A DNA stretch of 64,000 nucleotides from Mantamonas sphyraenae STR306. Lineage: Eukaryota > Protista > CRuMs. Below are positions 1 to 64,000 of the stretch, one piece after another. Below the pieces are notes generated by a model. It saw nothing but the letters and a program-made list of their open reading frames with translations, was not told the DNA's origin and did no database searches. Each line of letters begins with the position of its first letter. Positions within the stretch are counted from its first letter, which is position 1. The translations under genes were made by a program, and so were the position numbers. The stretch spans positions 62,001 through 126,000 of the forward strand of contig JAPMXV010000009.1 of NCBI GenBank assembly GCA_026936335.1. Direction: 5' to 3'.

Positions 1-1288
1 AATCGAATGTCTGCGCGGCGTAAGCGTCCAGCTCCGGGTTGCCGCTGTCGTTGCCTGGCTCTTCATCGTCGGCAATCTCCCAGACAAGCTCCATGGCCCG
101 CGAAACGTCGCCTTGTTCCACTGCACGCTCAACAGCCAATCGGGCCTTCCAGTCGGGCACGCCCAGAGCTGCCAGTTCCGCCAGCATCGGGTGTTCCGAA
201 CCATGCTCTGCACGTTGTTGCTCCTCGTCCATGGAGAACGTCTGCGCGGCGTATGCTGCGATGGGATCCGACTGCGATGCGTCCTGCTCTTCGCCATCCT
301 CGTCCTCCTGCAAGGGAAACGTCTGCGCGGCGTATGCGCTGATCACTTCGTTGTCCTCCACAACCTCGCCCTCCGCTGATTCGACCTCGTCCATGGGAAA
401 TGATTGGTCGGCAGAATAGGCATGGTGAATGCTTTCTTCCTCGTCTTGGTTCATGGGAATGGCGGACGCGGTGTATGCAGCCAGGACTGCGTCCTCGTCT
501 GCTGCGCCATTTGTTGCTCCCGCAGAGTCCATGGCAAACGTCTGTGACGCATACGCATCCAGATCAGCGTCGATGCTTACAGAGGGGTTTTCGTCGTCAC
601 CAATCTCCCACACCAGCTCCATGGCGTTGGAAACGTCGCCTGCGGCGAGTGCTCGCTCGACCGCAACGGCGGCTTTCCACTTGGCCACGCCGAGACCCTG
701 GAGTTCCGCCACCATGGGATGCAGAGGTGCCGAGGAGGTGTCACCAGCCGCTGGTGCATCGTCCTGCTGCATGGAAAACGTCTGTGCGGCATAGGCGGCG
801 ATGGTATCCTCGTCGCCGCCGGCACCCTCTTCGTCTTCGCCGTCGCTGTCGCCCATGGGGAATGTCTGAGACGCGTAGGCATTGATGATTGAGTTGTCTA
901 CACTGTGGGACGCGGTATCTACGTCCAGTGGGAAGGACTGGTCGGCGGAATAGGCGTGGTGGACGGCATCGTCACCGGAGCCCCTCTCTTCGTTCATCGC
1001 AAACGTTTGCGAGGCGTACGCTGCGATGAGGTCTGTCCCATCGTCTCCTCCAGCGGTGGTGGATCCCATGTCGAACGTTTGGTCAGCGTAGGCGTTGAGT
1101 GCCTCGTCGTCAGCACCATCGTGTGGCAACGAGGCCTGTTCAGGAGCCTCGTCGTCTGCGATCTCCCAGACGAGGTCCATGGCGTTGGAGACGTCTCCGG
1201 CGGCACGGGCCCGCTCCACGGCCAGTTTGGCCTTCCACAGGGGCACGCCCATTTGTGTGAGCTCGTCCTGGACTTGCTGGTCGAGCAT
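1..1288 (-). CDS. Repeat protein, 3' end beyond the window: three UBA-like domains, each followed by acidic linkers carrying AYAxQTFxM motifs
   Basis: Manual translation from ATG 1288 is open to position 1 (429 codons, no stop, so absent from the ORF track). MLDQQVQDELTQMGVPLWKAKLAVERARAAGDVSNAMDLVWEI recurs at spacings of 558 and 528 nt. Confidence 0.85.
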   Translation of the reverse strand, partial: MLDQQVQDELTQMGVPLWKAKLAVERARAAGDVSNAMDLVWEIADDEAPEQASLPHDGADDEALNAYADQTFDMGSTTAGGDDGTDLIAAYASQTFAMNEERGSGDDAVHHAYSADQSFPLDVDTASHSVDNSIINAYASQTFPMGDSDGEDEEGAGGDEDTIAAYAAQTFSMQQDDAPAAGDTSSAPLHPMVAELQGLGVAKWKAAVAVERALAAGDVSNAMELVWEIGDDENPSVSIDADLDAYASQTFAMDSAGATNGAADEDAVLAAYTASAIPMNQDEEESIHHAYSADQSFPMDEVESAEGEVVEDNEVISAYAAQTFPLQEDEDGEEQDASQSDPIAAYAAQTFSMDEEQQRAEHGSEHPMLAELAALGVPDWKARLAVERAVEQGDVSRAMELVWEIADDEEPGNDSGNPELDAYAAQTFD

Positions 1289-1352
1289 GGGAGAAGGTCT
1301 TGTGGTTCAGTTTGCGCCCGACCGCACACTCCAACCATCTCCGCAGCCGTGG

Positions 1353-2432
1353 ATGAGCGAGGCACAAACAGAGCCGAGAATGATTGTGGGTGACGAGGAG
1401 GATGTGGAGGAGGAGGAGGAGGAGGAAGAGAGCGAAGAGGGGGAGGAGGTGGACGAGGAGTGGGAGGACGTGGACGACAACGGGCAGGCGATTGGAGATG
1501 ACGAGCTGGACGGATGGGAAGACGCCGGTGATGGAACGGGGTTTGTAGAGCCAGGCGAGCCAGGCTTGGAGGCGAAGGGCAAAGGAAACGCAGCAGACAC
1601 GGCGTGCGTGTACGCCTTTGCCAGCGATTTTGTGAACCACCAAAAGGTGGCACACAACCGTGGCCACACGCACGGGCGTAGCGGAGACTGTGTGTATGTA
1701 GAGGTGGCGCTTGTGCAAGAGGAAGGCCTTGAGCTGCTGACGTTGACCGAACCACGGCCGTTCCGTGTGCATCGGCTTCTGACGATGTTTGCCATCGACC
1801 GAGACACACTGAGTGTGCACGAGAGTGCGTTTGACAACCGCATGTTTCTGCTGCGCGACAACCTGGGCCTGTTTGTGGTGCTGCAGCTGCACCCGGTGAC
1901 AGCGAAGCAGGCGTCGCAGCCGGTGGAAACGCTGCTGCACCTGGTGTCGCCTGACCACATCTGTGAAACCAGCATGATGACCAAACGTGACCACCACCTG
2001 CTCATGCGCATGGACTTTCTCTTCCACTTGTCTGTCCGCGGCCTGGCTGCAGATAGGAGGCTGCTCGAACTGCTCTATCAGCACGACATGGAGCCATTGG
2101 AGGAACTGTGCGTGCCTTGGGTGCTGAGCACACGACAGATGGATGCGCTTCTGCGCGCACTGGCGTTCAACCCGTACGTGAGCCGCCTGGACGTGCAAGT
2201 CGGCGTCCTGCAGCATCAAGTGTCGGCCATGGCTGTGCGGGGCGCGCTCATGGACCTCTGTACACTACGTGGACGTCTCAACCAGCCCCCTGTGCTGACC
2301 ATCCACGGACTCTCGTCCTCCGACAGCATAAAGGGCCAGGACAGTTCGTTGGAGCTGGAGCTGCTTCGCGGCGCGGTCGAACTCACGGGGGGCCGAGCAG
2401 CCGCTGAGGAGGCAAGGAGCAGCAGCACATAA
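1353..2432 (+). CDS. Hypothetical protein with acidic N-terminus and a possible CARMIL-like PH/linker/first-LRR region
   Basis: ORF 1095..2432, likely ATG at 1353. DALLRALAFNPYVSRLDV resembles the CARMIL motif D(L)xxIIAALxYNxWFTKL. Confidence 0.55.
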   Translation: MSEAQTEPRMIVGDEEDVEEEEEEEESEEGEEVDEEWEDVDDNGQAIGDDELDGWEDAGDGTGFVEPGEPGLEAKGKGNAADTACVYAFASDFVNHQKVAHNRGHTHGRSGDCVYVEVALVQEEGLELLTLTEPRPFRVHRLLTMFAIDRDTLSVHESAFDNRMFLLRDNLGLFVVLQLHPVTAKQASQPVETLLHLVSPDHICETSMMTKRDHHLLMRMDFLFHLSVRGLAADRRLLELLYQHDMEPLEELCVPWVLSTRQMDALLRALAFNPYVSRLDVQVGVLQHQVSAMAVRGALMDLCTLRGRLNQPPVLTIHGLSSSDSIKGQDSSLELELLRGAVELTGGRAAAEEARSSST

Positions 2433-2520
2433 TGTGGGGTGGAAGAGCGAAAGGGTGTGTGAAGGAGGCCATGGGGAATGCAAGCCGGTGTGCGTGATGC
2501 CACCCACCAGAAATCGTCGA

Positions 2521-3788
2521 ATGTCTGTGGACGCCGTTGAACAGGAGGCTGTGCCTGTGCAAGTGCACGAGTTGTGCAACTACACACGGTTGAAGCAACC
2601 GTACGATTGGCGCACGCTGTTGTATGTACTGTGGATGCCGTTTGGCATTGCCCTTGCGGTGGTGCGGCTGCTGATCTACTTTCTGATTGCGCTGCCCCTG
2701 TTTGGTCTGTCCCAGCGTGTGGGTCTGGAGTGGCTGTGCATCCGTATCATGTACCCCATTCTTGGTCTGTTCTACGTGTTTGAAAACGTGTACGTTTGTT
2801 GCACGCAAGAGCCCGCGGGAACGCTCCGATCGCCAACGCGGCGCATTTTTTGGTAGCCGACGCACGCACGCTGACGACACGCACACGCCTACACGCACTG
2901 CTGCACACCCTCACTACGTACACAGTGAACGTGCGTCTGCTCAGGACCGCCCCAGCTTCTTTGTGAGCAACCATATCAGCGATCTGGACGCCATCTTCCT
3001 GTTCTGGATCCCCGGTGAGTTACGGCAAACGCGGCGTGCGGGCGGAATAGGATCACCCAGAAGAGGCTGACACATAGGAGAGGGCACATCGCACACAGGC
3101 GTCAAGGTGGTCCTGTCAGGCTTCTACTGGGATGCCATCGCCAACGTGGCAGCCTGGCTGGGAGCACGGTTCAACTTTATCAAGGTGTACCGCGGCCAGA
3201 AGGGTGAGTCGAGTCGAGTTGCGGTGTGATGGTGGGGGAGGCAGAGTGTGAGGTGCCAAGAGTGTGCACTAACATCACACGGCAGAGAGCTTCGAGGAGA
3301 CGCGGCAGAGGATTGCAAAGCACGTGGAAGGAAAGAACGAGCCGCCGCTGTATCTGCTGCCGGAGGGGACAACGACCAACGGCACACGTGCGCTGATGCG
3401 ATTCAACAAGTTTGTGTTTACGTTTGGCAAGTCCGTGTTGCCGTTCTCGCTGCGCGTGTGGACGCCGTGCCCGATCAACTTTGACATCCTGCACGATTCG
3501 TTTCTGGTCAACTTCTTCTTCATCCTGGCCTGCCCGTTCAGCATCTACTACATTCACTTTCTCGAGCCGCAGGAGCCGGCCAGCGAGGATGAAGACCCGC
3601 AGGAGTTTGCCGACCGTGTGCAGAAGCTCATTGCCGACGACCTCGGACTGGCCACCACCACGCTCACCTGGCGCGACAAAATCACCTTTCAGCGCGAGCA
3701 CGGCCGGTTGACCAAAGAGGGCAAGCCCATCGACCTGCAAAAGTTGTCCCAGGACGTCGACGCGCTCGTCAAGGCGAAAACCAAGTGA
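2521..3788 (+). CDS. PlsC-family lysophospholipid acyltransferase (LPCAT/AUP1-like), multi-exon
   Basis: N-terminal hydrophobic segment, catalytic NHISDLD (HxxxxD) and LPEGTTTNG motifs. The exons are joined by GT-AG introns at about 2789-2925, 3015-3098 and 3204-3285. Confidence 0.88.
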
Positions 3789-3958
3789 GCCGGCGGTTGA
3801 CAAGACGCAGACAGGGCAGCAGTCACGCAAACAATACATTGTAGACTTGTCTCTGTTCAAGTGTGTGCTTCATTGTGACGCATGTGTGTGTGTGTGTGTG
3901 TGGGACGGTGTGGGACGGTGTGGAGTGGAATTCTCTTCCCGATCCGCTCTGTTCCCAT

Positions 3959-4836
3959 TCATCGTCGCTTGCGCTTCTCGATGAGCGGCAGCTCGATGCC
4001 AGGCCCCATGGTGGAAGAGATAAGGACCTGCTTGACGTAGGCCCCCTTGGCGGTGCTGCTCTGAGGTTTGCTGTTGCCGATAAGGTTGACAAAGTGGGTA
4101 ATGTTGTCCAGGAGCTGGTCGTCCGAGTGCTCCAGGTTGCCCACAGAGGCCTTGACCATGGATTCCCTGTTGCAGCGGTACTCCAGCTGGTCGCCAGCCT
4201 TGAAGGTGCCGACGGCGGCGCCAATGTCGTTTGTGACCGTGCCCAGCTTGGCGTTGGGCATGAGACCACGCGGACCAAGCACACGGCCCAGTTTGGACAC
4301 GAGAGGCATCATGTCCGGTGTAGCCAGGCAACGCTGAAAGTCAAGGTTGCCGGCCTGGATTTGTTCGACCAGATCTTCGGCGCCAACCACGTCCGCGCCA
4401 GCCTGGCGAGCCTGCTCCGCCAGCTCGTCGCGAGCAAAGACAGCCACGCGTGTGCTCTTGCCGATGCCATGGGGCAGAGACATGATGCCACGCACCTCGT
4501 GCACCTTGCCCTTCTCCAGGCCGAGCTGCATGCTCACTTCCACGCTCTCGCGGAAATTGGCACGTGCGTGGGCACGCATCACACGCACAGCTTCCGGCAG
4601 GGCGTCCTGTACAATAGGCGACACCATGTCGTACTGCAACACCCGCCCGCACATGCCTGGGGTGTCAGTTGCGAGGCCCGGCACTCGGTCGCCACTTTCC
4701 ACCGTCGCTTCGCAGCTGTTCCCGCGTCGCCTACCTTGCCAGCATCGGCCTCCTGCTGCACCATGCGCGTCCACGTGGACAGTTGCCGCCTGTGCACCAC
4801 TCCATGCGTGCGCTTTCCGGCTGTTCGGGCAAACAT
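3959..4836 (-). CDS. MRPL1: Mitochondrial (bacterial-type) ribosomal protein uL1
   Basis: LPHGIGK, GADVVG and LGRVLGPRGLMPNAKLGTV motifs. Exon 1 (4836-4735) encodes the presequence-like MFARTAGKRTHGVVHRRQLST; intron 4734-4634. Confidence 0.93.
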
Positions 4837-5033
4837 GGCAGTCGTTGGGTTGGTAAAGGACACGCTCCAAGTCCAGTCCGCTCCCAGCATGCATGCGAGG
4901 GTGGACCGGTCACCGTGGACCAGGAAGGAAACAAACCAGGAAGAGTGTATTGCGGGCGCGGCTTCTGCCTTTCTCAAACTCGATCCACGATCTCGTGGAG
5001 CGGAGTCTGCCGCGAGGGAGCGCCTTGTTTTCG

Positions 5034-5935
5034 TCACTCTGCCTTTTTGGCCTCACTGCGTTCACTCTCGGGCTGTAGGTCGACCACAATGATACCCAGG
5101 GGAGTGTACGTGATGGTTGGCGGCTGGTCGTACGCCTCGATGGAACGCAGAGCCATGAGAAATTGAGTGTAAAGATATGTCCCACCGCCAGCGCCGACAT
5201 GCCACCAGGCGTGAAACTGCAGCGGCTGCACGTGCTCGCAGTACATGTTGTCCACGAGCCAGAACACAAAGCCTCCAAAGTACGCACCAAGCCCCAGGGC
5301 GTACACTCGTCGGGCAGCCACACGCCAGGCGTCGTTCTTGATAGCGCCAATGCGAAACATGGCCCAAGTGTTCAGGGCGACGACAGGCCCACTGTAGGCG
5401 ATGAGGAAAATGGTGTACCAATGTTGGAAGTAGAGGTAGATGATGGTGACCACAATGGCATACAGGACGCACAGGTGCGGCAGCCACTTGTACCGCGGCT
5501 TCGGCGACTTTTCCAGCAGCATGTAGAGGTATGTGATGCAGCAGTACAGCATGGGAAGTTCGTCCATGGCCTGGCTCACTGCACGCATGGTCGCGTGAAA
5601 GGCAAACGAGCCAATTCCTACCAGCATCAGCGTCAAGTACGAGATCTGGAAGCGCAGCTCTTTGCTCACGCGCAACCCCATGGCTCCAAAGAACACAATG
5701 GCCAGCGACGACCAGCTGTTCCACCACTCGGCTACGTACATCGACACGGCGTAGTTGGCCTCACACCAGTCGTGCGACGCGTCGATGGGTCCCCAAAAGT
5801 GTTCAGCCGTCATCTGCGTCTCCTCCTTCCACGATTGGTGTGTTGCCACGGCGCACGTTGAATTTCCTTTCCTTGGTCACCACTCACATGAGTATCGTAG
5901 GCACCTAGTGGGGGGGTGGGTGCGTTGCGTGGCAT
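5034..5935 (-). CDS. Alkaline ceramidase (ACER3/YPC1-like, CREST superfamily)
   Basis: WGPIDASHDWCEANY, GSFAFHATM, DELPM and HAWWH motifs; 7 TM. Probable short exon 1 (5935-5888) and intron 5887-5814; alternative start at 5813. Confidence 0.93.
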
Positions 5936-6045
5936 CGCATCTTCACGACAGCGTTGCCAACAAATTTGTTTGTGAGTGCTCTGCTCAACGCGCCCCAACG
6001 AGTTTTCCCGCTCGCTGACCCACACCCGTCTGCAGATTTCGACAC

Positions 6046-8103
6046 ATGAGCTACACGGGTGACTATGACGACGACGGCCTCCGGTGTGGCCATGGCGTGA
6101 TGGACTATGGAAACGGGTGCCAGTTCGAGGGCGAGTGGAAGGACGACAGGTTGGTTTGTGCTCCCACACACGCACGTGGCGGTCCCTGCAGCCGCACACA
6201 CCATTCACTCACACCACGGATCTGCATCGCGTGTGATGACAACGCCCATCCTCGTTCCTGGTGTGACCTGCCCTCAACGCATAGGATGCTGCGGGGCAAG
6301 TTCGTGTGGGCTTCAGGGTCGTCCTATGAGGGCTCATTCAACGACGACGAACAGAAGCACGGCAAGGGCAAGTACATTTGGGCCAACGGTGCCATCTACG
6401 ACGGCGACTGGTGAGTACAAAGGCCCAGAACGCGCACACAGAGACGCGAGCGAGCTGCCGAAGCGAAACGGTTCGGTGCTGCGCGCCACGTCGTATCCAC
6501 ACGCTGTACTCACATGCACACTGTGTTTGGCAACGCCAAACGTGTGACTGGATTTCCACAGGGAAAACGACAGGCGAAACGGATACGGTACGTACCAGTA
6601 CCCAGACAAGGCCGTTTATGTGGGCGAGTTCAAGGTGAGTTCCAGCGAGTTCCGACCGATCCCTGTGTGCTTTGTGTCGCACACTCACTCACACACACAC
6701 ACACACACCGGCCAATTGCCGCCCTCCTCGTGTATCCAAAGAACGAATGTCGCCATGGGCAGGGAAAGGTAGGTGAAACACCCAGCGAGGTGTCACGTAC
6801 GGCCGCAGTGGAAACCGAGGCACCGCGCGCAACGGTTTTTTGTCCGGGCGGCCTAGTTTCGGCGCGCCAGACTCGACCTGCACACACGCACTTGCTCACA
6901 CAGCGCTCGCATACATGCAACACACGCAATTACACCCATGGTGCAGTGGACACACCCGAGCGGTGCCGAGTATGAAGGAGAGTGGCGCAAGGACAAGAAG
7001 CACGGCCAGGGCAAGCAGGTGCGTACACGCATGGAGCACACCCATCACCTTTTCACAGCACCGCTGACCCATCATGCACCTCGTATGCACAGATCTACGC
7101 CAAGGGAGGGTCCTACGAGGGCGAGTGGCACAAGGGCAAGCGCCACGGCCAGGGAGTGTACATCAATCCGTCCGACGACCGCTACGAGGGCCAGTTTGTC
7201 AACGACAAGTGCCACGGAGAGGGCACAAAGGTGTTTGCCGGCACTGGCATCAAGTACACAGGCCAGTTCCGTCAGGGCCACATGTGGGGCGAGGGCACAG
7301 AAACACACCCCAACGGCGACACGTACACAGGACAATGGGTCAAGGACCATCGCGAAGGCCAGGGCACCTTTGTTTTCTCCTCAGGTGCAAAGGTGAGTGA
7401 CGCGTGCATGTGCATCCCATGGACTGGCAGCATGGAACACTCACATCCCGCACACACACAGTACGAGGGCTCCTGGAAAAACTCGCGCTTTGATGGCAAG
7501 GGCAAACTTATCTACCCGTCCGGAGACAAGTTTGAGGGCATCTTCAAGGACTCGCAACGGGTGTCGGGCCAGCAGCTGTTCTCAAACGGAGACGAGTACC
7601 AAGGCACTTTCAAAGACGACAAGATCCACGGCCAGGGCACATTCAAGTGGCACACAGGCGCCAAGTACGCAGGCGAGTGGAAGCGCAACAAACGCCAAGG
7701 CAAGGGTGAGTACACGGGCGTGGACGGGTCGTCGTACAAAGGCATGTGGAAGAGGAACAAGAAACACGGCAAGGGAATCCAGCGATGGGTCAACGGGAAT
7801 GTGTTTGAAGGCGAGTGGGTGGAAGGTTGCTCGGTGGGCCACGGCGTACACGTCACCCAGTTGGGTGAGAAGTGGGAGGGAGATTGGGAACTCAACAGCA
7901 AGGTGGGTTCCAACGAGTGGGAAGGCGACGCAGACATCAAGTGTGTTGCCTCCAATCTGCGCTACCGAGGCCTCTGCACACGCAAGGACGGCTTCCTCAC
8001 CTTTGAGAGCCAGAACGACATTGTTGAACTCGACCCCAGTGCCTCGCGTCCTGCTGGACAGCCAAAGGGCTCCAAGTTCCGAGTGGCCCCGCTGGCCAAG
8101 TGA
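6046..8103 (+). CDS. MORN-repeat protein, multi-exon
   Basis: Many YEGEWKxxKKHGxG repeats joined across about 6 GT-AG introns (first at 6150-6284), including a 27-nt exon at 6742-6768. Confidence 0.92.
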
Positions 8104-8206
8104 GCGGCGCAGCAGCTTGTGAGCACACGCAATGCATTGCAGTTCCATTGACGCCTCCCTTCCCCCCCTCTCTGTCTCCCCTTTTGCCCATCCATCCACT
8201 CTGGCA

Positions 8207-9389
8207 TCACCTCCTGCCTCGCTGACGTGATTGTCCCTTGCGCGAGCGGCCGTCCTTTGAACCACGACCGTAGAACGTGCTGGCTTTGCTCTGAGCCTGG
8301 CGCTGGTGCAGCTTCTTCTTGGCATAGGAACGGAATTGGGTGTCGGCCAGCAATTCGTCCACCAGCCGCTGCTTGCGCTGCTTTTTGGGAACACGTGACG
8401 AGTAAAAGTCGGCTTTGCCTTCCACCCATGTGCCCACCTGGAAGTACTTGGGCAGCCGCGAGCTGTCGTTGGCCTTGTAGTGTCGTTTGGGGTCGATGTA
8501 TCCACGCAGCTTGAGCACACGCAGATCCTGCTTCAGCTCCGCCGTCATGCGCGGCGCCTCCATGTCGAACCAGCCCCGACCCGCCGTGTCCCGCTTGTTC
8601 TGCTTCACACGCCTCTTCTTCAGATCTGGCGCCATGCGTCGCTTCTCCAGATTATGTACCACGCTCTTGCGCATTGCGTTGTGGTCTTCCAGCTTCTGCA
8701 ACTGCTCCAGTTGCCGCAGCGACGCACTCACGCTGCCTTGGTGCTCCGGAAGCCGATCAAACCGCTCGCTTTTGCTCAGCCCGTCCTGTGTCCTGCGCGC
8801 CACCAGCGAGCCCAGAAACGACGACGCTGGCAGTCCGGCTCCTTTGGGCAGTGGCCCTGGGTTCAGCGACAGTTCATACCTGTTGTGTGGAGGGGGGGGG
8901 TGTCAGCTGATAGGAGTCTCGCAGAATGCTCGCCCGACGCGAATCGCCCTCAAAAACTCCCTATACGCACCTGTCCTCGCCCTCTGTTTCGTCCTCATCG
9001 TCCTCCTCATCATCGATATCCACGTCAAGTTCGTCATCTTCGTCTCCGCTTTCGTCCGAGTCGAAATCCGAACGGCTTCGCTTGCGTCCGCCGTGCATGT
9101 CTCCGCTGGCCTGCTTTTCTGCCAGCAGGGCCCCCAGTGCACTCTGCAGCGCAGTCTTGGCTGCATCCATCTGTTTCTTGCTCACTCGTGTGCTCTTTTT
9201 ACCCTTGCCCGTGCTCTTCTTGCCTGTGGACGTGGCGCTTCGCTTGCCCTTCCCGTCTGACTCGCGTTCCGCCGCTGCTGCCGCCTCGCCAACGCTTTCT
9301 GCCTCGGATTCCGATTGGCCAACATCATCCACGTCCTCCTCCTGGCGTTTGCCACTCGATCGACGACGAGTTCGACGGGTGCCAACCAT
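8207..9389 (-). CDS. FCF2: Fcf2/DNTTIP2 pre-rRNA processing protein
   Basis: TAGRGWFDM, DLRVLKLRGYIDPKRHYK, PKYFQVGT and LVDELLAD motifs. Intron 8970-8880 joins the two ORFs in frame. Confidence 0.93.
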
Positions 9390-9459
9390 GATGATGCCTT
9401 TTTTGTTTGTTTTGCTCTGCGAGCGTCACACACACTCCTCCCCGAGGCACCATGCCGCT

Positions 9460-11686
9460 TCACAACAAACACACATCGTTGTCACAATACTTCTCGCCCG
9501 TGGCATCCTGCCTTCCGGTCGTCTTGATGTCCAGCGGCTTGAGCTTGGAGAGCATGTCGCCGTAGCGTTCAGCGTCAATCTCCTCATAGGGCATCTGCGG
9601 GTAGGCACCTGCGTCGATGTTGGGCAGGAGGGAGACCCCCTTGAGGTGATACTGGAAGTAGTCTAGGGCCTGTGCGATGTGTGGGCCCTCGCGCTCGGGG
9701 TCAAACGTCACCGTGCAGCTCACCTGATTGTCTGCCCAGTGGCGTTGCAGGAACGCTGCCAGACTCAACTGCTCCCACATGCTCACGTCACGCAGGGTGC
9801 GCACGCCCACGCCACAGTCCACAGGGAAGGAGACCACGCTCGTGGTGTCCGGTGCATCCACAGCCGGTTCAACCTCGTAGCCAGATTCAAGAAGCGGCCT
9901 GAGCAGCTCGCTGGCGTTGTTCATGCGCAGGCGGCGGATGTAGTACCTTGACTGAGGATAGTGCATGCCTGGGGTGGCGCCTGCTAGAAGCGACACCGTT
10001 CCGCTCGGTTTGATGCTTGTGCGCTTGATTGACTCGGGTACGCCAAAGCGTGACGACAGCGAGCGGTCACAGTCGCCAACCACGTCGTATCCTTCTTCAC
10101 ACCATTGGCGCAGCTGTTCCAGGCCGTGCTGCGAGATAAACTGTGCCAGACCAGACATGCTGCAGCCAATCCGCCTGTTGCGTGCCATCACGGCGTTTGT
10201 TTCCTCCCAGTGGGTGAGCCCAAGCGTCACCGTCTTTGCATACTCCAACGCCAGCGCGAGGGTCTCTTTGTACTCTTGCAACGAGTCGTGGCGGTTGGGA
10301 AACGTTTCCACCAGGCAGCACAACTCGTACGACTCCAGCGTCTGTTCCAGACAAGGATTGCCTCCGCGTGCACGCTCGTCTTTCCAATCCTCCTCGCGCC
10401 CATTCATACGCGAGTGCGCACGCATGTTGTCCAGCCACGCAAACCCGGGCTCGCCATTTGTGCAGATGTTCTTCACCAGCGGTGCGTAATCCATGCCCAA
10501 ACGCGCAAACACGCTGTTGTTACTGGTCCAGCCGTACTCCATCCGGTGTGGATTCACCTCGTAGTTCTTCAGATTGGCAAACGCCTCGTCGTCGGGCTCG
10601 CCAAAGGCGATTTCTGCCGTCTGCCGCACGTTGCCCGTCACAATGCACTTGCCAATCAGGTTCATGATATCTACAATCGTAGTCGATGACAACGTGCGCC
10701 CCTCCTGGGCGTCCAGCACGCGCTCCAGGTGGACGTGCAGGTTGTGCAAGGACTGCGGGCCCGCTGCCTCGCCACCAAAGCCTCGGATGGGCTCGCCGCG
10801 TGCACGGATGTTGGAATAGTCAAAACGCACAGGTGTGCGTGCAACCTCGTGCGTGTTGAGGTACGCATTCAACAATTGTGCGACGGAAGAGACCCAACCC
10901 TCGCGCGAGTCTGCAATCTGCACCATCTGCGCTGGTTTGCTACGGTCCACACCGTGTACACGCACTGCCTCGCCAGCTCCCTTTGTGTCGAAGCCCACGC
11001 CCACGCCCAGCATGGCCATGTCCATGAGAAAGGTGAACGGTTTGTGCGCCTCGCCTTGCTCCGCCAGGGCTCGCACGCCATCCGTGCTCACAAACGCACA
11101 ATTGTTCAGGGCAGCATACATGTGACGCTCTGTGGTCAGTGCACTGCCCATGGCCCACAGGCCCCTGCCCGGTGGCAGGAATTTCATGTGGAAAATGCGA
11201 TCGTACATCGCCTGCGCAGCCTCCTGCTTCTCGTGAACATCAAACGCTTTGCCAGCGCCCTCCATCCACTCCTGCTGCATCTGGTACGTGCCGTTCACCA
11301 CACGCTCCACCGTTTCGTGCCTTTAGCGTGGTCCGCGCAATTGTGTCAGCGTCCTGGGTCCGTGCGCGTCGGGCGATGTTCTCGGGAACCGGCCTCCGCC
11401 GGCATCTTTCCGTCTGCACTCACCACTCCTCGTTGCGGCCGTCTGGACGCACGCGACTGTATGTGCGCCTGTACACCAGTTCGCCCAACCCGTTGAACCC
11501 AAATGGTGGCGACTCTGCTGCATAGGACGACACAAACGAGTCGTCGAGGCGAAAGCCTCCTCGCTCGCCCACCGCTGCATCGCTCAAGCCACGCACACAA
11601 TCGACTAGTGCACGTGCAACGTATCCACTACTCGAGGAGTTGCCTGTGCGAGCCAGCGAACGTCCTGCTCCGGCACGTGCAAACAT
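9460..11686 (-). CDS. nrdJ: Class II (adenosylcobalamin-dependent) ribonucleotide reductase, monomeric RTPR/NrdJm type, with presequence-like N-terminus
   Basis: FLPPGRGLW, NNCAF, GGNPCLEQ (thiyl-radical Cys), ELCCLVE, IKPSGTVS, WADNQVSCT and C-terminal CDNDVC. Intron 11423-11321 splits the W codon of EEW|HETVERVVNG. Confidence 0.96.
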
Positions 11687-11700
11687 ATCTGGAGCAAGCA

Positions 11701-14700
11701 ATGGCTTGGCGTATCCGGGGGGGTCCGCAGGTCACCATCCAGCTCATCCTCACGGTGTTCCTGCTGCTCCTTCTGCTCCATCTCCTGCTCACAAGGCTGT
11801 ACAAGTGGTGGATGCGCTACCAGGGTGAGTGTGTGTCCACGATTCACTCCATGACCATCCTGCACGGGGCTCCCAAGACTGACGTTAGAATTCTCGCGCG
11901 CGACAGATCGGCTGCGAGTCATCCTACACAGCGAACAGCTGCATTCACTGTACGAACGTATGCACTCACGTGGGATTACTTCACAGAGCCTGGCTGTGCT
12001 CACGCGCGCAGAGCAGTTGCACCTGCTGCACGAAACTTGGGGTTTGGACGAAGCCAAGGCGCGCCGCGTCGTCGCCCAACTCGTCAACGCCGGCGACGAG
12101 CCACAGGATGCTCGCAAACGCACACACACCACGGATTCTGCACATTCAACCCAATCCGCAGCCAATCGCTCACGCATGGCTCGTCATGCAGACGCCTCGG
12201 TGCTTGGCACGCTTCCGTGGCAGGCGGCCGCTGCGCAACGCAACCAGCCAAGCCGGCCCGACCGACCCTTTGCCCTCGGTCACCCGCCACCTGTCCACCC
12301 TCTGCTGCCTCACATGTACATTCAACCTGCAGGCATTTCCTCTGGCTGGCAATACGCTCTAAATGCCTCGGCCACAGAGTGGTGCCGGCCGCTCAATGCC
12401 TTGCTCAACACCCGCCGCGGCGGTGCCTTGTTCCTCGGCGTGGACCCACACACACACCATGTGCGAGGCCTTCCTCTGCCGGATATCACCCAAAAAGCCC
12501 TGTGCACACACATTCAATCGCTCCTTGACACACACTGTCCTACGGCCGTGCCTCGCCCCTGCGTCGGAGCGCCCCAGACACGAATCCATCTGGCTCTGCA
12601 CCCTGTCAAGCTGCCTCAATTCACCCTCGTGTGTGGTTCGCAGACCTTGGGCTTGGTGTCACACACGGTGGTGCTGCACAACCAACAATGGTCCCACACG
12701 GTGGCCGAGTGCACAGAGATTGCCGAGCGCAACTTTGTCCCCGGCGCGTCGTCGACACCATCGTCATCATCGTCGTCCTCCTCGCGATCAGCTGCCCCTG
12801 TATCTACCCCTGAGTTTGAGCTGCTGAACAAGAACGGAGTGCGTGTGGTGACCAATGCGCAGGCGTTGGAACGCGACATCCTCTTTGCTGTGCCCGTTCT
12901 CTCCGACCTGTCCTCCGAACAGGCCACCCAACTGCGTGCCCACATGCTCCAAGTCATCCAATCGTATGGATTGGACCCATCCTCGCTCCCTCTGGCTCCT
13001 GTGGCGGCCACAATGGCCGTCGACGACCACAACGCATTGCCACTGTATGTTTTGGAGCTCACAGTGCGGGGCAACGAGGCCCATGAAGCGCCTGTACACA
13101 TTCTACACACACACACATACCATCTTCAGGGACATTCAGTTGCACCCATCGACTCGTCCTCCCTGTACAGCGCCATTCAACGCGGATGCACACTTGCCGC
13201 TTCCCTTCCCCATTCCCAACAACAGACCAGCACCACCAGCCGTGTGTACATCCACACCCACACACGCGTACAACCAATGCATCAGATTGTGATGGCCAGG
13301 CCCACAGATGCCAGGATTGACATGGCGTCGGGATCTGGACAAACAGTGGATCCGGAGCGCTTGGCTCACAGTGTGGCACACGCCATGAGCGCCCTGCTCA
13401 ATGATGCCCTTCTGCACAAACGCACCCTTCGCTCGCGTGCCGTCCTCCTTGGCGTGGTTTCGGCCGACGACGGGCGCAGTGCACGAGCACTTGGCTTGGC
13501 CTTGGATTCCACACAGATGGATGCGCTGCAACAGCACAGCGAGACTCTGTTGCAACGCATGGTACCTAGCAATGCGCAAGCTGTGGTCGATGTCACCTGC
13601 TATCCTGTATCCTGTCCTGTGGCACATCTGGTGCACGATGACTGCGACGGGGTGGGCGTGTGCGTTCTGCGCATTGTCGACGACAGCTGCCTCGACGCCA
13701 TCGTCGACGCAGTCGACACTGTGTTGCATGGAACTCCGGCTCTGCGTACAGAGCTTTGGATGGACAGCGTGCAACGCCACGGCTACGCAAGCGCGTGCGT
13801 GCTGAGGCTGGCCAACGAGGAGAACAGCAGCAAATGGGACGCTTCTGCCGGCGTTTCGTCATCTTCATCGTCATCCCCACCGACAACGACTCAAACTCGT
13901 CTGGCCGTGGCTGTGGCTCCGACCGGCGGCGTCGGGGATCAACAGGCACAGCAAATGGTGCGTGAACGTCTGCGAAGGGTTTGTACAGAGTGGACGGACG
14001 CCTGTGTTCTCGAAACAGTGCCTCTGGATGCGGTGCAATTTGCCCCGCGCTGGATCTTCACCGTGCGGCTGGAAGAGGCACGCTGGCCAAACGATCAACG
14101 CGCATTGCTTAGTGTGCACCCGCCGCAGGCGTTTGGGTTGTCAACCGTCACTGCCGCCACGATGGAAGATCCGAGCGAAAGTTTGGTCAGCTTGCATGCC
14201 AGAGACGTGCAAGCACGTATCCGTGACTGCGCTCACGTGCGCACGCAGCATTTGCTCGAAACCGAGCTCAAAGACGAAACACAGGCTCTATCCGAGGCGA
14301 TGCATGATGTGTGTGTGAACACGCATGGACAGGCACACAGGCTACTGGTGCGTGTGGACGCCAGGAGTGATGCCGATGTGTCTCTCGCTGCGCACGCGTT
14401 GGCGCGACGGCTTGCTGGACCTGGGTCCATGGCGACAGTGGTGCCCTGTTTTGGCACGCTGGACACGAGCACAGCCATGCTGCAAGCCATCCACACGCTG
14501 CTGCCGGATGCGACGGCTGAGGCACCCGCCACGGAACACCAGCTCAGCGTGGAGTTTGGGCTGGCCATGCGCATGGCCACAACAAATCACACCCCGCAAG
14601 GCGGAGGAGAAGAGACACAGATGGCGCCTGTGGTGCTGTTCACAAACGTGCCATCGACGTGGACCAGGGAACACTTTGAAGTTATGATGGCCAACACGGA

Positions 14701-17700
14701 TCGCCTCGTCTGCATCTGCACGGGACAGAGCATGGACGCGGACATGCAAGGTGCCATGTACACCTTGGCACAGGTGGATGCCACAGATGACAATGCTACA
14801 ACACACGACTTGTCGTTGCTGCAGTCCGTTGTCCAGCAAGTGGTCCAGGCAAACATGCTGGATCAAGCCACTGCCGACGAGGCTGCCGCTTTCATCAATG
14901 ATGATGTCAAAGACGACGATGATCACGATGGGAACTCATACACCATTGCTTCATGCATGCGTGTGTTGCGCAAGGCAAACATGGCCCTGGCCGACACGCT
15001 TGCTTTGGCCCTGATGTACGGGGCACCTGTGAGTGCACGCACCCTTGCCGACAGTGAGGCAAAAGAAGAACGGATGACGCAACAACTGCATCAACTGCAG
15101 GCCATGGGTCTGATGCAACCGCAGAGTCGTTTGGATGACACCTGGTCCGCACACAGTTCACTTCTGCTGAGTGCCAAGGCAATCCCGTTGCCAGATTGGC
15201 CCGCACGCACGTTTGTGCAACGCCACGTGACTCTGGCATCTTCACTTCGGCGCACGTACATGAGCAGCAAGTGGCAGACGGCGGTGTGGGCAGTGCGGGA
15301 GCACAGGCATGCGTTGTGGCGCTCGGTGGGCATTGCAAGCCGCATGGCACTCTGGGACGAGCATGCACAGCTTCTGGACGCGCTGCATCCGTTGTGGCCG
15401 TACGCTCTGACGCCACAGGAATGTGCGCAGCGCTGTGTGGCCGAAGCACAGCACTTGGATGCTCAGGATCACAACCAACGGGTATCTCTGGCCTGGTTGC
15501 ACCTGCAGGCGGCCACTGCACAGGTGAATGCCTCCCAGTTGGAAGACGCCCAGCAGTCCGTGCGTGTGGCACAGCGGCACGCAGAAGACGCCAGCGCCCA
15601 TCGTTTGGGTGCCTTGATCGCTGGCGTCGGCGCCCTGGTGTGGCGTCGCCGAGGCGACTCACAGCAGAGCGGCACCATGTTGAATGAGGCACTGGGCACA
15701 CTGGACAGCAACTCGCAACCTGTTTCACAGCTGGTGCTTGTGCTCGGCATGCATTTGGCGCACGGCACACTGGAGGACTATTGGGCGCCTGATGAGGCGG
15801 TGGTGCGGTGTGAGGAACTGCTTGCGCTGTGTGAGAACATTGCTTTGGGCCCATATCATCCTCTGGTGGCCCAGTGTCACGCTCAGCTCGCTCGTCTGCA
15901 CGCTGAAAGTGACTCTGCACAGTCGCGTTGGGCCGCCCTCGCTTCCTGGGAACACGTGCTCCACGTCCATTGGCGTTCGCGTGGCCACCGCCATCGAGAC
16001 TACCTGCACGCCCTGTTGCACGCGGCACGAGCACGTGTGGCCGTACGGGATACCCTGGGAGCCCTTTGGCTTGCTGAACAAGCGCGTGGGGGACTGTTGT
16101 TCTGTTACGGCCCACGCCATCACGTTACCATCGAGTCACATGTGTTTTGTGCAGAGCTTTGTGTGCGTTTGATGCCCCTGGCCAACCAGACGGCGCAGGA
16201 AAGCGAACGTGTGCGCCTTCACGCTATCCAACTCCTCCACACTGCCAGCAAGGCCACACGGAACCAACGTGGACTGATGGCCCATCCACAGTATCGCATG
16301 GCTCTATGCCATCGTCTGTGCCATCTCTTTGCCGAAGTGAGAGAATGGGAGGCTGCAGCGTGGCACGCCTGGGAAGCGCGACTCAGCGCAGGAAGTACGC
16401 CAGCATACGAACGTACACGAGACAAGCTGAAGAAGGAAGGCAACCCTGATATGCACCTCTACGCCGTGTGTTTGCACCAATGTGGCTCGCGACAGCTTGG
16501 ACGCACCCTGCTTCGTGACGAAGCGCGCAGCTTGCGCTCGCAGGATCCCACAGGTAGTGTACGCATGCACGTTGTCGCCCTGGCTCTGTGTGATCGACCC
16601 GAGGAGCAAGCGGTGGAGGAAGTGGTGACGCAGATGGAACAATGGGGCGCAGATGCAGACGACACACAGACACAAGCCATGGTGGAGCTGCTGGAAGTCC
16701 TGCGATTGTCTTCACCACCGGCAGAACAGCAACCGCAGCAGCAGACGACGACGGGTCACGTTGCAGCGGCTGCTGCACGAGTGCTGCGTTGCATGCGTCC
16801 GCTCCTGCGAGACGACAACGTGGAGTTGCAATCCATCTTTTGGATGCAGACGGCGTTGCAGCAGGCGCACGCAGGGCTGTGGGCCAAGGCGCACAGTGCA
16901 TTGCATCATTGCGTGCAATTGGACACACAATTGTACGGAGACGACGCTCATTTTGTGTTGCAGCGTCGCCTGGAGGGCATCCATGTGTTGCTGCGGCGAG
17001 GCGAGGATGTACAGGCCGAGGCACAACTGCGTGAGCTTGTGGAACGGGTGCGTGTGTCAGGCGACGACGACGGCAGTGTCCTCGTGTGGGTGCATGCTCA
17101 ACGCATGCTTGGACTGCTGTACCGGCGCATGGGCCAGTTGGAAGGAAGCGAAGAACGATTGCGACATGCCAAGCACGTCAGCGCAATGCGGTTCGGTGAG
17201 CTGCATCCACTCACAGTGGCCATGGCCGACGAGCTCTCGAAGCTGTTCATGCAGTGTGGCCGATATGCAGAGGCCCTGGAGCAGCTGGAAGGAGTAAGTG
17301 TCATGAGCGAACGGCAGATGATGGCGGTGCAACACGGCCACCGTGCATGGAGCGCCCTTGTGGCCACCGATGGCACCGAGGACACGTTGCACTTGGCCAA
17401 TCTTCTACTGGCGGCAGCGGAGCTTCACAGCGACCAGGGCGATGTGGACGCCGCACAAATCGATCTCGATCGCGTCCAACAGCTGCAATGGCAACACACA
17501 GAGAATACTGAGATGCAACGTCGTATCGATGCTGTGCGTATCAAGCTGGACTTTCTGCGCAACGAACGCAGGGCTCACCTGGAGTCGGAGAAAGAGGCAC
17601 ACCTGCGCGAGCTGGCGGCTGCTGAAGAGGCACATGCAAAGGAGGAGAAGGAAGATGAGGAAGAAGAAGAGGCTGAAGAGACGACGGCATCTCGCGTGTC

Positions 17701-18925
17701 TGCAAGTGTGCATCATGCCATGCTGGAAGAGAGCATGGAGCTGGAGTTGGACGATCCCGTGTTGCGAAACAGCGACGAGGACGACCACGACATGGATGAC
17801 CGCGGTGGGTACAGCAGCACCGACAGCAGTGACATTGACGATGGTCCCCTGTCTGTGCTCCACGTGGCTACGGAAGCGGGTCACGTAAGCGACGAGGAGG
17901 GGGAAGACGCTGCACAGCGTCAACTCCATGATGAAGACGACGTTGACAGCGATGATCACGAGTTTGCCGCACTCAACACAAGTTGGGAACAGCTCATGAG
18001 AGACCAGCAGCAGGAACGAGATGAGGATCATGCCTTGAACGTCTCTGCCGCATCCGCCGTGTCGCTTGCGTCCACCATTTCGCAGGTGTCTGTGAAAACG
18101 CAGACCGAGGATGTGGATGCGCCACGTCATGTGCAGCACAGTTCGGACGAGGCATTGCCTGTCATGCCAGAGATGGATTTGGGGACGGGCCGTCAGCAGC
18201 AACCATGGGCCGACACGGCGCCATCTGCGCTGAGTCCCATCCGACACGTCTCGTCTGCGTTGGAAACCAGCACGGGCAGCACAGGCAGCGCAGGGAGTTC
18301 ACACAGCACACGCAGTACAACGAGCGTGCACTCTGCAACCAGTCCAAGTACGTCGTACAACCGACTGCAGCTGCAACTGGGTGGCCAGGACACAGGGCGA
18401 CGTAGCAAGCGCAATGTTTTCATCGAACGACTGGACAACGACAACGACAACGACGAAGATGACAACATGCTGGGGCCGTGGAGTACGCGGTCCTCGCCCA
18501 GCAGTACCTCGTCGTCATCTACAAACACCTCACGGCACAGTTTGCTGAGCCACGGCAGCAATGCGCCTTCTGGCTATGCCCGTGGACCGCAGATGAGCGA
18601 CGACGTACGCAAACGCGAACTCGCGCGCGCACAGCGTCACAAGCCCGGGAAACTCCTCGACGAAGCCGGTATCGGCGTCACAAAGTCCTGGGGCAACATG
18701 ACACGGCTGTACGACAATGCAGGTGGCGGATCGGGACGCAGGCATCGCAAGAGAGAGGGTTCGCGAGGAGGTCTTCATCGCAACTCGTCTCCCACCACCA
18801 CCAGCACTTCTTCTCTGCATTCACCCCACAGGCAGCGCACACACCGCAGCTCAGGCAACAATCTCACAAAGGTCATCATTGAAGTGGATGGAGAAGCGAT
18901 GGAGTTTCGACGAGAGCGCAAGTAG
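11701..18925 (+). CDS. About 2380-aa NLR/STAND-like protein: TM, SAM-like, two Schlafen/AlbA_2-like domains, degenerate NB-ARC-like module, TPR repeats, acidic disordered tail
   Basis: Exon 1 (11701-11824) and intron 11825-11906 splice in frame to the 2321-aa ORF. Motifs: LNALLNTRRGGALFLGVD, SALLND...VLLGV, and kinesin-light-chain-type TPR turns LGPYHPLVA and FGELHPLTV. Confidence 0.7.
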
Positions 18926-19078
18926 AGAGCAAACGTTGGTTTGCCGTGCGCGAGAAGGCTGGAAGAACGAAGGGAGCAATGAAAGAGTATATGAGACCAC
19001 AGGAATATGTGTGCCAAGAGGTTGTGACACAAGTTTCTGTGCTTGCCTTCATCGTCACCAACAAAAAGGCCAAAAAAA

Positions 19079-20554
19079 ATGCAATATGCCAACTTGGACG
19101 AAGAAGACTCGGGTCGCGGTGACTCGAGTCGGTTTTGGTCTGGATCATCGGTGTCATCCATGAAAGAGACACTGTCACGACGTGGTGTCATCCAGAAAAT
19201 CATTGCCGCGGTGTTGGTGGCCGTCCTGGTCGTTGGCCTGACACTGGTGATTGTGTTCAGCGGTGGAACGCATGCCATGGGGGCCAATGGATCGTCTGGA
19301 GACGCATGGACCAAGGCAACAGCTGTGTTGGAGCAGGGGGTCACGGACAAAGTCTTTCCCGGGGCTGCGGCGCTCATTGCTTGGAATCAACGCGCCACGA
19401 CCAACGTTGTGTATTCCCAGTCTGTGGGGCGATATACGTATGACGCTTCGTCGCCCGAGACAAGCACAGAGACAAGCTTGTTTGACCTGGCGTCGCTGAC
19501 AAAGGTTCTCGCCACGACGACGGCAACCGCGCAGCTTTATCAGGCGGGCCACCTTGGCTTGGACGACCATGTGGACGCAGCTCATCTTCTGGGTCCCGCG
19601 TTTTCCGGCCAGGGCAAGAATGCCATCCGTGTGCGTCATCTGCTGCTGCACAACGCAGGCTTTCCTCCAGATCCCGTCCCGGGCTACTGGCAGCCTGCCT
19701 TTGGCTGTCCGGAGACTAGCAAACCGCATCCGGCCCAGAACTTCTCCTGCCAAGGACAGATCTTCGATGGATTGATGGCACAGACCCTGGACCATGCGGT
19801 TGGGGAGAAATACGTGTACAGCGATTTGTCCATGATTTCCATGGCACTCGTGGTTGGCACAGTCGTCAAGAACAAGCAGCTGGTGTCTGTGAGTGATCTG
19901 CGACCAGGATGTCCCTACAATGCAGCCAAGGGTGGCCAATGGTGCTGGTACGAGGCGTTTGTGCGCAAGAACGTGCTGGAAGCGAGCGGAGTGGGCCAGC
20001 ACACGGGGTTCATGCCCAGCAAGTCTGTGCGTGACCAGTGTGTACCCACATGGAACGACACGGAATACCGCCATGCTCAGGTGCAAGGACAGGTCAGCGA
20101 CGAGAACGCTTTCGCCAGCGGCGGGATCCAAGGTCACGCTGGCCTGTTTGCCACTGCCAAGGATGTGTTGGCGATCATCACACACAACTGGTGGACTCAA
20201 CACAGCAAACATCACAATCCCAACGCGTACGCGCTCAACAGCACCACCATCTCACTGTTCACTCGTGTGGCAAACTCTTCACAGAGTTCACGGGCTCTCG
20301 GGTGGGACACCAACGATTACGCTCACCACTCTGTCGGCGGGCGCTTCTGTGGCAATTTTAGTGCGGCCACTTTCACACACAGTGGGTACACCGGCACGCT
20401 GATTTGTGCTGATCCGGTTTCCAACCTGGTCAGCATTTTGCTCACGAACCGTTGTTTCCCTGCCAAGACAGCCAACATCCACAACGTGGGCGTGGTGCGC
20501 CACAACTTTAACAACCAAGTGGAAACGATTGTGACAACGTTGTTCAATCAGTGA
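19079..20554 (+). CDS. Beta-lactamase-related serine hydrolase (class C/AmiE-EstB-like) with a type II membrane anchor
   Basis: FDLASLTK (SxxK), YVYSD, GQVSDENA...GHAGLF and FTHSGYTG motifs; one N-terminal TM helix. Confidence 0.9.
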   Translation: MQYANLDEEDSGRGDSSRFWSGSSVSSMKETLSRRGVIQKIIAAVLVAVLVVGLTLVIVFSGGTHAMGANGSSGDAWTKATAVLEQGVTDKVFPGAAALIAWNQRATTNVVYSQSVGRYTYDASSPETSTETSLFDLASLTKVLATTTATAQLYQAGHLGLDDHVDAAHLLGPAFSGQGKNAIRVRHLLLHNAGFPPDPVPGYWQPAFGCPETSKPHPAQNFSCQGQIFDGLMAQTLDHAVGEKYVYSDLSMISMALVVGTVVKNKQLVSVSDLRPGCPYNAAKGGQWCWYEAFVRKNVLEASGVGQHTGFMPSKSVRDQCVPTWNDTEYRHAQVQGQVSDENAFASGGIQGHAGLFATAKDVLAIITHNWWTQHSKHHNPNAYALNSTTISLFTRVANSSQSSRALGWDTNDYAHHSVGGRFCGNFSAATFTHSGYTGTLICADPVSNLVSILLTNRCFPAKTANIHNVGVVRHNFNNQVETIVTTLFNQ

Positions 20555-20561
20555 GCGCACG

Positions 20562-23500
20562 TCACTCAAACGAAAGCCGCGTGCCAACACGAGCACCACG
20601 GTTGCGTGGCGTCGCAGCACCTGGTTGTGCCTGATGACGTTTGGAGGGCGAAAAGTGGTGTTGCTGTGGGTCCATGTCGGACACACTGACCTGCTCCACG
20701 CCCATGTCGGCCACAAACTTGGCGTCCACAAGGGCGGTTCGACGATCTGCGCTCAGCTCGGACAGCGATTTGCGCGAACGAGCCGAAGCTGCGCTGTGTG
20801 AAGAAACGATGCTCAACAATGACTCGTTGTCATCATCGTCTGCGTCATCATCGTCTTGGAACACGGCGCGCAGTTGCAACGTCGGTGTGGGGGCTGCACG
20901 CTGAGCCCGGAAACTGCTGTTGCTTGTCAGATTGGCGTCCAGGCTCAACGGTCGAAGCGTTTGCAGCGACGACATCACACTCGATGACGCTGCACTTGGG
21001 GACTCGGGAAGAACCTGACCAAGGGCTGCCTGTTGCTTGCGGGCTGTGATCCGTGTTGGTTGCGCAGCAGACGGCATTGCTTCTCGTGCTGTCGTTTCGA
21101 TGGGTTTGGGTCGCTTCTTGCGTTGCTTTTGCTTTTGCTGCTGCTGCTGCTTCTTGTTGTGTGAGGCAGAGACCGGTGTTTCCTCGGGTTCCCTGCCTTG
21201 GCGGCGGGTAACCTCTGCAGGCAACTTTTCGGCAGCGTTGTAGTCTGGAAACGAAGTCTGGTCGTCGTGGGGCTTGCTGTCCAGCCACATGATGAGCAGA
21301 CCGAAAAGGAGAAGTTGAGCAAGCACCAAAGAAGCCTCAAGCAGGCTTTGCCTGCACGAATACACGGCCACAAACAGGTAGGAGCCGATGGTCATGTTGG
21401 CAACAGCTGAAAGGGCCAACAGCTTGTTGTCAGTACCCACGGTCACGAAAAGGAGCACCGAGACGAGCTGGGCACCCACAAGAGCCGTTCCCATGGCGCG
21501 CATGGTGGGCGTGCAATCAGTTGCTTGTATCCACCCACTGAGTGCGCGATGTGCACCGTTGAAGAGGTCCGGCAAACGCTGGACAAAGTCGAACAATGCC
21601 CCAAACACCCAGCGGCCAGTGTTGGAGAGTTGGCTCATATCACGTGTGTTGGGTTGAGTGCTTGTGGCAGCGTTCTTGTTGCCCAGTTCCTGCTCCTTGC
21701 GCTCCGCATCACGACGTTCCTCCTCCTTGCGTTCATGCTCCTTGCGCTCCGCATCACGACGTTCCTCCTCCTTGCGTTCATGCTCCTTGCGCTCCGCATC
21801 ACGACGTTCCTCCTCCTTGCGTTCATGCTCCTTGCGCTCCGCATCACGACGTTCCTCCTCCTTGCGTTCATGCTCCTTGCGCTCCGCATCACGACGTTCC
21901 TCCTCCTTGCGCTCCGCATCACGACGTTCCTCCTCCTTGCGTTCAGCATCACGACGCTCTTGCTCCTTGCGTTCAGCATCACGGCGTTCCTGCTCCTTGC
22001 GTTCATGCTCCCTGCGTTCCGCATCACGACGTTCCTGCTCCTTGCGTTCAGCATCACGACGTTCTTGCTCCCTGCGTTCCGCATCACGACGCTCTTGCTC
22101 CTTGCGCTCCGCATCACGACGTTCCTCCTCCTTGCGTTCATGCTCCTTGCGCTCCGCATCACGACGTTCCTCCTCCTTGCGCTCCGCATCACGACGTTCC
22201 TCCTCCTTGCGCTCCGCATCACGACGTTCCTCCTCCTTGCGCTCCGCATCACGGCGCTCCTGCTCCTTGCGTTCAGCATCACGACGTTCCTCCTCCTTGC
22301 GTTCAGCATCACGACGCTCTTGCTCCTTGCGATCCGCATCACGACGTTCCTCCTCCTTGCGCTCCGCATCACGGCGCTCCTGCTCCCTGCGTTCAGCATC
22401 ACGACGTTCCTCCTCCTTGCGTTCAGCATCACGACGCTCTTGCTCCTTGCGATCCGCATCACGACGTTCCTGCTCCTTGCGCTCCGCATCACGACGTTCC
22501 TCCTCCTTGCGTTCATGCTCCTTGCGCTCCGCATCACGACGTTCCTCCTCCTTGCGCTCCCGCATCACGACGTTCCTCCTCCTTGCGCTCCGCATCACGA
22601 CGTTCCTCCTCCTTGCGCTCCGCATCACGGCGCTCCTGCTCCTTGCGTTCAGCATCACGACGTTCCTCCTCCTTGCGTTCAGCATCACGACGCTCTTGCT
22701 CCTTGCGATCCGCATCACGACGTTCCTCCTCCTTGCGCTCCGCATCACGGCGCTCCTGCTCCCTGCGTTCCGCATCACGACGTTCCTGCTCCTTGCGCTC
22801 CGCATCACGGCGCTCTTGCTCCTTGCGCTCCTGCTCCTTGCGTTCCGCATCACGGCGTTCCTGCTCCTTGCGCTCCGCATCACGACGCTCTTGCTCCTTG
22901 CGTTCCGCATCACGACGTTCCTGCTCCTTGCGTTCTGCATCACGACGTTCCTGCTCCTTGCGCTCCGCATCACGGCGCTCTTGCTCCTTGCGTTCCTGCT
23001 CCTTGCGTTCCGCATCACGGCGCTCCTTCTCCCTGCGTTCCGCATCACGACGCTCTTGCTCCTTGCGCTCGCGTTCCTTCCTCTCCTGCTCTGCCCTCTC
23101 TTTCTCCATCCTCAATTTCTCTCGCTCCTCGTTCTCCCTTTCCCGTTCAACCCGCTCGCGTTCCTGCCTCTCCCTCTCCTCCCGCATCCGCACCTTTTCC
23201 ATGTCCTCTTTCACCCAAATTTCCACCTCCACTGCTTGCCCCCCCAGCTGCTCTCCACATACGGATGCATCCACCTCCACTCGCACTTGAACGCGCTCGT
23301 TCCCGTTCGGACACTTCACTACCAGAGCCCTCATCGACTCCTGCAGCCCGTGCAAAGTCTTGCAACGCACGATTCGCTTCTTTTCGCTGTGTTCACACTC
23401 CTTTCGCACTGCCTTCGGCCTCACCCACCGTACCAGTCCCCTTCCTTCCAACACAGATGCAGACGCTTCCCACCACTGCGCTCCCACCTTGCGTCCCTCC

Positions 23501-26500
23501 ACCTTGAGCCCTCCGATGCGCACTTCCTTGCCCTCTTCCCCCACCAGCCGCTTCTCCCCTTCCATATCAAGCTTCAGCGGCCCAAACGACTCTCCAAAGC
23601 ACATCTGCGTGCATCCGCTGCTATTGAGACGTCCACCAAATCCATACTGTCCACGATCACCCACAAACACACAAACGTGTGCTTCCTCGCCGCTCTTTGC
23701 CATTCTCTCAAAGTCTTTGGGCTCCACATGGACACGCATCGTCTCCAGCGCTCTGTTCACGTGTGGCAGTGTTCCTTCAAGGCTCACATGATGGTCGCCG
23801 TCCTCGTTGTGCACCGTCACTTCCGAAGAGTCTCCAATCACCAGCGTACCTGCTCCTGCACTTACTCGCACGTCCACGTCGACCTTTTCGAACGCCTCGC
23901 TGCCCAGATCGTCGTCACTCACACGCACACGCGGCAACAGCACGCGCCGGCCTCCTCCACGCACATCCACTCTCTCTTCACCCCACTCCACCTTGGGTGC
24001 ATGGTTCACACGCACCACACGCATCCCCACGCGAACCCCTGGTCGTCGGTCCCCCTTGTGCTTCTTCACTTCATCCGAATCCAGCACCTCGACCTCCACC
24101 ACATCCAAACCAGTCCAATCCTTCGGCGCTCTGTACCGTAGTCCACCCAAGACCTCGTTTACAGACACCAGTGGGCCGTAGAACTGCAGCCTCTTGTCAC
24201 CCTCTCCAGTGCCTTTCACCAGCTTCACGCCTTTGTGTCCTCCCGCCAGATATACCACACCTTCATCGCACACCACGCGTACATACAGTCTACCATCTTT
24301 CGTGTGCACTTCTTCCACATGCAGTCCTTCCAAAGGCACCGTCGCTGCCTGCAGCACGCGCACCTCGCCGTCCAGACCCTCGCTGCGTTGACCAACCTGG
24401 ATGGTCATCGACTGCTGGCTCTGACCCATGCTGGCATGCGACACACGAACACCCAGAGCCGCACGACCTTGATACCCACTCGCTGGCACAAATTGAAGCG
24501 TGCCCACCGCGTTGCGCACCTGAGCCAGCGTTCCACGCACCAAGCGCCGTTCCAGGCATTTGTCGTCGTTCAACACCAGACAACCATGCGAACACACCAT
24601 GCGTACTTCGAATGCATCCTCTCCCGCGTGTTCGGGTGTGTTTTCGTGTCCGATGGACACGGCGCCACGCACAGGCCTTGTCGGGCGGTCCATATCCACC
24701 TGCCAAACCCCATGCTCATCCACACCCATCCCCAATCGCACCCAGGGCGCCTTTACAACATACTCAACATCAATATCCACGTTAGCCGAGGCACGTGCAA
24801 TCTCACGCTCACGGCCGTCCGTGCACATCCCGTTGTCCTGCACCTCCACACGCATCTTGGCCTGGCCCGTGAATCCGGGGCTAGGGACAAACACGATTTC
24901 ACGCTCAAGCACGCGTCGCATCAACGACGCACGGCCCACCATGCGCACACACTGTTCGCTGTCACGTGCCACTTCCGTCACCTGTGCGCTCTTTCGCTTC
25001 TTGGCCAATTTTACGACTCCGTGCGAGGCGCAGATCTCCACAGTGTACTTGCTCCCCTCGATGCGCGCTTCCTTGTCCTTCAGTTCAATGGCAGGCAATG
25101 TCAGCTCGCTATCCGCTTCCATCGAAACCTTGCTCTTGCTCACAACCACTTCCGGCGCAGCGTTGGCTTCAAACACATGCAGTACAGTGCTTGCATTCGT
25201 CCAAACCACAGACTTGGACCGTCCGCACCACGAATCAGCCACAGCCATATGCACCGTCACCGATCCGGGCTGCGCTCCACCAGGGATCACAGAAACCTGC
25301 TTCACAACGGTTTCCAAAGCGTTCAACTCTCCCGAGAGCGACAGGGCAGACCTATCGTCGGAGCGCACGACATGAACATTGTGAGACGACACCACACGGC
25401 GACGTATCAGCAGCTGCCCTTCTGACACAGAGACGTGGAGCGAAAACGGACAAGGCTTGCCAGAGACAACATCCTCATCCGATATGACCACACTATCCAG
25501 TGCCCAAGGGGAGTCTGCACGCACCCACGCCTCTGCTGGCATTTCAACCACCGTCGGGCTGTTGGGTTTCTCCACCTTCACCGGTAGCACGCTGCCTACG
25601 CCTCCAGGGCACGACGCGTTGCACGCGCAGCCGTGCACGTGCACCACCACCTTCAACTCGCCAGCTTCCTTTGCCTCAAAATACACAGGGAGACTCATAA
25701 GGTCCCGTACCTCTGCAAACGAGCCCTGCACCGTCATCGACGTGGAGCCGGCAGACCCACCTTCAACGACATTGTCATTCTGCACAAAAGGGCGCAACAG
25801 CCCTCCCTTGGCCACCAGTCGTAGGCAAACAGTATCCACGACAGGCAATGCGGGGTCCTCCACGTACCATTCCATCCCGTTCAGATCAAGCTCCTCGCCG
25901 ACAAAGCCGGTGGGTATCGTCTCTGTCTGCCTTCGTACTTTTGGTGTCTGAGGCTCGACCACACGTACCCTGAGCGTCCTCTCTGTTCCCTTCACCTTTG
26001 ACGGTTTGCCCATCACTGCCACGCTCACTCCACCCTCTCCAACACTCCCGCCCACAAACACGAGCCCGCCCAGTGCCTCTTCCACCTTCTCCACCGGCCC
26101 GGCGACAACCACGCGTCCACCTCGCTTTCCACCCAGTATCACCTCATCTCCCTCTCGCTCGCACAGCACGCGCACACTCGCCTTCTTTTCGCTCCCGCGT
26201 ACAAGTGCCACCTCCACCTTCACCTCCTCCCCGACACGTCCCATCACCACCTCCGCGCTCACCACAACCTCGGGTCCCACAACCACATGCTCCACCTCCA
26301 CTTCCCCTCTCCACACGCCGCACAGCTCACTCACTCCCTCTTCCATCTTCCCCGCGTATCCTCCGTCACACACTTCCACACTCACGTTCACCATCCCCGC
26401 GCATCCCTTTCCACCCTTGTACTCCACACCCTCGTGCACCCACCTCTCCACCTCCTCATACCCACCGCGTGTCATCTCTCCATCCTCGACCTTTCGCCCA

Positions 26501-29500
26501 TCCACACGCACACTTCCGCAGCTCACATTCACACGCAATCCGTACGCGTCACTCGTCGCGTTCTCTGCCCCTTCGTTCTTCTTGCCCCAGTCCACATCGT
26601 ACATCTCACACCCTTTCAACGCCACCCACTCCCCGCTCACCACCTTTTCCAACCCATCCTTGCACACAACCACAGGCTCGTCGTTCACAGCCTCCACCGC
26701 AATCACCATCTTCCCTTCCCCGCTCTCTCCCTCCTCATCCGTTGCACGCACCGTCATCGTGTCTCGTCCGTTCCAATACAGTGCCGGGTGGTACAGCACC
26801 GTCTGCAGTCGCTTGTTCACCTCCTTCGCTGTCCCGCGCATTCCCAGCACTCGTCCCTGCACCTCTTCCTCTGCACTCACATCCTTCCCCGTCCATCCCA
26901 CAAGCTCAATCACACTTGCGTTCCCACGCTGCATGCTCAGCTCTCCTGCCTCCACGCTCATCTCCACCGTCACCACACTATCCACTCCATCCACGTCCGA
27001 CACCACCAGTCCAAACATGCCCAGCGTCTCGTCCTCCACAACCCTGCTCACTGCCACCTCGCCTTCCTTCGTCTCCTCGTCTCCAGACGGCATAAACACG
27101 CGCGGGGCGTCGTTGACCCCTGCCACCATCACCACCACACTGTGTTTCGCTCGCCCACCGCTCTCGTTCTCCACCATCACCTCCATGCTCGTGTTGCCCG
27201 CAAAGTCCATCTCCGGGTACACACGCATCGTCTGCAACACCCGTTCAATCGCCTCCAGCGAGCCCTCCACAGCAACCTGTCCGCTCTTGCTTCCGTCACC
27301 AATCACAAACCCCACGCCTTTCCCCGCGTCGCTGTCCACAGTCATCTCCACTGCTTCTCCGTGCACGTGCAGTGTGTAGTTCTGTGTGCCCACCACGCCG
27401 CGTCCGCCTGGTGCTGCCCGTTCGCTCAGTTGCACCTCTACGAGACCAAACGGCGTGTCCTCATCCGTCTGCATCACCCCTCGCATCCGCATCTGTACAT
27501 CCACATATCCAGGCAGTACATGCACTGCCACCGTCTCCTCTCGTCCCTGCTTCGCAGGATCATCTCCTCGCGCCCACACACGCATCCACAACGCTTCAGC
27601 ACCGCTGTACCCCCGTTTAGGTTCGTACACCAGCTTGTCCAGTACACTGGACACATGATCCACCGTGCCTTGCGTCCCAACCTTGCGTCCCCCTTTGCCC
27701 GCATTCAGCAACCGCCCGTGTTTGCACCACAGCCGCACCTCCAACACACCCTCCCCATCCCCGTACTTCACTCCAAACAGTGTGGACACTACCACACTGT
27801 CATTCAACATCACCGGCAAGGCGTCCTCACCAACTCGCACAACCACAGATGGCGGCTCGTTCGGACGAACGCGTACCCTCAGCGTCCTCTCTGTTCCCTT
27901 CACCTTTGACGGCTTGCCCATCACTGCCACGCTCACTCCACCCTCCCCAACACTCCCGCCCACAAACACAAGCCCGCCCAGTGCCTCCTCCACCTTCTCC
28001 ACCGGCCCGGCGACAACCACGCGTCCACCTCGCTTTCCACCCAGTATCACCTCATCTTCCTCTCGCTCGCACAGCACGCGCACACTCGCCTTCTTTTCGC
28101 TCCCGCGTACAAGTGCCACCTCCACCTTCACCTCCTCCCCGACACGTCCCATCACCACCTCCGCGCTCACCACAACCTCGGGTCCCACAACCACATGCTC
28201 CACCTCCACTTCCCCTCTCCACACGCCGCACAGCTCACTCACTCCCTCTTCCATCTTCCCCGCGTATCCTCCGTCACACACTTCCACACTCACGTTCACC
28301 ATCCCTGCGCATCCCTTTCCACCCTTGTACTCCACACCCTCGTGCACCCACCTCTCCACCTCCTCATACCCACCGCGTGTCATCTCTCCATCCTCGACCT
28401 TTCGCCCATCCACACGCACACTTCCGCAGCTCACATTCACACGCAATCCGTACGCGTCACTCGTCGCGTTCTCTGCCCCTTCGTTCTTCTTGCCCCAGTC
28501 CACATCGTACATCTCACACCCTTTCAACGCCACCCACTCCCCGCTCACCACCTTTTCCAACCCATCCTTGCACACAACCACAGGCTCGTCGTTCACAGCC
28601 TCCACCGCAATCACCATCTTCCCTTCCCCGCTCTCTCCCTCCTCATCCGTTGCACGCACCGTCATCGTGTCTCGTCCGTTCCAATACAGTGCCGGGTGGT
28701 ACAGCACCGTCTGCAGTCGCTTGTTCACCTCCTTCGCTGTCCCGCGCATTCCCAGCACTCGTCCCTGCACCTCTTCCTCTGCACTCACATCCTTCCCCGT
28801 CCATCCCACAAGCTCAATCACACTTGCGTTCCCACGCTGCATGCTCAGCTCTCCTGCCTCCACGCTCATCTCCACCGTCACCACACTATCCACTCCATCC
28901 ACGTCCGACACCACCAGTCCAAACATGCCCAGCGTCTCGTCCTCCACAACCCTGCTCACTGCCACCTCCCCTTCCTTCGTCTCTTCGTCTCCAGACGGCA
29001 TAAACACGCGCGGGGCGTCGTTGACCCCTGCCACCATCACCACCACACTGTGTTTCGCTCGCCCACCGCTCTCGTTCTCCACCATCACCTCCATGCTCGT
29101 GTTGCCCGCAAAGTCCATCTCCGGGTACACACGCATCGTCTGCAACACCCGTTCAATCGCCTCCAGCGAGCCCTCCACAGCAACCTGTCCGCTCTTGCTT
29201 CCGTCACCAATCACAAACCCCACGCCTTTCCCCGCGTCGCTGTCCACAGTCATCTCCACTGCTTCTCCGTGCACGTGCAGTGTGTAGTTCTGTGTGCCCA
29301 CCACGCCGCGTCCGCCTGGTGCTGCCCGTTCGCTCAGTTGCACCTCTACGAGACCAAACGGCGTGTCCTCATCCGTCTGCATCACCCCTCGCATCCGCAT
29401 CTGTACATCCACATATCCAGGCAGTACATGCACTGCCACCGTCTCCTCTCGTCCCTGCTTCGCAGGATCATCTCCTCGCGCCCACACACGCATCCACAAC

Positions 29501-31839
29501 GCTTCAGCACCGCTGTACCCCCGTTTAGGTTCGTACACCAGCTTGTCCAGTACACTGGACACATGAACCACCGTGCCTTGCGTCCCAACCTTGCGTCCCC
29601 CTTTGCCCGCATTCAGCAACCGCCCGTGTTTGCACCACAGCCGCACCTCCAACACACCCTCCCCATCCCCGTACTTCACTCCAAACAGTGTGGACACTAC
29701 CACACTGTCATTCAACATCACCGGCAAGGCGTCCTCACCAACTCGCACAACCACAGATGGCGGCTCGTTCGGACGAACGCGTACCCTGAGCGTCCTCTCT
29801 GTGCCCTTCACCTTTGACGGTTTGCCCATCACCGCCACGCTCACTCCACCCTCCCCAACACTCCCGCCCACAAACACAAGCCCGCCCAGTGCCTCTTCCA
29901 CCTTCTCCACCGGCCCGGCGACAACCACGCGTCCACCTCGCTTTCCACCCAGTATCACCTCATCTCCCTCTCGCTCGCACAGCACGCGCACACTCGCCTT
30001 CTTTTCGCTCCCGCGTACAAGTGCCACCTCCACCTTCACCTCCTCCCCGACACGTCCCATCACCACCTCCGCGCTCACCACAACCTCGGGTCCCACAACC
30101 ACATGCTCCACCTCCACTTCCCCTCTCCACACGCCGCACAGCTCACTCACTCCCTCTTCCATCTTCCCCGCGTATCCTCCGTCACACACTTCCACACTCA
30201 CGTTCACCATCCCTGCGCATCCCTTTCCACCCTTGTACTCCACACCCTCGTGCACCCACCTCTCCACCTCCTCATACCCACCGCGTGTCATCTCTCCATC
30301 CTCGACCTTTCGCCCATCCACACGCACACTTCCGCAGCTCACATTCACACGCAATCCGTACGCGTCACTCGTCGCGTTCTCTGCCCCTTCGTTCTTCTTG
30401 CCCCAGTCCACATCGTACATCTCACACCCTTTCAACGCCACCCACTCCCCGCTCACCACCTTTTCCAACCCATCCTTGCACACAACCACAGGCTCGTCGT
30501 TCACAGCCTCCACCGCAATCACCATCTTCCCTTCCCCGCTCTCTCCCTCCTCATCCGTTGCACGCACCGTCATCGTGTCTCGTCCGTTCCAATACAGTGC
30601 CGGGTGGTACAGCACCGTCTGCAGTCGCTTGTTCACCTCCTTCGCTGTCCCGCGCATTCCCAGCACTCGTCCCTGCACCTCTTCCTCTGCACTCACATCC
30701 TTCCCCGTCCATCCCACAAGCTCAATCACACTTGCGTTCCCACGCTGCATGCTCAGCTCTCCTGCCTCCACGCTCATCTCCACCGTCACCACACTATCCA
30801 CTCCATCCACGTCCGACACCACCAGTCCAAACATGCCCAGCGTCTCGTCCTCCACAACCCTGCTCACTGCCACCTCCCCTTCCTTCGTCTCTTCGTCTCC
30901 AGACGGCATAAACACGCGCGGGGCGTCGTTGACCCCTGCCACCATCACCACCACACTGTGTTTCGCTCGCCCACCGCTCTCGTTCTCCACCATCACCTCC
31001 ATGCTCGTGTTGCCCGCAAAGTCCATCTCCGGGTACACACGCATCGTCTGCAACACCCGCTCAATCGCCTCCAGCGAGCCCTCCACAGCAACCTGTCCGC
31101 TCTTGCTCCCGTCACCAATCACAAACCCCACGCCTTTCCCCGCGTCGCTGTCCACAGTCATCTCCACTGCTTCTCCGTGCACGTGCAGTGTGTAGTTCTG
31201 TGTGCCCACCACGCCGCGTCCGCCTGGTGCTGCCCGTTCGCTCAGTTGCACCTCTCCGAGACCAAACGGCGTGTCCTCATCCGTCTGCATCACCCCTCGC
31301 ATCCGCATCTGTACATCCACATACCCAGGCAGTACATGAAGCAGTATGTCTGCCCTGCTGCTCACGACCACGTCCGGCAAGAACGTTTCGCTGTTGTTTG
31401 TCATTTCCACGTCACTTGCCTTCTTCTGCAGCAGCTTCACGCGCACTTTGAGCTCTTCTGGCCCACTGTACAAGCGCTCTGGTTCGTACACCAGTGCTTG
31501 CAGCACTGCGTGAACCTCTTCCAGAGTCCCTTCCATCCCCACGTTGCTGCCGCCGTTCCCTTTTGCGACAAGTTGCCCGTGCTTGCATTTCACACGCAGC
31601 TCCAGCGTGCCGGTGGCTTGCTGACACGTCACAGCAAACATACCCGCAAGCGGAAATGAATCGTTCAACAGAATGGGTTGTTCTTCCAATGCTACTGTAC
31701 TCTTGACCACCAGCAGCGGCGTCGTGTCTGCGGCTTGTGAACTCTCCGTGCTCTCCCCGATGCAGAGAGCTGCACACAGCACCCAAACCGTCAGCAACAA
31801 CGGACTATACGCGGTCCATGCAGTTCTTCGCACGTGCAT
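20562..31839 (-). CDS. Giant surface/adhesin-like protein (about 3760 aa): signal peptide, Ig/cadherin-like repeats, charged repeat stalk, 3 TM, cytoplasmic tail; one apparent frameshift near 22560
   Basis: ATG 31839 gives MHVRRTAWTAYSPLLLTVWVLCAALCIG. Repeated GTxxxVNxxLxxLxYxP...VNDAP/VNDEP motifs. Removing the extra C at 22559-22561 joins ORFs 22534..31887 and 20562..23048. Confidence 0.82.
21691..23070 (-). repeat. Coding minisatellite, 30-bp unit (15-bp subunits) encoding ERKE(Q/E/H)ERRDA
   Basis: Tandem tcctccttgcgctccgcatcacgacgttcc-type units over about 1.4 kb. Confidence 0.97.
25964..31338 (-). repeat. Near-identical intragenic tandem repeat, period 1908 bp (636 aa), about 2.8 copies
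   Basis: The same sequence starts at 25964, 27872 and 29780. Shadow ORFs also recur at +1908. Confidence 0.97.
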
Positions 31840-32023
31840 GGGCCAACGAATCCTGTCTGAGATGAAAATGTGGCAGCGCCTGCGCACGCAAGCCCAACCT
31901 TTTCCGTTCTCTCCTGTTCGTTCCTATCACACCTATCGAAGCATCCAAGCCTTTTTGCCGGGTGTATGTCTTTGCAAGCATACTCACATCGAATCTGCAC
32001 CCACAGTTTCTGCCCTCTCTGCC

Positions 32024-34650
32024 ATGTCAACCGACTTTCTGGCCAACCTCCCACACGTAGAGGGTGACTTCGGGCTCATGTACTGTTGGGGTCATGCGTA
32101 TGTTCTCTCCACATCGTGGGCAGCCTCTCCGCCGCGCAATTCGTTCCAGCGCGAGCGTGCGTGCGGAAGCAGGTATGCCAAACTCGCTTGACCCCAAACT
32201 CGGCCGCGCTGACACACTCGGCAATTGTGCCCGCCATCCTGCACCCACAGCGCGTACGGGGAACTAGCGTTCAATGACTCAGACATGGAGAGTGTTCCAG
32301 TGATGAACGAACGAATGCGTGGTCATCGCGTCAAGAAGATTGCCATTGGGTTTCGGCACAACCTGCTTCTCACTCACGACGGCACGCTGTACAGGTAAGG
32401 GCTCAGTGGGTCTTCTGCATTCACACACACATCTGCATTGATGCACAGCCCCGCTTCGAAATTGCGTGCGACCTGACACACGGCGGCACACACAGTTTCG
32501 GAGCCAATTCGTTCGGACAGCTTGGTGTGGGCGGCAAGCAGAACGTGAGCTTGCCGACGCCTGTGGCTGCGTTCCAGGACGTCAAAGTCGTTGACGTAGG
32601 CTGTGGCATCCAACACAGCGTTGCTGTAACCGAAAGCGGGGAGGTGTGGACATGGGGCTTCGAGGGTCGCGGCCAATTGGGACGCGGCGGCAAGGCCGCA
32701 CGACCACAGCGTGTGGAACACAGCGACCTGAACGCGGTGCAGGTCGCAGGTGGACAGGGACACACAATTGCACTGGACAAGGATGGGACGGTGTGGGCAT
32801 GGGGACGAGGTGCTGAGGGCCAGCTGGGCTTTACAGAGGGCACGGATTACGTCTCTCCCGGTCAGATCTCGCGCGATGCGTTTGCGGGCGAACGAGTGAT
32901 TCAGATTGACGCAGGATGCCTGCACTCGATGGCCCTAACAGAAAGTGGCCACGTGTACGCTTGGGGCACGGGAGACAACTACGAGTGTGGCTTTGGCGGC
33001 AACTACACGTACGCCCCGCGAAAGCTGGACTTCTTCGACGACAAACGGGCGGTGCAGATTGCATGTGGCTGGAGCCACACAGCTGTGCTGACCGAAGATG
33101 GCAACGTGTACATGTGGGGCTGTGGCAGCGACTACCAGCTGGGGACGGGCCAGACAGACAACGAGTGTTCGCCGCAGATGGTGGGCCCGCTGTGCGGCAC
33201 GCACATTGTGGATGTCAAATGCGGCTGGCGGCACACCGTGGCCGTGAGTGCACAGGGCGATGTGTTTGCGTGGGGCCGCAACCAACACTTTGCATGTGGC
33301 ACGGGTGACCGCGAAGACAAGCTCGTGACCCAGCCCAGGCTCGTGCTGCGAGGACGCATCAAGCAGGTGTTTGTGGGCGCCGAGCACAACTTTGCTTTGG
33401 TTGAACAGCCGGACGAGTACCCGCTGGGCAAGGCCCTGGGCACCATTCTGAACGACCCCATGTTTGCAGATGTTTATTTTGTGGTGGAAAAGCAGATCAT
33501 CTACGCGCACCAGGTCATCCTGCGCACGCGGTGCGACACCTTTATGGATCTGTTTCTGTTTAAACAGCACTCGCCGGCCAATCGCATGCGCGTGGTAGTC
33601 GAGGACGGGACAAGCCATCGCGTGTTTCTTGCGCTGCTGGAACACATCTACACGGACTACGTGTGCGACCTGACGCCGGAACTGGCTGAAGAGCTTTATC
33701 CGTTGGCACGCTCGTATGGACAGCACCGGCTGGAGGTGTTGTGCCAGCGTGTGATGGGCGAGAAGCCGCTGTCGGTGCCGTTGCCGCCGTCGCTGCTGGG
33801 CTCGGACATTGGCACCACGATTGATTCGCAGGAGTTTGCCGACGTTGTGTTTATGGTGGGTGATTCGGATCAGCTGGTTTATGCACACCGTGCCATTCTG
33901 TATGCACGTGCTCCTGCGTTTTGCGAGACCGTCGGCCTGTGGTTTGACGACATCGAGGTGCGGCTCGAAGAGCTGGGAGAGGAGGCAAGTAGCAACAGTG
34001 GCAGCAGCAACGACAAAGACGCAGGCGCAGGCAGCAGCTCGAGCACAAGCGACAACGACGGAGGCGGAGACCAGACGGAGGAATCCAACCATGACAAGGA
34101 CAACGACGAGGGCGAGGACGACATCCCGGACATCGATTTGGGTTCGGACGACGGAGACGACGTGGCCGAGTTTATCAGTGTGGACGATGTGAAGCCGGAC
34201 GTGTTCACACGCCTGCTGTTGTACACATACACCGACGACGAAGGCGGGGTGGACCCACACGACGCGTTTGATCTGCTGATCGCGTGCAGCAAATTTGGAA
34301 TCGAAAGATTCAAGCTGACATGCTCGACACTGGTGCAGACGATTGTACGCCTGGAGAACGTGAGCTACATGTACGCCATGGCCAAGGAAACGGACTGCGA
34401 GAACCTGCGGCTGTTCTGCATGAACTTTATCATCGGCAACTGGGAGACGATGAAGGAACTCGACTTTCTGGGCATGCAGGAGCACGAGGTGGCTGAGGTG
34501 GAGGTGTTTCGTGACATGCTCAACGAAGGCACAGTGGCGGACGACGACCACAGCCGACGCAACTCGTCGCATTCGGGCAAGAAGAAATTCTCCTTTAATC
34601 TGTTGGGTGTGTTTCACAACGACGGCAAGCGACGATCGAGGTCATTCTAG
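32024..34650 (+). CDS. RCC1-repeat beta-propeller plus two BTB/POZ domains (RCBTB/IBTK-like Cul3 adaptor)
   Basis: VWTWG...GQLG...GxxH RCC1 repeats; ADVYFVVE...YAHQVIL and ADVVFMVG...YAHRAIL BTB starts. Two 5' introns add upstream exons from ATG 32024. Confidence 0.92.
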
Positions 34651-34693
34651 GGCACAACACACCAACAAATCAGCAAAACTTGGCATTCACTCC

Positions 34694-35910
34694 TCATTGA
34701 ATCTCGACCTCGCCTCCTGTCTCCTCTTTGTCGTTGTCGCCACTGCGTTGCTCGTCGTCGGCATTCCTCTCGGCCTCAAGTTTGCGCAAGTAGGAGCTGC
34801 TGAGCTTGAAATGGCTGCCGTCATCGTCTGCGGCGGCTGGGTCGTTGGTGATTTCGAAGGAGGGGCGGACGAGGGGCACAATGACATGGTTGACCTTGGG
34901 CAGGCCCTTGTCTGCACGCAGTTCATTGGCCTTTGCAGCAGCAGAGGCCACCTCTTCGCTGAGAACGAGGGTGTCCATGTCCTCCTCGGTGAGGAGAGGA
35001 CCCCAGGGTTCTTGCAGATCGTAGAATTTGCACTCGATGCCTGGTTTGAAGGAGCAGAGAAACTCGTGGGCGGCGTCCTTACGTGTCTCGTAGCTTTGGA
35101 TAAGGTCACGATGGGCCTTCTTCTTGAGGAGCGGGTCGCCGGAAATGCCAATGTGCAGGACGCGCTGTGTGAGGAGGGCACATGCAGACAGCATGCCCTT
35201 GTGGCCTGCGTGGAGACGATCAAAGGTGCCGCCCACAACAACGCTGTCCACCGGTTCCCACAGGCTGTCCTCGTCGATGGTGTTTGTGTTTTCGTCGAGA
35301 ACGTGGACCTTGGGCAGCTCCAGGCCGTCCAGGAACCCATGTGCGTCCACGTTCATGTCGTACGAGTCGACGGAGGAGGGCAATGAGGACAAAGACAGGG
35401 ATTCGAGCTCACGAGGCGATTCGACGAGCAGGACATCGATGGGGGGCCCTGCGTACTTGTCGCCCAGCGGGTCGGAGTTCTGGTTTACCTGGGGCAGCAG
35501 CACACGGTAGTCGAGGGAGTAGGGCCCGCACAGTGTCGCGTTGTAATAGTCAAAGAGGAGTTCCATTTGGGACTCGACCTGGGGTGGCATGGTGGTGTGC
35601 GTGTGAGAGGTACGGCAGAGTGGGCGTGTGGACGGCGGCTCAACACACTCTACACTCTGCTCCCAGAAGCACATACATCCTTGTTGGCAATGTCTGGCGA
35701 GGTGACACTTGTGATGAGAGTGTTGGACACGCAATGGGCAGCCTTGAAGATGCGCTGGACGACGGATTCGTCGACTTGACCGTCGTCCTTGTTGATCAGC
35801 ACCAACCCGACGGCAGGCTTGACCACAGCGGCAGTGGCGTTGCTGCTGCTGCTCGTGCTGCTGCTGCTGCTGCTACTCGCCAAGCTGGGCAAAGTGCGCT
35901 TGAGCATCAT
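34694..35910 (-). CDS. Phosphopantetheine adenylyltransferase (eukaryote/archaea-type cytidylyltransferase fold) with N-terminal extension
   Basis: VGGTFDRLHAGHK, LVLSEE and KLSSSYLR motifs; intron 35676-35579. Confidence 0.88.
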
Positions 35911-35963
35911 TGGGGGGAGAGAAAATGGGATGGGAGCGTTGGGGCCGGCAGCTGTATTGGTGC

Positions 35964-37910
35964 ATGATGTTCTCTCGGACAGGACGCCGAGCATGGCTTG
36001 GATGGACACGCGCAGGCAGGATGGCGACACGAGCGGTGCATACGCTGCGGGAACAGGCGGTGGCCAACGAGCGCCGGCGGCCGCAGGAGGCTGAGGCTGA
36101 GGCGCTGTTCGAGGACGATCTGGCGTTGTTTGAGGAGCTGGAACGGCACAAGGCAGGCGTGCTGGGGCCCCACGAGGACGGGGAGCTGGAGGAAGAGGAA
36201 GAGGAGGATTGGCTTGCGTTTGAGGACGAAGAGGAAGTGGACGAAGAGGGAAACGTGGTGCACCGATGGCAGACGGTTGCGGACGACGGCGAGCAAATGC
36301 ACCCAGCGGGCCACCGGTTCCAATCGGTGCTGACGCCCGTCAATGTGGCGGACGAGGAGGAGGCGCGTTTGATGGCGGCCGCGTTCAGTAAGGAGCAAAA
36401 GTCGGAGCTAGGCCTGGCCAAGGACGCACACGAGTACTGGTTGCTGCGGCGGAAATTCGGGTTTGAGATGCCGGCCAATGTGGAAGCGTTTGAGAGTACG
36501 CTGATGACAGAGGCCATGGCAGCGCGGTTTGAAGACGTCTACCACGCCATCATGCGGCTGCCGTCGAATCCTGCGTTGGTGGAGAGCACGGAAGACACGC
36601 AGGGATTGCTGCGTGCAGAGGCGAGCCGGGAGCTGCAGGAAGATGAGACACACGGACTGGTGTATTGGAAGACACGGCCACGGGACACGGCGGCGTACAC
36701 GAAGCTGATGCGGTTGTACGGTGCAGTGGGACGCTTGGACGAGGCGGAGAGACAGCTGGAGACGATGGAAGAAGGTCTGGTGGCAGATGTGATGACATAC
36801 ACAGCGCTGATGCGAGGGTACGCAGAGGGGGGCGACGCAGACGGGGCTCGTAGTTTGTTGAAGCGCATGATTGGGCAATCGGTGGCGCCGAGCACGTGGA
36901 CGTTTGCTGCGTTGATGCAAGCGTATGTGCGTGCAGGACAGGTGGATAAGGCGGAACGGGTGCTGCCTGAGCTGGCGTTGCACGGGTTGGAACCGGACAA
37001 CGCGGTGATGACGGTGCTTGTGAGTGGGTGGCTGGAGCGGGGGGAGGTGGAGCGTGCGTGGACGCTATTCGACACGTTGCGTCAACGGTTTGAGGAACCC
37101 GACGTGGTGCTGTTTACAAGCATGATCAAAGCATGTGCAGTGGAGGGCAACGTGGAGCGTGCGCTGAACCTGTTGGACGATTTGTACCTTGTGGGAGGGG
37201 CACCGACGCAGGTGACGTACAACGCCCTGTTTCACGCGTGTGCAGCGCGGCCAGACTACGAAGATACACTGGAGCGACTGTTTGCACAGGCCAAGGAGGA
37301 GGGACTGCGTCCGGATGTGGTGACGCTGAACACGCTGTTGAATGCGTACGCAGAAGCCGGACGTGTGGACAAGGCAATGGAGGTGGTCAAGGTGGCTGAG
37401 GAGGACTGGAAGGTGCAACCCGACGCCGTGTCTGCAGCCACGCTGCTCAAGTGCTACGCCAACAGGATGTTGGAGGAGAAGGACGGCCAAGCGAGAAAGC
37501 TGTTGCTTGCGGCGACGGAGCGGACCATAGACGGGTGGCCGGAACTGCACGGCGACAGTAGGGCTGTAAACACCATGCTGAGTGTGTACACGCGTGCGGT
37601 GCATCTGCGTACGGCCGAGAGCAAGCTGCAGATGTACTTTGCGGTGCCCGAGGCGTTCCGGAAGGCGTTGAACCTGAACGAGGAGGATGGAAGCAGCACA
37701 CAGCAGAGGGAAAGGGCAAAGATGACGGTGCACACAGTGACTATGCTTGTGCAGATGTACGCGCGGGCCAAGCGCCATGCGCAGGTGGCTGCGCTGTACG
37801 ACGCGGCAACGGAACATGGACTTGTGGATGACAAGCTCAGGGAGCACGTGAGGCATGCCCTGCGCAAGACAGAATGGGCGGGAAAGGTGGAGCGAGAGAG
37901 CACGATGTGA
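35964..37910 (+). CDS. Pentatricopeptide repeat protein, probably mitochondrial
   Basis: About 8-9 35-aa PPR motifs (DVMTYTALMRGY, PDVVTLNTLLNAY); presequence-like MMFSRTGRRAW. Confidence 0.92.
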   Translation: MMFSRTGRRAWLGWTRAGRMATRAVHTLREQAVANERRRPQEAEAEALFEDDLALFEELERHKAGVLGPHEDGELEEEEEEDWLAFEDEEEVDEEGNVVHRWQTVADDGEQMHPAGHRFQSVLTPVNVADEEEARLMAAAFSKEQKSELGLAKDAHEYWLLRRKFGFEMPANVEAFESTLMTEAMAARFEDVYHAIMRLPSNPALVESTEDTQGLLRAEASRELQEDETHGLVYWKTRPRDTAAYTKLMRLYGAVGRLDEAERQLETMEEGLVADVMTYTALMRGYAEGGDADGARSLLKRMIGQSVAPSTWTFAALMQAYVRAGQVDKAERVLPELALHGLEPDNAVMTVLVSGWLERGEVERAWTLFDTLRQRFEEPDVVLFTSMIKACAVEGNVERALNLLDDLYLVGGAPTQVTYNALFHACAARPDYEDTLERLFAQAKEEGLRPDVVTLNTLLNAYAEAGRVDKAMEVVKVAEEDWKVQPDAVSAATLLKCYANRMLEEKDGQARKLLLAATERTIDGWPELHGDSRAVNTMLSVYTRAVHLRTAESKLQMYFAVPEAFRKALNLNEEDGSSTQQRERAKMTVHTVTMLVQMYARAKRHAQVAALYDAATEHGLVDDKLREHVRHALRKTEWAGKVERESTM

Positions 37911-38028
37911 GGCAAGACAAAACGTTTTCAAGAAAAGCACCTTGTCGGGGCAGCTGCATTTGCTTGCGCACCCTCTTCGACACAGGACACGTTTTGAAGC
38001 TGTGAGAAGCGTGTAGCGCGGTTAAGCG

Positions 38029-39349
38029 ATGCTTCTGTTTGAATTGGCACTGCTGCTCATCTATGCAGTGCTGCTCGGGGTTGTGGTTGTGCAAATCGGG
38101 CGGATTGTCCACGAGGGCCACAACCGGGTATCGTTCCAGTTTGGGTTTCTTGTGCTGTGTGCGACGTGGTGTGCACTGCGCGTGTGGTTCTTTGGCCAGC
38201 GCATGACGCCGCCCGGATGGACGTTTGAGACGCGGTGGTTGGAGCTGCTTGTGTACTGGTTGCCGCTGAACGTGGAGTTTGCCACGTTTGGCCTGCTGGT
38301 GGTCTTCTACGCGTCCATTGTGTACAAAGAAGAGTGGGAGCACAGCCGGCGCATGTACGGGATCCTGTACGGGGTGCTAAACACGCTGTTGATGGCGGCG
38401 ACGATTGCCAAGGTGGTGATGAGTGGCATCGAGTTTGCCACCGTCACCGACCCTCTGTGGAGCAGTTTGAACTCTGTGTTTGCCACCGTGGTGTTTCTGC
38501 TGCTCGTCGCGCCGATGTCGGTGATGGTGTGGCACCTGTACAGACGCTGGAGTGAGAACCAGGAGGTGAGTGAGTGCGTGTGTAGTGTGTGTGTGGCGTG
38601 AAACGATTGTGGCAGGCGTCCACGCGCGCCGCCCGTTTGCGACAAAAGTGCAACCTGCAGGTCGCAGCCAGGTGAGCAGGGGACTGTACGCATGGATCAC
38701 TGACGCAAAGGGTGCTCTGACGTATGTAAACTGGTTTGTGTGTGTGTGTGTGTGACAGGATGGGCGTACGTCGTCGCTGCAACAGCCGACGACGGAGCTT
38801 CTGCGTGCGGCGGTGGCGATTTTGGCCATTTTCGTATCGCGGTGTGTGTACAACGTGCTTGCAGCTGCACTTCCTTCGGTGCGGTATCCACTTGTGGGTG
38901 CCGGGGCCATCGCTGTGAATGGCCCTGTGCTGGGTATGCTGTTCAGCTGGGAGGTTGTGCCGAGTGCGATCATCCTCTTTGTGTTCCGCACCATCCCCAA
39001 GGCCAAACGCACAGCGAGTCTAAAGGCTCGCCAGGGCCGAGTGGGCTCCGAGTCGCTGCTGTACGCAAACGGAGCGTCACTGAACGACCCGACGGCCCCG
39101 ATAATGGCGCATCACGCACGTCGGCTGCCGTCTGTGGACGATGCCGGGGTCATGGGAGCAAGCAGCCTGGGAGGACGGTCAGCAAGCAGTCTGGGCCGAT
39201 CAGCAGACTCGACACGATCGTATGGGGCGATGACACCGACAATGACCGGGTCGTTTCGGTTCAAGGGCAATCACCAGGGCTACAGCACGGTAGTGGCACC
39301 CAGCGACGGAGGGCGACGTGAGAGCGATGGAATGTTGATGGCCGAGTAG
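38029..39349 (+). CDS. 7-TM TOM1/THH1/GPR137-like membrane protein
   Basis: WCALR, YWLPLNVEFATFGLLVVFY, SRCVYN and WEVVP motifs; intron 38566-38758 in frame. Confidence 0.82.
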
Positions 39350-39417
39350 GCAACGGTGGGGATGCGCGTGTGGAGGCAGCAGCTGCAGGCTGGGCAAGAA
39401 ACAAAACACGTGTGTCG

Positions 39418-40444
39418 ATGGAGCGTGACGAGGACGACGTGGCCGAGGATCAAATGCAAATTGGAGAGGAGGAAATGTTGGCGGCGTTGGAGTTGTTGGA
39501 GAGTGTGGGATTGGGTGGGGAAGAGGCTCGGCAGGAGCTGGAGGCGACGGTGGAGGAGTTGAACCGAGAGGCAGAACAGGCGGAGAGCGTGTACGCAGGG
39601 TTGCCGTGGAGTGTGGAGGCAGAGCGGATCCGAGCGCGTGTACACCTGTACGACTGGGTGCATGGGAGACTGGTGGCGCGTGTGAAAGCGCTGGTGGTGG
39701 CGGGAGGAGGAGGGAAGCAGGGACGAACGGCAAGCAAGGAAGAGGGAGAACAGCTGGGGATGCTTCTGGAGCTGATGCGCAACTGCGGAGTCAGCTGGGC
39801 GGAACAACTGGTGGACGTGTGCCACAGTGCACAGGATACGTTGGACACAAGCCTGTTGGAAACGAGCGCGAGGCTGCGAGAAGACCAGGAGGAGCGACGC
39901 CGCACAGCAGAGGCGCAAAGCGAGGCAGCTGTGAACAGGATTGCCATGGGGACACACAGAGGAGGCACAACACAGCGGCCAACGAGCTCGCAGGTGGACA
40001 TGGAGGTGGAACAGCTGGTGTTGTCTGGGCGCGTGGTGAACGAGCGCACGCTGGACAGTCTAAAGGATAGCCTTGTGGAAGGGGCAGGCGGAAGTGTGGA
40101 GGAGTCACGTGTGTATGGCAAGCAAGACAGCAGGCATGTGTCGTCAAGAGGGCCATCTGTGTCTGTGGCGTCGTCATCGCGGCTTGTGCTGCCCAAACAA
40201 ACTGCGCCGCGGCAACTGAACACCACGCGACAGCTGCATAGCAGCACTCGACACATGCTGGGTGAGGACAAAGACCCGATGCGCAGGTCGCATGTGGGTG
40301 CGTACAGTCTGCCCATCGGACTTGGCGAAGGCTTGACCAATCCACTCACAGGCGACCTTCGCCAGCGACCCGGAGGCGCTTCCACGTTGGCAATGACATC
40401 GACCCCTACCAACCAGACATGGAAGACGGTGCATCAGGGCTACT

Positions 40445-40481
<37 letters not shown>

Positions 40482-41457
40482 TGCGGATGAAACAACCGGA
40501 AACAATTTGACGGTGGTGCACTATGCGACCACGACGGCAGGCGGCGACGAGTCACCAATGACGATGCAGGAATTGTCGATGGTTGGAGGGACGCGTCGCA
40601 CGGAAAAGGTGGTGCGAGTGGATGACAAGGAGAGGAAGGGCCAAAGGGGGCGACATATGCGCACGCAGCGGTCGCTGGTGGACAAGGAGCCTGTGGCGTC
40701 GTATGCCACCATACATGGAGGGAAAAGGAATCGATTGACGCGGTTGAAGCTCGCCAAATCGCCAGTGTCCGAGTCCAAACAGCCGAAACGGGGCAGCGGT
40801 GGTGCCCACGTGGCACAGCCACGCATGGATGCCAGCAGCCTGGAGTCGTTGTGTGCGGATCTGGCGAGCCATTACGACGGGAGTCAAGAGTTTGTGGCGT
40901 ATGCGGCAGGAAGGTTGGATGTGAAGCACGGGCGTCCGGCTGGCAAACGGTGGCTTGCGGCGCTGTTGGAGGCGCTGCGGCAACGCGAATGGCGTGAAGG
41001 GGAGCACTACCACGTGCGAGTGGTGGATGCGCTGTTGCACAAGGCTGTCGAGGTGGAGGAGGTGCGAGCGGCGGAGAAGCAGGTTGGGCAACTGCTGCCC
41101 AAAACGGTGATGACCATGGTGGCAAAGCAGAGCAGGCTGAACAAGCGAGACAACCACCACCAAACACTGGACAGGGACGAGTTGATGGCGCTGGTGAGCC
41201 GCAAGCTGTCGGGTGTGGAGCCGCTGGAGAGCGAAGAGTGGCAAAACACTCTGTTGTTCCTGTTTGACGCGGAGGATGGCGAGCGCGTGGTGCAACGCGT
41301 GGTGGATCATCACTTTCACACGTGGGAGAACAACGAAACGGCGGGCCAACTGTCGTATCGCAGCCTGCGCACAGCAGTGCTGAACTGGACGCTCGATGCG
41401 CTGGTGGAGGCAGGCAAGGGCACACGAGGACGCAGCCGAAGCAGCAGGAGGCGATGA
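39418..41457 (+). CDS. Hypothetical protein: helical N- and C-terminal domains with a disordered middle
   Basis: 679-aa ORF with the same G/A-rich sense-strand bias as its neighbours. No family confidently recognised. Confidence 0.7.
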
Positions 41458-41994
41458 GCGAGAAGGAGGGAAGCAATGCAGAGCAGAATGAGACGTATAC
41501 AGTAGAAACAGAAACAGAAACGGCAGAGGCAGAGGCAGAGGCAGAGAGGCTGGTGCAGTTCCTGGTGCTGCGTTCAGACCTCACCACCGAAGAATACGGA
41601 TACAGCGTGGGCTCTCTGGTGGCACAGGGCTCACACGCAACGGCGGCATGCCTTGTGCGCTTTGCAGACGACGACAATGTGCGTGCATACACCCAGGGGA
41701 TCGGAGCAAACTCGTTGCAGATGCACACGGTTGTGCTGAGCGCAAAGTCGGAGACGCAGCTGGTCAACTTGGCCACCAAGTTGGAGGAGAAGGGCTTGGA
41801 TCACCATTTGTGGGTACGTTGGGCGTGTGGGGAGTGTGTGCGTGGATGGCGGGAGGAGAGCACCAGCTAACCCAACGCGCTGGTTGTTTGTGCAGACCGA
41901 GCAGCCAGAGAATGTGCCGACTTGCATCGCTCTGAAACCATACCATCGCTCAGCGCTGGGCAATGTGCTCAAGAAGTTTCGACTGTTCAAATGA
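41454..41994 (+). CDS. PTRHD1: PTH2-family peptidyl-tRNA hydrolase domain protein (PTRHD1-like)
   Basis: [27 protein letters not shown] and HHLW|[16 protein letters not shown] motifs; intron 41814-41895. Confidence 0.9.
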
Positions 41995-42120
41995 AGAGAT
42001 TGGGGGGCAAAAGAGCTGCATTTTTCGAACTGTCGACCCAACCAAAACTGCGTTCCCCCGTGCACGTGGCAGCACACACTCACTGCCCACTTGCCGGAAG
42101 AGCACATCGAGTGCGCCTGT

Positions 42121-45100
42121 TTAGTGGTAGCCCCACTCGCCAGATCCCTGGTTCTGCTGGTTGTGCTGCTGTTGCTGCTGCTGGGGCATCTGCTGCATGA
42201 CAAAGCCACCGTAGGCCATCTCCTGGTTGTGCATGGCAAACATGGGCTGTTGGGCAAAGTGCTGCTGCTGGTTGAGCTGCTGCTGTTGCTGCTGGTTGCC
42301 CTGCTGCTGCTGGTTGCCCTGTTGCTGGTTGTTGCTCTGGTGCATCTGCACCTTTTGCTCCTCCTGCAGGTTGTTCTGTTCGTCCATGGAGTTCTGCTTG
42401 TTCAGCTGCTGGTTGTTGACGGGCATTTGCTGGGCGTAGTACGGGTAGGCGTACTGCGGGTTGCTGTACATCATGGGCATGTACGGGTTGTACTGCATCT
42501 GCTGGTTGGGCAGCTGCATCTGGCCGCCGAGCTGCTGGACGCCAGCGTTCTGCTCGTCGTTCTTGGCCTGCTGCTGGTAGTTGTCCAGAGTCTCGTAGGT
42601 GCTACCCGAGGTGTTGTTGCCATCCTGGCTCTGCTGGTTCTGCTGCTCGTAGCCGTTGCCGCCATCCATGGTGTTCATGTACTGCTGCTGTGGCACGTAC
42701 TGCTGCTGCTGCTGCTGCTGTTGGTAGTACTGCTCCATGCCACCACTCTGATCGTATGAGTAGTTGCCCATGCCTGCGTACATGGGCATGGCGTAGTGGT
42801 TGCCGTACGGCATGTGGCTGGCATACATCATCGGCTGTTGCACCTGCTGCACCTGCTGCTGCTGTCCACCTTGGCCCTGGCCACCCTGTTGCACCTGCTC
42901 GTCGACGTCACCCTGGCTGCCGCTGCCCTGGCTACCGCTGCCCTGCATGGGGGCGTACTGGCCGTACATGAGGCCACCGCCAAACATCTGCTGCTGCTGC
43001 GGCTGCTGCATGGACAGCATCTGGTTCTGCTGGAGCATCTGCATCTGCTGCAGCTGCTGTTGCTGGAATTGCGGGTCGTACTGTCCGCCGTAGCCTCCCT
43101 GCGTCTGCATGCCTCCCTGCATGCCTCCGCCGTACATGCCGTAGCCGCCCATGCCCATGTCTGTGTTCTCGCCTTGGACCATCTGCGTGCCGTTGTTCAT
43201 CTGCTGCTGGTTGCCTTGTTGCTCGCCCACCTCTGCGCTGCCTTGGCTGCCTGTGCCGTCGCCGCCGCCCATCACGAGCGATCCCTGGTCGTAGCTCTGG
43301 AACGAAGCGCCGTTGTCGCCAAAGATGCCCATGCCCATGGAGCCAAACGCAACGTTCATGTTGCCCATGTCGATGTCGTGCGGCAGGTTCACCTGTCCGC
43401 CACGCTTGACGTTGCCGTTGTTGCCCTGGAACTGGCCCTGCACCCCCTGTGCTTGGGCATGTCCCTGTGTCTGCTGCTGCTGCGCCTGTTCTACCTGCTG
43501 CTGCACCTGCTGGTTCTGGCTTCCTTGAGTCTGCTGCTCCTGCGTGCCCTGCTGCTCCTGCTGTTGCACCTCACCACCGGCCACCACCTGCGCCTGCTCC
43601 ACGCCCTCCTGTGCGTTCACACCCTTGGATGCGTGTGCACCCGCCTTGTGATGCACCTTTTTGCTTCCTGCTGCGCCGCCCTTGTGGTTTGCCTTGTTTC
43701 CGCCGCGCTGGCTCTGCTGCTGGCCCTGTCCTGCGCGTGTACCCTTGTTGTTGTTGCGTCCCTGGCGTCCCTGCTTGCCCTCTGCGTGGCTGTTGTTCTT
43801 GCCCTTGGCTCCGCTGCTCTCGCTGTTGCCCTGCTGAGCTGCCTGCTGATCCTGCAAGTCGGCCTGTTGGCCTTCCTGGGCCTGTGCCTGCGGCTGGCTT
43901 GCGCGTCCACCCGTGGCCACAAGCTTGTAGGACATCACTCCGCCCTTGCGGCCGCCCTTGTTTGTGTTTTGGCTGGTGTTGGTGTTGTTGTTTGTGTTGG
44001 TGTTGGTGTTGCCCATATTCTTGTTCTTGCTGCTGTTCTGCTGCGCCTGCGACTGTCCCTGTGTGTGCGTCTTTCCATGTCCTGCCTTGTCTCCCGCTGC
44101 TTTGGATCCCTGTCCCGCCTGCTTTCCCTGCGACTGAGGCTGTGCATCGTCCACGCTGTCCTGGCTCTGTCCACCCTGCTGCTGCTGCTGTGCCTGCTGC
44201 TGCCCCTGCTGATGGTTCTTGTTGTTGTTGCGCTTGCCCTTGCGTCCTGTGCCGCTTCCCAGACCCTTGCCACCTTGCTGTTGAGCCTGCGCCTGCGCCT
44301 GCTCCTGATCCACCTGGCTCTTGCCGCCGTTGCCGCTGCTCTCGCCTCCCTGTCCTGTGGTCGCCGTCGACGATTGTGCCTGCTGCTGGATCTTGCGTGC
44401 CAGAGGTGTGCCCGAGCCCCATGCGCCGATGGCTTGGGGCTGTTCGTGGTGCGACGACGACGAGCCTGCCACTCGCTGCTTGCCTGCGCGTGCCTTGCGC
44501 TGCTGCTGCTGGTGTGCATGTTCACCACCCTGATGGTTCTGGTGCTGTTGACGATGCTGCGAGTGCGACTGTCCACGGCACTGCTGCTGGCCGTTGTGGT
44601 TGCGCTCAGACGAGCCGCCCTGCTGCTGCCCTTGCTGCGATCGCTGGCCGCCTTGGCGCCCGCTGTTCTGGCGTTGTCCGCCCTGCTGCTGGCCGCCGCC
44701 CGACTGGGAACGTCCCTGTCCCTGGCTCTGGCCATTGCTGTTGTTGTATCGTCGTCCGCTGTCGCGTCCGTCCCGCGAGTCTGAACGCAGGTTGCTTCGT
44801 CCGCCGTTGCGGTGGCTGCTGTTGCCGCTGCCCTCGTAGCGCCCGTACTGCTTGGGGCCTTTGTTCGACTTGCTTGTCTGTACACGTGTGCGCATGGGGA
44901 TCACGTGTGGGATGCGTGTGTGAGTCGAAACAGTCCTCCTTGTCTGCCTTCTTCCAGACCCCGCCAGAGCCTACACGGCCCCAACTCCATTTTCCACCGT
45001 CTCGAAAAATGCGCTCACCTTCTTGCCCACCGACTTCCACTCGCCAGCGTCACCGTCTGCCTCTGTGTGTGTGCAAGCGGTCCATGTGTGGGCCGTGTGG

Positions 45101-45590
45101 GGCCGTGCCGTCTCGTGTCAATCGTTTTGTCTCCCATGTGGCGCTGCACTCCGACTCCCGTTTTTTCCAGGCAATTCCCGGGGCCCATTCGCATGCAGAT
45201 CAGCACAAACCCCTCATTCGCCGCACGCCGCCGCCGCCGCTCAGCGCACACTGCCCTATACACGCATGCAGACCTGCAAGTACATCCGTGGTGTCTGTGA
45301 CACGAGTGTGCACATGCCCCGTCTCTCTTCTCGCACGTCGTACCTTCGAGCAGGGCGGTGATGGCCGAGCCGGTGTTGAAGTAGTTCTGCTTCAGTGCAG
45401 CAAGCACCGTGCTTTTGTCGTACGAGTCCCCGACGACCTCCATCACTTTGTTGATCAGCTTCTTGTTCTCCGCAACCTCTGCGTCCAGCGACTCCTGCAT
45501 CGTCTGGCGCTGGCGAAGGGCTTCGGCGACGCGTGGGTCGTCCCGAGCCAGCTGATCGATTTGTGTTTGGCCGGTTGTGTTATTCGACAT
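42121..45590 (-). CDS. UBAP2/UBAP2L/Lingerer-like protein: UBA domain plus Q/G/N-rich prion-like region
   Basis: Exon 1 UBA (LINKVMEVVG...AITALLE); exon 2 (45062-45019) GEWKSVGKK; exon 3 (44877-42121) contains VNLPHDIDMGNMNVAFGSM, resembling the UBAP2L VEMPG...LNLQFG motif. Confidence 0.72.
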
Positions 45591-45793
45591 GTGTGTGTGT
45601 GTGTGTATGTGTGTGTTTCTGGTGTTCTATTTAAAAAAACGGAATCCGTACGGATGTTCTGGTGCGCCACGCGCGGCTCAGCCCGCCTCCCAAAATGTGT
45701 GCGTTGTTGGTGGCAGCGGGCTGTTGCACACTCACGATGATGCCGCGCAAACAACAAGCTAAGCTCACCGACCATGGAAACCTCATCACGAAA

Positions 45794-47131
45794 TCACATG
45801 AGCCAATTGGTGCGCTCTGCACGCCTGCTGGCCAGCGGAACACGGTCGGCTGCCTTGCTACGCGAATTCATGGACCGGTAGGAAAACGGGGAGGTGGGAT
45901 CGAGCTCGAGGTCGTCGCCCACATCGTCGCCCACGCAGTCCATGCGCCAGCAGTTGCCTCCAACGCAGCAATCCTGGTTGAGGTGAGTGGCAAAAAAGCG
46001 CCCTGCGTACAGGGTCATGGCGAGCCAGAGAAGGATGAACACGCAGCCGAGGACCCACAACACAGCCACGGGCTCGTTGATAGAGACAATCTCTGTGGCC
46101 GAGCTGTTTGTGGTGAGGACGAGGACGCGATCAATCACGGAACAGACCGCAAGCCAGACCACGTTCAGCAACAGGCAGGAACGCACCGCACGGTACTCGC
46201 CACTGTTGTATGGCGACGCACGCAGGGAGAGGGAGACCAGAGTGACGCTGGACACGAGGATGATCATTCCGGAGAAGAGCTCGTTGCTGATGAGGCTCAC
46301 CAGGCCCACCATGATCATCTTGGTGGTATTGCTGTCCACCACACCTCGCCCTGCCATGGCCCAACTGTCCTCGTCCACCAGTTCCGCCTGCTGACCCATC
46401 ACCGCACTCATGAGGTTGGCGACAAACACAAAGAGCGGCAGACCAAACAACGACACCGCCGCAAACTGCTTGTGCGTACCCTGCCAGCACGACACGCGGC
46501 TGTCGCGTGCCACCAGTCCTGCGCTGTTGCACTCCAGCGCCGCAAACACAATCGAGACCAGCGGGAGGTACAGCAGCGAAAAGACGCGGCCAGCATTCAC
46601 TCCGACGCGCTTTTGCCACCGCTCCGCCTGCACCATGCACCACCGCTTGCCTCCCACGGCCGCCACAAGCACGCAAATACACACGCCCATCAGAACCATC
46701 AGGGACACGTACGCATCGGAAAAGGACACGCCAAAGCGGCTCAGATCCAGGATGGCCAGGCTGGTCGGAATCTCCAGCCCCGCCAGCACGTTTTGTGACT
46801 TGACCACCGGAAAGTACATCAGTTGCAGTGTTTCCACCACACATGCCACCACAACAAACACGTTGTTGCCGTTCAGTTTGCCCCTGTTCCACACCGTGGG
46901 CATCCGACCCAGATCGGCCACAGATTCCAGCATATCGTCGTCCACAGCATGGCTACGCATCCAGTGATCCACCAGTGCCATTACACACACAAAGTACACG
47001 GTCAGAATGAGCTCACCGATGCGGTTGTCCAGCGGCTTCTCCGCAAACAACACCAGCCCCGCAAACAGTCCCGCCATCACCAGTGCCAAAGGCAGTGCCA
47101 CCGTCAATAGCACCTTTTTTGTTGTTTCCAT
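45794..47131 (-). CDS. Multi-pass membrane protein (about 9 TM) with a GPCR-like extracellular loop disulfide pair
   Basis: Multiple hydrophobic helices. The LECNSAG...VSCWQGTH loop parallels YDCT...ILCS in the adjacent gene. Confidence 0.7.
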   Translation of the reverse strand: METTKKVLLTVALPLALVMAGLFAGLVLFAEKPLDNRIGELILTVYFVCVMALVDHWMRSHAVDDDMLESVADLGRMPTVWNRGKLNGNNVFVVVACVVETLQLMYFPVVKSQNVLAGLEIPTSLAILDLSRFGVSFSDAYVSLMVLMGVCICVLVAAVGGKRWCMVQAERWQKRVGVNAGRVFSLLYLPLVSIVFAALECNSAGLVARDSRVSCWQGTHKQFAAVSLFGLPLFVFVANLMSAVMGQQAELVDEDSWAMAGRGVVDSNTTKMIMVGLVSLISNELFSGMIILVSSVTLVSLSLRASPYNSGEYRAVRSCLLLNVVWLAVCSVIDRVLVLTTNSSATEIVSINEPVAVLWVLGCVFILLWLAMTLYAGRFFATHLNQDCCVGGNCWRMDCVGDDVGDDLELDPTSPFSYRSMNSRSKAADRVPLASRRAERTNWLM

Positions 47132-47237
47132 GATGATTGATTGCTAGTGATTGGAGGTGGGTGGGATGGACAGGAGGTGTGCGGAATTCGGGAATGGTGT
47201 GGCCCGCTCGCCGCGGCGCATTCATTCCTCTGTTCCA

Positions 47238-50200
47238 TCACAATGCTTTCTCATCGTTGTCTTCCTGCACTGTGACGACAACATCGTCGTCTGCGACGTC
47301 TGCGGCACCGTCCACCTCACCGTCCACCTCGCCGTCCACCTCACCGTGCGTCTCGGCTGTTTCGTCAACAGGCTCTTCCTTGCTCTTTGCGATCAGAGAG
47401 GCAATTGCCTGGACTTCCCGATGGGCAGACAGCTCGCCATCATCCACACCGGCGTCGACCATTGCAAACACGGCACCCCACTGCCCACGCCCAACCGCCA
47501 TCGCCATTGCCGTCTCATCCGCAAACCTCACGCATGGATTGTGGTACAAGTTTTCACGATCCTCCATCGTCTTTGCAGCCTCTGCACCCAACGCAGGCAC
47601 AAACTCCAGCGCGGCCGCAAAGCCATCTTCGGCCCCAAAGGCAAGCAGTCGATGAAGCACCTTCCAGCCAAGCAGCGCCTGCCCAATGTGTGCCGATGCA
47701 AGCTCTTCACGCAGGTCATCCACATCGTACAACGCAAAAGCGCGCACAAAGGCCGCTGATCCGGCCTTGGGATCTTCTGCCACGTTCAACACAGCTTGGC
47801 GAAGCGTTGCGGGCACAGGCTTCGGCGTGGGCACACACAACTCTTTGTCCACGTCAATTTGCACGCGCGTGTGCAGCTCTCGCCTACGTTTCCAGGCACA
47901 AAGCGAACGTGTGACATCATCTTCAAACTGCTCGTGGTCGCCCCCGCTGATCGCTCGCGACAGTGTCCCGTTTGTTTCGGCCACCTCCGGATGAGCGATG
48001 CATTCCACATGCAAAAGGACACGCTGGTACGCATTGTTCGACTCTTTGTCGCTTCCTTGCTTCAACATCAACTCTCTGGCCAAATCCTGCCCAACTTTTT
48101 CACGCATGGCCAACATCACCAGCGGATAGATGCCACCCACGCCCTTGGTGCGCAGTGCAAACGACAGAGGCGTCTCTTGATCTGTCCACGGTCTGCCCTT
48201 GATCTTTTGGGTGGCGTGTGTGGCAATCGGCTGTCCGGGCGCTGCGCCAGCCTGCGAACGAATCCACGCCACAGCGCTGCTCTGGCCAGTGGCGAGCATC
48301 TCCAAGGCCAACATCGCCGGTGGAAAGTCATCCACATGCACCTCTTCCATCAGCCGCCTCGATGCAAGCTCTGCCCAGCGCTGCATGCGCTGGAGCATCG
48401 GCGTTTGAGCATTCATCAACGCGTCACGTTCGCTTGCAGACACACAGAACTGATCCCCACCCACGTACTCCTCCAGCGAGATTCCAGAAACGCTTTGCAT
48501 GCTCGCCACATCGACCATGCCCACCTCTGCCATTTCGTGTCGCCTGGCCCACAAAATCAGCGCAGGCGTCACCAACTCGCCATCCACGACATCCGCCACC
48601 AGCTTCTCCAACCCCTCCCCTGTTTCAAGGTGCTGCACCCAGGCTGTTTCTACAAGCACCTCCTCGGCCGTGCGCACGCCAAAGTCCTCCACTTCGTCTT
48701 CCACATCCTCGCGTGCGTGAGTGCGCTCTTCCCGCAGCTTGCGCCGCAACCCCTGCTTCCTCCTGCTTCCCTCCTGCGTGCCATCAAACCGAGTCATGCG
48801 TATGGTGTACGCTTTGTCCTTGATCTTTCCCTTGCCCTTGCCCTTGCCGTGGTGCGAAGCATCCTGCTGCCGCGCATCAACTCCTTCTCCGGACACCCCC
48901 TCCTCCTCCAACTCCTTGCCATCCAACACCAACGTGCCCATCTCAACTGTATCGTCGGTAGCCATTGCGGCTGCCAATGCATCACGCATCGTCTCGCCGT
49001 CCAGGACGACAATCCGCTTCGCTTTCTGCTCACCCGCTTCATCGTCGCTGTCCTGTTCGACGTGCATTTCCACAACACGCCTTCCTTGCAAACAATGCAT
49101 GTACATCAATTCTGACTTTGAGAATCCCATCATCTGTGGGATGACAAGATGGAACGTGTGCCACGTCTTTGTCGCTGTTTGCTGCATGTCGTCCCACCTC
49201 TCCAGCATCTTCATGTGCTCCACAGAGGTCAGTTCTCGCAGATTGATGATCTCCTCTGCATGTTCCACCTTCCAGCTCAGGACCATGACGAGCACACCGG
49301 AACCCAGGACGCCGCCGGTGACAAGCAGCACCAGCACGGACACAATGGTGCGGCCAGCCACATCATCTGCTGCCATCTGACTGCTCCCAATGCCCAGCAA
49401 CGCCACAATGCCGTTACCCACGAGCGCAATCAGATCGACACGTGTCGTAGGGCCGGTGTGCGTGCACGAGGTCGGCTCCGCGCGGCAGCGGTGGCGATGA
49501 CACAGGAAAGGGCGGCAGTACGCCACCAAAAACGCATTGGCAAACAAAACACACATCAACAACAGTGCTTGCGTGGTTTCCAGCTCTCCAGTGCCGACAA
49601 AAACGGGAATCACAGATACCAGGATCTTGCGCACCAGCACCGAGGACTCGAACCACCAGAAGCGCGGCTTGTACGCAATATAGAGGAATGAAAATGATTC
49701 GTGGTACAGTCGCTGCGCCTCTGAATCCGTTTCGTCTTGTTTCAGGGGCGTGTGGTCAAACAGATCGTGGCTGCGGCCGTACCAAGTGATCAGCACCATC
49801 GTCAACGGAACGCCCACCACCCAAAGCACAACAAACACAAAACTGACCCCAAACACTCCAGCGTACTCCGGATCATCCAAAGAGCACAAGATTCCCGGCT
49901 GCGCGTCCAAGGACAGCTGGCCGTCCGCCTGCAGCGTGCAATCGTACGGTTCCAGGGTGCGTTCACTCAGCCAGATGTATGCCAGCGACAGAAACAGCAG
50001 TGTCGAGTGCACAATGTGTCCCAACAGTCGGCGGTGAGTCGCGCTACGTAGCCACGGGCGTGCATCCCCTTTGCGTTGCCACGATTTCGTCGCCAGCGCA
50101 CGCGCCGTCTGCACGCCGTACATGATGAGAAACAAGCCCATGAAACCGACCGGTAGCAACACAACCATCAGCCACTTGTCGCCGTACGAGACAGGCACGC

Positions 50201-53200
50201 TGCACTCCGGGTTGATGATGTCGATGTTCAGCACAAGCAAGCCCATCACGTCGCGGAAAATGACCACCAGCTCCTGTGGCCATTTCAAGTCTATGGTTCC
50301 AATCACTGTCATGATCTGAGCAAAGTTGAGGAAAATCACGCTCACACTCGTGACCGACAGGAAGCGTTGTTTGACCCGTGCGGCCGCACTGGCCAACCCG
50401 TAGAACCCGCCAGCCACTAGCGCGGCCAACACCGCCACAATGGTGATGGTGACTCCGTTGTCCACCTGTGGACATTTGATGCAATCTGTGCCCCGTCGAT
50501 AGTAGCGCGGCTCGACGCTGCAGAAGCTGCACGTTCGCCCGACATGGCCTTCTTTGCACTGGCCGTTCCCAATGCAATGCGTAGCCGTGTCGCAAGCTAC
50601 ACACACGCCGGGCGCGTTTGTGTCAGACCACATTCCGGCCGGGCAAAACACGCGCACAGACACATTCTGGCTCCATTGTTGGCGGTTGCCGCCAATCGAC
50701 ACCGCAACCGTGCGCGGGAACGACACTGTCGTCAGGTCGCCGAATCCGGCCACCAACAGATCGCCACGTGTCCCGTTTGTGCCATTGATCACGCTCATGG
50801 GCCCACTGATGTCCACAAAGGGCTCGCCGCGCACGCTTCTCTGCACGCGCGCGCTTTCACTCGTCATGTGCTCGCCAATGGCCGTCACGGGCGTGTTGGT
50901 CACCGAAGCTGAAATTGTGTTCGGGACAACGGCTGTCAGCAGCGCAGGAGAATACATGGTGAAGCCAGAGGCAACAGTGAGAAGGCCCGAGGCATCCGTG
51001 TCCACTTGCAGCGATTGCACCCCTTGAGCCCCTGTCACGGCTGGCGTCACGCAGCGCATTGTGTTTTGGTCAACGTACTGGCCCGTAACTGAGATGCCGG
51101 CCACAATGCAGCGCAGGTTGGCCGCTGGTGAGACGGATGCAGACACGTCGATCACAGTGCCGCCTGTGTTGGGTCCTCTGTCAGGCGTCACTCCACGCAC
51201 ACCACCCGAAGTGAACACCACGCTGCGGCTGAATGTCTGTCCTCCATCCACACTGACACTGACGTCTGCCGGTCCAACCAAGGGAGAGAGAACTGGCAGC
51301 GACACCGTGGCCACCGTGTCGTTGAGGCGCTTTCCCTGCAGGTACACACTGCCACCTGAGAGTTGCACACGCACTGCAATCTCTGCGTCTGTGCCGTTGA
51401 TCGATTGCGTGCTGGTGAACAACCCGGTTCCAAACAGCGTCAAGTTGCCCATTGCCAGATTGCTCAGTCCCGCTGGTTGGACAGAGTCCAGGTGCACAAG
51501 GTCGCTGTACGACAGCATGCTGTACGTAGCGTTGGTTGGTGCGTAGTTTGTGCTGTTCGCACTGATGAACGAGACGTTGCACACGCGCAGCGGTACGGCC
51601 GACGCAGGCACGGTCGCATGCACAGTCGTGTTGTCCACCACCATCCCTGGAAACGAAAGCGACGAGCCGGTGCCGTTCATCAAGCGCACAGTAACCTGTG
51701 TGCCTGTTTCAGCAAACCCATCACCCGTCACCATGATGCTCGTGGCTTGCGTGAACAAACCTGCGGTTGGAGTGACCCCGTCCACTCGTTCTCCGGACAG
51801 TTGGAACACATCTTCCACATCCTTGCCGTTCTGTGCCAAAGAAATGGAGATGCCGCGCACAATCACGCTACGAGGAAGCGACACCGTCTGGAATTCGTAG
51901 TGGGTGCCCGTGAACACAGCCGACGCCTCACCACGACCTTTCCCTTGGTTGAAATCATTCACATACTCAAAAAAGACCTTTGCGATGCCGCCCGAGCGGA
52001 TGAAGCCAACACCCGAGATCCGTACGGTCCCCACAGTGTCTGCCGGCCACAGTGAAACGTCCGTGATGGAGGCTCCAGCAAACGTCTCCACAATGGTTTC
52101 GTTCGTGTGCGTCGTACTCCACAGGCTTGATCCATGCATCACTCGCACCATGTAGCGTCCGGAGCCCACTCCCGGGAACCGCGCCGGTGTGAAGGTCGCC
52201 TTCAGGTTCCTTGGATTCCTCAGGTTGCCGCACGACGCTGTCACGTTCACCAAAGGTGGATCAGTGACAGGATCACGTCGTTGGATGCGAGCCAGTGAGA
52301 GGAACACGGGCTCAACACACGCCTCCCTCATTGCGATCTCCATGGTGACGGGGCGGTCAAATGGGACCTTGTTCGGCGACAAAAGAGCAACCGGGTACGT
52401 GTAGCCATTTGCTACTGCAATGCCAATCACCCAAACTACCAACAGACCCATGATGAGCACACCCGTGGCCACGTCGGCGGGCGAGAAGTAGTCGTCGTCG
52501 TTGCCCGACAACCTGTGCTCCTCCATCTCCCAATCATTGGGCATCACGTCGTACACCAGTGCCAGCACATACACACCTGTGGCGACGTAGATCACCCACG
52601 CAAAGCTCAGAGCCCACGCAAAGTCGAGTTGAAACTCTGTCGACAAATCGTCAGGAACGGCGGCAAGCAGCATCGCCGGAAGGGCCACCATGGGCGTGAA
52701 AAATGGAAGCAACACAACGGGCTCGATGCTGAGGTCCTTTGCTGTGGATACCTGCGCTGTGGCGCGCCAGAAATGGACCAACCAGGCAATGACGCCGAGC
52801 ACAAACGCGCAAACACTGACGGCTCCCAGGAGGAAGGTTTGCGCAAAGCCCGACGCCACCACAGTCAAGCATGCGCTCACAACGGGGACGGCCAACGAGC
52901 TTCCCACTGCTTGGTTGATGAGAAGAGGCACCGGAAGCCAGGGAAGCAACGTCTCAAACCCAACGAGCACGAGCAGAACGACAAAGGCGGGAGATGCCGC
53001 TTCCACCGCAGGCAAGCTCAGCGCGTACAGAGCCAGAGGGACAGAAGCCCAGGCATTCAACAACCGAATGACCATTTCGTCTTCGAGGGTGCTGTTTGCG
53101 GTGATGCTGCAACACAAGCAGAGTGGCGCCAAAACCACGCCCACAATCCCCGCCGCAGACCCGGCATCGGTGGCAACAGCGCACGCCACAATGCCACACA

Positions 53201-53369
53201 GAAGCACCACAAACGCCTGTGCGTATCCAGTGGCCTTGAAGGACTGGCCGCTCTCGTGGTCCAGTGGGAACTGGGCAAAGAACGGGGCGTGCAGGCTCAT
53301 GTGGTTCTTGGTTTTTGTTGGCTCCTGTGCCGCGTTGGTGCATGATTGCATTGCATGGATCCATTGCAT
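47238..53369 (-). CDS. Large receptor-like membrane protein: N-terminal TM bundle, IPT/TIG repeats, Cys-rich region, 7-TM, cytoplasmic domain
   Basis: IPT motif VTPDRGPNTGGTVIDV...CVTP; CKEGHVGRTCSFC...CIKCP; 7-TM block NFAQIM...WP...FLYIAYKPRFWWFE...RK. The start may be the later ATG near 53300. Confidence 0.8.
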   Translation of the reverse strand: MQWIHAMQSCTNAAQEPTKTKNHMSLHAPFFAQFPLDHESGQSFKATGYAQAFVVLLCGIVACAVATDAGSAAGIVGVVLAPLCLCCSITANSTLEDEMVIRLLNAWASVPLALYALSLPAVEAASPAFVVLLVLVGFETLLPWLPVPLLINQAVGSSLAVPVVSACLTVVASGFAQTFLLGAVSVCAFVLGVIAWLVHFWRATAQVSTAKDLSIEPVVLLPFFTPMVALPAMLLAAVPDDLSTEFQLDFAWALSFAWVIYVATGVYVLALVYDVMPNDWEMEEHRLSGNDDDYFSPADVATGVLIMGLLVVWVIGIAVANGYTYPVALLSPNKVPFDRPVTMEIAMREACVEPVFLSLARIQRRDPVTDPPLVNVTASCGNLRNPRNLKATFTPARFPGVGSGRYMVRVMHGSSLWSTTHTNETIVETFAGASITDVSLWPADTVGTVRISGVGFIRSGGIAKVFFEYVNDFNQGKGRGEASAVFTGTHYEFQTVSLPRSVIVRGISISLAQNGKDVEDVFQLSGERVDGVTPTAGLFTQATSIMVTGDGFAETGTQVTVRLMNGTGSSLSFPGMVVDNTTVHATVPASAVPLRVCNVSFISANSTNYAPTNATYSMLSYSDLVHLDSVQPAGLSNLAMGNLTLFGTGLFTSTQSINGTDAEIAVRVQLSGGSVYLQGKRLNDTVATVSLPVLSPLVGPADVSVSVDGGQTFSRSVVFTSGGVRGVTPDRGPNTGGTVIDVSASVSPAANLRCIVAGISVTGQYVDQNTMRCVTPAVTGAQGVQSLQVDTDASGLLTVASGFTMYSPALLTAVVPNTISASVTNTPVTAIGEHMTSESARVQRSVRGEPFVDISGPMSVINGTNGTRGDLLVAGFGDLTTVSFPRTVAVSIGGNRQQWSQNVSVRVFCPAGMWSDTNAPGVCVACDTATHCIGNGQCKEGHVGRTCSFCSVEPRYYRRGTDCIKCPQVDNGVTITIVAVLAALVAGGFYGLASAAARVKQRFLSVTSVSVIFLNFAQIMTVIGTIDLKWPQELVVIFRDVMGLLVLNIDIINPECSVPVSYGDKWLMVVLLPVGFMGLFLIMYGVQTARALATKSWQRKGDARPWLRSATHRRLLGHIVHSTLLFLSLAYIWLSERTLEPYDCTLQADGQLSLDAQPGILCSLDDPEYAGVFGVSFVFVVLWVVGVPLTMVLITWYGRSHDLFDHTPLKQDETDSEAQRLYHESFSFLYIAYKPRFWWFESSVLVRKILVSVIPVFVGTGELETTQALLLMCVLFANAFLVAYCRPFLCHRHRCRAEPTSCTHTGPTTRVDLIALVGNGIVALLGIGSSQMAADDVAGRTIVSVLVLLVTGGVLGSGVLVMVLSWKVEHAEEIINLRELTSVEHMKMLERWDDMQQTATKTWHTFHLVIPQMMGFSKSELMYMHCLQGRRVVEMHVEQDSDDEAGEQKAKRIVVLDGETMRDALAAAMATDDTVEMGTLVLDGKELEEEGVSGEGVDARQQDASHHGKGKGKGKIKDKAYTIRMTRFDGTQEGSRRKQGLRRKLREERTHAREDVEDEVEDFGVRTAEEVLVETAWVQHLETGEGLEKLVADVVDGELVTPALILWARRHEMAEVGMVDVASMQSVSGISLEEYVGGDQFCVSASERDALMNAQTPMLQRMQRWAELASRRLMEEVHVDDFPPAMLALEMLATGQSSAVAWIRSQAGAAPGQPIATHATQKIKGRPWTDQETPLSFALRTKGVGGIYPLVMLAMREKVGQDLARELMLKQGSDKESNNAYQRVLLHVECIAHPEVAETNGTLSRAISGGDHEQFEDDVTRSLCAWKRRRELHTRVQIDVDKELCVPTPKPVPATLRQAVLNVAEDPKAGSAAFVRAFALYDVDDLREELASAHIGQALLGWKVLHRLLAFGAEDGFAAALEFVPALGAEAAKTMEDRENLYHNPCVRFADETAMAMAVGRGQWGAVFAMVDAGVDDGELSAHREVQAIASLIAKSKEEPVDETAETHGEVDGEVDGEVDGAADVADDDVVVTVQEDNDEKAL

Positions 53370-53388
53370 GTGTGCCTCACCCCCTCCC

Positions 53389-56300
53389 TCACAACTTGAT
53401 TTCCACCGTGCTCAATTGCGAGCGGGCCGACGAACTGCTCGCTGCACTGCCTCGCGATCCCACACTGCTTCGCGAGCTCGTTGAACGCACAGACCCACGC
53501 GACGAGGGCCTGCGTGGCGTCACGCGACCCCTACTGCTGCTGCCACCACCGCCACCCATGCTGGCACGCGACGACGAACGCGACGACCCCACGCTCGACC
53601 CGCTGCCTGTGCTGCTCACAGACGACCTCCTCGATGAACGCCCACTGCTCAGCCGGCTCGAGCTCGAAGGCATCTCCAATCCAATTTCGTCCATCACCTG
53701 CGCCAGCGTGAAGCTCACCTCTGGATACTCGCTTGCAAACGCCTGCAACGACAGCAACAGGTTCTTGTTGTATGCCCTGCGTTCGCTCAGGTCGATTCGC
53801 AGCTCCTCCGGCGCCACCTCGTCGTCCATTCCCTGTGTGCGACGAAACTCTCGCTGGCTCTTGTTGATCACCGCCTGCGCACGCTGCAACTTCTCCTCCT
53901 GCGCCGCCAGTTCGTTGTCCAGCCCCTCCTTCTTCTCCTCCTCCATCTTCACCTCCTTTGCCAGTTGCTGCTTCTCCCCAACCACCTGGTCCAACGTCTC
54001 GCCAAGCTCCTCCAGCTCCGCTTCCAGCTCGTCCAGGTTCTTCTGCTTCTTTCGCAGCTCCTTCATCGCCTCCCTGTACTGCGCCTCGATTTCCTCCTTC
54101 TGCGCCACATACTTGCTGTTTGCCTTGCTCAGCGACGCCTTGTGGTGCTGGTTGCGCTGGCCCAGCATCGACAGCGTCCTCTTCAGCGCCTTCACCTCCT
54201 TCCGCGCCTTTGTGATCGCCTTGTCCAGCTCGTCTCCCTTTCGACTCAGCTCCTCCTTCTCCTGAGCCGCCTTGATCACGTAATACGCCTGTGTGCGCTC
54301 CTCCTCGTCTTCTGTGCTGCCCAGCCGGCCCATGATCACTTCGTACTTGTTCTTCAGCTTGTCAATCTTGTGCGACCTTTCCTTCAACTCCAGGCCCGCA
54401 CGGTGTCGCTCTTCCTCTGCAATCTTCAGCTGTGCATTGAGCATGGACTTGTGCACGTCGATTTCCGCCTGCCTCTCCTCCATGCTCAGCTTCAGCTGCT
54501 GCATGCGGTTTTCCAGGCCCAACACTTCGTCAGCCCTGTAGTTCAGCTGGTCTCGCAGCCGCTTCACCTCCAGTTTCAACACGTTCTGCTGCACCATGAT
54601 TTCTTCCTTTCGCTTCACCGCCTCCTTCAGGTTTCGTTGCGCGCTGTCGTTGTCCAGGTTCAGCTCCGTGATCCTGCCCACCAGCTTCTCCCGCTCCGCC
54701 TCCAGGTTGTCCAGCTTCAGCTTCGACGCCTTCAGATCGATGTCCAGATGCTTCTGTTGGTTTGTCACCGTCACCAACACACGCTGCTGTTCGTCCAGTT
54801 CCTTCTGCAGCACCTGGATGCGCTGGTTCAGCACCTTCTTCTCGTCGTCTGTACGCTCGCCGCTCGCACGAGCCACCTTCCGCTCCAGCTGCTGGATGCG
54901 AAACTCCTGGTCGTACAGCAGCTCCTGTTGCTTCACTGCGTCTGCGTCCAGCTTCTGGATCTTGGCCTGCAGGTGTTTGCCCGAGGACTGCGCCCCGGTG
55001 ATCTCGGCGATCAAGTTTGATTCCTCCTGCTTCAGCTTGAACAGCTTCTGCGACTCTTTGAACGTCAATGCCTTGATCTGAGTCACCTCTTTCTCCGCCT
55101 CACGCAGCCGTGCCTCCTCGCGCGCCTCCATTGCCTCCACTTGGCGCACGCGTTCCTCCAGGTCTTCCGTTCGGTTCAACACCGCCTCCTTCTCTGCCTC
55201 TGTCTCCTCCAGCCGCTGGTGCGACTCCACCAGTCGCTCCTGCTTTGCGTCCAGTTCGCTGCGCAGCATTTGGATCTCGTTGCGGCGCGACTGCACGTCC
55301 AGGGCCGTCTTGTTGAGAAAGTTCTTCAGCACGTCCACCTCGTCCTGGAACAGCTCCAGCTGCCGGTTGGCATCCGTCAGCTTCTTGCGCTGCTTGCCCA
55401 CGTTGCGGTCCAGATTGGCAATGTTGGCTTCCACTTCGGTGTTGTTCTTCTTCTCCGTCTCCAGCAGCGCCATCTTCTCACGAATCACCTGCTGCTTCGC
55501 CTGCGCCTCAGCCTTGACCACGTTCAACTTCTTCTCCACCGCTTCGATGCTTTCGTCTCGCTTTGCCATCGCCTCAATTGTCGTCTCCCACTGTGCAATC
55601 AATTCCTGCCGCTCCTTGTGCAGCTTGCGGAACTCTTCGGCCGTTTTGTCCAGCTCGATCTGTGCCGCCTGCGTCTCCGTCACCTCCTGGTCCAGCGCAG
55701 CCTTTTTGTCCTGCACCGCACGTGTCAGGCGTTCGATTTCCAGGTTCATGTCCTTGATCTTGCTCTCGTCCGCCCTGTGGCCAGAATACGACGTGTGTGT
55801 GGAAAAAGTCAGCCCTCGCCTCCCACCCGCCGTCTTTCACCCCACAACCCCACAACGCTCGGTGCACACAACACCTACCTTTCGTATTTCTGAAGCTGCA
55901 GTGAATCCTCTTCCTTTTGCTTGGCTGCGTTGGCCCACTGTGTGTGTGTGTGTGCGTGTGTGTCAGGCTCGGCGAGGCTCTGCGACGCTGCGCGCCCCGC
56001 TTGGTCGTCTCCATCCGCAGCACGCGTTTGTCGTGCGCACTGCCGTCAACCTACGCTTTCCAGCTCCTCCTGGTTCCACGAAAGCTGCAACTTGAAGGCG
56101 TCGAGGCGTTCATTGCCTCGAAAGATGCCGTTGGTGATGGTGTTGAGCTGTGCGGGGCCAAAGTGTGAGTAACGGTTCGTTGGCGTTGGCCTGCCTGCCT
56201 GCTCCACGCCGCCATGCGTGTGTCTCTGCGTGTGCCCTCCCCACTACACGCTTCCATCCTTACCTGGTCACTCAGAGTCTCCAGTTCCTTCTCCATTTTC

Positions 56301-56620
56301 TGGTAGTCCATGCGAATGCGTGATGATTCGCGGTCGGCAAGCGACTGCAGATGACTCTCCGTCTCCGTTTCGCGGTTGACGGCGTCTGTAAACTGCTGCG
56401 TGTGTACCACTTCCTGGCTGACGTTCTTGAGATGGGATTCCAGCACGCCAATGCGCTCCTTGTGTTCCTTGGCCTCTGCCTCGATCACTGCCAGTTTCCG
56501 CTCCTTGTCCTTCACCTTGCGGTCCAGTTCCTTGTTCTCCTCCGACGCAAACGGGGGCAGCTCCTCCATCATCGAGTCCAGATCACCCTGCAGGGCTGCC
56601 AGTGTGTCTTGGTCACTCAT
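53389..56620 (-). CDS. CCDC39: Coiled-coil domain-containing protein 39 (axonemal ruler, FAP59), multi-exon
   Basis: LPPFASEENKEL, HLKNVSQE, ETQAAQIELDKTAEEFRKLH and TQAYYVIKAAQEKEEL motifs. Confidence 0.93.
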
Positions 56621-56682
56621 GTTGATTGTCTTGCGTGCTCCTGCGCCACCCCGCCCAAACCTGCTCCCACCGCACACGAACC

Positions 56683-57765
56683 ATGGGAAACAACGAGAGC
56701 AAAGCAAAGCGCGACGCCGTCAAGGAGTTCTCTTCCAAGTACAACCTGGGTGACAGTGCCATGGATGCCCTGTATGAAAAGTTCAAGGCAGTTGACCGCG
56801 AGTACGTTTTGCTGCCTTCCGCTCCTGCTCCCCTTCGTGCCCCTGGGTGACCTTTGGACACTGACACCCGCGTTTTTGTGTGCATTGCCTCTCTTTGGTT
56901 CGGTGTCAATGCCCCGTTTGTGCGGTGTGCCCCCTCCTGGACCGCTACCACCCCGTCTTGACGTCTCGTGCTTGCCCAGCGGAAGCGGAAAGATCAACGC
57001 AGAAGAGTTTTACCAATCGCTGGCGTTGGACGGCAGCGACGAGGACAAGGAGTTTGCCATGCAGATGTTTACCATGTTTGGTACGTTGTGGTTATGCCGC
57101 CGTACACGGCGGCAGCACGCCAACGGACAGGCGAAAGGGAATTTCTCGGAGGCACAGCCGCTCACTCTTCACACGACCCGCGCGTGCGCCGGTCACACAC
57201 ACGCATACACACACACGCACACATGTAGACGACAACGAGAGCGGCGAGATCGACTTTCGCGAGTTTGTCATCCTCCTCAGCAACTTTACCTCGCAGGGCA
57301 ATGTGGAGGAGAAGCGCGCTTGTGAGTTTGCGGCTCCTTGGTTTCCTTTGAGCCGTTTTCCCCGTTTGGCGCAAGACGGCACATCGTGGCATCGCCATGC
57401 TTTGCTCCATGACGTACCCATACGCTGTCTCTCAACACCGCCATGCAAGCAAGCGACTGTTTCCATTCCACTGACGCAACCTTCCCGCAAATCCACCCCC
57501 TTCGTCCTCTGCAGTCGCCTTCCAGCTGTACGACTACAACAACGATGGTACCATCGACAAGGACGAGTTTCTCAAGATCCTGCGCGCCACACTCTCGCTG
57601 AGCGAAAAGCAGATCGAGGAAAAGGCCTCGGCCGTGTTTGACGAAGCGGATTCGGACGGCGACGGCAGCATCACCTGGGAGGAGTTTGTCCTGCTGAGTG
57701 AAAAGTATCCCGAGTACCTTGACTCGCCCTTCAACGCCGTGTTCAACACCCACTTTTACATCTGA
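56683..57765 (+). CDS. Myristoylated four-EF-hand calcium sensor (calcineurin B/NCS-like)
   Basis: MGNNES myristoylation signal. EF loops DRDGSGKI, DDNESGEIDFRE, DYNNDGTIDKDE and DSDGDGSITWEE. Introns 56802-56979, 57081-57228 and 57322-57514. Confidence 0.9.
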
Positions 57766-57832
57766 GCATGGCAAGGAACAAAAGCAAACACTTCCCCTCG
57801 CTTTTCTCGCGCTTCTTCCCATCCAATGTCCC

Positions 57833-59272
57833 TCAAAGCACCTCCAGAATAATCCCCAGGATGGCCATGCGCACATACAAGCCTCGCTGCACGTTGGTGA
57901 AGTAGACGGCGCGCGGGTCGTTGTCGACAAGCGGGTCGACTTCGACGTTGCGTGGCAACGGATGCATGAGAATCATGTCCTGCTTGGCCAGCTGCATGGT
58001 TTCCGGAGTGACTGTAAACGTATGTTTCACCGCGTGGTATGCATGCGGCGTCTCGTAGCGCTCCTTGTACATGCGCGTGGCGTACACCACGTCGGATTCG
58101 GGCAGAAACTTTTCCAAGTTGTCTCCCAGCGTGACATCCGTGTTGCTATGCTTCAGATCGGCCATCAGCTCCGCAGGCGGCTCCTGGCTCACAGGGTACA
58201 CCATGTTGAACTTCACGTCGTAGTTCTTCAGGATCTTGATGAACGAGTGCGCCGCACGTGCGTTCTTCAGGTCCCCAAACACAGTCACCACCTTGCCGTC
58301 GATGCTTCCCAGCTCTCGCTTGATCGTGTATGCGTCTGTGATTGCCTGGGTCGGGTGTTCGCCCGTGCCGTCGCCGCAGTTGATCACAGGGATGTCCAGA
58401 ATCTCGGACGCCCGCTTCGCCGCCCCTGCGTCCGGGTGGCGCAGGCAGATGATGTCTGACAACCGTTCCATCACCTTGCACTTGTCCTCAAACGACTCTT
58501 CGCGCTCGTCCGGCTCCACAGAGTGCACATCCACCACGTCGCCTGCCAAGTTGTATGCGTCAGCGGCCCCACCATCCATCACCCGCCTTTGGCCCTCTTT
58601 TCCTTTGCCCCCGCTTCACCACCGTCCCTCACTCACCTCCCAGTGTCTGCATGGCCACCGTAAACGACGCCTTGGTGCGCAGCGACGGTTCAAAGAACAT
58701 TGTCGACAGCTGCATCCCGTCCAGAATGGACGACTTGCCCGTCGAGTTGACGATCTTGCGCATTCTGTCCGCCACTGTCGCCGGTAGGCATGTTTTTGCC
58801 TTTGTGTGAGTCCATGCCACGCACTCCCTTCCCACCCGCCCTCCAAATGTGTCTCCTGCCTCCTCTGTGTCTCTGTGTCCTCAAACGCCTCGCCCCTTCC
58901 CCTCACCGTTCATGATGTGGTCAATGTCCTCGCGCGTAAACTGGCTCGCGGTGAGGATGTCCTTAAACTGCCCTCACAGCGCACACTCGTACGTGTCAGC
59001 AAACACACAGTGGGAAATACAACACACACGCAGTGCGTATGGGTTGCGCCAACCTCAAAAAAACCTACACGCAGTTGCACGTGATGGTACGGTGTGGCGT
59101 AGCCGCGTGTGCTCTGACCCAGCCCCGCCTGCACGCGCTCCACCACTCCCGCATGTGCTCCTTCCTCCTCTGCGTTGGTCGTCCTTTGATGATACAATGT
59201 GCTGTTCATTGCTGCCCTGCTGCTGCTGCTGCCTAGCATGCGTCGTCCAGACTTGCTTACCCGGCCAAACAT
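57833..59272 (-). CDS. Stand-alone aspartate carbamoyltransferase-like protein, divergent, with presequence-like N-terminus
   Basis: FFEPSLRT, LRHP, INCGDGTGEHPTQ, GDLK and MHPLPR motifs. Introns 59053-58968, 58906-58775 and 58636-58543 give a continuous frame. Confidence 0.85.
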
Positions 59273-60783
59273 TCTTCTGCCTGTTTGTGTTTTGCCTCTG
59301 CCTGCGCACCTGCCTCACCCCCTTCACTTCCCTCCTTCCCTTGCTTGTTTCGGCTCTTTGCTTTTTTGCTGTGTGGTAGGAATCCCTTCCTGCTGCTGCT
59401 TCTGCCGCTGCTGCTGCTCGTCTTCTGCGCTTCCTGACTCAGGAACCGCTTTTCCACAGACGCCAGCAGCTCTGCCGTACGCGATTGCGACTGCGACTGC
59501 GACTGCGACTGCGACTGCTGTTGTTCGCCCAACACGCGTCGCAACGGCGTGTGTGACTTGCTGCTGCCGCTGTTTGTGCTCGCCTCGCCAGCTGGCGGTG
59601 TCTTTTCCGAGCTGTCCACCCTGCGTCGTGGCTTTGTCACCGGCGACGACACCTCTGCACCCGCAGACCCTGGTCCCGGCTTCTTCTGCACTCCATTCGT
59701 GTCAAACTCCACACGGGCAAACACCCACGGAGCTTTCACTTGCGCCTGAGGCGACACAGCCTCACCAAGGTCCTCTCCTCTCCCCACGCCCTCCCCGTCC
59801 TTCCTTTCCTTCGTTGCATGCCCATCTCCCTCCCCAATGACTTGTTTCGTCTCCTCCAATCCTTCTCCATCCGCCTCCTTCCCCACCTTCTTCCTCTTCT
59901 TGCGTCGCTTCTTCTTCTCCTTCTTCTCCTTCTTCTCCTTCCTCTCCTTCCTCTCCTTCTTGCCCTCCCCGCCCATCCTCGAGCCCTCATTTGCCGCCGC
60001 ACCCACGCCCAAACTCATCGTGCTGCTGCCGCTCACCACCGTCTCCGTGGCAAGCAGAGTCGCTCCCAGGGGAGCAATCACCAGCCCTCCCACACTTCCT
60101 TTGCCATTCCCCTGCGCCATTCCGCCCAACAAGGGCATGCCGTGTCCCTGTGTGCCCGATAGGGGCTGCACAAGCTCTGCATGCTCTGGCCCAGAGTGCT
60201 GACCACCCTGCATTTCCACCGCGTACTTCTGGGCACTCTTGTGCTTTCCAAACACAGACGGGAGGGACTTGATGCCACCCACGCCTGCTTTCTGTGCACG
60301 CGTTTCACCCTCTTCCCTCGCATCCAATCCTCGCATGTCCAGACTCTGAGCAAACGCGTGCGAAGCTCGGTGCTTCTGCCTCGCCTTTCTCTTTGTCTTC
60401 CTCTCCCCCCTTTCCCTGGTCTTTTTCTCCTGCGCCTGCTGCTGTGTGCGCTGCTCCTCCTCCAGTCGCTCCAGCACACCCAGCGTCTGCGTGTCCACTT
60501 TCCCCGTGCTATCCTGCGCTACACCGCCGCCCATCTTGCCGCCCTCCTGCTCTTTCTCCACTCCCATCTTCCGCAGCGTGCCTTTGCGATGCACTCCCAT
60601 GGCCACCAACACGCCTGCAGACACCTCCTGCTCCTCCTCCCGCCTCTCATCCTCGCCTCTGTGTCGACGCTCCATGTGCTGCAGTCCATGCAACGCCTTC
60701 CCGCCCCGTATCGCCGACCCTGTGGATTGCAGCAAACGAACAACGCGATCGTCGTCATCGTCGTCCTTTCCCTTTTGTTGCAT
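59257..60783 (-). CDS. Hypothetical low-complexity, K/E/G/S-rich protein (5' end uncertain; may splice to upstream exons)
   Basis: About 508-codon ORF with a basic KKEKKKRRKKRKK cluster and a QS repeat. Confidence 0.5.
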   Translation of the reverse strand: MQQKGKDDDDDDRVVRLLQSTGSAIRGGKALHGLQHMERRHRGEDERREEEQEVSAGVLVAMGVHRKGTLRKMGVEKEQEGGKMGGGVAQDSTGKVDTQTLGVLERLEEEQRTQQQAQEKKTRERGERKTKRKARQKHRASHAFAQSLDMRGLDAREEGETRAQKAGVGGIKSLPSVFGKHKSAQKYAVEMQGGQHSGPEHAELVQPLSGTQGHGMPLLGGMAQGNGKGSVGGLVIAPLGATLLATETVVSGSSTMSLGVGAAANEGSRMGGEGKKERKERKEKKEKKEKKKRRKKRKKVGKEADGEGLEETKQVIGEGDGHATKERKDGEGVGRGEDLGEAVSPQAQVKAPWVFARVEFDTNGVQKKPGPGSAGAEVSSPVTKPRRRVDSSEKTPPAGEASTNSGSSKSHTPLRRVLGEQQQSQSQSQSQSQSRTAELLASVEKRFLSQEAQKTSSSSGRSSSRKGFLPHSKKAKSRNKQGKEGSEGGEAGAQAEAKHKQAEECLAG

Positions 60784-61001
60784 TCCCTTTTTGTGCCCAA
60801 AACCCAAACAACAACACGCCTCACAGAATCACACACGCACAGCCTTGCCCCGTCTCGCGCTTGCCCTCCTCTCCTCCCTCCTTGCCCACGGCCTTGCTGA
60901 TCACCTCTTCCTCCCTTTGATCGGGCATCAGCAGCCCAAAGCTGTTCACTCGCTGCGTGAAACTCTCTGACGCCACGCTGCTCCGCATGATCATCGGCGA
61001 G

Positions 61002-62702
61002 CTACGCAAGGGCGTGCTCATCCTGCGCACCCTGCCCACCCCTGTGTTGTTGTTGCTGTTGTTGTTTGTTGTTGTTCCCGTCTGTCCCCGACCCGCTTGC
61101 TTTTCCTCCCAATCCACTCTCCTTGATTGCCCTTTCCCTTTCCCTGGCCCTTGCCTGTGCCTCCATCACCGCCGCCTGCATCGCCGTCGATTGCGCACTC
61201 GTGTTTGTCGACGATCGCATCTTTCGGCTCGCTGCCACAGACACATACGCCTCTGCACTTTGTCCCACCGCCTGTGCAATCGATTCCTTGCCGCTTCGTC
61301 CCTGCACCCACTTCCCCGGCGGCGCACACGCCATCCGGCCCGTACGCGCATGCATGGTATCCAGATTGTCCAGGAAATAAAATGAAAACAGCATAAACTG
61401 CGCCAGGTCCAGCACAGCGTCCTCCTCCGTCCCAAACAGCTCTCGAAGCGTCGTGTACCCTTCCCGCCGCGGGATGCCAAACATCGACACCCACGTCAGA
61501 AACTGCGGCATCATCACGCACTCGTCCCGCGCAAGATGTCGCTCCTGCAAATATGTATACTTGTGCACACTCATCATGTCAATCCGCCCGGCTATCATCT
61601 CAAACACCTCCTGGCCGTGCCGATGTCTGTCGTTGCCCGAATTTTTTGGGCGGGAGACGATATGAGTGTCAGCACTTTCCCACCTTCCCCCACGCACGCA
61701 TCGTTGCTCCCACACCCTCGCGCAACTCACAGGAAAAGCGTGCGTTGCCGCGATGCACTTGCACACAGCATGGCAATTGCCACAAACGTCTGCTGCAGTG
61801 TCAGGTATCCGGACGACCGCGAGTCTGCGAGGGGGGTGTTTGTGTGAGCCGTTTTGCCGCTTTTTCCACCTCGCCCCTGCCCTTCTCCTCGTCTCCATGG
61901 GCCTCTGTCACACACGTGCACATGCACACGCCTGCATGGCCCTGTCTCCTCCCTGCTCCGCCCACTTACCGAGCAGATCAAACACGTCCATGATCTGAAA
62001 ATCGTGCAGATTGGTCATCTGCTGCATCAGCTCTACAAACCCCACCTCGCTCAGCCCGTACCGAGGATCCTCCACCGTGTGAAACCATTTCATCACCTGC
62101 AGACGCGACGTTTTGCTGTATAATGAGTCGTAAACCGTCTGTTCGTCCTTCGATCGCTCTTCCCTGTCCAGTTTTTCCTTCGCTCCGTCGTCCTGGGGCC
62201 CGTTGCCTCCACTTCCATTCCCGCTCCCGGCCCCGCTCCCTGTGCCCGCCGAGCCGTCCCCTTCTTCCCCCGTTGTTGTTCGATACTTGGCACTGCTCGA
62301 CCCTATCCTCGACCGCAGCACCCCTGCCGACGTGCGTCCTCCGTGTCCGCTATCGTCCCCGTCGCCTCCTCCGTCCCTCGATGAGGAACCACCCGGTGAC
62401 GCCCCGGCCCCAGCACTGCCTACTCCCACACCCGATCCGTTGCTCCCTGCCTTGTTCCCTCCCATGCCCACACTCATGCTCATGCTCATGCCGATGCTCT
62501 CGCTACGCCTCCGCTTCAGCAGTGGCGACAACTCTCCTCCGCCAGGCTGTCCGCCATCCCCCCCTTCGTCCGCAGGCGTCAACGAATACCGCCGTTGCCG
62601 CTCCCACGGCCGTAGTGCATACGTCCGCTCCAACACATCCGCCTCCTCCTGTTCGTTCAACTGCTGGATGATCGAGGTGACAAACTCAAGTTGCACCTCC
62701 AT
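61002..62702 (-). CDS. EF-hand protein with an EFCAB9-like domain, multi-exon
   Basis: Spliced product GLSEVGFVELMQQMTNLHDFQIMDVFDLL|DSRSSGYLTLQQTFVAIAMLC...FL|HRHGQEVFEMI...LDLAQFMLFSFYFLD is collinear with EFCAB9 as I recall it. Introns 61969-61825 and about 61729-61627. Confidence 0.65.
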
Positions 62703-62817
62703 CTCCTGCGCGTCTTCTTTGCACAGGCTGGCGCAGCCTCCCACCACCTACCCAAGATCCACACACTCCCTTCCTCACGCCATCCCATGGTCCACACACT
62801 CTCTCTCTTCTTTTTTT

Positions 62818-64000
62818 TTATGCTTCGTCTTGCTCCTCCTCCTCTTCCTCGTCGTCTTCCGGAGGTGGCGGCGGAGGAGCCTCGTCCTCCCCAGCACCCG
62901 CGCTCCCGCTGCTGCTCCCTGCGCCTGTGCTCTCCTCTGCCCCCTTGCCCTTCTTGATCACCACCTCGCCACGCAGGTACGGCTCCAATTCCTTGCACAG
63001 ATCCGCGTAACCCTGCATCATGCCCTGCTGCAGCAAGTCCGCCTTGCCCACGTACTCTTCGTTCAGCGCCAAGCCATCCTTGCATGCGTCCAGGAACGCC
63101 ACAAACTGGTTCGTCAGCTCTTCCACCAGTTCCGGCGGGTTCGGGTTGTTGGCCAGTCCCAGGAACGACTCGGCGATTTCCATCGAGCCTGCGTTGACCG
63201 TAATCAGCACGGAGCCCTGCAGACTTTGCTGCAACGTCACAATGTTGGCCTTGGTTGTGTTGGCAATGTCCTTGCGGATTTTCAGCACACGATCTCGGAT
63301 GGCTTCGATTCCCACCTCGATCGGCTGCATCTCCACGCTGCTCTTGCTCGTGATGCGCAGTCGCTTCTTCATGTACGGGAACGACGTCTCGGTGCTCAGA
63401 ATCGTCTTGCGCTTCCACTGCTCTGACGTCGGGCCTTGCGTCTTGCCGCTCAGCGTAAACGGCGTCACGTACTCAAACTGCGTCAGGTTCGTGCCCCGCT
63501 CGTAGATCGTCTGCCGGTTGCGCTCCTCCATCGGATCGTGATGCGGCGTCATCGCCGTAATCTGCAGGTACAGCTTGTCCGGATTCAGTTTCGATCGGTC
63601 CACGTCTCGCGAGTCCGGCAGCACCTCCACGTTCTCCTCACCGTACTTGCCGTAGAACACCGTCTTCAGCCGCTCCGACAGCTCAAACAGATGCGTCAGT
63701 TTCGGTTCCTTGTAGATAAACTCGGTGCCGTCCAGCTGGCCGCACAGCGCACCGTAGAAGCCCACACGGTAGTACTTGCCCAGCAGACGAGACTCGGTCG
63801 CTTCCCCCTGCACAATGTCCAGGAAGCACTGCTGCAGGTCCGCGTGGGCGTCCGCAAGTTCTTGGAACATGCGCAGCCGTTCGTACAGCGGCAGCAGGAT
63901 CTTGTACACGTCGTTTGCCTTTTCCATCAGCCCTGCGGCCTTGAAGTGCTCGATGCACTGGCGCAGCAGGTTCATCAGTCCCTCCTTGCTGAAGTACTTG
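62818..64000 (-). CDS. DOCK-family Rho GEF (DOCK-C/D, zizimin-like), C-terminal DHR-2 domain; 5' part beyond the window
   Basis: YYRVGFYG, EFIYKEP, KRKTIL...SFPYMKKR and LQGSV...VNAG motifs. Confidence 0.95.
   Translation of the reverse strand, partial: KYFSKEGLMNLLRQCIEHFKAAGLMEKANDVYKILLPLYERLRMFQELADAHADLQQCFLDIVQGEATESRLLGKYYRVGFYGALCGQLDGTEFIYKEPKLTHLFELSERLKTVFYGKYGEENVEVLPDSRDVDRSKLNPDKLYLQITAMTPHHDPMEERNRQTIYERGTNLTQFEYVTPFTLSGKTQGPTSEQWKRKTILSTETSFPYMKKRLRITSKSSVEMQPIEVGIEAIRDRVLKIRKDIANTTKANIVTLQQSLQGSVLITVNAGSMEIAESFLGLANNPNPPELVEELTNQFVAFLDACKDGLALNEEYVGKADLLQQGMMQGYADLCKELEPYLRGEVVIKKGKGAEESTGAGSSSGSAGAGEDEAPPPPPPEDDEEEEEEQDEA

Follow-up and report, generated by a model that had tools for sequence, protein, structure and literature searches.

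Where in the cell do the class II ribonucleotide reductases (RNRs) of eukaryotes work? Adenosylcobalamin (AdoCbl) is made in mitochondria. The class II insertion domain takes the place of the dimer interface and makes up the specificity site, and the C-terminal CxxxxC tail is an electron shuttle from thioredoxin. In animals, the dNTPs for mitochondrial DNA are supplied by cytosolic R1 with p53R2, together with salvage kinases and carriers. Eukaryotic class II RNRs are known from oomycetes, early fungi, Fonticula, haptophytes and chlorarachniophytes, and from Anaeramoeba, Monosiga, Dictyostelium and Euglena as well (PMC3019208, PMC8085122, PMC11439496, PMC11550330). The initial annotation of the locus described here had called the family patchy in eukaryotes and named Euglena and Dictyostelium; the patchiness stands, and the known spread is wider than these two. 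The role of the Dictyostelium enzyme has been called enigmatic (PMC3605638). Review-type text places RNR-II in the cytosol and cites no test (PMC11439496), and our literature search, partial in its coverage, found no proposal of organelle targeting for a class II RNR.

We analysed a stretch of 64,000 nucleotides (hereafter the window) from the genome of Mantamonas sphyraenae STR306, a member of the CRuMs (contig JAPMXV010000009.1, positions 62,001 to 126,000). The FALCON assembly of M. sphyraenae comprises 25.06 Mb in 78 contigs at 59.19% GC (PMC10492846), and the GC content of the window is 59.3%. The window contains a class II RNR gene on the minus strand with two exons, one intron and a predicted product of 707 residues (Table 1). 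Like other eukaryotic monomeric class II RNRs, it encodes a bacterial-derived enzyme of the RTPR type that is present beside class I RNR (PMC3019208, PMC3605638, PMC8085122, PMC11439496, PMC11550330). Unlike those enzymes as published, it carries a leader that bears the mitochondrial signature of its own genome.

Table 1. Positions of the RNR gene features and of the uL1 gene in the window
Feature	Position in window	Strand	Basis
RNR start codon, ATG	11686	-	Earliest ATG downstream of an in-frame stop 15 codons 5'
Leader (predicted presequence), residues 1-41	11564..11686	-	Bacterial-type homologues begin at residue 42; composition and motifs like same-genome matrix proteins
Exon 1, 263 nt: leader, then the 46 residues that open the conserved RNR_Alpha domain	11686..11424	-	Pfam PF17975
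Spliceosomal intron, 103 nt, phase 2, donor GTGAGTG, acceptor CTAAAG	11423..11321	-	Trp88 codon split
Exon 2, 1861 nt with TAA stop: remaining RNR_Alpha, insertion domain, barrel, redox tail	11320..9460	-	PF17975, PF21995, PF02867
Exon 2 contents: specificity-site insertion domain, ten-stranded barrel with thiyl-radical Cys411, C-terminal CxxxxC	9460..11320	-	TIGR02505, 1L1L, residue alignment
Mitochondrial uL1, first exon, start MFARTAGKR	from 4836	-	
Mitochondrial uL1, bacterial-type L1 body (ORF)	3959..4894		

The gene model follows from the two reading frames and from the domain that they share. Read without splicing, the frame of exon 1 is open for 88 codons and then meets a TGA at 11422-11420, and the exon 2 ORF runs in a different frame from about 11320 to its TAA. 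At the splice, exon 1 ends in TG, the intron begins with GTGAGTGCAG and ends with CGCTAAAG, and exon 2 opens with G, as expected of a GT-AG intron. The predicted junction fuses RPDGRNEEW with HETVERVVNGT, and homologues align across it without a gap. Residues 47-87 of exon 1 match positions 1-41 of the Pfam RNR_Alpha profile and residues 2-59 of exon 2 match positions 44-101; the profile thus continues from 41 to 44 over the intron, and the splice restores a single continuous domain. The claim of the initial annotation that this is a nuclear, intron-bearing monomeric class II RNR gene is in this way borne out by homology. M1 is the only methionine in the frame of exon 1, and the next in-frame methionine lies in exon 2, past a stretch of conserved core of some 55 residues; for the RNR to function, translation must therefore begin at M1, barring an upstream exon. 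On these grounds the intron and the start codon are placed as predicted in Table 1, the start being backed also by the leader signature discussed below. Throughout, the two exons were searched apart rather than as a joined protein, and the tree and residue checks draw on exon 2.

What kind of RNR does the gene encode? Exon 2 alone scores 332.7 bits against the NCBIfam model TIGR02505 for RTPR (adenosylcobalamin-dependent ribonucleoside-triphosphate reductase, EC 1.17.4.2), the curated equivalog cut-off being 340.05 bits and the score being that of one exon rather than of the joined protein. Against the dimeric NrdJ model exon 2 scores just 54.7 bits. The RNR_Alpha family PF17975 is matched in both exons (43.2 and 71.8 bits), and exon 2 also matches the RNR barrel, PF02867 (39.7 bits), and PF21995 RNR-II_ins_dom, the insertion domain of class II (52.8 bits; cut-off 27). 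The sole solved relative is the Lactobacillus leichmannii RTPR, 1L1L, the archetype of monomeric class II RNRs, which is matched with an E value of 2.4e-87 in three aligned stretches and with no close identity. The catalytic residues correspond throughout: C162, N409, C411, E413 and C422 of the window protein are equivalent to C119, N406, C408, E410 and C419 of 1L1L, respectively, and the exon 2 alignment shows all five columns invariant across 13 sequences. In 1L1L, C408 is the thiyl-radical cysteine, N406 and E410 lie with it on the finger loop, and C119 and C419 form the redox-active pair. Likewise, the cysteine pair at the C-terminus of 1L1L has its counterpart in C700-x4-C705, five residues apart and three residues from the end; C700 is invariant, and 11 of the 13 aligned sequences have C705. 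The catalytic cysteine motifs, all of which the initial annotation had reported, are thus present. Because the profiles match and the catalytic residues are all kept, the gene as read from its sequence is that of an intact monomeric class II RNR (RTPR/NrdJm-type, adenosylcobalamin), and AdoCbl-dependent NTP reductase activity is predicted for it. A pseudogene is ruled out by the intact frame and by the retention of every catalytic residue. Bacterial contamination is ruled out by the intron, by the position of the gene among eukaryotic genes on a 314-kb contig and by its eukaryote-type leader. Two further differences set the window gene apart from that of 1L1L: the gene is nuclear and intron-bearing, and its product has 41 additional N-terminal residues of presequence type.

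These residues lie outside the conserved core. Bacterial-type RNR homologues begin at window residue 42 (M-E-K-F-T-L versus G-G-G-F-R-L), and residues 1-41 have no counterpart in the prokaryotic homologues; residues 1-41 are therefore a eukaryote-added leader. The leader opens MFARAGAGR. It carries its earliest acidic residue at position 29, and its first 30 residues contain four Arg or Lys, one Asp or Glu and 16 Ser, Thr, Ala or Gly, values that fall inside the range of a set of matrix proteins from the same genome. Acidic residues likewise begin at position 29 in uL1m, in MMAB and in a ClpP-like ORF, and at position 30 in MeaB; the N-termini of bacterial RTPRs have an acidic residue at position 2. 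A putative processing-peptidase motif of the R-3 type, RGL|S, occupies residues 32-35, and RGL, a short pattern, recurs in the leaders of MCM and IDH3. The maximal helical moment of the leader is 0.74 and that of the bacterial N-terminus is 0.72, so the moment alone does not discriminate between them. We regard residues 1-41 as a predicted mitochondrial presequence with good predictive support for import into the matrix.

The opening residues of this leader recur across the genome (25,061,354 bases, 78 contigs). The initial annotation had compared the RNR leader of about 40 residues with the leader of the mitochondrial uL1 encoded in the same window, and both indeed open with MFAR. The same four residues begin the proteins of the AdoCbl branch: MMAB starts MFARVSAGR, MeaB/MMAA starts MFARSSGGR, and the methylmalonyl-CoA mutase (MCM) has a short first exon that starts MFARVSKHQ and runs on into the conserved N-terminal motif. 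The MFAR start and the late first acidic residue of the RNR leader, together with its putative RGL|S motif, resemble a signature found among matrix proteins, all three of the AdoCbl branch (MMAB, MeaB and MCM) included, and the RNR leader is on this ground predicted to be mitochondrial in type. Conversely, the MFAR leader is missing from two cytosolic enzymes: the class I R1, in which the ATP-cone lies right at the start, and the B12 enzyme MetH, in the exon that carries its N-terminal core.

As DNA, the MFAR pattern is found at 224 genomic sites, and the reversed control at 89. We sampled the 60 MFAR sites that come first in contig order, read the ORFs from the ATG and scanned 40 of them with Pfam, which gave family names to 16. 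Ten of the 16 belong to classically mitochondrial families (10 of 14 once internal methionines are set aside), namely, by Pfam match, an M3 peptidase, an IF2-like GTPase with a 290-residue N-region, a UbiA prenyltransferase, a 3-hydroxyacyl-CoA dehydrogenase, a Suc_Fer-like (Aim32-like) protein, a Bax1-I (GHITM-like) protein with a 190-residue N-region, an isocitrate dehydrogenase, a mitochondrial carrier, MRS2, and a bacterial-type S9 with a 160-residue N-extension. The internal methionines are those of Tra1 and Suf, nuclear proteins whose Pfam matches begin in mid-profile, and the remaining four named ORFs (TIG, SPRY, RasGAP and TPR) have no assigned compartment. MFAR also heads ORFs of no known location, among them a TPR protein and several copies of one family (L042, L050, L054). 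Another MFAR ORF resembles ClpP by eye. With the status of the sampled ATGs as true starts judged from composition and domain position, MFAR appears to be a recurrent true start in the Mantamonas genome and a shared signature of predicted mitochondrial presequences.

The same genome also encodes partner genes. The initial annotation had suggested searching the genome for class I RNR, MMAB and methylmalonyl-CoA mutase, and all were found: class I RNR is represented by R1 and two copies of R2, and MMAB, MeaB, MCM and MetH are all encoded. The closest matches of the R1 reach at most 65-70% identity. A class III RNR was looked for in the genome and not found. Thioredoxin-fold matches number 29, and none of them yielded a model of a small thioredoxin bearing a clear leader. 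The likeness of the RNR to the mitochondrial AdoCbl branch (MMAB, MMAA/MeaB and MCM) is twofold. It is tied to AdoCbl, as they are, and its leader resembles their MFAR-type leaders of 30-40 residues. We know of no organism in which an RNR is a client of this branch, and a hand-over of cofactor from MMAB to the RTPR is conjecture on our part.

How widespread are such leaders among the relatives of the window protein? Of the named RNR matches, that of the oomycete Lagenidium giganteum ranks highest, with 63% identity, followed by hundreds of metagenomic proteins of 656-673 residues at about 60-61% identity; Rigifila ramosa, another member of the CRuMs, is also among the RNR matches, and many oomycetes, Cafeteria and unnamed long forms came in with a second homologue search. 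Among the homologues, 166 are extended at the N-terminus by fewer than eight residues, 144 having no extension at all, and 28 are extended by at least 15. When a presequence is taken to be a first 25 residues free of acidic residues and with at least three Arg or Lys, 12 of these 28 have such acid-free, basic N-termini (Rigifila, Lagenidium, two Aphanomyces and eight unnamed sequences), and none of the 166 unextended bacterial-type RTPRs does. Phytophthora and its close relatives have leaders of 44-57 residues that start MAPTTS, are rich in Ser and Thr, contain acidic residues and are not presequence-like; targeting is therefore no family-wide property. The gain of a predicted targeting leader in eukaryotic RTPRs appears to be recurrent or ancient, yet not universal.

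In a 47-row tree built from exon 2, the backbone of which is unresolved, the window protein forms a long branch (1.04 changes per site), its neighbours being Rigifila, further rows of eukaryote type and a marine clade of bacterial type. The AU test does not reject a clade of Mantamonas and Rigifila (p 0.185), and the long branch could reflect a functional shift. A scan of contigs for a donor found one close relative only, in a Proteobacteria MAG, at 58%. The nearest marine homologue has as its neighbours RecA, a 5'-3' exonuclease, DnaB and a TonB-type receptor, a context that points to no particular taxon. The window RNR gene is ultimately of bacterial origin, and the intron and the leader were gained afterwards. 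The enzyme itself thus adds one member to a family already known, patchily, from eukaryotes; it is the predicted targeting that runs against the published assumption of a cytosolic RNR-II.

We propose that the Mantamonas RNR is imported into mitochondria and there reduces NTPs to dNTPs without oxygen, using locally made AdoCbl, and on balance the sequence evidence assembled above favours this reading. First, the precursor would enter the matrix and lose its leader, plausibly by cleavage after Leu34. Second, the enzyme would encounter AdoCbl where MMAB makes it, beside MeaB and methylmalonyl-CoA mutase. It would then turn NTPs directly into dNTPs in an oxygen-independent reaction, drawing electrons from a thiol system in the matrix through its C-terminal cysteine pair, while nuclear replication would be served by the cytosolic class I R1/R2. 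The import, the cleavage site, the supply of cofactor, the reductant and the role in providing precursors for mitochondrial DNA are what we infer. More tentatively, we suggest that a resident matrix AdoCbl-RNR fed by MMAB/MeaB might give these organelles a de novo dNTP supply of their own, and that the same might hold in Rigifila, Lagenidium, Aphanomyces and the unnamed environmental lineages. The need would be the one that animal mitochondria have, that is, dNTPs outside S phase. Unlike animals, which import or salvage precursors, a lineage whose matrix housed its own de novo reductase would have arrived at another solution.

Must the whole of the product be in the matrix? The leader is only moderately basic, at four Arg or Lys per 30 residues, and one gene, with only one possible start, encodes the enzyme, so that part of the product might be imported and part stay in the cytosol. 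Since class I RNR requires oxygen and Mantamonas is a sediment-dwelling protist (PMC10492846), such a division would provide an oxygen-independent backup for class I in both compartments. We consider it unlikely: neither a second in-frame start nor an alternative exon is visible, the leader is like those of the exclusive matrix proteins MCM and MMAB, and a cytosolic fraction would still require AdoCbl made in the matrix.

We are equally doubtful that the enzyme is cytosolic altogether, its extension being a non-targeting appendage and the likeness to MFAR leaders a coincidence of composition. The extensions of 44-57 residues in Phytophthora and its relatives, which seem to be such appendages, are a precedent, and the review-level placement of RNR-II in the cytosol (PMC11439496) and the MFAR ORFs of no known location point the same way. 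Against a coincidence, however, MFAR opens each of the four matrix proteins, which were chosen independently, 10 of the 14 Pfam-named ORFs with a non-internal MFAR are of mitochondrial families, and the leader is missing from the cytosolic R1 and MetH. That the 5' end is mis-modelled, so that the real mRNA has another first exon or start and the leader is untranslated, is very improbable even with a possible acceptor-like CAG three nucleotides upstream of the ATG, given that the leader and the core from residue 42 are continuous within one exon, that M1 is the earliest ATG past the in-frame stop and the sole methionine 5' of the core, and that MFAR recurs as a true start in the genome.

Finally, we return to import into the matrix and to what it would mean. 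The MFAR signature itself offers a practical, genome-specific marker with which to predict the mitochondrial proteome in a lineage that branches deeply. As for the enzyme, class II RNR has no agreed role in eukaryotes that also have class I, and the family faces a problem of supply, AdoCbl being mitochondrial in origin and RNR-II being assumed to be cytosolic (PMC11439496). If our reading is correct, a matrix RTPR would explain both the persistence of class II beside class I and its access to adenosylcobalamin. It would also be, so far as our knowledge and literature search extend, apparently the first ribonucleotide reductase for de novo synthesis to reside in an organelle, and it would bear on the upkeep of mitochondrial DNA precursor pools and on life at low oxygen.

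ORFs starting with Met-Phe-Ala-Arg (MFAR) are in strong excess across the M. sphyraenae genome, where 224 pattern matches were found against 89 for the reversed control. Those that can be assigned to a named family are mostly mitochondrial proteins (examples are tabulated below). MFAR appears to be a consensus, specific to this species, with which mitochondrial presequences begin.

MFAR starts and class I RNR genes (L, fetched sequence stretches; G000, the M. sphyraenae assembly; C43, one of its contigs)
Feature	Location	Strand
MFAR-start example	L004:1384	+
MFAR-start example	L005:3389	-
MFAR-start example (mitochondrial uL1)	window 4836	-
Further MFAR-start examples	L006; L008-L067
Class I R1	G000 C43: 541002-542579
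Class I R2, copy 1	G000 C43: 559427-560197	+
Class I R2, copy 2	G000 C43: 562741-563511	-

A gene family present in several copies (L042, L050, L054; G000 contigs C12 and C17) begins MFARRVSKRGG. Its leader is very basic, and the first 250 residues of the L042/L050/L054 family gave no match in Pfam.

At the 5' end of the window RNR gene, only 14 bp separate the start codon from the predicted ATG of a divergent gene model (window 11686-11701), which encodes a TM segment and has its donor site (GTGAGTG) near position 11827. If both models are correct, the coding exon of the neighbour is overlapped by the 5' UTRs; otherwise one of them is in error.

Five RTPR homologues from Aphanomyces and other eukaryotes (P0261, P0264, P0266, P0267, and P0271) share a conserved acidic module with the motif HGF-x-DDF-x-PLF, located after a presequence-like start and before the catalytic core; neither the window protein nor bacteria have this module. 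The closest bacterial-type RTPR, P0094, on marine metagenome contigs L078-L080, is set among replication and repair genes: immediately upstream are RecA, a 5'-3' exonuclease, and a DnaB-type helicase, and a TonB-dependent receptor lies downstream.

The M. sphyraenae genome carries a class I RNR gene cluster on C43, comprising R1 and two R2 copies. The R2 copies have equal scores, are inverted relative to each other with a spacing of ~2.5 kb, and lie 17 kb from R1.

Finally, the published clean-up of the Mantamonas transcriptome removed proteins whose best match was prokaryotic at an identity of at least 50% (PMC10492846, methods). A gene such as the window RNR, which is ~60% identical to bacterial RTPRs, could be missing from the released protein sets.

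Follow-up and report, generated by a model that had tools for sequence, protein, structure and literature searches.

A Mantamonas sphyraenae protein with the probable domain order of SAMD9/9L and apparently dismantled Schlafen and STAND sites

The 64,000-nucleotide stretch of Mantamonas sphyraenae DNA analysed here (the window, to which positions refer unless another contig is named) contains a gene whose predicted product would combine a membrane anchor, a SAM-like domain, two AlbA_2/Schlafen units, a pseudo-STAND region and degenerate TPRs (Table 1). An earlier reading made from the letters alone (the sequence-only reading) had proposed an immune receptor or a dead derivative of one. The dead derivative is the better option, as Schlafen and NTPase residues are lost; since both AlbA_2 units lack the Schlafen catalytic residues, a working effector receptor is unlikely. 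The best reading, put forward tentatively, is that the protein would act within the Mantamonas NLR network as a membrane decoy or brake devoid of enzyme activity. Its immune role, its partner and its mechanism are what we infer from the comparisons below.

Table 1. Features of the gene and of two genes discussed with it. Some domain edges are approximate.
Feature	Position	Strand	Remarks
Class II (B12) ribonucleotide reductase (RNR)	9460..11686	-	Head-to-head neighbour
Exon 1	11701..11824	+	41 codons; ATG and Leu-rich signal-anchor/TM segment
Signal-anchor/TM segment (probable)	~11731-11790	+	Leu-rich, flanked on both sides by basic residues
Intron (predicted)	11825..11906	+	GT-AG, 82 nt; GTGAGT donor at 11825
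Exon 2	11907..18925	+	Frame unbroken up to the stop
SAM-like domain (probable)	11909..12090	+	Top Atlas match; pattern fits by eye
AlbA_2/Schlafen unit 1	12314..13165	+	N-half ~12323-12610, insert of ~130-140 aa, presumed C-half ~13040-13165
AlbA_2/Schlafen unit 2	13265..14242	+	N-half ~13290-13600, insert of ~150 aa, presumed C-half; collinear with unit 1
Pseudo-STAND region (probable)	14255..15190	+	Atlas, block ranks, chain test
Putative pre-P-loop helix	14270	+	
Putative P-loop strand-helix	14342	+	Walker A Lys replaced by Val at 14378, glycines gone
Putative Walker B strand	~14630	+	Without acidic residue
Putative sensor strand	14702	+	
Putative winged helix	15071	+	
Putative degenerate MHD	15140	+	
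Helical arm	15191..15420	+	Comes after the winged helix in AfsR-type STAND-TPR proteins
Degenerate TPR solenoid	15421..17500	+	Partly of kinesin-light-chain/TPR_12 type
Charged helix, then tail	17501..18925	+	Acidic, Ser/Thr-rich, low-complexity, ~450 aa
Intact AlbA_2-NB-ARC-TPR gene	contig C1, ~202185-206190 (L012:3185-7192)	+	1335 aa, C-terminal TM

Gene structure and genomic context

The gene itself is real. Between 11855 and the stop at 18925, one frame runs open for 2356 codons, a length in which base composition predicts about 77 stops; the other five frames contain 36-50 stops each. All the motifs that the sequence-only reading quoted after the leader lie at their positions in this one open frame. 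The hydrophobic leader that it described is also present, but it sits in a separate exon 1 and not in the same frame as the rest. Sequence signals predict a two-exon gene encoding about 2380 aa when the acceptor at 11906 is used. Three in-frame AG acceptors (11888, 11906 and 11918) are available to the donor, and 11906 is preferred because its distance from a branch-point-like motif around 11879 equals that found in the intron of the neighbouring RNR gene. Splicing of another candidate, a 96-nt in-frame intron at 15029-15124, would delete the best winged-helix match, and this candidate was rejected for that reason. Searches were run with each exon separately.

The TM leader of exon 1 is probable. 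The alternative that it is merely a translated CT-rich UTR is disfavoured by the coding-like periodicity of the exon (GC of 0.61/0.34/0.85 by codon position) and by the good context of the ATG at 11701 (A at -3, G at +4). A second ATG is found at 11812; a start there would bypass the TM segment.

The start codons of this gene and of the RNR gene are 14 nt apart on opposite strands (window 11686-11701). Thus, the 5' UTRs either overlap the partner's coding sequence or are nearly absent. The neighbourhood is of housekeeping type (RNR, Fcf2, MORN), outside the NLR clusters and away from the contig C1 gene of Table 1. Directly downstream lies an intronless gene (19043-20554, +) for a serine hydrolase of the beta-lactamase family that has a hydrophobic segment at its N-terminus. 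At 20562-31887 (-), a very long repeat protein is encoded, divided between two frames that overlap within a charged minisatellite (~22550-23050).

It is highly improbable that the gene is a decaying relic, under relaxed selection and with little function. Such decay would agree with the loss of every catalytic motif and with the GC3 of exon 2 (0.64-0.65), lower than that of RNR and MORN (0.74). However, 7 kb are free of any stop or frameshift and the splice signals are intact, at a divergence that hides any paralogue; under neutral decay, the frame would have been interrupted much earlier. From a long frame kept open at such divergence we infer selection on a non-catalytic role.

SAM-like domain and tandem AlbA_2 units

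The SAM domain suspected at the start of exon 2 is probable: in Atlas, a language-model comparison, its best match is a SAM_1/SAM_2 cluster (0.90, 161 shared features), but neither Pfam nor PDB sequence searches gave a match over 11909..12090.

For the two AlbA_2-type motifs, a specific HMM was built from 29 independent sequences. With this model, motif 1 scores 20.8 bits and motif 2 scores 4.8 bits (best shuffle 4.2), values that none of 1000 shuffles equalled in either case. Glocal profile comparison against shuffles gives z of 3.8-6.0 over both units and of 3.8-4.3 for motif 2. That both units, in which the sequence-only reading had seen AlbA_2-type motifs, carry an AlbA_2/Schlafen N-half is therefore confirmed at the level of profiles, although neither unit reaches the Pfam cut-off of PF04326 (AlbA_2), for which the contig C1 gene scores 47.3 bits. 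BLAST aligns unit 1 with unit 2 over 218 columns (20% identity, E 0.003; shuffle z 2.1), and by sequence the two are a tandem duplication, each split by an insert of 130-150 aa. The C-halves are visible by eye and in the alignment of the two units past the inserts; they fall below significance, with pLDDT < 50. Fold predictions of the inserts have pLDDT < 45.

SLFN11 requires E209, E214 and K216, and members of the family in which one of them is missing are nuclease-deficient (PMC9482658). In unit 1, these positions are occupied by I (12335), Q (12350) and A (12356), respectively, and that of D252 by P. In unit 2, they are occupied by T (13304), D (13319) and A (13325), and that of D252 by S; an Asp is found one residue off E209 and two Asp lie 2-3 residues beyond D252.

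Pseudo-STAND region

The sequence-only reading had also listed elements in NB-ARC order. Their order and spacing are modestly above chance, but HMM and hhalign comparisons are negative and structure prediction is of low confidence. In Atlas, segment 14195-15760, a query that took in about 170 aa of arm and TPR, reaches 0.96 against AAA_16, AAA_22 and NB-ARC STAND(-TPR) clusters (recognition 3517), a level attained by about 1 in 100 shuffled proteins. An alignment of 129 AfsR-type and Mantamonas STANDs then served as the source of blocks. Of 1950 positions, the top-ranked one is 14342 for the masked P-loop strand-helix block, 15071 for the winged helix and 15272 for the arm, and these follow the expected order. 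The best chain of ten blocks falls unprompted on the motifs of the sequence-only reading, and is equalled by 8-11 of 300 shuffles (p ~0.03), or by 1 of 300 when the GLPLA and MHD blocks are dropped post hoc. GLPLA is unrecognisable. As the MAFFT alignment placed the STAND out of register, this domain was folded from the single sequence; the AlphaFold model has a pLDDT of 44, a level at which fold searches are meaningless.

Taken as sequence evidence, these data make a STAND ancestry of 14255-15190 probable. The competing view, a fusion of AlbA_2 and TPRs with an unrelated alpha/beta domain in the middle, is very unlikely. It would account for the failure of Pfam, HMM, hhalign, glocal profile and pairwise alignment to the contig C1 gene to match a STAND, for a chain of NBD blocks alone that is no better than shuffles, and for an Atlas match obtained with arm and TPR in the query. 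It is at odds with the score of that Atlas match and the nature of the clusters at its top, and with three separate blocks ranking first at the expected order and spacing.

The previously noted loss of GKT/S and of the Walker B Asp holds. In the register of the chain, other residues stand in place of the Walker A glycines and Lys and of all Walker B acids, which makes nucleotide binding unlikely. The GG[T/S] P-loop with an upstream His, of SAMD9 type, is absent, no glycine being found at any Walker A position. This bears on the possibility of an active SAMD9-like effector with rebuilt sites, whose AlbA units would pack like Schlafen lobes, with the acids of unit 2, and which would need no canonical P-loop. 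In its favour, unit 2 has an Asp at the E214 position (Avs9 has E14 and D19), besides those near E209 and D252, and in SAMD9, too, the Walker A Lys is missing (PMC5445408). Nevertheless, neither unit retains E209 or K216, inserts divide both AlbA domains, and the loss of the P-loop glycines goes far beyond the SAMD9 variant. Rebuilt sites are thus improbable.

Arm, TPR solenoid and tail

Beyond the arm, whose block at 15272 is the top-ranked position within the protein, TPR identity is confirmed by sequence: as proposed earlier, TPRs are present, with TPR_12 above its Pfam cut-off (30.8 bits for a cut-off of 30.1) at ~17100-17290. Weaker Pfam TPR matches are found at ~15800-15900, and PDB sequence matches are to Podospora and kinesin light chain TPRs. 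In the tail, hydrophobic residues fall to 17-20 per 100, and no sign of an OB fold and no Pfam match were found at 17501-18925.

Homologues, copy number and the intact gene of contig C1

The M. sphyraenae genome (25.06 Mb, 78 contigs, GC 59.19%; PMC10492846) was searched as the assembly of 25,061,354 bases in 78 contigs. At E 0.01, the gene finds only itself and is thus single copy. A search of 5.8 billion clusters, in which 8000 candidates were scored and protein length was limited to 0.55-1.75 times that of the query, gave no homologue, and neither did phmmer with the SAM-to-STAND part (11906-15244) against 1.84 billion representatives. Pfam and PADLOC searches for AlbA, SAM, NB-ARC and the inserts gave nothing over cut-off. 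As no close kin were found, the domain calls depend on profiles built from independent sequences.

The sequence-only reading had suggested a search for paralogues with intact motifs. No paralogue was found, but an intact AlbA_2-NB-ARC-TPR gene exists on contig C1, whose only significant sequence link to the pseudo-STAND gene is generic TPR similarity. It retains E/E/K at the E209/E214/K216 positions and the Walker A/B, GLPLA and MHD motifs. The best matches of its STAND are bacterial HTH- and SARP-type STAND-TPR proteins (~30% identity). AlbA_2-like sequence was found at just three places in the genome, namely in this gene and in units 1 and 2, the latter two matching the model by construction.

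Comparison with known systems

The sequence-only reading did not recognise the domain combination. In fact, the putative SAM, the AlbA_2 units, the putative STAND and the TPRs follow the order of SAMD9/9L, in which SAM, AlbA_2, SIR2, P-loop NTPase, TPR and OB domains succeed one another, the N-terminal SAM being a feature of the vertebrate members (PMC5445408, PMC12680541). Very large size and a non-canonical Walker A add to the likeness. In contrast with SAMD9/9L, the Mantamonas protein has a probable N-terminal TM and two insert-split AlbA_2 units, and its nuclease residues are lost. The SIR2-like domain is absent, unit 2 (to ~14242) filling the space before the putative STAND (~14255), and a low-complexity tail stands where the C-terminal OB fold would be. 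PDB, 5.8-billion-cluster and 1.84-billion-representative searches gave no match to SAMD9 proteins. With neither SIR2, OB, SAMD9-type P-loop nor homology, the Mantamonas protein is, by sequence, an analogue of SAMD9/9L and stands outside the family.

AlbA_2 domains are associated with defence in bacteria and animals (PMC12680541). Bacterial Avs9 has a SAMD9-like layout, argued to be convergent, and depends on its AlbA_2 active site (PMC12680541). Avs9 and other Schlafen-sensor fusions (PMC12680541, PMC13056530) probably share with the Mantamonas protein an AlbA_2 effector joined to a STAND/TPR sensor. Avs9-type proteins are catalytically active and cell-killing or anti-phage, whereas the Mantamonas protein is eukaryotic, intron-containing, probably equipped with SAM and TM, and apparently dead at both sites.

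The order of STAND, winged helix, arm and TPR_10/12 is that of AfsR-type proteins, of fungal NB-ARC-TPR NLRs and of the contig C1 protein. In these, Walker A/B, GLPLA and MHD are intact, but they are lost in the pseudo-STAND protein. The contig C1 protein also has AlbA_2 and a TM, but with the TM at the opposite end. A 2014 survey of fungal NLRs mentions neither AlbA_2, SAM nor TM.

Function without catalysis has precedents. Plant sensor NLRs work without a P-loop and keep a helper repressed, and RRS1 and RGA5 carry integrated decoys (PMC9528088); the nuclease-dead Schlafens SLFN5 and mouse SLFN2 function without nuclease activity (PMC9482658). Unlike these, the Mantamonas chain would have both modules dead at once. 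Moreover, plant pairs are genetically linked head to head and have recognisable NB-ARC motifs, while the Mantamonas protein has no linked partner.

In the literature searched, no publication on Mantamonas NLRs or on such a protein was found, and the published accounts of AlbA_2+STAND+TPR concern animals (SAMD9) and bacteria (Avs9, SAMD9-like proteins). One intact and one apparently enzyme-dead version in a CRuMs protist would extend the design to deep-branching microbial eukaryotes.

Possible function

It can be proposed that the gene is an old member of the NLR family (effector-STAND-TPR), the nuclease and ATPase sites of which were dismantled while fold and frame were retained. The N-terminal anchor would tether the protein to a membrane, the SAM domain may mediate self-association, and the protein would work without catalysis inside a large Mantamonas NLR network. 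As a decoy or sensor, its dead Schlafen domains and TPRs would serve to bind either nucleic acid or an anti-Schlafen factor from a virus. Alternatively, as a brake, it would keep the membrane-anchored AlbA_2-NB-ARC-TPR protein of contig C1 inactive. Several observations argue against either role. The surroundings are housekeeping and, unlike plant pairs, unlinked to the contig C1 gene or to NLR clusters; the gene is single copy with eroded, non-variable TPRs; and a significant sequence relation to the contig C1 gene beyond TPRs appears to be lacking.

The main rival, nearly as likely though itself doubtful, is an exapted housekeeping scaffold of NLR ancestry, a non-immune, membrane-bound RNA/DNA-binding or cargo adaptor, perhaps co-regulated with RNR via a shared promoter. 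The single copy, the housekeeping neighbourhood in which the RNR start codon is 14 nt away, the disappearance of all enzymatic motifs, the kinesin-light-chain-like TPRs with a long acidic tail and the absence of recent paralogues fit such a scaffold. However, the lack of any homologue in the two large database searches speaks against a conserved eukaryotic function, and the full effector-STAND-arm-TPR order is retained. We keep the decoy or brake as the tentative preference.

A bolder version of the decoy or brake reading, which we consider unlikely, is a third independent SAMD9/Avs9-like tRNase defence organised as a two-gene system, with the contig C1 protein as executor and the doubly dead, membrane-bound protein as sensor or brake. 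If true, paired-NLR and integrated-decoy logic would not be confined to plants and would occur in a lineage close to the Amorphea root. The pair offers a test of antiviral translation shut-off in protists and of its control by a decoy or brake, and the intact contig C1 gene is the easier experimental entry.

Other NLR-type genes of Mantamonas

In the genome, at least 19 matches to NB-ARC exceed the Pfam cut-off, and CHAT, SH2, ankyrin and TPR are among the partner domains of its NB-ARC/STAND modules. On contig C21 (20253-21791, -), SAM_1 and AAA_16/STAND matches over cut-off lie about 300 aa apart, seemingly within one open frame of 2005 aa, a possible intact SAM-X-STAND relative. An SH2 module occupies the sensor position in a CHAT-STAND-Cbl_N2-SH2 protein (L020:5291-8485, -) and in a STAND-Cbl_N2-SH2 protein (L021:2338-4539, +). 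Other architectures include a protein that combines two STAND domains with TPRs (L013:1960-9120, -) and an ankyrin-IQ-NB-ARC protein (L016:5520-9707, -). No SAM was found upstream of the CHAT-NB-ARC-TPR genes examined. CHAT-NB-ARC-TPR genes form an expanded family of closely related members on contigs C51, C67, C68, C72, C73 and C76; on C51, the TPR array exceeds 14 kb across two open frames.
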